Positions 1 through 63,821 of a DNA stretch of 63,821 nt are shown here, one piece after another. The stretch covers positions 124,180 through 188,000 of the forward strand of contig NC_135823.1 of the NCBI RefSeq assembly GCF_964213995.1, written 5' to 3'. Below the pieces are notes generated by a model. It did no database searches and was not told the DNA's origin. It was given only the letters and a program-made list of their open reading frames with translations. A program made the translations under genes and the position numbers. This DNA comes from Mustelus asterias (lineage: Eukaryota). Every line of letters begins with the position of its first letter. Within the stretch, counting starts at the first letter, position 1.

Positions 1-13370: not shown

Positions 13371-14070
13371 TGACATTCCAGTTAAATTATTTGCATCATC
13401 ATTGGTTTTTCGCCTGCTTTGTGTCAGAACCCAGGAGCGGTGGGAAAGACATTTCCGGTTTATCCTGATAACTCTTACGCCCGTCACGAATCCCTTGTTT
13501 CCGCCGACGCCCCATTCACCAGCGCAGCGGGATTCCCGCCGGTCGTCTGAAGAGGTCAGAGAGTCGCCCCCTACTGCTCAGGCAGAGAAATCCACCAGTC
13601 ACATAATCGCACAGGATTCATATTGGTAATTAAAACAGATTTCAGTTCCACTCGGATTATGTTTAAGCATAACAATTATTGGTCAATGGAAACATTTGGT
13701 GCAGTGTTAGAATCGAAGAATGATTCATTTTGCTTACATAAAGGAATTTTAAAACAAATAACAATCCCGTCATTAACTGGAGTTACAGAATCCGGATTGA
13801 AGGCTGAGGTACAAAAACAAGGAAGTCCCCAGTGTGTCATTTCACACTTGAATGACCTTACCATAGTAGAATATCTTTCACAATGCTGAAGAAAACTCGC
13901 TACACATTTGATAAAATGAGCCAGTCTTTCTAATCTGCGGCCAGTATGCGGGAAAAGTTTAGCTGTTTGAGGGGAATGTACTTGCTCCCATGTTGAATTC
14001 CACAGAGCAGAGCATACATTGGTAATTCCAGTCTCCTGCGTCATACATCACAGACAAAATTCCCCGATTC

Positions 14071-14148
14071 TCATTTCCGGTTCTTCTTTTTTGACCTTTT
14101 TTCCAATGCAGCCAAATCCAGGGAGGCGTAGAGGGGTCCACCCTGAGA
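14071..14148 (-). CDS. exon 8: terminal cytoplasmic exon SQGGPLYASLDLAALEKRSKKKNRK*
   Basis: acceptor ttcccag (alternative in-frame AG 6 nt downstream), phase 0, YASL motif, TGA at 14073-14071. Confidence 0.8.
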   Translation of the reverse strand, partial: SQGGPLYASLDLAALEKRSKKKNRK

Positions 14149-17100
14149 CTGGGAAATATATTCAACAGAAATGATCGAAGTGGTTAAAATAATGGGCTTT
14201 TACCCCAAATTAATTCCAATGCATTTTATTACAAGGGGTTCAATGCACTCACCTGTATTCCACGCTGCGTTTTCAAGTTTCTGTCTGTTTGACGGTGATC
14301 CCCTGTGGGTTAAGCATTAAACTATGAATTTAGATATCACCCAACCTATACAATCTATAATTACATAAAGACATCGCGTACCGATATGCCAAAAATGTAA
14401 AGTTTATTTAACAGTGTCACAAGTGGACTTACTTGCAAAGAAGTTACTGTCTAAATCCTCTCGTCGTCATGCTCTGGCGCCTGTTCAGCCACACTGAGGG
14501 AGAATTTAACATCACCAACGCACCTAACCAGCACATCTTTCGGACTGTGGGGGGAAACTGGAGCATCCGGAGGAAACGCATGCAGACAGTGACCCAAGCC
14601 GGGAGTCGAACACGGATTCGTCACGCTGTGAGGCAGCTGCGCTAACCACTGTGCCACCGTGCCACCCCAATATGTTGACAGGCCACAATCATTAACACAC
14701 AGCCACTTAAATTTTGCCAACACGGCAGATCTGCCACAACGTTTCATTGTCAGTTAGACACAGCTCTGGAGACGAAGCGGATCAAAGGATCAAACGGGTG
14801 AAGCCGTGGTCAGGCTATTCAGTTGGGTGATCAGCCATGACCATAGTGGATGGCGGAGCAGAATCAAAGGACAGGATGGCATCATCCTGCTCCTAGTTTG
14901 TATGTGTCTATGTTATGTGGCAAATGCTTGATTGAGGAAAATCTCACACCAGTACTTGTCACTGACTGTCCACCTGGTATACCACTACCTGTATTAATAT
15001 CAACAATTTTCCCTTTATTGAAACCAACAGATACATTAGTGATTGTTGAACTTGAGGAGGATCAAGATATTGAATTTGATGATCAGCCATGATCATAATG
15101 AATAGCAGAGCAGGTTCGAAGTACCGAATGGCGTACTCCTCCTTCTTGTTTCTATGTTAACAAATGTAGGCAGATAACGGGCAATCATCAGTTAACTGCA
15201 GCATTCTCCATAAAAGGGCTCCAACCAATCGGAGTCCTTTTGGTAAACAGGGAAATAGTGTGTCAGGAAGAATGCACAATTGTTCCCCTTACATATGTTA
15301 TTCTTGTGTTTTTTTGCTGATGAACACAAGGCCAAAAGCCTGGACGATGTGTTTTTTTCAGCAAAACTCAAGTAGTGCAGTTATTCAAATTTTCTTTCAA
15401 ACAAGTCTCAGCAGTTAACTGTCAGCACCAATGCACTGGCACGTTCTCCATAGGAACGCGTATGCCAATTAACTTCCACTTCAATTCTTTCATTCGGATA
15501 CTTAATCTCCGCTAACATTTCAAAGAAACCTACCCATGTGTCGCTCCTTACGTCCCTCGTGCTGCCTTCTCTCGCTCAAGCTAAAATTGGATGTGGGAAA
15601 AGAACACCAAACAAATGTTAGATCTTGGCTATTCTATCTCAGGTGCTGCACCTTGTTGAAAATAGGATTGTCTCGTGATCTTACAGAAATCATAGAAAAT
15701 AGAGACTCACACCGCTGGAATCAGTTTGCAAATTGAAACTCGTTTGACAAAATGTAAAACAGAGAAAGGTGGACGATGGTGAACTTTGCACATGGTTCTA
15801 CTCACGTTTCATTGTGGGATCCCCTGTCTCTGTCTTCTAAAATAGAAGAACATATGATTAGCTGATTAAAAACTACAAAGAGGAAATCGTATTGGAGAAA
15901 CAGGTATTAAAATATTCCAGATAATTATGAATCCTCACCTGATGTGTCATTTTTACAACTCCAAATGGAAATAAGGACCAACAGTAGAATCAGTATGACC
16001 AGGACAGTAATTCCAATATAAATCGTCTGTCTGCACCATTCTATAGAGAAAAAACACTTAGAAACTGTCATCAGTCAAATCATTCCTTTCCGGGGTTCAC
16101 TGAAGGGAAACGTGACCCAGTTAAAAAGGTGGAGTCACCAAAGCGGTGGGTAAATGTGGAAACTAAAACACAGTTAGTGGAATGGATAGTGGAGAATGAA
16201 CACACAGAATGGAATTGATGGCAAAATATTTGCTAGTGGATATCAACTAATTAACAACACTATCAGAGTTGCCAATATTCACAGTGTATCAGAATGTATA
16301 ATACCTTACGACCATAAGATATAGGAGCAGAATTAGGCCACTCGGCTAATCGAGTCTGCTCCGCCATTCAATCATAGCTGATATTTTTCTCATCTCCATT
16401 CTCCTGCCTTTTCCCCATAACCCCGAATCCCTTATTAATCAAGAACCAATCTGCCTCTGTTCTAAAGAGATTCAATGACCTGCCCTTCACAGCCCACTAC
16501 ATCAAAGATTCACCACTCTCTGGCTAAAGAAATTGCTCCTCATCTCTGTTTTAAAGGATCGCCCCTTTAGCCTGAGGTTGTGCAACCTGATTCTAGTTTT
16601 TCCTACTAGTGGAAACATCCTCTCCACGTCCACTCTATCCAGGCCTCGCAGTATCCTCTAAGGTTTAATAAGATCCCCCCTCATCCTTCGACACTCCAAC
16701 GAGAACAGACCCAGAGTCCTCAACTGTTCCTCCTACGACAAGGTATTCATTCCAGGGATCATTCTTGTGAACCTCCTCTGGACCCTTTCCAAGTCCAACA
16801 CTTCTTTCCTTAGACACGATGAAAGCATCATAGAAAATTATTATTTGTGAACAGAGTCATGGAAGGATAATGGCCAGAAGGAATCTAGTCGACCCATCCT
16901 TCCAATGTTGTCTCTTTGACTGTCCCAACTCCAACTCCTCGTTTCACCCATGGTCCTGGAAACGAATCCCCGTCAAGTATTTGCTCAATTCTCCTTTTGG
17001 AAATTCCTATTGAATCTGTGCACTCCGCCTTTTCCAGATCCTCCTTCCAGATCCCAAAACGCCATTGTGTATAAAAAAATCATCAGAGCATTGAGTACAG

Positions 17101-20100
17101 GAGTTGAGACGTAATGTTACAACTGTACGAGAAATCAGGAAGGCCACATCTGGAGTACTGCGTATAATTCTGGTCGCCCTGCCATAGGAAGGATGTTATT
17201 AAACTGGGAACGGTGCACAAAAAGATTTACAATGATGTTACCGGGACTCGAAGATTTGAATTATAAGCAGAGGCTGGATAGGCTGGGACCTTTTTTTCCT
17301 GAGCGTAGGACGATGAGGGGTGAACTTAGAGAAATGTATAAAATCATGAGATGCATAAATAAGGTGAGTAGCCAATGTCTTTTCCTCAGGGTAGGGGAGT
17401 CCAAAACTAGAGGGGATAGATTTAAAGTGAGAGGGGAAAGATTGGAAAGGGACATGAGGGACAAGTTTTTCCACACAGAGGGTGGTGCATATTCGGAATG
17501 AGCTGCCAGAGGTGGTGGTAGAGGCGGGAAGAATTACAACATTTAAAAGACATTTGAACAGGTACACGGATGGGAAAGGATTAGACGAATATGGGTCAAA
17601 CGCTGGCAAATGGGAGTAGTTCAGATTAGGAAGCCTGGTCGAGATAGATTGGATGGGCAGAAGGGCCTGTTTCGGTGCTGTATATCTCTACGACTCGATA
17701 TCTCTCTCTCGCTCTTTGTACCAAGCCTCTTCAGTCTGTGTCCCCCTGGTTACTGACCCTACTGTCGACACATGCTGACCCTACTTTCAGTGGAAGAGAT
17801 TCTCAATTTTTTTTTACTAATCAAATGGTCTCATGTTTGGAACTTCGATTACATGTCTTAACCTTGATTGCTCGAAGGAGTACAAGCCCAGCTCTTCCCC
17901 TCTCTCCACTTTAACTGAATTCACTCATTCCCAGTACCATCCTGGTAATTCTGCTTTGTGTCTTCTCCAAGCGTTTGATATTCTTCTCAAAATATGGTGC
18001 TCGCCACTGAAGACAATGCTATTAACTTGGCTAAGCAGTGATTCGAATATATTTAAATTAACGTCCGAGCTTGATTTCTCAATTTTAAAAGTTCAGGATA
18101 CATGTTTATGCCTTCAGCAGCCTCCTGAGTTTATCCTTCCATCGACCAAGATTTATGGAATCTCAGAATGATTGCAGCACACACGGAAACCATTTAGCTG
18201 ATGCTGGAAAGACGGAGGCTAAGGGGCGACCTGATAGAAGAAGTTTATAAAATTATGAGACCAATTGATAAGGTAAAGAGTTAGAAGCCTTTCCTCAAGT
18301 ACAGGAATGACAATTACAAGGGGGCACAATTTCAAAGTAAGGGGGAAATGTTGAGTGGAGATGTGCGGGGTGGCGAGGCCCTGGAATGCACTGCCATGTG
18401 AGGTGGTTGAGGCAGACACGTCAGCGACATTTAAGACTTATTTGGATAGACACATGAACGGGGGTGGTGCGACGGGGGTGGGGGGTAGAGGGCGGGGAGT
18501 GGGTGGGGGTGGAGGGTGGAGGAGGGGTACAGGCGGTTGGTCTAGATAGGACAACGTGATCGGTGCATGTTGGTGGGCCGAAGGGCCTGTTCCTGTGTTG
18601 TACAGTTCTTTATCTTTGTTGTTTGGTATCTGCACTACAGTTCCCCAAGAACAACTCTGTCACATTCCTCTAATATTCCCCTCGACCTTGCTTTTTTTTA
18701 CCCATTCCATATAATTCTCCAATTCGCTGTGGGCAGCATCGAGTGATTGGGCCTCCAGTGCAGTTCCAGATACTGCATTTCAGATCCTCACTATTCGCTG
18801 CACATTAAATGGCAGAATGAAAAAAAGATGAAGTGGAAGTTAATTGGTGGAGGCGTTGCCATGGGCACCAGTGGAAATGGCCGGGAGCTTTAGGTTTCTA
18901 GGTGTTCATATTACCAACAATCTGCCTTGGTCCCTCCACGCCGACGCTTTCGTTAAGAAAGCCGACCAATGCCTTTGCTTTCTCAGCGGGTTAAGGAAAT
19001 TCGGAATTTCCGTTACTCCTCTCACCAATTTTCACAGATGCAGTATAGAAAGCATCCTTTAGGGGGGTATCACAGCATGGTATGTCTCCTTCTCTGTCCA
19101 AGGCCACAAGAATCTACAATGGGTTATGAACGAAGCCCAATCCCATCGCGCAAACCAGCCTCCCATCCATTGACTCCATCTACACTTCCCACTGCCTCGG
19201 AAAAGCGGCCACCATAACCAAGGACCCCATGCACCCCGGATATTCTCTCTTCCACCTTCTTCGTCGGGAAAAAAAATATAAAAGTCTGCGGTCACGTATC
19301 AATCGTAACAAGAACAGCTTCTTCCCTGCTGCCATCAGACTTTTGAATGGAATTGCTATATTTTCAGTTGATCTTTCTCGACAGGTTAGTTATGACTGTC
19401 GCTCGAGATTCTACACACTCTCCTTTCCTTTTCCCCATGTACTCTACAAATGTTGCGCTTTGTATAGCACGCAAGATACAATACTTTTCACTGTATCCCA
19501 ATACATGTGACAATAATAAATCAAATCTATATGGTCTATGAACGGTATGCTTTGTCTTTATAGCGTGCAAGATACAATACTTTTCACTGTATCCCAATAC
19601 ATGTGACAATAATAAATCAAATCTATATGGTCTATGAACGGTATGCTTTGTCTTTATAGCGTGCAAGATACAATACTTTTCACTGTATCCCAATACATGT
19701 GACAATAATAAATCAAATCAAATCTACGTACTCTATGAACGGAATGCTTTGTCTGTATAGCGCGCAACAAACAATACTTTTCAATTTATCCCAATACATG
19801 TCACAATAATAAATGAATTCAAATCCACGTACTCTTTAAACGGTATGCTTTGTCTGTATAGTGCGCAAGAATCAATACTTTCCACATTAGCCCGATATGT
19901 GTGACAATAATAAATCAAATCAAGTCAAATCAAATTGATGGGGACTGACATTTAACTGTCATTAATGCCGCCATTGTTTCTTTTGCCAATCCATTTAAAT
20001 TCTCGGCCCTCTCCGCCTTTGTGAATCGTTTCATCTTCGCTGCTCTGTCCAGACTATTCAGGATTTTCACCACATTTCTCACATCTCCTCTTCACCTTCA

Positions 20101-23100
20101 GCTATTTCAGGAAACCAGCCCTTGCTTGTCAACGCTGTCCAGTTGACTGAATTTCCTCATCTTTATGACCATTTAGTGAATATTTCTTTCTGCACTCTCT
20201 TCATATTTCTCATAAATTGTGGTGCTATTAACTGAACACAGTTAAGACCGAATCAGAATTCTGCAAAATGTTGCGATTGATTTGATGTATCATTATTGTC
20301 ACATCTATTGGTATGGAGTGAAGCGTAGTGTTTCTTGTGCACTATACAACAACATTTACATTTCACAGCATACATAGATTTGATTTGATTTGGTTTGACT
20401 TATTCTTGTCACACCTATTGGGATACAGTGAAAAACTTTCCCTCTTGCGCGCTACACAGACAAAACATACCGTTCACAGAGTACATAGGGGAGAAATAAA
20501 TGAGAGGATGCAGAATATATTGTCACCTTCATAGCGAGGGAGTAGAGGAAGATCAGCTTGATATAAGGTAAAAGCAAAATACTGCGGATGCTGGAATCTG
20601 AAAGAAAAACAGAAAATACTGGAAAATCTCAGCAGGTCTGACAGCGTCTGAGGGTAAACACTGTAAGAAGTTTACCCCAGTTTACCCCAATCCAACGCCG
20701 GCATCTCCACATCAGCGTCTGAGGGGACAGAATAGAACCAAAGTTTCGAGCCTATTTGACTTTTCGTCAGAGCTTTGAAGAAGGGTCACCTAGACTCGAA
20801 GTGTTGGCTCAATTCTCTCCCCACAGATGCTGTCAGACCTTTTGAGATTTTCCAGCATTTTTTGGGTTGGCATAAGTATGTCCATTCAAAAGTCTGATGG
20901 CAGAAAGAAAGAAAACTGTTCTTGAGTCGGTTGGTACGTGATCTCAAACTTTTGTATCTTTTTCGCGACGAAAGAAGGTGGAAGAGAGAATGTCCGGGGT
21001 GAGTGGGCTCCTCGATTATGCTGGCAGCTTTTCTAAGGCAGCGAGAAGTGTCGACTTGCTTCACTCCTTTTAGATTTTGTGACTCGATTTCGAAATCTCT
21101 GGATCTTCTATGCTTTCCTAACCGCCTGTCATCTCCAATGATCTGCAGGTGGCAGCATGGTGGTAGTACTGCTGCCTCACAGCGCCAGGGAGCCACGTTC
21201 GATTCCCGCCTTGGGTGCCTGTCTGTGTGGAGTTAGCACATTTCCCCCCTCTCTACATGTCTTTCCTTCGTGTGCTCTGTTTTTCCCCACAGTCCAAAGA
21301 TGGGCAGGTTAGTTGGATTGGCCATGCTAAATTGCCCCTCGGTGTCCATCAATGTGTTGTTTAGTTGGATTGGCCAAGCTAAATTGCCCCTTAGTGTGCA
21401 GCAATTTGCGGTTTAGATGGATTGGCCATGCTAAATTGCTCCTTAGTTGTCCAGAATGCGAATGTTAGGTGGATTTGTCATGCTAAACTGCCTCTTAGTG
21501 TCCCAAGTTGTGTAGGTTAGGGGAATTCGCGGGTAAATACGTGGGGTTACCGGGATCGGGCCTGGGTAAGATGAGAGTCGGTGAAGGCTTGATGAAATAA
21601 ATGTCTTCCTTCTGCGCTGTAGGATTGTATGATTTGTATAGATTCACGGCCAGGCAATTATTTACCGTGCGACGGATGATTTGGAATCGTTTCCAACAAT
21701 CCAAGTTCAATATTTGCTCTTAATTCATATAAAAGAGAAGCATTGGGGGAGACTTAGTCCATTCAGCCCATCGAGTTTATTTCCATATGATCATGGCTGA
21801 TTAATAATGATGTACAAAGTTACTGACATCAGGATGCAAAATTTAAATGAAACTTATGTATGAGGAGGTAGTTATAGATTGATCAATAGGCTTCCTGGAG
21901 TAAAATGAAGTAATTTATTAACCGCTTTTCTGGGCAAAGATGTCAATTTCACCTCTTGTCTATTGTCTTTTTGTAAGTTACCTGCAGTGTAGAACTGATC
22001 TCACCCCATTCCGAGATTCACTTCCCGAAAAGGAAGGAGGGAGCAAATAATAACCTTTAAAAGGGACATCACATCTTGACATGAAGGAGAAAACTTGAAA
22101 GGGCTGGGGGTAAAATGGTGGGCAGAATAGCACAGCTCTTTCGAAGAGAGAGTCTCGGCATAATGAGCTGAATGAGATCGTTCTGGGTGCATTGCTCAAA
22201 GATCTTACATGTTTTCAGAAATATAAAGTGAAACGGGAAGTGTGTATCAAAGACGAATACATTTTTGGCAGGTGCAATTCTAATGCAGTCTGACATATTT
22301 TAACAATTGAACGCACACCCACACTTTGATAAATATCTATCTATCTCACACATACCCTCAGATATTTATCTACACACGCACATGGAGACACAAACGCTTA
22401 GATATCTATCTATCTATCTATCTATATTATATATCTCGATATACACGCGCTCAGGCATATATCATTATAAACTCACGCTCAGATATTTATCTATATACAC
22501 ACACACTCAGCTATAAAACTATATACATACAAGCTCAGATACACAACTATATACACAGACGTTCAGAGTTATACTTATGCACACGCACGTCTAAGTCTGA
22601 GATCACCACCGACCTATTCAAGAACAGCTTCTTCCCTGCTGCCATCGGGCTTTCGAATTAATCTACCTTATATTAAGCTGAACTTTCTCTACACGCTAAC
22701 TATGACTGTAACACTACATTCTGCACCCTCTCCTTTCATTCTCCCCTGCGGACTCTATGAACGGCATGCTTTGTCTGCATAGCGCAGAAGGAACATTACT
22801 TTTCAGTATATCCTATGTGACAATATAAATCAAATGAAATCCAACGAACATGCGATCAGATATATATCTGCACAAACACACACACACACACACACACACA
22901 GACACAGACACAGACACACACACACACTCACACACACACTCATATATACTTATACACACGCATACATATCCCCAGATGCCTGGGATCTACTAAATTAATC
23001 CAATTGACTCTAAAGTTGAACAAAAGTCTTCAATGTACAGAGTAGCATCTCACCTTTCCATTTTTCAGTTGCTTTGGGATTCGAAACACTCTTCGTCCAA

Positions 23101-24469
23101 TATTGCCCTGGAGTCCCCAATTCAACAATACAAGTACAGACAGCGCCGCTTTTCCAGGTTTCCCCCGACACCATGACGTGACTTCTGATGCTGTAGGTCC
23201 CGTCGCCCTCCATTGTCCCGGGATCACTCGATCCCTCAGTGACCAAGCCGGAAATATTCCAGAAAATAGCAATCTGGTTGGAAGAAACTCCACTGACCAA
23301 ACACACTAAGGGCACGGTATCATTCACATCCAGCTGAGCCGGCGGGACAAATATCAGCACAGCCGTCTTCTTCGTAGAACTGTCTGGACAGAGATTGGGA
23401 CACAGTTCACGATTAATTCACACCAAATGGCGTTGCTGTGCAGAATCTGAATTCATTTCACTTGCTCTCTTACCTCCAACCAGCAGTGTTGGTCCATTCT
23501 GAAGCGGTTGATAGCCATCCCGTTCAGCACAGTAGTAGGAACCCGAGTCATTCGCCTGAACATTGCGAATTTCCAGTAACAATTCACCTTTGCCGTGGCC
23601 TTTTTTTGAAATAAACTTACAACCGTCTCCCTGACAGGATTGGATATCGATTAGTTTCGGAATTTCACCAACACTTTGTTTGTACCAGAAATAGCTAGCC
23701 ACGAATTCCACCTCGTAACTGTGGTGACAGGTTAAATTCACCGTCTGTCCGACTTTAGCTGTCATTGTGAAGGGCCTTTGAGGTAGAGAGGGCTCCGAAT
23801 CTGTAACTAGAGAGGTTATTGACACATTACCACAGATTATTTCGACATAGAAAGCTGCCGTTTGAAAACAAAAACGCCCGTAAATGAAGAACAATCTCAT
23901 TAATGTCTTCAATTATACTTCCTTAGATTTATTTTCCAAGTTGTGTTTTCTTCGCTTGAAAGGAGGAAACAGAAAACCCCTTGTACCGATCACTATGTCG
24001 CATTTGCAGTGCTGTAGCCGGGCGGCATGGTTGTTGGCACCATAGCTTCACAGCGCTCGGGACCCGGGTTCAATTGCTGGCTTGGGTCACTGTCTGTGCA
24101 CGTTCTCCCCGTGCCTGCATGGGAGATTCCTCCCACTGTCCGAAAGCCGTGCTGGTTAGGTGCATTGACCGTGCGAAATTCTGCCTCTTTGTACCAGCAC
24201 TGACGCGGGAGTATGGCGACTCCGGGCTTTTCACAGTAACTTCATTGCAGTGTCGATGTAAAAGTAAAGATTATTTATTAGTCACAAGTAAGGCTCCCAT
24301 TAACCCTATAATGAAGTTACTGTGAAATTCTCCTGGAAGCCGACTTGTGACACGAATGCTTAAAAACTAATTTTGCTGCTGCCATTTTAAATGTCTCACC
24401 TGGCAAATACTCACCATGAGCCCGCAACACGTGGAGAATGAGTATCAGGGATAAAGATTGCTGGGACAT
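14071..24469 (-). CDS. Non-rearranging antigen-receptor-like IgSF membrane protein (leader-VJ-C1-TM-cytoplasmic YxxL), 8 coding exons, ~339 aa; VJ-C1/PRARP-like architecture
   Basis: GT-AG exons with compatible phases: 24469-24415, 23800-23474, 23383-23054, 16040-15939, 15836-15806, 15580-15534, 14302-14253, 14148-14071 = 1020 nt, open to TGA. Confidence 0.85.
14253..14302 (-). CDS. exon 7 (50 nt, cytoplasmic)
   Basis: acccacag|GG...CAG|gtgagt; reads (G)DHRQTDRNLKTQRGIQ, phase 1 to 0. Confidence 0.75.
14397..14668 (-). mobile_element. HE1-related SINE variant in intron 6
   Basis: GGTVAQWL-type tRNA head on the minus strand. Confidence 0.85.
15534..15580 (-). CDS. exon 6 (47 nt; 29 nt with the alternative donor after 15552)
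   Basis: ttttcccacatccaattttag|C...ATGG|gtaggt or GAC|gtaagg; both restore the frame (phase 2 to 1). Confidence 0.7.
15806..15836 (-). CDS. exon 5 (31 nt, cytoplasmic EDRDRGSHNET)
   Basis: ttcttctattttag|AA...AAC|gtgagt. Confidence 0.75.
15939..16040 (-). CDS. exon 4: transmembrane exon EWCRQTIYIGITVLVILILLLVLISIWSCKNDTS
   Basis: ttttttctctatag acceptor, CAG|gtgagg donor, 102 nt phase 1-1, ~21-residue hydrophobic stretch. Confidence 0.88.
16311..16820 (-). mobile_element. CR1 3' fragment
   Basis: CATAAG tail and degenerate RT C-terminus. Confidence 0.85.
17085..17695 (+). mobile_element. CR1 3' fragment
   Basis: RPHLEYCV...KRFTMMLPGL...KTRGDRFKV. Confidence 0.9.
18200..18625 (+). mobile_element. 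CR1 3' fragment with G-rich insertion
   Basis: WNALPCEVVEAD..FKTYLD; G-tract at 18460-18530. Confidence 0.85.
18870..19935 (+). mobile_element. Rex1/Babar-like LINE 3' fragment
   Basis: FRFLGVHITNNLPWSLH...HPGYSLFHLL...KNSFFPAAIRLLN; (AAATC)n tail. Confidence 0.85.
19437..19935 (+). repeat. ~5 tandem copies (~96 bp) of the Rex1-like 3' terminus
   Basis: ATACATGTGACAATAATAAATCAAATC recurs at 19501, 19597, 19693 and, degenerate, near 19794 and 19895. Confidence 0.92.
20275..21050 (-). mobile_element. Rex1/Babar-like 3' fragments interrupted by a palindromic element
   Basis: HPGHSLFHLL..RLKNSF on the minus strand; (GATTT)n tails. Confidence 0.8.
20571..20870. mobile_element. palindromic non-autonomous element (Penelope-like ends, degenerate hammerhead core)
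   Basis: arms CTGGAAAATCTCAGCAGGTCTGACAGCGTCTG and CAGATGCTGTCAGACCTTTTGAGATTTTCCAG are inverted; TTGAAGAAGGGTC..GACTCGAA core near 20775-20800. Confidence 0.65.
21148..21635 (+). mobile_element. HE1-like SINE with four internal tandem copies of a ~54-bp unit
   Basis: GGATTGGCCATGCTAAATTGCCCC repeated between 21310 and 21500. Confidence 0.85.
22320..22970. repeat. (TA/CA/TCTA)n low-complexity DNA with a Rex1-like tail at 22600-22845
   Basis: simple repeats; FKNSFFPAAI motif. Confidence 0.8.
23054..23383 (-). CDS. exon 3: Ig C1-set domain
   Basis: tctctgtccag|AC...AAAG|gtgaga, 330 nt phase 1-1; LVCLVSG, IFW, DGTYSIRS, ETWKSGAVCTC. Confidence 0.92.
23474..23800 (-). CDS. exon 2: Ig V-set domain including a J-like G strand
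   Basis: GQTVNLTC, WYKQ, LLLEI, DSGSYYCA, then QNGPTLLVG|gtaaga; 327 nt phase 1-1 (alternative in-frame acceptor at 23806). Confidence 0.93.
24020..24360 (+). mobile_element. degenerate HE1-related SINE(s) in intron 1
   Basis: tRNA-like head and SINE core. Confidence 0.75.
24415..24469 (-). CDS. exon 1: signal peptide MSQQSLSLILILHVLRAH
   Basis: AAAATG start, hydrophobic core, phase-1 donor G|gtgagt. Confidence 0.85.
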
Positions 24470-24504
24470 TTTGCAGAGGTGAGCAATATCTCCCTGTTTC
24501 CACT

Positions 24505-24710
24505 CACCAGTTTATTTTTGCTGAGCGGCCAAGGACTGACCTGGTCTCAGTCCCAGTTAATTGTTGCACTTTGAGATTGGGCGGAAACTATGACAAGAGA
24601 CACAATGGAAAGTATGACACAATGCTGGTGGCGTAGCGCTGCGGAATGCGACATGCATTTGACGCACTGTGGTCGCCGCCGACGTGTCACAATGGTCAAG
24701 TGATAGAATA
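24505..24710 (-). promoter_or_regulatory. candidate promoter of the IgSF gene
   Basis: TATA-like AAATAAA ~45 bp upstream of the ATG, overlapping GC/CCAAT box (24575-24584), Runx-type TGTGGT (24668), TGATAG, local CpG enrichment. Confidence 0.5.
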
Positions 24711-24912
24711 TCCACGCAGAGTTTGACTGGTTTGTCGTTCCGAGGGCATCACAAGAGTGTGGGGATATGTGCTGAATATGTAAGTTACAGTTTAATGTAT
24801 TCTCAGAATGTGTGATACGGCGGCTTAGTTTAGAAAGATGAGGGCGGGGATCTCACTGAAACTTACAGAACACTGAAAAGCCTGGGTAGAGTGGATATGG
24901 AGAAGATCTTCA

Positions 24913-25218
24913 GAATAGAATAGAATAGAATCACTGCAATGCAGAAGGAGGCCATTTAGCCCATCGAGGCTGCACTGACAATGACCCCACTCCGGAACGC
25001 CACCTTACACTCCGAGCCCGCCGACACTAAGGGGCAATTTTGCATGGCCAATCCAACTAACCCATACATCTTTGGATTGTGTGAGGAAACTGGGGCACCG
25101 ACAGGAATCCCATGCAGACGCGGGGAGAATGTGCAAACTCCACACATTCACCCAAGGCCGGAATTGGACCCGAGTCCCTGGTGCTGTGAAGCAGCAGTGC
25201 TAACCACTGTGCCACCGT
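24913..25218 (-). mobile_element. HE1-like SINE inserted in a plus-strand CR1 fragment (24825-25540)
   Basis: (AATAG)n tail and tRNA head; CR1 sequence on both sides. Confidence 0.85.
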
Positions 25219-25599
25219 CCATCAGTTGGAGAGACTCGCCTCCGAGTGCACAGACTCAGAGTAAAGGGTTGACCCTTTAGCACCGAGAAGAGAAGGAATT
25301 CCTTCAGCCAGGGAGACGTTAATCTGTGCAATTTATTGCCACAAAAGGCCGTGGAGGCCAAGTCATTGAGTGTATTTAAGACAGAGATAGGTAAGTTCTT
25401 GATTGGTAAGTGGTTCAAAGATTTAGAGGAAAAGGCGGGAGAATGGGGTTGAGAAACATATCAGCCATGATCGAATGGCAGAGCAGACTCGATGCAGAAT
25501 GGCGTAATTATGGTCCTTTATCCTATGGGCTTATGGCTTGGCCAACATGTATTAACCATCTCTATGATCCGATTGATTGATGGTGTTGAGTTGTCTTTT

Positions 25600-28215
25600 T
25601 AGAACATAGAGTATATATCATAGAAGTGTACAGCACTTCGATGTTGTGCTGAACATGGCGGAAATTAAACTAATCTCTTCTGCCTGACCTTGGTCCATAC
25701 CAAAGATGTGCGGGTTAGGTTGATTGGCCATGCTAAAAATTGCCCTTAGTGTCCTGAGATGTGTAGATTAGAGGGATTAGTGGGTAAATATGTAGGGATA
25801 TGGGGGTAGGGCCTGGGTGGGATTGTGGTCGGTGCAGACTCGATGGGCCGAATGGCCTCTTTCTGTACTGTAGGATTTCTATGATTTCTATGATATCCCC
25901 CTGTTCTTTGCATATTCATGTCCTTATCTAAAATCCCCTTAAACGCCCCTGTCGGATCTGCCTCCAACACCACCTCAGACAGCGCGTTCCAGACACTTAG
26001 CACTCTCTGTGTAAACAATTTGTTCCTCACTTCTCCTTTGAACTTTCCCCCTCTCACCTTAAGTGCATGCCCCTTAGTATTTGACATTTCAAACCTGAGA
26101 AAAAAGGATTTTGAGTGCCAACTCTATTCATGACTATGATAATTTTTATAGACTTCTATCGGTTCTCCCCTCAGCCTTCACTGCTCCAGAGAAAACAACT
26201 TCTGCATCTTCTCTGTGGTAGTCCATGTGCTACATCAGCAGTGCTAAATAAGGAGCGAGGACCACCATTTTGACCACGCCGTAGTGAAGGAACGACAATA
26301 GATTTCCAACATATTGCCTCTGATTGGGAGGGGAGTTGATGGCGATGGTGTCCACATGCATCCACTCTCTTTGTCCTTCAGGGCCAATAAGGTGTGGATT
26401 TGCAAAGTGAATGACAGGAATATAGATTGAATGCAATAGTACACACTATGAGCTATTCTGAAAAAAACTTTATTTTTACAATTATTGATATAGAAACATA
26501 GGCAACATAAGCAAGAAGAGCTCATTTGGCACTTTGTACCTGCTCCGCCACTCAGTTTGGTCAAAGCTAATCATCAAATTCAATGTCCTGATCCCCCCCT
26601 TTCCCCCATATTCCTCTTTAGCCCCAAGAGCTATTTCTTCTAATTCCTCGAACTCCTTGTGGATTCAGAACTGGCTTGCCTGCAGAAAGCAGAGAGTGGT
26701 TGTCGACGGGTCTTTTTCTGAATGGAGGTCGGTCACCAGTGGATTGCCCCAGGGATCTGCTCTGGGACCCTTGCTGTTTGTCAATTTCATAAATGACCTG
26801 GATGAGGAAGTGGAGGGATGGGTTGGTAAGTTTGCCGACGACACGAAGGTTGGTGGTGTTGTGGATAGGTTGGAGGGATGTCAGAAACTGCAGCATGACA
26901 TTGATAGGATGCAAGACTGGGCGGAGAAGTGGCAGATGGACTTCAATCCGGATAAATGTGTAGTGGTCCATTTTGGCAGGTCAAATGGGATGAAGGAGTA
27001 CAATATCAAGGGTAAGACTCTTAGCAGTGTAGAGGATCAGAAGGACCTTGGGGTACGGGTCCATAGGACTCTTAAATCGGCCTTGCAGGTGGAGGAGGTG
27101 GTTAAGAAGGCGTATGGTGTGCTGGCTTTCATCAATCGAGGGATTGAGTTTAGGAGTCGGGAGATAATGATGTAGCTTTATAAGACCCAATTGGAGTACT
27201 GGTGCTCAGTTCTGGTCGCCTCATTACAGGAGGGATGTGGAAATGATTGAAAGGGTGCAGAGAAGATTTACAAGGATGTTGCCTGGATTGGTTGGCATGC
27301 CTTATGAGGATAGGCTGAGGGAGTTCGGTCTTTTCCCCTTGGAGAGCCGAAGGATGAGAGGTGACCTGATAGAGGTGTACAAGATGTTGAGAGGTATAGA
27401 TCGGGTGGATTCTCTGAGGTTTTTCCCAGGGCTGAAATGGCTGCTCCGAGAGGACAAAAGTTCAAGGTGCTGGGGAGTAGGTACAGAGGAGATGTCAGGG
27501 GTACGTTTTTCACTCAGAGGGTGGTGGGTGAGTGGAATCGGCTGCCGTTAGTGTTGGTGGAGGCAAATTCGATAGGGTATTTTAAGAGATTTCTGGATGA
27601 GTACATGGAACTTAATAGGATTGAGGGTTCGAGGTAAGCCTATATATAAGCCTCGGTTGGTCGGGACATGACCGGCCTCTTTGTGCTGTATTTTTTCTAT
27701 GTTCTATGTTCCAAATCACAAAACGTTTTGGCCTCAACAACTTTCTGTGGTAGTGAATTTCACACATTGGCCCCTCTCTGGGTGAAGACATTTCTCTCCA
27801 CCTCAGTTCTAAAAGGTTTACCCCTTATCCTCAAACAATCACCACTAGTTCTGTTCACCCCCACAATCAGGACCACTCTTTCTGTATCTCCTCTGTCTAA
27901 ACCTGGTGGAACTTTATAAGTTACAGCGAGACCCCCTCTCACTCTCCTTAACGCTGAAGAATTCAATCCGAACCAACTTAGTCTCTCCTCACTTGACAGA
28001 CCTGTCATCTCAGGAATCAGCCTGGTGCACCTTCGCTGTCCTTCCTGTATAGCAAGGACATGCCTCCCTCAGATAAGGGCAGCCAATATTGTACACAACA
28101 CTCCAGGATTATTTTTGAAATCACATAACGTTTTGGCCTCAACTACTTTATGTGGTAATGAATTCCACACTTTCATCACTCTCTGGGTGAGGAAATTTCT
28201 CCTCACTTCAGTCCA
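25600..28215. mobile_element. cluster of CR1 fragments (minus 25600-26200 with SINE half at 25700-25893; plus 26655-27710; minus 27710-28215)
   Basis: RT motifs GLPQGSALGP and FADDTK in ORF 26534-27175, plus C-terminal motifs. Confidence 0.9.
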
Positions 28216-28221
28216 AAAACT

Positions 28222-28515
28222 GGGGCGGCACGGTCGCACAGTGGTTAGCACTGCTGTTTCACAGCACCAGGGACCTGCGTTTGATTCCCGGTTTTCGTCA
28301 CTGTCTGTGTGGAGTATGCACGTTCTCGCCGTGCCTGCGTGGATTTCCTCTGGGTGCTCTGGGTTCCTCCCACATTCTGAAAGACGTACTAGTTCGGTGA
28401 ATCGACCCGAACAGGCGCCCGACTGTGGCGACGGTGGGAATTTCAACTTTCACAGTAAGTTAATTGCAGTGTTAATATAAGCCTTACTTGTGACTAATAA
28501 ATTGACTTTAAACTT
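28222..28515 (+). mobile_element. HE1-related SINE variant
   Basis: tRNA head; same tail as 13095-13370. Confidence 0.85.
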
Positions 28516-29289
28516 GAAAAGGTTTACCCATATCCTCAAGTATGATCCCTCGTACGCGACACAACCTGCTTGCACAGAAACTGGAAAATATTGGATGGAC
28601 TGTGGGTGAATACATTTGAAATGCACAGTGGCGGCCTTAATGAGTTGTTTCGATGTTCCCTGTATGTAAAGAATGCACTGCTCGCTGATTGAGGGAATAG
28701 TCATTTGTGAGTGAATCTGGGCATCTTTAACCTGTCTTCCAAACTGGGCCTTGAATAAACACATGGACCTAGTGTCGTATTTATGAGGACACTGTACATA
28801 AGGTCATTCATACAATAACCTGGTCTTTGTTCGTTGTATCAAAGCTGGCAGCAGACAGTCTGCTGCTTGCGGTTTCAAGCAGAGAGCCAAGCTGTGCCCT
28901 CGGCAGGCAGCTCTTTGCGTGCAGCATCTCAACGGTGAAAACTAGCAAACCACTGAGAGTTTCTGGCTCGAATAATTTCCCATCATTGGTGTAAAGTGGA
29001 TGGAATCTTGGCTAGCGACTTCCGCCCCTCGATGTCCTCTGCACACCTCAGAACATGCGAGCCGTCCTTGTGTGTGTAGAAGCTAACAGCCGTGGCCAGA
29101 GCTAATGTGCCTCTTTGCCCTCTTTTTAGGTAATGTGCCTCTTTGCTGCCACGTCAAACCCTCTGTTGCAGGGTCGACTGACTCACTTCATTTTCATTCG
29201 AGGTCATGCACTTATGCAGGACAATTCAGGCACTCAATTCCCGGTAATGTCAGAAGCCATTCGACAAATCTCTTTATATTAAAGAAGGA

Positions 29290-29640
29290 GAGGCGATGGC
29301 CGAGTGGCATTATCGCTGGACTATTAATCCAGACACTCAGCTAGTGTTCTGGTGACCCTGGTTCTAATCTCGCCACGGTAGCTGGATGAGTATGAATTCA
29401 ATGAAAGATATCTGGAATTCAAAGTCTCCTGATGACCATGAAACCAATGTCGATTGTCAGGAAAAACCCATCCACTTCGCAAATATCCTTTCGCGAAGGA
29501 AATCTGCTGCCCTTATCTGTTCTGGCCTACATGTTACTCCAGACTCACGGCAATGTGGTTGACTCTCAACTGCCCTCGGGCAACTAGGGATGCGCAAAAA
29601 ATGCGGGACAGCCAGCGATGCCCATGTCCCATGAATGTAT
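29290..29640 (+). mobile_element. SacSINE1-like SINE
   Basis: GGCGATGGCCGAGTGG head; same family as 6325-6655. Confidence 0.7.
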
Positions 29641-30109
29641 GATCTTTTTGTCGCAACGTGCGTTCCCCATCATTATACTGAAGATTATGTGACATGGGTT
29701 CCTGAATCGTCTGACAGAGAATTTGCACGTTTCACTGAATTCACAGCAGAACTAGGTCATGTTTCCAATGAGAGAATCCAATAAGCAGCAACATTTGCCC
29801 CATTAACAGTTCCAAGTGTTTTGTCTGTTAGAATGATGCATTTTGACCCTTTGCAATAAGTGCCACTTCATCGGAATTCTACTCTTTATTCTCATTGGAA
29901 TTTCAAGTCATAAAACAGTTGATTAGGTGAGGACTGATGTTTAGCAGGCACATTTTAAAATAAATGTTTTTTTAATGTGCATTGATTTTGAACACCACTT
30001 GTAGCTCGTTTGTTCTTCCCTCAGAAATCTGAGTGAACAGCTCCCTCAAGGAAAAGTGAGCGAATGATCCATTTCATAATGTTGACCAGGAACATTGTTA
30101 CTCTTTTGG

Positions 30110-30365
30110 TCGAGAGCGTCACCTTTCTCAGTGTGCAGATCACCAGCAATCTGTCCTGGTCCCTCCACGCCGATGCTATCGTTAGGAAAGCCCACCAACG
30201 CCTCTACTTTCTCAGATGACTGAGGAAATTCTGCATCTCTGCTACGCCTCTCACGAACTTTTACAGATGCATCATAGAAAACATCCTTTCCGAATGTCTC
30301 ACAGATTGGTATGGCTCCTGCTCTGGCCAAGACTGCAAAAAACTACAAATGGTTGTGAATGAGGC
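30110..30365 (+). mobile_element. Rex1/Babar-like internal fragment
   Basis: similar to 18880-19135. Confidence 0.8.
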
Positions 30366-30788
30366 CATCTGCATTTTATTGTTATCAGATAATTTAATCG
30401 AATCTGATGAACTCATTTATCTGTCACATTGGCAATTCCTGGAATAGGCTGTGGTGCATCAGCCACTGGACACTTCTAGTTGAAGTTTCTTACAACAGAT
30501 TCAGCCTTGCATTTTGCACTGATGTGCTGGGCTCCGCCGTCATTGAGCTTAAAATATGATTGGAGCTTCCCAACCTGTTAACTGTCGTATTTAATACCTC
30601 TATTCCCGACTGAATGGAGCAGGACTGCAGTTGACAATGATCTGCTCATTGTGGGGCCATTTAGCTCTGTCTATCGCATTCTGCGTTCGCTGTTTGTCAC
30701 ACAAGTCTTCCTGTGCTGTACCTTAACGACGTTACATTTTACTTTTAAGGTTCATCTCCAGCCAGTGCATCCTTCAAGTGGATTTCAA

Positions 30789-32975
30789 CATAAGACCATA
30801 AGACCATAAGACATAGGAGCCGAAGTAAGGCCATTCGGCCCATCGAGTCCACTCCACCAGACAATCATGGTTGATTTCAACTTCATTTACCCGCTCTCTC
30901 CCCATAGCCCTTAATTCCTCGAGAAATCAAGAATTTATCAATTTCTGTCTTGAAGACGCTCAACGTCTCGGCCTCCACAGCCCTCTGTGGCAATGAATTC
31001 CACAGACCTACCGCTCTCTGGCTGAAGAAATTTCTCCTCATCTCTGTTCTAAAGTGACTCCTTTTATTCTAAGGCTCTGCCCCCGCGTCCTAGTCTCCCC
31101 TGCTAATGGAAACAACTTCCCTACGTCCATCCTATCTGAGCCGTTCATTATCTTGTAAGTTTCTATTAGATCTCCCCTCAACCTCCTAAACTCCAATGAA
31201 TATAATCCCACGATCCTCAGACGTTCATCGTATGTCAGGCCTACCATTCCTGGCATCATCCGTGTGAATCTCCGCTGGACCCGCTCCAGTGCCAGTATGT
31301 CCTTCCTGAGGTGTGGGGCCCAAAATTGCTCACAGTACTCCAAATGGGGCCTAACCAGTGCTTTATAAAGCCTCAGAAGTACATCCCTGCTTTTGTATTC
31401 CAAGCCTCTTGAGATAAATGACAACATTACATTTGCTTTCTTAATTACGGACTCAACCTGCAAGTTTACCTTTAGAGAATCCTGGACTAGGACTCCCAAG
31501 TCCCTTTGCACTTTAGCATTATGAATTTTGTCACCGTTTAGAAAATAGTCCATGCCTCTATTCTTTTTTCCAAAGTGCACGACCTCGCACTTGCCCACGT
31601 TGAATTTCATCAGCCACTTCTTGGACCACTCTCCTAAACTGTCTAAATCTTTCTGCAGCCTCCCCATCTCCTCAATACTACCTGCCCCTCCACCTATCTT
31701 TGTATCATCGGCAAACTTGGCCAGAATGCCCCCAGTCCCGTCATCGAGATCGTTAATATATATAAGGAGAACAGCTGTGGCCCCAACACTGAACCCTGCG
31801 GGACACCACTTGTCACCGGTTGCCATTCTGAGAAAGAACCTTTTATCCCAACTCTCTGCCTTCTGTCTGACAGCCAATCGTCAATCCATGTTAGTACCTT
31901 GCCTCGAATACCATGGGCCCTTATTTTACTCAGCAGTCTCCCGTGAGGCACCTTGTCAAAGGCCTTTTGGAAGTCAAGATAGATAACATCCATTGGCTCT
32001 CCTTGGTCTAACCTATTTGTTATCTCTTCAAAGAACTCTAACAGGTTTGTCAGGCACGACCTCCCCTTACTAAATCCATGCTGACTTGTCCTAATCCGAC
32101 CCTGCACTTCCAAGAATTTAGAAATCTCATCCTTAACGATGGATTCTAGAATTTTGCCAACAACTGAGGTTAGGCTAGGTGGCCTATAATTTTCCATCTT
32201 TTTTCTTGTTCCCTTCTTGAACAGTGGGGTTACAACAGCGATTTTCCAATCCTCTGGGACTTTCCCTGACTCCAATGACTTTTGAAAGATCATAACTAAC
32301 GCCTCCACTATTTCTTCAGCTATCTCCTTTAGAACTCTAGCATGTAGCCCATCTGGGCCCGGAGATTTATCAATTTTCAGACCTTTCAGTTTCTCTAGCA
32401 CTTTCTCCTTTGTGATGGCAACCATATTCAAATCTGCCCCCTGACTTTCCTGAATTGTTGGGATATTACTCATGTCTTCTACTGTGAAGACTGACGCAAA
32501 GTACTTATTAAGTTCCTCAGCTATTTCCTTGTCTCCCATCACTAGATTACCAGCGTCATTTTGGAGCGGCCCAATGTCTACTTTTGCCTCCCGTTTGTTT
32601 TTAATGTATTTAAAGAAACTTTTATTATCATTCCTAATGTTACTGGCTAGCCTACCTTCATATTTGATCCTCTCCTTCCTTATTTCTCTCTTTGTTATCC
32701 TCTGTTTGTTTTTATAGCCTTCCCAATCTTCTGACTTCCCACTACTCTTTGCCACATTATAGACTCTCTCTTTTGCCTTGATGCATTCCCTGACTTCCTT
32801 TGTCAGCCATGGCTGCCTAATCCCCCCTCTGATAACCTTTCTTTTGTTTGGGATGAACCTCTGCACTGTGTCCTCAATTACTCCCAGAAACTCCTGCCAT
32901 TGCTGTTCTACTGTCTTTCCCACTAGGCTCTGCTTCCAGTCGGTTTTTGTCAGTTCCTCCCTCATGCGCCTGTAA
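30789..32975 (-). mobile_element. 5'-truncated CR1 LINE
   Basis: ORFs 31694-33067 and 31038-31877 with RT motifs; (CATAAGAC)n tail. Confidence 0.96.
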
Positions 32976-33677
32976 TTAAGATGGAGGAGTATTGATACAT
33001 GAGCTGATTCGGACAGTCTGAGGTAAATAGCAGGACGTTTCCTTGTCCATGGGTGTGCTGTTGGCAAGTAACGACTTGTGCTCTGGAGAAGATTTTGGGA
33101 ACTCAGTGTCTCAATCTGAGATTCTCCCTCCGTTCCGACTGCATGCTACTGTAGCGCCACCTCAGGGATGGTGATGGTGGTGTCTAGGACTTCCTCTGCC
33201 GGATGTGATTCCCTGAGTATGACGATTACAACCTTTTCCTTTCCTGTTCGGAAAGAAGGAGCCGGCGGTGGAAGGGGGAGGGTGGGGGGGTGGGGGGGGG
33301 GGGGGGGCGGTGGGGGTGGGGGGGAGAGAGAGGGAGGTGGGTAGGGAATGCATTTCCTCTAAATTTGGAAGAGGCCCCCAGACGTTCTTAAGGACTACTT
33401 TGATGGGTCAACAGATTTGAGTTCGCATTTTATTTCTGCTGTTGTTTTTCGTGTCTCCATCAATGTTGAGCGAATCTCCCTGATCTCGTCCTATTGTACT
33501 GTTTTTATCCAATGGGGTGACATAAAAGCTATCTCAGAGGTCTGGAATCATAAGTTGGCAAGGTCAGACTGGGCGCAGAGCGACCATTTCATTCACTAAA
33601 TGAGAAAAAATGTATGCAATGTTTCTTTATGACGATCGATCACGGTTTCGGGGTCTCTATAACTGGGGCGTGTTTTT

Positions 33678-35610
33678 AGAACCATAGAACCATAGAAAAT
33701 TACAGCTCAGAAACAGGCCTTTTGGCCCTTCTTGTCTGTGCCGAACCATTTTATGCCAGTCCCACTGACCTGCAATTGGACCATATCCCTCCACACCCCT
33801 CTCATCCATGAACCCGTCCAAGTTTTTCTTAAATGCATTTACCACTTTATCCGGCTGCTCATTCCACACTCCCACCACTCTCTGCGTGAAGAAGCCCCCC
33901 CTAATATTCCCTTTAAACTTTTCTCCTTTCACCCTTAACCCATGCCCTCTGGTTTTTTTCTCCCCTAGCCTCAGTGGAAAAAGCCTGCTTGCATTCACTC
34001 TATCTATACCCATCAAAATCTTATACACCTCTATCAAATCTCCCCACAATCTTCTACGCTCCAGGGAATAAAGTCCCAACCTATTCAATCTCTCTCTGTA
34101 ACTCAGCTTCTCAAGTCCCGGCAACATCCTTGTGAACCTTCTCTGCACTATTTCAATCTTATTTACATCCTTCCTGTAATTAGGTGACCAAAACTGTCCA
34201 CAATACTCCAAATTCGGCCTTATATAACCTTACCATAACACTCCAACTTTTATACTCGATACTCCGATTTATAAAGGCCAATGGACCAAAGGCACTCGTT
34301 ACGATCCTATCCACCTGTGACGTCACTTTTAGGGAATTCTGTACCTGTATTCCCAGATCCCTCTGTTCAACTGCACTCTTCAGAGTCCTACCATTTACGC
34401 TGTACGTTCTTCTTTTGTTTGTCCTTCCAAAGTGCAATATCTCACACTTGTCTGCGTTAAATTCCATTTGCCATTTTTCAGCCCATTTTTCTAGTTGGTC
34501 CAAATCCCTCTGCAAGCTTTGAAAACCTTCCTCACTGTCCACTACACCTCCAATCTTTGTATCATCAGCAAACTTGCTGATCCAATTGACCACATTATCA
34601 TCCAGATCATTGACATAGATGACAAACAACAATGGACCCAACACCGATCCCTGTGGCACACCACTAGTCACAGGCCTCCACTCAGAGAAGCAATCCTCCA
34701 CAACCACTCTCTGGCTTCTTCCATTGAGCCAGTGTCTTATCCAATTTACTACCTCCCCATGTATACCTAGCGACTGAACCTTCCGAACTAACCTCCCATG
34801 AGGGACCTTGTCAAAGGCCTTGCTGAAATCCAGGTAGACAACATCCACTGCCTTCCCTTCATCCACTTTCCTGGTCACCTCCTCAATAAACTCTAATAGA
34901 TTGGTCAAACATGACTTACCACGCACAAAGCCATGTTGACTTTCCCTAATAAGTCCCTGTCTATCCAAATATTTGTAGATCCTATCCCTTATCACACCTT
35001 CCAATAACTTGCCCACCACCGACGTCAAACTTACTGGCCGATAATTTCCCGGATTTCTTTTGGAACCTGTTTTAAACAACGGAACAATTTGAGCCACCCT
35101 CCAATCATCCGGCACCTCCCCCGTGAATACTGACATTTTAAATATGTCTGCCAGGGCCCCTGCAAGTTCAACACTAGCTTCCCTCAAAGTCCGTGGGAAT
35201 ACCCTGTCCGGTCCTGGGGATTTATCCACTCTGATTTGCCTCAAGACAGCGAGCACCTCCTCCCCTTTAATCTGTAAATGTTCCATGGCCTCCCTACCAG
35301 TTTGCCGTATTTCCGTAGACTCCATGCCCGTTTCCTCAGTAAATACGGATGCAAAAAAACCATTTAGTATCTCCCCCATCTCTTTTGGTTCCATACACAG
35401 TCTACCACTCTGGTCTTCAAGAGGACCAATTTTATCCCTCACTATCCTTTTGCTCCTAACATACCTATAGAAGCTCTTTGGATTTTCCTTCACTCTGTCT
35501 GCCAAAGCAACCTCATGTCTTCTTTTAGCCCTCCTGATTTCCCTCTTAAGTAGCTTCTTGCACTTTTTATACTCCTCGAGCATCTGATGTGTTCCTTGCT
35601 GCCTGTACAT
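33678..35610 (-). mobile_element. 5'-truncated CR1 LINE
   Basis: ORF 34180-35610 with full RT motifs; (AGAACCAT)n tail. Confidence 0.96.
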
Positions 35611-36944
35611 TGGATTGTTATTTCTGTTATTTCCGTTATTAACAGAATTTTAATTCCACATTTTCCGAATTCTAATTCCACATTTTCCGAATTCTATTCC
35701 ATATCCCAAACGGATTTGCCTGGACATGTCGACTGATATTACCACCGTTGCACTGCGCCCCTGTTTCACAAGTCAAGTGGTCTACTTCTCTTACATGACA
35801 TTTTAATTTAAAAATTAATGGCATGGTTTTTCATTTGAAGTATTTCATGGCCAATATTCATCCCAGATTGCCTATGATCCACATGCCATTTTCATGTGTT
35901 ATGCATTACGAATGAACTGATATGATACTGATTTGACACCTATATATATGATTTCATCTATTTCCCAGGTTCAGTGGTGGTGCACAACCATACACTTAAA
36001 GCATTTTTCTGCATTGGACAAAGGTCGACAGGAAGACAAGAAGGAGGCTCGAAGTCAAGTGGATCATCTCAGATTTCCAAACGGGTCCACTCAGTCAGAG
36101 ACAGGAACTAAACTGTCAATCTAAATATCGAAGACTCTCAACAAACAACTAAACTATGTTAAGATAATGGGTTTCCATTAGTAATATCGAAAATAACAAT
36201 TTTAGAAAGAAATGATTGATTTCAAAGTGTTTGGAACTTTCCACAGACGAGTGAGTTTGAGAATCCCTGGGACGTTACTTCCCACATAAACACTGGATGG
36301 CTTGTGGTAATATTACTGGATTTATTTTATAGATTAAGTGGCTATAGGGACTGCACCCTAAAGGTATGTTTACTCATGAGTCGAACCAGGTAAGAGTCTT
36401 TGCTGGAAAGTGTTCTGTGAGATTAATGTTAATGGTGTAATGTAATCTTCTGTGTCTTTTTTTTGTGTAACTTTTAATAAATGCATAACTTTAATATTTA
36501 AAAGCATCAAAGGTGTTGTGACATTTCTGGCACCTGATCTCGTACACACACCTTCTTGCAGAAAGGAGCAAGTAAAAGATGGGTGGAATTATGTGATTTT
36601 TCATTGTCACATGCATTGGGATACAGTGAAAAGTATTGTTTCTTGCGCGCCATACCGACAAAAAATACCGTTCATAGAGTACATAGAGAGAAGGAAAAGA
36701 GAGGGTGCAGAATATAATATAATATAATCTAATAGAATAGAATAGAATAGAATACAGGGCAGGTGTGACCTCTACACAAAAAAACGCGTGGCACTTGAAT
36801 CCCAGGGGGACCAAGATCCTGGCGGGAAGGTTGGCTGAGGCTACTGGGGAGAGTTTAAACTAGATAGGTTGGGGAGAGGGGATCGAGACGAGGTGACTGG
36901 GAGCGAGGAAGTTAGATTGCAATCAGAGAAGGGTTATAGACTCT

Positions 36945-37560
36945 TGTGTCTGTGTGTGAGCTTGCATGCATGTATGAGTACCTGTGCGTGCGCATGGTAA
37001 CAAGTGTCACATCACCAGGTTAAAGTCCAACAGGTTTATTTGGAATCACGAGCTTTCGGAGCGCTGCTCCTTCATCAGGTGAGGTGGACTTGTTGGACTT
37101 TAACCTGCTGTTGTGAGATTTCTTATTGTGCCCACCCCAGTCCAATGCCAGCATTTCGACATCATGGCTACCTATGTGTGTGTACTTGTGTGTATTAGAG
37201 CACGTGAGTGAGCCAGTGTGTGTCTGTGCATGTGTGTGTGTGTCCGTATGTGTTTGTGCGTGTGTCTTTGCCCGTTCGTGTCTGTGCAGATATGTGCATG
37301 TCTGTATGTGGCTGTGTGTGTGTCTGTGTTTATGAACTGGTGTTTCTGTGTGTGTGAGTGTGATTGAGTCTGTGTTTCTGTGTGCGTGTGTCTGTGTATG
37401 TATTTAAGTCTGTGTGTATGACTGTGTGTTTCTGTTCTTTTGTGTCTGTGTATGCGCCGTTATTTCTGTGTATGTTTGTTTGTGCATGTGTTTATGTGCA
37501 GATGCCGGCATGCCTGTGTGTGTGTGTGTGTGTGTGTGGGTGTGAGTGTGGGTGTGTGTT
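36945..37560. repeat. degenerate (TG)n array containing a Penelope terminal fragment (36990-37170)
   Basis: TG dinucleotide array. Confidence 0.9.
37046..37082 (-). ncRNA. minimal type-I hammerhead ribozyme motif (Penelope pLTR-derived)
   Basis: minus strand TCAC-CTGATGA-A-GGAGC/AGC/GCTCC-GAAA-GC-TC-GTGA: intact core, stems I and II, palindromic stem III. Confidence 0.75.
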
Positions 37561-37688
37561 CTCCTGCGAGGTGTGATTGATAATATTGTGCAGAAACATA
37601 TTTCACTCTGTTTTCCCCAGATATTGGCAATTCCAACACTTAATTCAGGTGTCATGTATCCCCGGTGTGTTTATTGTGAACTGTGGTT

Positions 37689-38360
37689 TAGAATCATAGA
37701 ATCCATACAGTGCAGAAAGAGGCCATTCGGCCTATCGAGTTTGCACCGATCACAATCCCACAGAGGCACTATCCCCATAACCCCACTTATTTACTCGGCT
37801 AACCCCCCTGACACTGGGGGAGAACTTAGCATGGCCAATCAACCTAACCACACGTCTTTGCACTGTGGGCGGAAACCGGAGCACCCGAAGGAAACCCAGG
37901 CAGGCACAGAGAGATCATGCAAACTCCACACAGATAGTGACCCAAGCCAGGAATCGAACCTGGGCCCCTGGCGCTGTGAGGCAGCAGTGCTAACCACTGT
38001 GCCGTTTCATCAGTCATTTGGGGCGGCACGGTAGCACAGTGGTTAGCACTGCTGCTTCACAGCTCCAGGGACCTGGGTTCGATTCCCGGCTTGGGTCACT
38101 GTCTGTGTGGAGTTTGCACATTCTCCTCATGTGTGCGTGGTTTTTCTCCGGGTGCTCCGGTTTCCTCTCACAGTCCAAAGATGTGCGGGTTAGGTTGATT
38201 GGCTATGCTAAAATTGCCCCTTAGTGTCCTGGGATGCGTAGATTAGAGGGACTGACGGGTAAAATATGCAGAGATATGGGTGTCGGGCCTGGGTGGGATT
38301 ATGGTCGGTGCAGACTCGATGGGCCGAATGGCCTCTTTCTGTACTGTAGGGTTTGTATGA
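37689..38360. mobile_element. head-to-head pair of HE1-like SINEs (minus 37689-38005, plus 38020-38360)
   Basis: two full-length copies in opposite orientation ~15 bp apart. Confidence 0.9.
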
Positions 38361-38542
38361 ATTCTGAAAGGGCAGCTTTCCCTGACAATTCTGTGAAAGA
38401 TTTTATTGAAGGTTCTAACTGGCAGGGTAAATAGTTGGCGGGAGTGGAGGCAGTGCATTTTGCGTCCAACTCAGTCCCTCTCTCTGCATCATTGTAACCT
38501 GATCAAGCAGCACACAATGGAGATCTTCACTTCTGGTCCAGC

Positions 38543-38616
38543 AGATTTCATTTTGACACCTTTCCAGCTTTCATTCAAAGGGGAATGAAAACTGGAATGG
38601 TGTCAAAATGAAATCT
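38543..38616. repeat. 34-bp inverted repeat with a 6-nt loop
   Basis: arms 38543-38576 and 38583-38616, 2 mismatches. Confidence 0.92.
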
Positions 38617-38683
38617 ATGCAATAGAACGTTTTAATTTCATAGTTATTTCTAGGACAAATAATTGCATGGAAAACATTAAGTT

Positions 38684-40935
38684 ATAGAGTCATAGAGGTT
38701 TACAGCATGGAAACAGGCCCTTCGGCCCAACTTGTCCATGCCGCCCTTTTTTCAAAAACCCCTAAGCGAGTACCAATTGCCCGCATTTGGCCCATATCCC
38801 TGTCTACCCATCATACACATGTAACTATCTAAATGCTTTTTAAAAGACAAAATTTTACCCGCCTCTACTACTACCTCTGGCAGCTTGTTCCAGACACTCA
38901 CCGCTCTCTGTGTGAAAAAATTGCCCCTCTGGACACTTTTGTATCTCTCCCCTCTCACCTTAAACCCATGCCCTCTAGTTTTAGAATCCCCTACCTTTGG
39001 GAAAAGATATTGACTATCGAGCTGATCTGTGCCCCTCATCATTTTATAGACCTCTATAAGATCACCCCTCAGCCTCCTACGCTTCAGAGAAAAATGTCCC
39101 AGTCTATCCAGCCTCTCCTCATAACTCAATCCATCAAGTCCCGGTCGCATCCTAGTAAATCTTTTCTGCACTCTTTCTAGTTTAATAATATCCTTTCTAT
39201 AATAGGGTGACCAGAATTTCATACAGCATTCCAAGTGTGGCCTTACCAATGTCTTGTACAATTTCAACAAGACTTTCCAACTCCTGTATTCAATGTTCTG
39301 ACCGATGAAACCAAGCATGCCAAATGCCTTCTTCACCACTCTGTCCACCTGTGACTCCACTTTCAAGGAGCTATGAACATGTACCCCTAGATCTCTTTGT
39401 TCTGTAACTCTCCGCAACGCCCTACCATTTACTGAATAAGTCCTGCTCTGGTTCAATCTACCAAACTGCATCACCACGCATTTGTCTAAATTAAACTCCA
39501 TCTGCCATTCGTCAGCCCACAGGCCAATTGACAAAAACTCGTTGCAATTGGAGATAACTTTCTTCACTTTCCATTATGCCACCAATCTAGGTGTCATCTG
39601 CAAACTTACTAACCATGCCTCCTATATTCTCATCCAAATCATTAATATAAATGACAAATAACAGTGGACCCAGCACTGATCCCTGAGGCACACCTCTGGT
39701 CACAGGCCTCCAGTTTGAAAAACAACGCTCTACAATCACACTCTGGCTTTTGTCCAGAAGCCAATTTTGTATCCATATAGTTACCTCACCCTGGATCCCG
39801 TGAGATTTAACCTTATGCAACAACCTACCATGCGGTACCTTGTCAAAGCCCTTGCTAAAGTCCATGTAGACAACATCAACTGCGCTGCCCTCATCTACCT
39901 TCTTGGTTACCCCTTCAAAAAACTCAATCAAATTTATGAGACATGATTTTCCACTCACAAAGCCATGCTGACTGTTTCTCATCAGTCCTTGCATCTCTAA
40001 ATGCCTGTCGATCCTGTCTCTCAAAATACCTTCCAACAACTTACCCACCACAGATGTGAGGCTCACTGGCCTGTAGTTCCCAGGCTTTTCCCTGCAGCCC
40101 TTTTTAAACAAAGGCACAACATTTGCCACTCTCCAATCTTCAGGCACCTCACCCGTGACTATCGATGATTTAAATATCTCGGCGAGGGGACCCGCAATTT
40201 CCTCCCTTGCCTCCCACAATGTCCTGGGATACACTTCATCAGGTCCTGGGGACTTCTCTACCAGGATGCGCTTTAAGACTTCCAGCACCTCCTTCTCTGT
40301 AATATGTACACTCCTCAAGACATCACTATTTATTTCCCCAAGTTCCCTAAAATCCATGCTTTTCTCAACAGTAAATACTGATGAGAAATATTCATTTAGG
40401 ATCTGACCCATCTCTTGTGGATCCGCACATAGATGACCTTGTTGATCCTTAAGAGGCCCGACTCTCTCCCTTGTTACTCTTTTGCCCTTTATGTATTTGT
40501 AGAAGCTCTTTGGGTTCTCCTTTGCCTTATCTGCCAAAACAATCTCGTGTCCCTTTCTGCCCTCCTGATTTCTCTCTTAACTCTACTCCTACACCCCCTA
40601 TACTCTTCAAGGGATTCACTTGGTCCCAGCTGCCTATGCATGTCATGCGCCTCTTTCTTCTTCTTGACCAGGGCTTCAATATCCCAAGTCATCCAGGGTT
40701 CCCTACTTCTGCCAGCCTTGCCCTTCACGCTAACCCTGAACCCTGATTAACACACTTTTGAAAGCCTGCTACTTACCAGACGATCCTTTGCCTTCCCACA
40801 AACTCCCCCAATTAACTTTTGAAAGTTCCTGCCTGATCCCATCAAAATTGGCCTTGCCCCAATTTAGAATTTTAACTTTTGGGCTGGACCTATCATTCAC
40901 CATAGTTATCTTAAAACTAATAGAATTATGGTCAT
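38684..40935 (-). mobile_element. 5'-truncated CR1 LINE
   Basis: ORFs 39587-40537 and 38752-39567 with RT motifs. Confidence 0.95.
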
Positions 40936-40936
40936 T

Positions 40937-41915
40937 TAAAGTTTATTTATTTATTAGTCTATTCATCTATTAGGCTTACGTTCACACTGTATTATAGAAT
41001 CATAGAATACTACAGTGCAGAAAGAGGCCATTCGGCCCATCGAATCTGCACCAACCACAATCCCACCCAGGCCCTATCCACATGTCCCTACATATTTACC
41101 CACTAACCCCTCTAACCTATGTATCCCGGGACACTAAGGGGCAATTTAGAATGGCCAATCAACCTCGCCCGCACATCTTTGGACTGTGGGAGGAAACCGG
41201 AGCACCCGGAGGAAACCCACGCAGACACAGGGGGAATGTGCAAACTCCACACAGACAGCGACCCGTGCCGGGAATCGAACCCGGGTCCCTGGAGCTGTGA
41301 CACAGCAGTGCTAACCACTTTATTGACGTCACTGTGAAAATCCTCTAGTCGCCACACTCCTGTGCCTGTTCCGGTAAACTGAAGGAGAATTTTAGCATGG
41401 CCAATGCATCGAACCTGCACATCTTTGGACTGTGGGAGGAAACTGGAACACCCAGAAGAAAACCATGCAGACACGGGGAGAATGTGCAAGCTCCACACAG
41501 ACAGTGACCCGAGGCAGAATCGAACCTGAGTCCCTAGCGCTGTGAGGCAGCAGTGCTAACCACTATGCCACCGTGCTGTTCCCAATTATGAAGCAATTAT
41601 CTTGGAAACATTTTTAAAAATAATTAAAAATCAAGCAAAAAATCGACTGTGTAGGATTAAACATTGAGAATGTCTGGGGTGACATGGTAGTGCAGTGGTT
41701 AGCACTGCTGCTTCACGGCACCAGGGACCTGGGTTCGATTCCTGGCTTGGGTCACTGTCTGTGTGGAGTCTGCACATTCTCCCCGTGTCTGCATGGTTTT
41801 CTTCTGGGTGTTCTGGTTTCCTCCCACAGTCCAAAGATGTGCAGGTTAGGTGCATAGACCCGGACTGTGGCGATTAGGGGAATTTCACAGTAACTTCACT
41901 GCAGTGTTCTTGTCA
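40937..41915. mobile_element. nested and adjacent HE1-like SINEs (minus 40995-41318 inside a minus copy 40937-41580; plus 41675-41915)
   Basis: three tRNA heads and cores. Confidence 0.85.
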
Positions 41916-41918
41916 GCC

Positions 41919-42140
41919 TCACACCACCAGGTTAAAGTCCATCGTGAGCTTTCGGAGCGCTGCTCCTTCATCAGGTGAATGGAGAGGTAGGTTCACAAAC
42001 ACGGCATATATAGGCAAATACGCAATTGTAGGTTTGTGAACCTATCTCTCCACTCACCAGGTGAAGGAGCAGCACTCCGAAAGTTCGCGATTCCAAATAA
42101 ACTTGTTGGACTTTAACCTGGTGTTGTGAGATTTCTTACT
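41919..42140. mobile_element. palindromic pair of Penelope terminal repeats, each with a hammerhead core
   Basis: ~90-110 bp inverted arms around a ~30-bp spacer; intact CTGATGA..GAAA core on minus at 41942-41978, degenerate core on plus at 42054-42090. Confidence 0.8.
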
Positions 42141-42340
42141 ATAATCAACAATCTCAAACTGCAGATAAAATCTCCAATGGGGAATGAGCAACAGAGTTCA
42201 CGTTCAGTGTCTGGTGATAAAAGGGCGAATGCGCCACCCGAGATCCTGATGGAAACGTCAATCCCTTTTGCAATATTATTCAGTAATCACCTTACACCCA
42301 TCAGTTCCCAGACGGGGTCATCGGGCGAGTAAGCAGCGCA

Positions 42341-42374
42341 TGCAGTAGCCGTCCGCCGCCACCAGATGGCGGCA
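42341..42374 (+). promoter_or_regulatory. candidate CTCF binding site (core plus upstream motif)
   Basis: GCCACCAGATGGCGGCA matches the CCASYAGRKGGCR core; TGCAGTA lies upstream. Confidence 0.6.
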
Positions 42375-42477
42375 TTGCACAACTTTATTCACAAGGCAGT
42401 GATCAGAGCGGCTTTGACAACTTTCAAACTTATTCCTTCACACAGAGAAAACAGAGAAAGCTCTAACAAAATCTCAG

Positions 42478-44638
42478 ACACACATACACGCACGCAGACA
42501 CGCACACACAGACACACACAGACACATATACACAGGCAAACACACACATACACCCAGCCACGACACAGCCAGAATCTCTCTCTCTCTCACACGCATTATC
42601 TCTCTCTCATATACACACAGCCAGAATCTCTCTCTCTCAAACGCACAAACGCTCTTTCTTTCTCTCGCTCTCTCTCACACACACAGATCCAGAATCGCTC
42701 TCTCTCTCTCACACACAAAATCGCTCTCAAACACACAAACATCTTTCTCTCGCATACAGACACACACAGCCAGAAGCTCTCCCCCCCCCCCTCCCACACT
42801 GACAAACAACCAGAATCTCTCTCTCTCTCTCGCTCACACACAGACGTTCTCCCTCTCACACATCCACTATTCACACATCCACCATTCACACATCACCTGG
42901 ATCCACTACAGTTCGCCTATCGCCGCAACAGCTCCACAGCAGATGCCATCTCCCCGGCCCTGTACTCAAACGTGGAAAAGCTGGATAACAAAGCCCCCTC
43001 TGTCAGGCTCCTATTATCCGACTACAGCTCAGCCTTCATCGCCATTATTCCGACTAAACTCATCTCCAAACTCCATGTCCTCCCCCCTCTGCAATTGGAT
43101 CCTGAACTTCGTAACCCTCAGACCGAAATCAGTAAGGATAGGCAACAACACCTCCTCCACGATCATCCTCAACACCAGTGTCCCACGAAGCTCTGTCCTC
43201 AACCCCTTACTATACTCCTTATACACCTATGACTGTGTGGCCAAATTCCCCTTCAACTCGATTTTCAAGATTGCTGATGACACGAGCGTCGTGGGTCGGA
43301 TTTCAAACAATGATGAGACGGAGAACGGGAATGAGAGAGATAATCTGGTGAACTGGTGTCGCAGCAATAATCTCTGCCTCAATGTCAACAAAACGAAGGA
43401 GATAGTCATCGACTTCAGGAAGCGCAGTGGAGGATGCGCCCTGTCTACATCAATAGGGACAGAGTAGAAATGGTCAAGAATCATAGAGGCTTACAGCATG
43501 GAAACAGGCCCTTCCGCCCAACTTGTCCATGCTGCCCTTTTTTTTTAAACCCCGAAGCTAGTCCCAACTGCCTGCATTTGGCCCACATCCCTCTATGCCC
43601 ATCTTACCCATGTAACTGTCTGAACGCTTTTATAAAGACAAAATTGTACCCGCCTCAACTACTACCTCTGGCAGCTCGTTCCAGACACTCACCAACCTCT
43701 GTGCGAAAAATTGCCCCTCTGAACCCTTTTGTGTCTCTCCCCTCTCATCTTAAATATATGAGCTACAAGTTTTTAGGTATCCCGATTCTGTCTACAATTC
43801 CCGCTGCCTTGGAAAAGCAGCCAGCATAATCAAGGACCCCACACACCTCGGACATTCTCTCTTCCACCTTCTTCCACCTGGAAAAAAAGATACAAAAGTC
43901 TGAGGTCAGCTTCTTCCCTGCTGCCGTCAGACGTTTGAATGGACCTACCTCGCACTAATTTGATGTTTCTCTACACCCTAGCTATGACTGTAGCACTACA
44001 TTGTGCATTCTCTTGTTTCCTTCTCTATGAACGGTATGCTTCATCTGTATTGCGCGCAAGAAACAATACTTTTCCCTGTATCCCAATACAGGTGACAATA
44101 ATAAATCAAATCAAATCAACACACAGACACACACACAGTCAGAATCTCTCTCTCACACACAGACACGCCAGAATCTTTCTCACTTTTTCTCTCTCTCTCA
44201 CACGCACATGCACAGGCACAAAAACACACAAACCGTTACCAATCTACCCTCTGCTGGATAATATCAGAATCACACACCCACACACACAGACAGCCAGAGT
44301 TTCTCTCTCCCTCTCTCTCACACACACAGATACAATCTTTCTCTCTCTCTCACTCACACACACACATACATATACACACAGCTTTACCAATCTACCCTCT
44401 GCTGGATAATGTCAGAATTACACACCCACCACCCACCCCCTACCGCCTCCCCCCCCCGCCCCGCCCCACCACACACACAGATAGCCAGAATTTCTCTCTC
44501 ACACACACACAGACATAACCTTTGTCATTCTCTCTCTCTCTCTCACACACACACACGCGCACGCACACTTTTATCAATCTACCCTTTGCTGGACAATGTC
44601 AGAATCACACACCCACGCAGACACAGACAGCCAGAATT

Positions 44639-44689
<51 letters not shown>

Positions 44690-44748
44690 CACACATACAA
44701 GCACACACACACCTTTACCAATCCACCCTCTGCTGGGTAATGTCAGAG

Positions 44749-44783
<35 letters not shown>

Positions 44784-44905
44784 CAGAATTTCTCTCTCTC
44801 TCTCGCATACACACACACACACCTTCATCACTCTTCCCATTCCTGGATAATGCCAGAAACAGACGTATACACATTTACAGATCCATACTCTCTGCTGGGT
44901 ACTCT
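42478..44905 (+). repeat. composite (CA)n/(CT)n satellite with recurring GCCAGAAT and ACCAATCTACCCTCTGCTGGATAATGTCAGAAT blocks, interrupted by LINE pieces
   Basis: the longer block recurs near 44238, 44385, 44572 and 44717, and degenerate near 44835 and 44877. Confidence 0.85.
42893..44117 (+). mobile_element. Rex1/Babar-like LINE RT fragment with a minus-strand CR1 tail inserted (43480-43765)
   Basis: LDPLQFAYRR, DYSSAF, VPRSSVLNPLLYSLYT, IADDT, LNVNKTKEIVIDFRK. Confidence 0.88.
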
Positions 44906-45687
44906 CAGAATTTTATTGGACGCGATATTACCGGAAACAACTTGGCTTAAGATTGTTTAGTTGTTTGTTCAGTGTATCACAGGCGGTACATTGAATGTAA
45001 GATTTCCATCTCCGTTAGCAGTGGTTCCATTCTTATAGATTCCATTTCTGATCCGCCTCTCTCTTATTCGCGGCGTTTTCAATACAGCAACATTCACTCT
45101 TCGGTAAAGAGTCCGGTGCTGCAACCCCGCCCTAAACCTGTAAGACATTTTATCTGAGGGAAATATCTAGATATGCAACTCAGATTCGTATCAGTTTATT
45201 TATTCTGCATGAAACACGAATCTGGTTTCACTGGGGATATGTATTAATAAGAAAATAATTAAAGTAGAAGTAAATAAGATTATTTTTCAAATCAAAATAT
45301 CCAGTCAGAAAACGAGACTATTTGGCTGTTAGACAGGACCAATCAATCCAAGTAGACAGTTCTTCTGTATACCTGCCAGTCTCTGATGTCCCATGTTGAA
45401 GGGGAACTGTTCACAATTTCTCACTCAGTTCATGACTTCAAAAAATGGAAACCGGTTTTCTGGTTCCCCTAGCGGTGAGAGAAGAACTTGTTCTACATGG
45501 GACATTACTGAAAAAAAATCTTCTTGCGGGTGAGAAGGGTCAAGATCCCGTCTTATTGTTTTGAATAACAGCGTCTCCTAATGGCGCGCCCACACACACA
45601 CACACACACTCATACACTTACAGACTCACATGCACATTCATACACACACATACTCATATAATTAAAAATTCGCACACTCATACACTG

Positions 45688-45721
<34 letters not shown>

Positions 45722-45801
45722 TCATACTCATACACTTTCACATACACACACGCTCATAGACTGACACACACTTATACACATTTGCACACACACTCATACA
45801 C

Positions 45802-46378
45802 ATGGTCTCGCCAATGTACCATGCCTTGGGGTATCCTTTCCTGCGGGTAGACAATGTTGGCCGAGTCGCAAGAGTATGTACTGTGTACCTGGTGGATGGT
45901 ACTCTCACGTGAGATGGTGGCATCCATGTTGATGATCCGGCACATCTTGCACAGTTTGCTGTGGAAATACTCACTGTATGGTGTCGTGGTCACTGTTATC
46001 CTGAAGGCTGGCTAGTTTGCTGCGAAAAATGGTCTGTTTGAGGTTGCGCGGTTGTTTGAAGACAAGTAGTGGGGGAGTGGGGATGGCCTTGGCGAGATGT
46101 TCGTCTTCATCAATGACATGTTGAAGGCTCCGGAGAAGATGTCGTAGTTTCTCCGCTCCGGGTAAGTACTGGACGATGAAGGGTACTCTGCCCGCCGTCT
46201 CCCGTGTTTGCCTTCTGAGGAGGTCAGTGCGTTTTTTTGCTGTGGCGCGTCAGAACTGTCGATGGATGAGTCGAGCGACATATCCTGTTCTTACAATGGC
46301 GTCTTGCAGCAACTGTAGGTTTCTGTTGTGTTCCTCCCCATCTGAGCAGATCCTCTGTATACGGAGGGCTTGCCCATA
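45802..46378 (-). mobile_element. inverted Penelope fragment (RT C-terminus to GIY-YIG)
   Basis: YGQALRIQRICSD..., WYIGETM; duplicates the plus-strand copy. Confidence 0.88.
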
Positions 46379-46957
46379 CGACAACATTCCCCATGACGAC
46401 GGCATTGCTGCAACTGCCTCTGTACTTAACGCCGACAACTGCCAATTTTCAGACGCAATTCTACAACTCATCTGCTTCATCCTGGACCACAACGTCTTCA
46501 TCTTCAACAACCAGTTCTTCATTCAAACACATGGAACAGCCATGGGGACCAAATTCGCACCTCAGTATGCCAACGTTTTCATGCACAAGTTCGAACAAGA
46601 TCTCTTCACCACATAGGACCTTCAATAGATGCTATACACTAGATACATCGATGACATTTTCTTCCTTTGGACTCACAGTGAAACATCAGTGAAACAACTA
46701 CATGATGACATCAACAAGTACCCTCCCACCATTAGACTCACCATGGAGTACTCTCCGGAATCGGTTGCATTCTTGGACACACGCATCTCCATCATGGCCT
46801 GTCACCTCAGCACCTCACTGTACCGCAAGCCCACAGATAACTCACGATGCTCCACTTCTCCAGCTTCCACTCTAAACACGTTAAAGAAGCCATCCCCTAC
46901 GGACAAGTCCTCGGTATACACAGGATCTGCTCAGATAAGGTGGAACACAATAGAAAC

Positions 46958-47686
46958 TGTAAGGAATAATCATTAAGACAAATATGTAAGGAATAATCAT
47001 TAAGACAACATGTATTGGAAGGAATAATTATTAGGACAAGTAGGAGATAATAATTAACATAGAAGAGATAATCACTACTTGAGAAGCTCTCATATATCAC
47101 ATATCTTATTAAGCATACACCTGTACCCTTTTAAGTGCACAATACCTTACCAGGTCAGTACACATGGATACTCACATAAATGAACATAAAGGCTGAAAGA
47201 AGTCAAGCAAACACACAGAAGCTGAAAGTAATTTCTTAAATAAACGCGAGAAAGTCAGACAACGGGAAAAAAGACTTGGCATAGCAGGATGCCCTACAAT
47301 GGTTGAACAAACAACAACCTTGGCTGATTAGACAATAAACTTCAGATAAGAAGGCAAGATGTAACCACAGTGATATCATAGCACATTCATTTGTGACCAA
47401 TCAGAAAGAAGGCAGATAACATAGGTCTAGTAAACCATGGTGGCTAACGAAAAGTGGCCTTGGGGTCTGCAACAAAAAAAGCTTGACTGTAAGATAAGAA
47501 TGATGAAATATGAAGCTAAATGTGGATAAAAAGGACTGTCAGAGCACTGTTTTTTTGGATTCATCTGGAAATCCCGGCTTTACTGAAATGTATTAGCTAA
47601 TAAAGCCTTGCTGCCTGGAAGATCAAGACTCAGACTCTCTATTCTGATTGATGAACTCTTCTTGCCGTCCACGGGGAACCACGGCA
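46958..47686 (+). repeat. 5' LTR (729 bp)
   Basis: direct repeat of 54142-54870; CCAAT at 47397, TATA-like GATAAAA near 47525, AATAAA at 47599. Confidence 0.97.
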
Positions 47687-47690
47687 AATC

Positions 47691-47708
47691 TGGCGCTTGC
47701 GAGAGGGC
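47691..47708 (+). promoter_or_regulatory. primer binding site (imperfect; possibly tRNA-Ser)
   Basis: TGGCGCTTGCGAGAGGGC starts 4 nt after the LTR; tRNA identity from memory and not a perfect match. Confidence 0.65.
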
Positions 47709-48366
47709 AGAGTTGAGGTCTCCCGGTGACTCAACCCCGGAGGGATCGAGGGAGACGGTGGTCCGACCGGAACCGAGAAGTCCCCAGCCGGCCTTCTGTC
47801 AACAAGGTAAGCAGACTTGCATGCATGTAAATCCTTGTTGTCAGAAAGGGGTTTTCGAGGCCTGGCGCACCCGGTTCTCCACTGGTCCTGGATCTCACCT
47901 GCCCAAAAGATAACCTGCATTGGTAAACTTAAAATTGTGTAAAATATTGAGAGACTGAGTCTGATCGGAAGGGTAAATTTTGCATGTAAAAAGCACGCTT
48001 TAGTTTTATGTACTGTATTGTCCACGAATGGGTAAAAAGTGAGACGCTACAAAAACCGAACGCTAATTGATGCAATTAGGTTAGTCGAGCGGTTTGGAGC
48101 GGGCTTCCAGGTTACGACTTGCCCAAGGAGAGTAAGTGTAGGCAAGCCTGCCAGTCCAAACCTACCCAGGACCTCGGAGAGAGAGACGTCAGCCGAGAGG
48201 AAGGAGAGATCTAGGAGAGATTGGTCTCCTACCTGATATAGTAATTAAGGACCTACGTTGATCGCCGGAAGAAGAGAGGGGATAGGGAGTGAAATAAAGT
48301 AAAGGGGTTACAAGGAGAAGCCTGAAAAGGTTGATCTGGAATAGCGGTGTAAGCAGCTGTTGGTAA

Positions 48367-49932
48367 ATGTGGAGTGTAAAGCAGGATCACGACAGTGATG
48401 AATCACGTAGGAATATTGCAGTAATAGATTTCTTAAGTAGTGGTGTTAACACACATTTTTTTAGAGAAGATCTAGTAAAAATAGTTGGAGGAGGTTTTAG
48501 GGAGTGGTATGAGGGTGAGAGAAATGCCCTGCTAAGAAGAATAACTGAAGTAGTTAATTTGGAGGAAGTGAATAAGGAGTGGCCATACATAAATTGGGAC
48601 GAAATAATATACAAAAATTGGACGAGTGAAGCAGTAGAAGAAACATTGACAGAATTAATAGAAGAAATCAGACCAAGTAAGGCTCTGTTGGAAATCAGTG
48701 AGCAAGTGGAGGCATATTATCCACTAGCAGAAGAAAAAGGATTATCACCAGGAGAGGGAAGAACAGGGAAGCAAATACTGAGACCTCGGTTGGAAATACA
48801 GGTGTCAGTCAGGGAAGTGCAGTGGGAAGATAGTCCAAGGACAGAAAAAGGGAAAACAGTATATCGCATAAAAATAACAATAGTGCCAAATACCAACATA
48901 TCAGAAAATATTAAGCCGCAAGGCAGTGCAAAGAAACAGAACATGCCATATCAAATTAAGACACCGGTGGAAATTCTGGGAGAAAAGTACCCAGCCCTGA
49001 AAGGAAACATAGCCCATATCTCCCAAAAATGGACCAAAAGAACAAGTAAATTAAACACACAGTGGCCAGAGGGAGGCACCTGGTGTACAGAAAGATGTGA
49101 GGATCAGAAAGGACTGGTAAAGAACTATAAACTAAGGGATAAATCACAAAAGAGAAATCAGAAAAGAAGAAAAGAAATGGAGATACTAACATTATTTGAA
49201 AAGGAAGGAAAAGAGAAAAAGCGCATATGGAAAATGCAAATGCCAGTTCAGATTCAGGAAAAGGAAAAATTGAAAGACCCAAATATAGCCCCGCCCCCTT
49301 ATAAGGAAAACCAAGATTTTGCTGGGCTGTATCCAGTAATAAAGGGGACAGTGAATTTTGAGGGGGAATATGAAGAAAGGGACATGACCCGCGAACAATG
49401 GGCAAAGCAGGAGGTGGAAAGAAAGGTAAAAAGGGAAGAAGAAGGTGCTAAAGTGGAAGGAGAACTGGATAACATACGCCGTATGAGGCAAGAGTTAGAG
49501 GAAGAGATGGTTCGGGTAAGGGTGTTAAAATGGGCAAATAGAAAAATGGAGGAAGAACAGAGTAAAAAAGGTGAGGAGGCAGTGGACAGTGAGGCAAGGT
49601 GTGAAGAGGAGGAGGGTAAGGAAGATTGGGATGAAAAATGTAAATATAGCAAGGGAAGTGCAGGAGGAAAAGGACAGGGACAGGGAAAAGCACCCTATCA
49701 GCACCAGAGGGGACAAAACCAAGGATATAATCAAGGCCCCAGGCAGGGAGGACCACCTGGCCCTCCAGGGATATGCTGGGGATGTGGGGAAGCAGGACAC
49801 ATAAAGAGGAATTGTCCCCAAAACAGCTATAGACAAGGAGGTCAACAACAAATGAGTCAGCAAATGATGCAAGTGCAAACCAGTGACTGCCCAATGAGTC
49901 AGGGGCCAGTAAATCACCAGAGTTTCCTATAG
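48367..49932 (+). CDS. gag: gag-derived ORF (N-terminal extension, MA-like region, PPPY late domain, coiled coil, CCHC knuckle; no recognisable capsid)
   Basis: WPEGGT MA-like block, APPPY, CWGCGEAGHIKRNC; ends in a TAG-G readthrough-type context. Confidence 0.85.
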   Translation: MWSVKQDHDSDESRRNIAVIDFLSSGVNTHFFREDLVKIVGGGFREWYEGERNALLRRITEVVNLEEVNKEWPYINWDEIIYKNWTSEAVEETLTELIEEIRPSKALLEISEQVEAYYPLAEEKGLSPGEGRTGKQILRPRLEIQVSVREVQWEDSPRTEKGKTVYRIKITIVPNTNISENIKPQGSAKKQNMPYQIKTPVEILGEKYPALKGNIAHISQKWTKRTSKLNTQWPEGGTWCTERCEDQKGLVKNYKLRDKSQKRNQKRRKEMEILTLFEKEGKEKKRIWKMQMPVQIQEKEKLKDPNIAPPPYKENQDFAGLYPVIKGTVNFEGEYEERDMTREQWAKQEVERKVKREEEGAKVEGELDNIRRMRQELEEEMVRVRVLKWANRKMEEEQSKKGEEAVDSEARCEEEEGKEDWDEKCKYSKGSAGGKGQGQGKAPYQHQRGQNQGYNQGPRQGGPPGPPGICWGCGEAGHIKRNCPQNSYRQGGQQQMSQQMMQVQTSDCPMSQGPVNHQSFL

Positions 49933-50330
49933 GGAGGCCCAGAGAACCCCGAAATGGTAGGCCAGTATGTAAAATAACGGACACAGCAAATCAAGAACCT
50001 ATAATCAATGTTAGAATAGGGGGGGTTGAGATCCCCATGATGATAGATACAGGAGCTACTTGTACGTGCATACAAGAAAAATATGCAGGACACCTACCAT
50101 TGTCAGGTCAGTTTGTAAAAACTATGGGGTTCTCGGGGAAAGCAGTATTGACTCAAATGACGATGCCGGTGCCTATCACCGTTGGAAACAAAACCACTCA
50201 TGTGCCTGTGTTAGTATGCAATAAAACACCACTGAATTTGTTAGGCCGGGATGCAATCTTAGGGTTAGGGTTAAAATTAGAGTGTACAACTCAAGGAATT
50301 AATCTGACGGGCATGTACGTAATTAGGGTA
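49933..50330 (+). pseudogene. pro: retroviral aspartic protease, frameshifted relative to gag
   Basis: EPIINV..MMIDTGA..NLLGRD. Confidence 0.92.
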
Positions 50331-50339
50331 AGGGGAGAA

Positions 50340-50825
50340 GAGTGGGCCAATGTATATTGGCTAGGGGACATAGAAGAACAAATTAAAAAGCAGGTATGGG
50401 AAATTTGGGGGACATTTATAGAGGCACAGATTCCAGACGCCGAATGGCCAAAAACTGAACTACATAGCACAATGATTTTTGATAAAATACAACAGTCAGA
50501 GATACAGGAGAAGTGGAATAAAGAGGCAGGACAAGAACAGGAAATAAATTCAGACAGCATTTTAATCGGACCAGAGGGAGCAGCCCTCACAATTAGAAAG
50601 AATGAATGGGTCAGAAAATGGTTCTCAGTGCCTGAGACAGAACCACATGTTACGCTAAAGGTGAATCCTGATTACAGACCAAAGGATTTGGGATTTATGA
50701 CGTTTAGGGCACAGGAACTGGAATTTATTAAAGCAAACAATGAGAATATTTGGATGTCGACTGACGGACAAATGATGAAAATATCTGTTAATGCAAGGAT
50801 GACTGGAAGAACAAAAGAGGTAAAA
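50340..50825 (+). CDS. 2H phosphoesterase-like domain within pol
   Basis: two HxT motifs, LHSTM (His codon at 50463) and PHVTL (His codon at 50646), in frame with protease. Confidence 0.75.
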
Positions 50826-50855
50826 ATAGAGTTAAAAGATAAAGAAGTAGAGTAA

Positions 50856-51857
50856 GAATGGAGAGCAAAGTTAGAAAAAGATTTAGATTCTCTCCCTGAG
50901 GAATTGTGGTCAAAGAATGACACAGATGTAGGCAAAGTTAAAACAGCTACCCCAGTCGAAGTAAAATTGAAGCCAGGATGTCAAGGACCTTATAATCCAC
51001 AATATCCAATCAAGGCAGCAGCAGTAATCATAGAAATCATAGAAACCCTACAGTGCAGAAGGAGGCCATTCGGCCCATCGAGTCTGCACCGACCACAATC
51101 CCACCCAGGCCCTACCCCCACATATTTTACCCGCTAATCCACGCATCTCAGAACTCTAAGGGGCAATTTTTAACCTGGCCAATCAACCTAACCCGCACAT
51201 CTTTGGACTGGCATAAGAGAAACAATCAGAGGATTAGTAGACGCAGGGGTGTTAAAAGAAACCCGAAGTAAATGTAACACACCCTTATTACCAGTTAAAA
51301 AGGCAGATGGGGAAAAGTGGAGGTTAGTACACGACCTGAGAGCAGTTAATGAAGTAGTTGAAAATATGCCAGTAGAAGTCCCTAACCCCTACACCTTATT
51401 GACTAACATACCGTCTGAAAGCAGATGGTTTACAGTAATAGACTTATGCTCAGCGTTTTTCAGTGTGCCCTTGGCACAAGCGAGTCAGTACTTATTTGCT
51501 TTCAAGTACGAGGGAAAACAGTACACATACAATAGAATGCCACAAGGATTCAAACACTCCCCACATGTATTCAACCAAGTGTTGAGAGCAGATTTGGCAG
51601 GGATACAACTAGAAGGAACACTGATACAATATGTGGATGACTTGTTGTTGTGTACAGAAACAAAGGAACAATGTAGGGAAGAAAGTTTAAAACTGCTAGA
51701 AAAACTGGCGAAAGGAGGACATAAAGTGTCAAGAAAGAAATTACAGTTCTGTCAAAGAAAAGTAGAATACCTTGGAAGGGAAATAACTGTTGGACAAAAA
51801 AGAATAGCTCACCAGCAGATAGAAGCAGTATTGAAAATCCCAAAACCACAGACAGTG
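50856..51857 (+). pseudogene. pol: reverse transcriptase, SINE-interrupted and truncated in the thumb; RNase H and integrase deleted
   Basis: QYPI, NTPLLPVKK, WRLVHDLR, IDLCSAFFS, MPQGFKHSP, YVDD, YLG; upstream TAA at 50853. Confidence 0.95.
51028..51207 (-). mobile_element. 5'-truncated HE1-like SINE in ERV pol
   Basis: removing it restores AAAV-TGIRETIRGLVDAGVL. Confidence 0.9.
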
Positions 51858-52216
51858 AGCACTAAAGCTATGACCAAATTACAAAATCTAAGGAAAAAAA
51901 TGCATGACAATGCTGGATTTGGCCATAATATTTGGAATTGGCTTGATAATGTATTCGGACAATGGGGAGCATGGTTGCAAAGGCAGGGGTTATAATAGTA
52001 GTAGTAATAATCAAAATTGGACTAATCTTTTGTTGTTTACTGCCTGCTTTGAGATCTTTTATTACCAGACTAATGATGCGACAAATGGTAGTGCGAATGG
52101 AGAATGAACAAATCCCCGAACAAGAAGTCCAGGAATGGGGTCAAGTTGAATTACCCCCACCGAATAGACTCATGATAACTTTGATTGAGACTGACGCTCC
52201 TTGTTTTGCAATGTAG
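51858..52216 (+). pseudogene. env: env-1 remnant: C-terminal part of a TM subunit
   Basis: TKAMTKLQNLR..NAG..WNWLDNVFGQWGAW / AKAGVIIVVVII..LIFCCLLPALR..QM; 1-nt frameshift near 51975; PPT-like tract at 52230-52243. Confidence 0.8.
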
Positions 52217-52529
52217 CACGAAAGACTGCAAAAGAGGGGAAGATCTGTTTCAATGCGTTAAAAGAAGATGGAAATTTGATTTGTATACCAGTGATCAGTA
52301 TTTTCCTTCCTCAGGAACAAGGACTGTTGACACAAACTCTACCGCTCAAGTTCATGGTTCACCGAATTCGACCCAGGAAACTGAGCTATCAACTGAACTG
52401 ACAAAACAAGAGAAATCACTGAAATTGAAGCTGAAAGACTGTATAAACTAAATAGTAGTAGCGGCGACTAAGCGCGGGAAAAGAATTGCGTAAACTGTGA
52501 TAAATTGTACTCTCCCTCCTTGTGAAAGC

Positions 52530-53815
52530 ATGGGAAAAGTAGGGGTAGGATGGATGGGGATAATACTAGTACTTAGTATGGGGGGTGGCAAGAGTAAAAA
52601 TGAACAGGAAGAAGACAGATCGCATATAAATACTTACCTATATATGTCATATATGTATGCAGAAAGATTGAACATAAGCAAATGTTGGGTCTGCACTCAT
52701 GTCCCAAGCCATTCCCAAGAAGGCCTACCACTCCAGTCTCTCCCCTTTCAGATTTCAGAAACTATAGAATGGATATTGAGACAAAATAAGACAGGGGAAG
52801 GAGGAAACATGACAATGTGGGAGTCAGCTGGGTATAGAATGACCAGGTTTGCTACATGGTACCAACCAACCTACGACCATTCCCAGTTCCCACCTGTACC
52901 GACGGTCCTAAAATCAAATGGACCAGGATCCTTCTGTTTAAAGAAAAATGTGGATGGAGCAAGAGTTGGAGAAAGTAAATGTCAGCAAACTGTAGAATGG
53001 CAACCACCTGTGAAAGATTTAAGTACAGCTGGTATGTTCAAAATAGACTGGACTGAAATATGCAACATCACATCAAACAACGTGTGGGAAGGAAAAGCTG
53101 TACAACCTTGGATGACGTTGGCTGATAACTTTACGGCCTACAATGGAACTTACTTTATATGCGGTACAAAGGCATATCCCTGGCTTCCTGCGAACTGGAC
53201 AGGCTCCTGTTATCTGGGATATGTAGTGCCCTATATACACCACATGCCTTCCCTACGAAGCTACCCTTCGCGAGCAAAACGAACAATCAGTAAGACTGAC
53301 TGGTTCTTTATGATGGCCTTTCCATTACATGGGACAGGAAGAACAGCAAACGAGTTAATTCTGATGGCCACAGCCCTGGAACAACTGGCTAATATCACTG
53401 CAGCTGAAGCTCGATAAACAGGGCAAGCCTTGACAGAAGTATCAGCAGAACTGATGGCAGTCGCACAGTAGCCCTGCAAAATAGACTGGCTTTGGACTAT
53501 CTATTGGCCTCGCAGGGAGGAACATGTGCCATAATTTAACAAGAATGCTGTACTTACATACCAGATAAATCTGAGAATATAACTAACCTTGCAAAGCATA
53601 TCAAGGCACAAGCAGACCAACTCCAAAAGATAGGTCACGAATTCCATGATTATAACCCACCTGGATGGTTAGGATGGGTGGGAAATGGGATGTTTGATTG
53701 GATTTTTAAATCATTTATGTTACTGTTGCTTATAATAGTAGGGATAGCATTAGCAGGATGCTTATGTCAATGTGTAATTAACAGGGCAATGGACAGCATG
53801 TACCATTATCAATAG
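52530..53815 (+). pseudogene. env: env-2: full-length gamma-type envelope with 2 stops and 1 frameshift in TM
   Basis: signal peptide, CWVC, RAKR furin site, fusion peptide, LQNRLALDYLLASQGG ISD, CX6CC, membrane anchor. Confidence 0.93.
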
Positions 53816-54129
53816 TTTGAAAATAAGAGGAGATAATATGACCCTAGATACCATACGCATAGAGGGAAATACTTAAATGATCAAGCAAAATCAAGGAGGG
53901 AGAGATGTGTTAGTACAAAGTGTATGAAATGTATTAATGCAAAAATGTATTTTAATGAACTATCAGGTAAAGGAAATCTGGAGGAGCAGTTCGCAATTAG
54001 GCTATTAATAAACAAAAAGGGATATTGATCCTACACTTAAGCTCCTCCACATTTCGTGAAACCAAACATAACTAAGACATATATTGGGAAAATATATCAA
54101 GAAATAGTTTAGTGAGACAATGATGTCTC

Positions 54130-54139
54130 AAAGAGGGGA
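54130..54139 (+). promoter_or_regulatory. polypurine tract
   Basis: AAAGAGGGGA 2 nt before the 3' LTR. Confidence 0.9.
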
Positions 54140-54141
54140 TA

Positions 54142-54870
54142 TGTAAGGAATAATCATTAAGACAAATATGTAAGGAATAATCATTAAGACAACATATATT
54201 GGAAGGAATAATTATTAGGACAAGTAGGAGATAATAATTAACATAGAAGAGATAATCACTACTTGAGAAGCTCTCATATATCACATATCTTATTAAGCAT
54301 ACACCTGTACCCTTTTAAGTGCACAATACCTTACCAGGTCAGTACACATGGATACTCACGTAAATGAACATAAAGGCTGAAAGAAGTCAAGCAAACACAC
54401 AGAAGCTGAAAGTAATTTCTTAAATAAACGCGAGAAAGTCAGACAACGGGAAAAAAGACTTGGCATAGCAGGATGCCCTACAATGGTTGAACAAACAACA
54501 ACCTTGGCTGGTTAGACAATAAACTTCAGATAAGAAGGCAAGATGTAACCACAGTGATATCATAGCACATTCATTAGTGACCAATCAGAAAGAAGGCAGA
54601 TAACATAGGTCAAGTAAACCATGGTGGCTAACGAAAAGTGGCCTTGGGGTCTGCAACAAAAAAAGCTTGACTGTAAGATAAGAATGATGAAATATGAAGC
54701 TAAATGTGGATAAAAAGGACTGTCAGAGCACTGGTTTTTTGGATTCATCTGGAAATCCCGGCTTTATTGAAATATGTTAGCTAATAAAGCCTTGCTGCCT
54801 GGAAGATCAAGACGCAGACTCTCTATTCTGATTGATGAACTCTTCTTGCCGTCCACGGGGAACCACGGCA
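54142..54870 (+). repeat. 3' LTR (729 bp)
   Basis: ~10 substitutions relative to the 5' LTR by manual comparison. Confidence 0.97.
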
Positions 54871-56405
54871 AAACCTACAGACGCTGAAAGATGCAAGCGT
54901 AAGAACAGGATATGGTGCTCGACTCATCAGTCGACAGTTCCGATGCGCCACAGCGGAAAACCACACCGACCTCCTCAGAACACACACACGGGACACGGTG
55001 GACAGAGTACCCTTCAGTGTCCAGTACTTTCCCGGAGCGGAGAAGCTACGACATATTCTCCGGAGCCTTCAACATGTCATTGATGAAGACGAAAATCACG
55101 CCAAGGCGATCGCCTCACCTCCACTTGCCTTCAAACAACCGCGCAACCTCAAACAGACCACTGTTCATAGCAACCTACCCAGCATTCAGGAGAACAGCAA
55201 CAACAACACAACACAGTCCCGCCACAGCAACCTTGCAAGACGTGATGGATCATCAACACGGGTGTCATCATCTCGCGTGAGAACATCATCCACCAGGTAC
55301 ACGGTACATACTCTTGCAACTCGGCCAACGTAATCTACCTGATACGCTGCAGAAAAGGATGTCCCGAGGCATGGTACATTGGGGAGACCATGCAGACGCT
55401 ACGACAATGGATGAATGGACACCACTCGATAATCACCAGGCAGGAGTGTTCTCTTCCTGTCGGAGAACACTTCAGCAGTCAAGGGCATTCACCCTCCGAT
55501 CTTTGGGTAAGCATTCTCCAAGGCGGCCTTCAAGACATACGACAACGCAGAATCGCCGAGCAGAAACTGATAGCCAAGTTCCACACATATGAAGGCGGCC
55601 TCAACCGGGATCTTGTGTTCATGGCACACTACCTGTAACCCCCAGGACTTGCCTGGGCTTGCAAATTCTCACTAACAGTCCTGGCTTGAGACAATTCACA
55701 CCTCTTTAACCCCTCTCTCCACTCACATTGTCTGCACCTGTAAAGACTTGATTACCTGTAAAGACTCGCATTCCAACTATTATCTTGTAAATTGAGTCTG
55801 TGCCTGTATGCCCTGTTTGTGAACCCAATCCTCCACTCACCTTATGAAGGGGCAGTGCTCTGAAAGCTCGTGCTACCAAATAAACCTGTTGGACTTTAAC
55901 CTGGTGTTGTGAGACTTCTTACTGCACTTGATGTGATGAGTACTTTGAAAAGTCTTTATTATTTCTCTTTTTACAACATAACCTAAGTAGAAAACTTGAA
56001 TGTGATTACTCTTTCTGTAATAACCAATTTGAAATATCTCAAAATTTCCTTTGCATTGCGTTGAAGCAACTCAGTATACTGCATGATTTGTGTAGAGATC
56101 CTGAATGTTTCATTACTTCCTGTGGTGGCCATTTTGTCATATTCTTCATGATCTTTGAGATATTTTATGAATACGAAATTGGAAAAAATATTTTTTCCTT
56201 GGTGTGTTTTAATTTTTAATCTTTTGACTTGAAGCCGAGGTTTGATCCATAGTGTAGGAATTGTGTGTTTTGGAGGAAGAACTGACCTCAGAGCTACTGT
56301 TCAATCCTAGTTCCTGATGGAGGGATTCCCTGCCCACATCTGTGTCTTTTGTAGGTATACTGCTAACATCTGTCGCAATGCCAGCCATATTATGATTGTA
56401 GCATG

Positions 56406-58146
56406 TGTTATGGTTCGGGTTAGAAACGCCGAAGTCTTTTATGAAGCCCACCTGAATCATAAGTTTTGCATTTTGAATTTGGTTCGGATAAGCGTGAGAT
56501 GTTTCATAAGAACATAAGAACGAGGTGCAGGAGCAGGCCACCTGGCCCCTCGAGCCTGCTCCGCCATTCAATAAGATCATGGCTGGACTTTTTAATGGAC
56601 TCAGCTCCACTTACCCGCCTGCTCACCATAACCCTTAATTCCTGTACTGTTCAAAAATTTATCTATCCTTGCCTTAAAAAACATTCAATGAGGTATCCTC
56701 AACTGCTTCACTGGGCAGGGAATTCGACAGATTCCCAACCCTTCGTGTGAAGAAGTTCCTCCTCAACTCAGTCCTAAATCTGCTTCCCCTTATTTTGAGG
56801 CTATGCCCCGTAGCTCTAGTTTCACCCGCCTGTGGAAACAACTTTCCTGCTTCTATCTTATCTATTCCCTTCATAACCTTACATGTTCCTATAAGATCAC
56901 CCCTCATTCTTCTGAATTCCAATGAGTATAGCCCCAGTCTACTCAGTCTCTCCTCAGAAGCCAACCCTCTCAACTCCGGAATCAACCTAGTGAATGTCCT
57001 CTGCACCCCCTCCAGTGCCAGTATATCCTTTCTAAAGTAAGGAGACCAAAACTGTACACAGCACTCCAGATGTGGCCTCACCAGCACCTTATACAGCTGG
57101 AACATAATCTCGCTGTTTTTAAACTCCATCCCTCTAGCAATGAAGGACAAAATTCCATTTGCCGCCTTAATTACCTGCTGCACCTGCAAACCAACTCCTT
57201 GTGATTCTTGCGCAAGGACACCCAGGTCCCTCTGCACAGCAGCATGCTGCAATTTTTTACCATTTAAATAAGAGTCCATTTTACTATTATTCCTACCAAA
57301 ATGGATGACCTCACGTTTACCAACATTGTACTCCATCTGCCAGACCCTCGCCCACTCACTTAGATTCTCTATATCCCTTTGCAGACTTTCAGCGTCCTCG
57401 GTACACTTTGCTCTGCCACTCATCTTCATGTCATCTGCGAATTTTGACACACTACACTTGGTCCCCAACTCCAAATCATCTATGTAAATCGGAAACAATT
57501 GCGGACCCAGCACTGATCCCTGAGACACACCAGGTTTCCCTTCAGGAGTATTCAAAGACGCACTTGGGAGCTTTTATCAAACAAAGTTGAGGTAAGAATA
57601 TAGTTGACATGTATAGTAAGCAAAGTAGCAAGAACTTTTACAATTACAAAGGAGAAACAAAGCAACCATTACAATGTATAACCCTTAATGAACAAAGAAA
57701 GGCTTTCCCAATGAAAACCAAAACCTCCCATTGACAAAACACGCTTTTCACAGGTTTAACAGCACAGACTAATGCTCACGTGACTAATGATAATTTGCGT
57801 CCCTTCGTTGAAATCTGCAGTTCTCTGGATTCACTCCAAACAATTTGAAGACAAGGCAGCTTCCCAAAACAGCAGAGAGACTCGTCCAGCTGCCAACAAC
57901 ATCAGATTTCCACCTTTCTGGAAAGCAACAGAACTTTCAAAACAATAGGGAAAAAGGGAAAACATTTCTTTTTAGCTTGCTGTCCCTTCTAAAACTCAAC
58001 TCCAACCTGGAGCTCCAAACTGAAACTGAAAATGAAATCCCTATCACCTGATGTGCCCATATTTTTTTCTCCTTCCAACAATAAAATCACATCAGGCTGT
58101 CAGCATGAATTTGAAGAAAAATTCTTAAAGGTACACTCACATCACA
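56406..58146 (-). mobile_element. solo LTR (Gypsy-like) interrupted by a CR1
   Basis: TG...CA ends, CATG TSD at 56402-56405 and 58147-58150; shares its terminal block with 5665-6294. Confidence 0.85.
56506..57533 (-). mobile_element. 5'-truncated CR1 inside the solo LTR
   Basis: ORF 56674-57555 (QGSVLGP, FADD); GTTTC at both junctions. Confidence 0.93.
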
Positions 58147-58189
58147 CATGCAACTTCCAGGGTCGTAAAATGTGATGTATATGGGAGTT

Positions 58190-58605
58190 GGTTTGAGGAC
58201 TCTGGGTCTGTACTCAATGGAGTTTAGAAGGATGAGGTGGATCTCATTGAACCTCACCGAATTCTGAAAGGCCTGGTTAGGGTGGACATAGGGAAGATGG
58301 TTCGATTAGTAGGAGAGGCTGGGATCCGAGGGCACAGCCTCAGAGTAAAGGGACGACTGTTTAGAACCGAGATGAGGAGGAAATTCTTCAGCTCGAGGGT
58401 GGTGAATCTGGGGAATTCATGGCCACAGAGGCCAGGTCATTTAAGACAGAGATAGATAGGTTCTTGATTGGAAAGGGGATCAAAGGTTACGAGGGAAAGG
58501 CGGGAGAATGGGGATGAGAGACCTATCAACCATGATTGAATGGTGGAGCAGACCCGATGGTCTGAATGGCCTAATTCTGCTGATACATCTTCTAGTCTTA
58601 TTGTC
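58190..58605 (+). mobile_element. CR1 3' fragment
   Basis: RGHSLRVKGRLFRTEMRR. Confidence 0.85.
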
Positions 58606-58674
58606 TTTTTCTATGTAGATATTTTTATTTCCCTAATCCATTGATTTCACAGCGTAATAAGTAAACGTTGAGTT

Positions 58675-59365
58675 AGAGAGAGAGATTGAGGCAGAGCAGG
58701 TGAAATAGAGAGTGAGAAAGAGAGCGAGACAGAGGGAGAAAGAGAGAGAGAGAGGGGAGAGATAGAGAGAGCGGGAGCCAGAGANNNNNNNNNNNNNNNN
58801 NNNNNNNNNNNNNNNNNNNNNNNNNNNNNNNNNNNNNNNNNNNNNNNNNNNNNNNNNNNNNNNNNNNNNNNNNNNNNNNNNNNNNNNNNNNNNNNNNNNN
58901 NNNNNNNNNNNNNNNNNNNNNGACAGAGAGCGAGAAAGAGCGAGAAAGAAAGAGAGAGAGAGGGAGAGAGAGCAAGAGAGAGTTAGACAGAGAAAAAGAT
59001 AGGGAGAGAGAGAGAGACAGAGAGAGGGAGATAGAGAGATAAAGTGAGACAGAGAGAGGGAGAGAGAGAGAAAGACACAGAGAGAGCCAAAGGAAGAGAG
59101 AGAGAGATAGCGGGAGGTGGACAGAGAGAGAGAGAGAAAGAGAAAGAGAGGGACAGAGCGAGCGAGAGAGAGTGAGACAGCGAGAGAAACAGAGAAAGTC
59201 AGTGAGAGGGACAGAGCGAGAGAGCGAGGGTGGGAGGGAAAACGTTAGACAGAGAGACAGAGGGAGAGACAGAGAGAGAGAGGTAGAGAGAGAGGGAGAG
59301 AGAAAGAGAGAGCGAGAGACAGCGAGAAAAGCAGACAGACAGAGAGACACCCGGAGAGAAGAAAC
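58675..59365. repeat. (GA)n array with gap
   Basis: simple repeat plus N run. Confidence 0.95.
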
Positions 59366-59764
59366 TGGCGGAAACAAAGTCTCTGAATGTTTTTAAAAGT
59401 GTTTTCCTTGGACGGTTGATAGATTCTTGATAATTGGCAGGAACGTGGCGTTGAATTTACAATTAGGTTAGCCCCGATATGATTGACTGGGTGAGCAGGC
59501 GCGAAGAGGTGATGGCCTACTTCTTTTCTGAGTTCATATGTTCATATCCAGATATTGTTTTTACTGATGTTGCTTGAGGGAGAAATATGCCCACAAGTGG
59601 ACCCACTCTGGTGGTCCTGCTCACAGTGACCATGACATACTTCAAATTCCAGGTGATTAGACACGCGGATTTTGTTTCAATTGATTGGAGAATATTGACA
59701 TGTGATTCATTATGATCAGCTGTAAATAATCCACTCCTTCAGCATGAGGTTAGTGATAGAAGAA

Positions 59765-61950
59765 AGAGATAGAGAGTCTGGTGAACTGGTGCGGCGATAA
59801 TAATCTCTCCCTCAGTGTCAACAAAACGGAGAAGGTAGTCATCGATTTCAGGAAGCGTAGTGGAGGACATGCCCTTTGCGTATATCAACGGGGACGAAGT
59901 TGAAATGGTCGAGAGCTTAAACTTCCCAGGTGCCCAAATCACCAACAACCCGTCCTAGTCCGCCCATGCTGATGCTATAGTTAATAAAGCCCAACAATAC
60001 CTCTACTTTCCCAGGAGACGGTGGCATGCCTGCTACAACCCTCACCAACGTTTCCAGGGTGGAGAACATAGAACATTACAGCGCAGTACAGGCCCTTCGG
60101 CCCTCGACGTTGCGCCGACCAGTGAAACCAATCTAAAGCCCATCTAACCTACACTATTCCAATATCATCCATATGTTTATCCAATAACCATTTGAATGCT
60201 CGTAATGTTGACGAGTCCACTACTGCTGCAGGCAGGGCATTCCACGCCATTACTACTCTCTGAGTAAAGAACCTACCTCTAACATCTGTCCTATATCTCT
60301 AACCCCTCAATTTAAAGCTATGTCCCCTCGTGTTAGCCATCACCATCCGAGGAAAAAGGCTCTCACTGTCCACCCTATCTAATCCTCTGATCATCTTGTC
60401 TGCCTCTATTAAGTCACGTCTTAACCTCCTTCTCTCTAACGAAAACAACCTCAAGCCCCTCAGCCTTTCCTCATGCGATTTTCCCACCAGACAGGCAACA
60501 TCCTGGTAAATCTCCTCTGGAACCTTTCCAACACTTCCACATCCTTCCTATCATGCGGCGTCCAGAACTGTACGCAATACTCCAAGTGCGGCTGCACCAG
60601 AGTTTTGTACAGTTGCAACATGACCTCCTGGCTCCGAAACTAAATCCCTCTACCAATAATAGCTAACACACCGGACGCCTTCTTAACAACCCTATCAACC
60701 TGGGTGCCAACCTTCAGGGATCTATGCACATGGACACCCAGATCCCTCTGTTCATCCACACTACCAAGTATCTTATCATTAGCCCAGTTCTCTATATTCC
60801 TGTTACTCCTTCCAAAGTGAATCACTTCGCACTTTTCCGCATTAAACTCCATTTGCCACCTCTCAGGTATACCATAGAAAGTATCGTTTTCGGATGTATC
60901 ACGGCTTGGTATGGCTCCTGCCAAAACCGCAAGAAACTACAAAATATTGTGAACGTAGCCCAGACCATCACATAAACCAGCCTCCAATCCATTGACTTTG
61001 TCGACACTTCCCGCTGCCTCGGGAAAAGCATGATGAGGAGATGCCAGCGTTGGACTGGGGTAAATACAGTCCGAAGTTTAACAACACCAGGTTAAAGTCC
61101 AACAGGTTTATTTGGTAGCAAAAGCCACACAAGCTTTCGGAGCTCCAAGCCCCTTCTTCAGGTGAGTGGGAATTCTGTTCACAAACAGGGCATATAAAGA
61201 CACAGACTCAATTGACATGACTAATGGTTGGAATGCGAATACTTACAGCTGATCAAGTCTTAAAGGTACAAACAATGTGAGTGGAGAGAGAGCATCAAGA
61301 CAGGCTAAAAAGATGTGTATTGTTTCCAGACAGGACAGCCAGCGAAACTCTGCAGGTCCAGGCAGGCTGTGGGGATTACAAACAGTGTGACATGAACACA
61401 ATATCCCGGTTGAGGCCGTCCTCATGTGTGCGGAACTTGGCTATCAGTTTCTGCTCAGTGACTCTGCGCCGTCGTGTGTCGTGAAGGCCGCCTTGGAGAA
61501 CGCTTACCCGAATACTCGGGTAACTCGGGAAAAGCAGCCAGCATAACTAAGGACGCCACGCATCCCGGACATTCTCTCTTCCACCTTCTTCCGTCGGGAA
61601 AAACATACAAAAGTCTGAGGTCATGTACCAACCGATTCAAGAACAGCTTCTTCCCTGCTGCCATCAGACTTTTGAATGGACCTACCTCGCATTAAGTTGA
61701 TCTTTCTCTACACCCTAGCTATGAATGTAACACTACATTCTGTACTCTCTCCTTTGCTTTCTCCCCTATGTCCTCTATGAACAGTCTGCCTTGTCTGTAA
61801 AGCACACAAGAAGGAATACTTTTTCGACACTCTATCTGACTGTGACACTACATTCTCTACCTTCTCCTTTCCTTCTGCCCTATGTACTCTATGAACAGTA
61901 TGCCTTGTCTGTTTAGCGCTCAAGAAGCAAAACCTTTCACTGTATCCCAA
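59765..61950 (+). mobile_element. Rex1/Babar-like LINE interrupted by a CR1 (60063-60862, minus) and a Penelope 3' end (61030-61520, minus)
   Basis: Rex1 motifs continue across both inserts; CTCGGGAAAAGCA occurs on both sides of the Penelope piece. Confidence 0.85.
61125..61170 (-). ncRNA. minimal hammerhead motif in a Penelope pLTR
   Basis: minus strand CAC-CTGAAGA-A-GGGGC/TTGGA/GCTCC-GAAA-GCTT-GTG. Confidence 0.65.
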
Positions 61951-62334
61951 GTATAAACGGGAGCAACTGTCTGCTCCCTCAATCGTGCTAACCCTGCAAA
62001 GGCATCATTCTAAATGAGGAGTGAGGATGACACAAACTACAAAGAGATACCCAGGGCAGTGAGGAGCGGATGGTCTTTTTGCTGTTTTCCACATACTAGC
62101 TTTTCTCTTTGGTGACTCGTCATCTGCGCTGGAAAACATGGTGGAAATGTACGTTTTGCAGATACTACGTGCAGTGGTTAAGAACTGGAAAATTCAGCAC
62201 TGTGTTTATTTTGTCTCAGCGCTTCCCGTTTATAGTTCAGGAGCCCGCTCATATCTCAGTCCGCCAAGACAAACACCTCACAGCTTATGCTTCACTGGGC
62301 GCTTCAGACTGTTCAAACTGTGGAGAAAAGGCAA

Positions 62335-63078
62335 AGTTTATTTATTTTTTTATTATTAGTCACAAGTAGGCTTACGTTCACACTGCAATGAAGTTACTGT
62401 GAAAATACCCTAGTCGCCACATTCCAGCTCCTGTTCGGGTAACACTGAGGGAGAATTTAGCTTGGCAAGTTCACCTCACCTGCACATCTTTGGGACCATA
62501 GGAGGAACCCGGAGCACCCGCAGGAAACCCGAAACCCACGCAGACACGGGAGAGTGTGCAAACTCCACACAGACAGTGACCCGAGGCCGGGAATCGAACC
62601 TGGCGCTGTGAGGCAGCAGTGCCAACCACTGTGCCGCCGTGCCGCCCTTTGTTGGGCAGCGTGGATAATTTGCTGAACTCAACAGCACGACTGGTTGCGT
62701 CATTCACCTGAGCATAGGGGACAGCAATCTAATAGTTTCTAATGGGCGGCACGGTAGCACAGTGGTTAGCACTGCTGCTTCACAGCTCCAGGGTCCCGGG
62801 ATCGATTCCCGGCTCGGGTCACTGTCTGTGTGGAATTTGCGCATTCTCCTTGTGTCTGCGTGGGTTTCCTCCGGGTGCTCCGGTTTCCTACCACAGTCCA
62901 AAGATGTGCGGGTTAGGTTGATTGGCCAGGTTAAAAAATTGCCCCTTAGAGTCCTGGGATGTGTAGGTTAGAGGAATTGGCGGGTAAAATATGTGGGGGT
63001 AGGGCCTGGGTGGGATTGTGGTTGGTGCAGACTCGATGGACCGAATAGCCTCCTTCTGCACTGTAGGGTTTCTATGAT
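62335..63078. mobile_element. divergent HE1-like SINE pair (minus 62335-62648, plus 62743-63078)
   Basis: tRNA heads and cores. Confidence 0.88.
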
Positions 63079-63309
63079 AATACAGAGTGTTGCGTTGAAT
63101 TCATTCCCGATATCTTCATTTATTTTGTTTTGAACCAGAAGGTGTCAGATTGAAGATAACTCGAAAGAGGAGTGAACGTTTTAGTTATTGTTTCACCTGG
63201 TGTCTGTTTCCCTGTCTATCTCTCTGTGGCTTAATTATCCTCTTACTCGATGGAGCATGGACAATCTGCTCCAGGCTGTTATCCTTCACACTGAACGCAA
63301 CCACGTGGG

Positions 63310-63790
63310 GAGGCAATGGCCGAGTGGCATTATCACTGGACTTAATCCAAAAACTCAGCTAATGAGGCATAGATCGGGTGGACTCTCAGAGGCTTTTTCC
63401 CAGTGTGGAAATGGCTGCTACGAGAGGACACAGGTTTAAGGCGCTGGGGGGTAGGTACAGGGGAAATGTTAGGGGGAGGTTTTTCACACAGACGGTGGTG
63501 GGCGAGTGGGATCGGCTGCCGTCAGTGGTGGTGGAGGCAAACTCAATAGGGTCTTTTAAGAGACTCCTGGATGAGTACATGGGACTTAATAGGATGGAGG
63601 GCTCTCGGTAGGCCGAAAAGGTAGGGATATGTTCGGCACAACTTGTGGGGCCGAAGGGCATGTTTTGTGCTGTAGTTTTCTATGTCTCTATGTTTCTAAT
63701 GTTCTGGGTACCCGAGTTCGAATCCCGCCACGGCAGAGAATGGAATTTAAATTTAATAAAAAATATGTGGAATTAAGAATCTACCAATTA
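63310..63790 (+). mobile_element. SacSINE1-like head interrupted by a CR1 3' fragment (63365-63697)
   Basis: CTAATG at both junctions; CR1 C-terminal motifs. Confidence 0.8.
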
Positions 63791-63821
63791 CAATGGTTAG
63801 CACTGTTGCCTAACAGTGCCA

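Follow-up and report, generated by a model that had tools for sequence, protein, structure and literature searches.

Introduction

To our knowledge, retroviruses have been treated as viruses with one env gene, and recombination of env has been described as replacement. Refrex-1, FeLIX and suppressyn are co-opted or truncated Env genes. Two env ORFs are said to be carried by XTERV1. XTERV1, an endogenous retrovirus (ERV) of Xenopus tropicalis, is epsilon-related (PMC8278194), and the passages on XTERV1 that we examined make no mention of two envs. Chen et al. (bioRxiv 10.1101/2021.11.23.469661) reported class I, epsilon-related ERVs of fish and amphibians with a gamma-type Env; in a term search, their main text made no mention of a second, dual, multiple or tandem env. 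RD114, BaEV, SERV and XtERV-S are env-swap recombinants, and ARTenvV/CARenvV are truncated Env genes, according to the sections consulted of PMC10536682. Two envs in one provirus are not described in the parts considered of PMC10536682, PMC8278194, PMC8672886, PMC4131045, PMC9967133, PMC4977317, PMC13511025, PMC11334065 or bioRxiv 10.1101/2024.07.05.601823. No dual-env shark ERV was found in the literature searched, a scope that excluded most subscription papers, that on XTERV1 (Sinzelle et al. 2011) among them.

Here we analyze a provirus in a 63,821-nt stretch of the genome of Mustelus asterias (the window), for which a first-pass annotation had proposed two unrelated env genes in tandem. 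We consider it probable that this provirus represents a multi-copy class I ERV family (family A) with tandem envs, env1 and env2, in which env2 was gained once from a virus resembling a second family (family B) and both envs were used. Like the ERVs of Chen et al., as far as the main text describes them, family A has a class I pol, a gamma-type Env with an ISD and a CX6CC motif and a cartilaginous-fish host, and its Env and Pol trees disagree through recombination. In those ERVs, however, env was replaced and the genomes are simple, without accessory genes, whereas in family A an env appears to have been added and both kept. Family A also resembles RD114, BaEV, SERV and XtERV-S in having an env from a distant retroviral lineage, although in the sections consulted one env replaces the other and no tandem pair is described. 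Finally, TM stops in young copies of env2 would give an anchorless Env, as in truncated Env genes; unlike syncytins and truncated Envs, env2 is multi-copy, lies in proviruses and is often broken in SU, and no single conserved locus was seen.

Anatomy of the provirus

The window contains a single provirus at 46958-54870, all of whose features lie on the + strand except one insertion with no strand assigned. Its 5' LTR (46958-47686) and 3' LTR (54142-54870) are each 729 nt long and differ by 10 mismatches and 0 gaps in pairwise comparison. The 4-bp sequence AAAC flanks the provirus on both sides (46954-46957 and 54871-54874) and is present only once where the window's other copy of the host repeat has the corresponding site, so the target duplication is real. 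Both envs thus lie within one LTR pair with a clean target site duplication (TSD), as had been claimed, and no internal LTR was found. The host element, which we take to be Penelope-like, carries RT and GIY-YIG-like frames and spans 46000-46957 and 54871-55640, with a second, partial and inverted copy at 46068-46322; CR1-like LINEs, SINEs and simple repeats abound in the rest of the window.

Downstream of the 5' LTR are a primer-binding-site-like stretch (PBS; 47691-47707), which starts with TGG, is similar in sister families and is presumably of the tRNA-Ser type, and a predicted splice-donor-like site (47801-47812, GT at 47807-47808). The gag gene (48367-49932) has an internal deletion that leaves a 521-aa frame, compared with 885 aa in a sibling, and contains a zinc knuckle; zf-CCHC was the sole Pfam match of Gag. 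The broken pro-pol remnant (49933-51859) comprises protease, a spacer of about 180 aa and an RT core. The spacer (50316-50852) has HST and HVT motifs, which we take to be reminiscent of a 2H phosphoesterase; it had no significant Pfam match, and a single-sequence structure model reached a pLDDT of 38. A SINE-like insertion of 182 nt (51028-51209, strand not assigned) interrupts RT and is covered at very high depth; the siblings examined lack it, and contigs of other runs carry the joint 51027-51210. Among the copies examined the insertion is confined to the window copy, and it postdates integration.

In the siblings, gag and pro-pol are adjacent ORFs in one frame, with a gag amber stop in line with pro-pol, an arrangement listed as a feature of gamma- and epsilonretroviruses in the part consulted of PMC8278194. 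The best PDB matches of RT were MLV-type RTs (E 1e-46 to 3e-49), ahead of foamy-type Pol (3e-29) and HIV-2 (2e-16), and Pfam found MLVIN_C in the pol of a sister family; RT and integrase are therefore closest to class I by PDB and Pfam matches. The LTR pair with TG...CA ends, the short TSD, the PBS and the polypurine tract (PPT; 54130-54141, read from the sequence) are likewise those of a class I (gamma/epsilon-like) provirus.

Comparison with undeleted siblings placed a deletion joint at 51859/51860, where 3,907 nt are missing (the end of RT, RNase H, integrase and env1 codons 1-485) and no microhomology was seen. The same joint occurs in siblings L002-L004. The annotation had described a truncated RT fused to the tail of a TM protein ending at 52216, and this is what we found: RT runs in frame into 51860-52216, the last 119 codons (486-604) of env1, which include the second heptad, a Trp-rich stretch, the anchor and the cytoplasmic tail. 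This segment is about 99% identical in nucleotides to the tail of the full gamma-type env of the siblings, except for a 1-nt deletion near 51975 in the window copy, and the env homology proposed for it therefore holds. Behind it come the first part of an ancestral 3'UTR (52217-52321), the leader of a putative captured cassette (52322-52529), env2 (52530-53815), the 3' end of the cassette (53816-53970) and the resumed 3'UTR (53971-54129). The window env2 encodes a signal peptide, CWVC, RAKR, ISD, CX6CC, anchor and short tail. Its description as a complete gamma-type env was right as to span and type and wrong as to integrity, since this copy has stops at codons 296 (53415-53417) and 337 (53537-53539) and a frameshift from a 1-nt deletion near 53462.

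The tandem layout recurs across family A

When the env1 tail and spacer were used as a DNA query, 40 of 97 candidates were scored as matches. All five fetched siblings of the undeleted class have the layout LTR-gag-pro-pol-env1-env2-LTR over about 11.5-13 kb, and a second deletion class, found in 5 of 10 fully fetched siblings, retains the env1 tail and env2. When places were picked by RT alone and checked against the 84 family-A rows among 135 env2-search matches, 39 of 40 had an env2 match no more than 6 kb downstream (12 with undeleted spacing, 22 with the spacing of the second deletion class and 5 with that of the window); at the fortieth, the env2 match lay 13.5 kb away. The 3' flanks, readable at 41 of 51 loci, represent at least 32 distinct insertions (34 by script, two of which were shortened versions of another). 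In addition, contigs of other runs bridge the env1 tail and env2: X2, from the same organism in another study (51919-53505), and X11 (52052-54099) and X10 (52085-52802), from two other organisms.

These results bear on whether the pair could stem from an assembly error or from a single event in which two nested proviruses formed a chimera. Nothing was found in favor of either; one insertion does recur with the same flank on several unplaced contigs (G000 C1543, C1169, C1035, C269, C929 and C1861), which therefore represent one provirus in a repeated array or redundant contigs. The single LTR pair with its target duplication and no internal LTR speaks against either artifact. Because the siblings are dual-env, their flanks are distinct and independent contigs bridge both genes, we regard both ideas as refuted and barely credible.

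Some copies have been rearranged. In L070 (6666-7882) env1 SU runs into env2 SU across a deletion that took out the spacer, and in L052 and L053 a PBS-like stretch directly follows the 3' LTR, indicating tandem proviruses or rearranged copies. A metagenome scan with protein P0001 found no locus.

Two distant gamma-type envelopes

In undeleted siblings env1 encodes a signal peptide, CxxC in SU, a furin site, ISD, CX6CC and an anchor, and so is gamma-type; this was also true for env2, which matched Pfam TLV_coat with E 8e-4 in the window (5' part) and E 7e-19 in a sibling. The two envs had been called unrelated, without visible similarity. This stands for the SUs, between which there was no likeness (310 of 500 shuffles scored as high). 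It does not stand for TM, where the ectodomain stretch is 34-36% identical; identity was 47% over 45 aa from the furin site to CX6CC and 31% over 48 aa beyond CX6CC, with 0 of 500 shuffles as high in each case. Judged by their sequences, env1 and env2 are distant homologues.

In a TM tree (61 rows, 148 columns, LG+G4; six chosen proteins without the motif were dropped), env1 and env2 fall far apart. A-env1 groups with its closest sisters (support 98/98) and A-env2 with family B and one unnamed protein (100/97), with a bootstrap that was not fully settled. Local duplication of one env was rejected as the origin of the pair, since an AU test excluded a single env1+env2 clade (p=3e-64).

Single-env relatives and the source of env2

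Searches with env1 recovered family A and relatives at 75-86% identity, and searches with env2 recovered family A and relatives at 49-69%. All 16 fetched env1-type loci outside family A lack env2 and have env1 as their only env, and their RT, where covered by the sequence fetched, is 84-93% identical to that of family A. In the nine sister loci inspected, env1 is followed by a 3'UTR of about 370-400 nt, then by PPT and LTR. Named relatives of the sister-family Env indicate a shark host, the nearest being a Mustelus asterias protein (96%), with catsharks next. Conversely, all 28 divergent env2-type loci fetched lack env1, and 26 of them have integrase homology upstream. These make up family B, whose RT is 42-50% identical to that of family A and of which one copy is a whole, 8.8-kb single-env provirus. 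Among the fetched env2-type loci, including 40 divergent loci of 135 matches, all those above 70% identity belong to family A and all those at or below 69% to family B.

One of the single-env groups, family C, is large and very young, accounts for about 130 of 150 env1-search matches and has close catshark relatives (Env 72-81% identical to the C query). In L111, L114, L116 and other family C copies, an in-frame deletion where pol and env overlap has apparently fused the two into one continuous frame of about 1,977 aa; such copies recur at many places.

In an RT tree (24 rows, rooted on family B, a distant and composition-skewed outgroup), the dual-env copies of A form a single clade (100/100) whose sister is single-env A', and single-env C branches outside both. 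Because dual-env A is nested among single-env groups, the tree calls for one gain of env2, against at least two losses. The opposite order, a dual-env ancestor whose sister families lost env2, draws on the dependence of the RT root on the distant outgroup, and env loss is common in ERVs. It would require two or more losses instead of one gain; moreover, both sister groups share a continuous 3'UTR, including about 33 nt missing from A, and in the TM tree env2 lies inside the diversity of family B. We consider this order very improbable. The trees set against each other thus agree with the earlier suggestion that the second env was captured by recombination: env1 goes with its sisters, env2 falls inside a distant family and A-RT sits among single-env groups. 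The single-env sister and donor-type families and a split 3'UTR, described below, point the same way. It is likely, from these sequence comparisons, that the source of env2 was a different retrovirus family present in this genome.

The donor itself would be an unsampled B-like relative, because the env2 signal peptide and the cassette ends match no sampled family B copy. DNA likeness of the cassette to sampled family B extends over 52622-53793, and the leader (52322-52529) shows no likeness to sisters or sampled family B. When the leader was used to look for a closer donor, the best 40 of 94 candidates comprised one self-match and 39 matches at 81-82%, and these were family A places as far as recognized. 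A family B integrase tail within 52317-52640 was considered and dropped, as there was no significant alignment. At the other end, 53893-53919 weakly resembles family B at its PPT and the beginning of its LTR; 17 and 35 of 1000 shuffles scored as high, and we take the likeness as a hint.

Insertion site and predicted splice sites

The 3'UTR of the single-env sisters is split in family A. Nucleotides 66-107 of the sister 3'UTR correspond to window 52282-52321, and nucleotides 140-279 to 53971-54083; for the closest sister 0 of 1000 shuffles scored as high in each alignment, and for two other sisters 1-15 of 1000. Between these two parts, 53816-53965 shows no alignment with the 3'UTR of the sisters. 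Given where the sister 3'UTR is split, about 1.65 kb was inserted right behind a pyrimidine-rich motif with AG at 52313-52314. Single-env sisters already carry this acceptor-like motif, and 13 of 14 dual-env copies showed it. In a strict acceptor scan it was the sole match in a sister provirus and fell below threshold in A copies; because the threshold missed it there, the scan was not used as a ranking. Of 16 copies, dual-env and single-env alike, 13 showed the donor-like site at 47807 (the three misses being one changed copy, one misplaced anchor and the distant family).

Between the acceptor-like motif and the env2 start, a distance of about 215 nt in which about 5 AUGs are expected, there are 0 in the older lineages L063, L066, L067 and L098/L120, which count as one ancestral observation rather than several. 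From these motifs we infer that env2 of family A was expressed from a spliced mRNA. For a zebrafish ERV, a spliced env mRNA was demonstrated by RACE (PMC8672886, part consulted). No leader GT..AG joint appeared among the joints listed for contigs of seven runs, none recorded as RNA, which is uninformative either way.

Several other features of this region were considered. A duplicated PPT at 52228-52243, or a duplication of the UTR start around env2, was not supported (328 of 1000 shuffles as high), and folding of the RNA at 52052-52340 gave z=+0.89, no sign of a structured element. In the single-env sisters L101-L116 a conserved acceptor-like motif lies about 110 nt past the env stop, with no long ORF behind it. 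Across the deep split in family A, synonymous divergence in the env1 anchor and tail (51980-52216) is about three times lower than elsewhere, and this segment may contain an overlapping cis element. Three independent deletions end at 51860, 51916 and about 52052 (run X11), all short of the acceptor.

Selection on both envelopes

Between old sublineages of family A, dN/dS was mostly 0.05-0.2 for both envs at dS of about 0.5, like pol. For L061 and L067, dN/dS was 0.05 in RT, 0.09 in RH-IN, 0.15 (0.09-0.22) in env1 SU, 0.05 in the env1 TM ectodomain, 0.18 (0.11-0.27) in env2 SU, 0.10 (0.05-0.23) in the env2 TM ectodomain and 0.08 in the env2 anchor and tail, with dS of 0.46-0.65 for all parts except the short env2 anchor and tail. 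Comparisons of L066 and L063 with L067 agreed (env2 SU 0.13-0.16, TM 0.11). Pairs with L070 gave 0.25-0.37 for env2 SU and 0.12-0.16 for env2 TM, and RH-IN ranged over 0.08-0.34 among pairs. For env2 SU the values were weaker across some pairs (0.32-0.58), among them L066 with L061 or L063 (0.58 and 0.47). The env1 anchor and tail, at 0.6-0.84 and low dS, counts against constraint. The deep values come from few pairs with shared branches, mostly across the L067/L070 split, and close pairs are uninformative.

In old A copies the env2 TM frame is open, and the older lineages have conserved its ectodomain, CX6CC, anchor and tail (dN/dS 0.08-0.19 in deep pairs). In L067 and in L070 the aligned parts of the LTR pair are about 99% identical, so most of the sublineage divergence predates integration. 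Among 15 copies with both genes, none has both frames unbroken, one has env1 unbroken and two have env2 without a stop or shift; such damage is expected of aged proviruses. Thus both envs evolved under purifying selection on the same genome, as measured pairwise between old A sublineages with few independent pairs. Purifying selection shows a working protein and is not proof of an entry role. Because it acted on both envs between old branches, it is likely that the ancestral virus made two different cell-entry proteins.

This selection might instead have arisen in a single-env donor virus, with env2 a passenger whose versions were swapped in repeatedly by recombination. Recombination does occur within family A: L118 and the C1 copy differ from L061 by two diverged env1 SU types (dS about 0.65) on A backbones that are 98-99% identical, a mosaic among otherwise close copies (dS 0.65 vs 0.05). 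The true donor, too, is not among the sampled copies. Across the L067 split, however, env2 dS (0.43-0.55) tracks that of RT (0.41-0.56) and env1 (0.52-0.65). A-env2 also forms one clade, and the fetched env2-type loci divide by identity into family A and family B. We think a passenger role quite improbable, less so than an ancestral dual-env genome.

A probable later burst of defective copies

The window copy probably belongs to a late defective burst. The stop at env2 codon 337 occurs in 37 of 51 loci and that at codon 296 in 30 of 51, a set in which near kin of the window copy are over-represented, and the abundant young copies mostly lack integrase and env1. Given these TM stops and losses, the young copies spread without working envs. 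In family C the pol and env frames are long and open and the LTRs 99.5-100% identical, and it is likely that intact relatives helped the env-defective young clade in trans. We found no single conserved open locus of the kind expected for a syncytin-like co-opted env; env2 is multi-copy and, in the window, broken.

The young copies raise the question of whether env2 is an accessory surface or secreted protein, which blocks receptors against family B or dampens immunity through its ISD, rather than a second entry protein. Mammals have soluble Env interference factors, and the TM stops common to the young clade would give a soluble form. The amplified deletion classes also drop env1 and keep env2, and SU variants among 28 young insertions had a pN/pS of 0.53 (private p=0.016, shared p=0.19), a value biased downward because the choice of loci favored the highest protein score in SU. 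Five different SU stop variants among the young copies argue against this role, as does the AUG that the young clade gained upstream of env2, and the parts of env2 conserved in older lineages are those expected of a membrane fusion protein. We therefore regard an accessory role as unlikely, although it is the strongest of the alternatives considered here.

Discussion

The preferred explanation for family A, that env2 was gained once by recombination and that both envs were expressed and used, is likely. Under it, env2 would have arrived by template switching in particles that had packaged an A-like together with a B-like RNA. Its mRNA would be spliced from the leader donor at 47807 to the 3'UTR acceptor at 52314, and that of env1 would use an acceptor further upstream. 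Two kinds of Env trimer on cells and virions could then have provided a second receptor or route of entry, such as one into cells that resident env1-type viruses had already closed off. Later, a sub-clade with TM stops in env2 and, mostly, pol-env1 deletions would have multiplied without working envs, helped in trans. With somewhat less confidence than in the family-level explanation, we favor a naturally two-envelope infectious shark retrovirus, in which env2 sat behind an existing acceptor and both envs were kept working over a dS of about 0.5.

None of the results that would have refuted the original description of this locus was obtained: undeleted siblings with full gag-pro-pol-env1-env2 were recovered, contigs of X2, X10 and X11 cross the junction between the env1 tail and env2, and the presence of env2 at nearly all RT-picked places rules out a one-off chimera.

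If the account of XTERV1 is right, family A would be a second, independent case, for which parent-type families are at hand and both genes show selection. A lineage that kept a pair of Envs of distantly related clades under selection would mean that env addition can be stable, and the dual-env layout is a candidate intermediate for env swapping, in which an env is added and one is then lost. An existing 3' acceptor would offer simple retroviruses a route to gain genes in their 3' region. With recipient-type and donor-type single-env families in one genome, this would be a dissectable case of env addition, if true, and not of replacement. The parent-type families and the many copies in one genome make the order of events, selection and env-less spread testable from natural copies.
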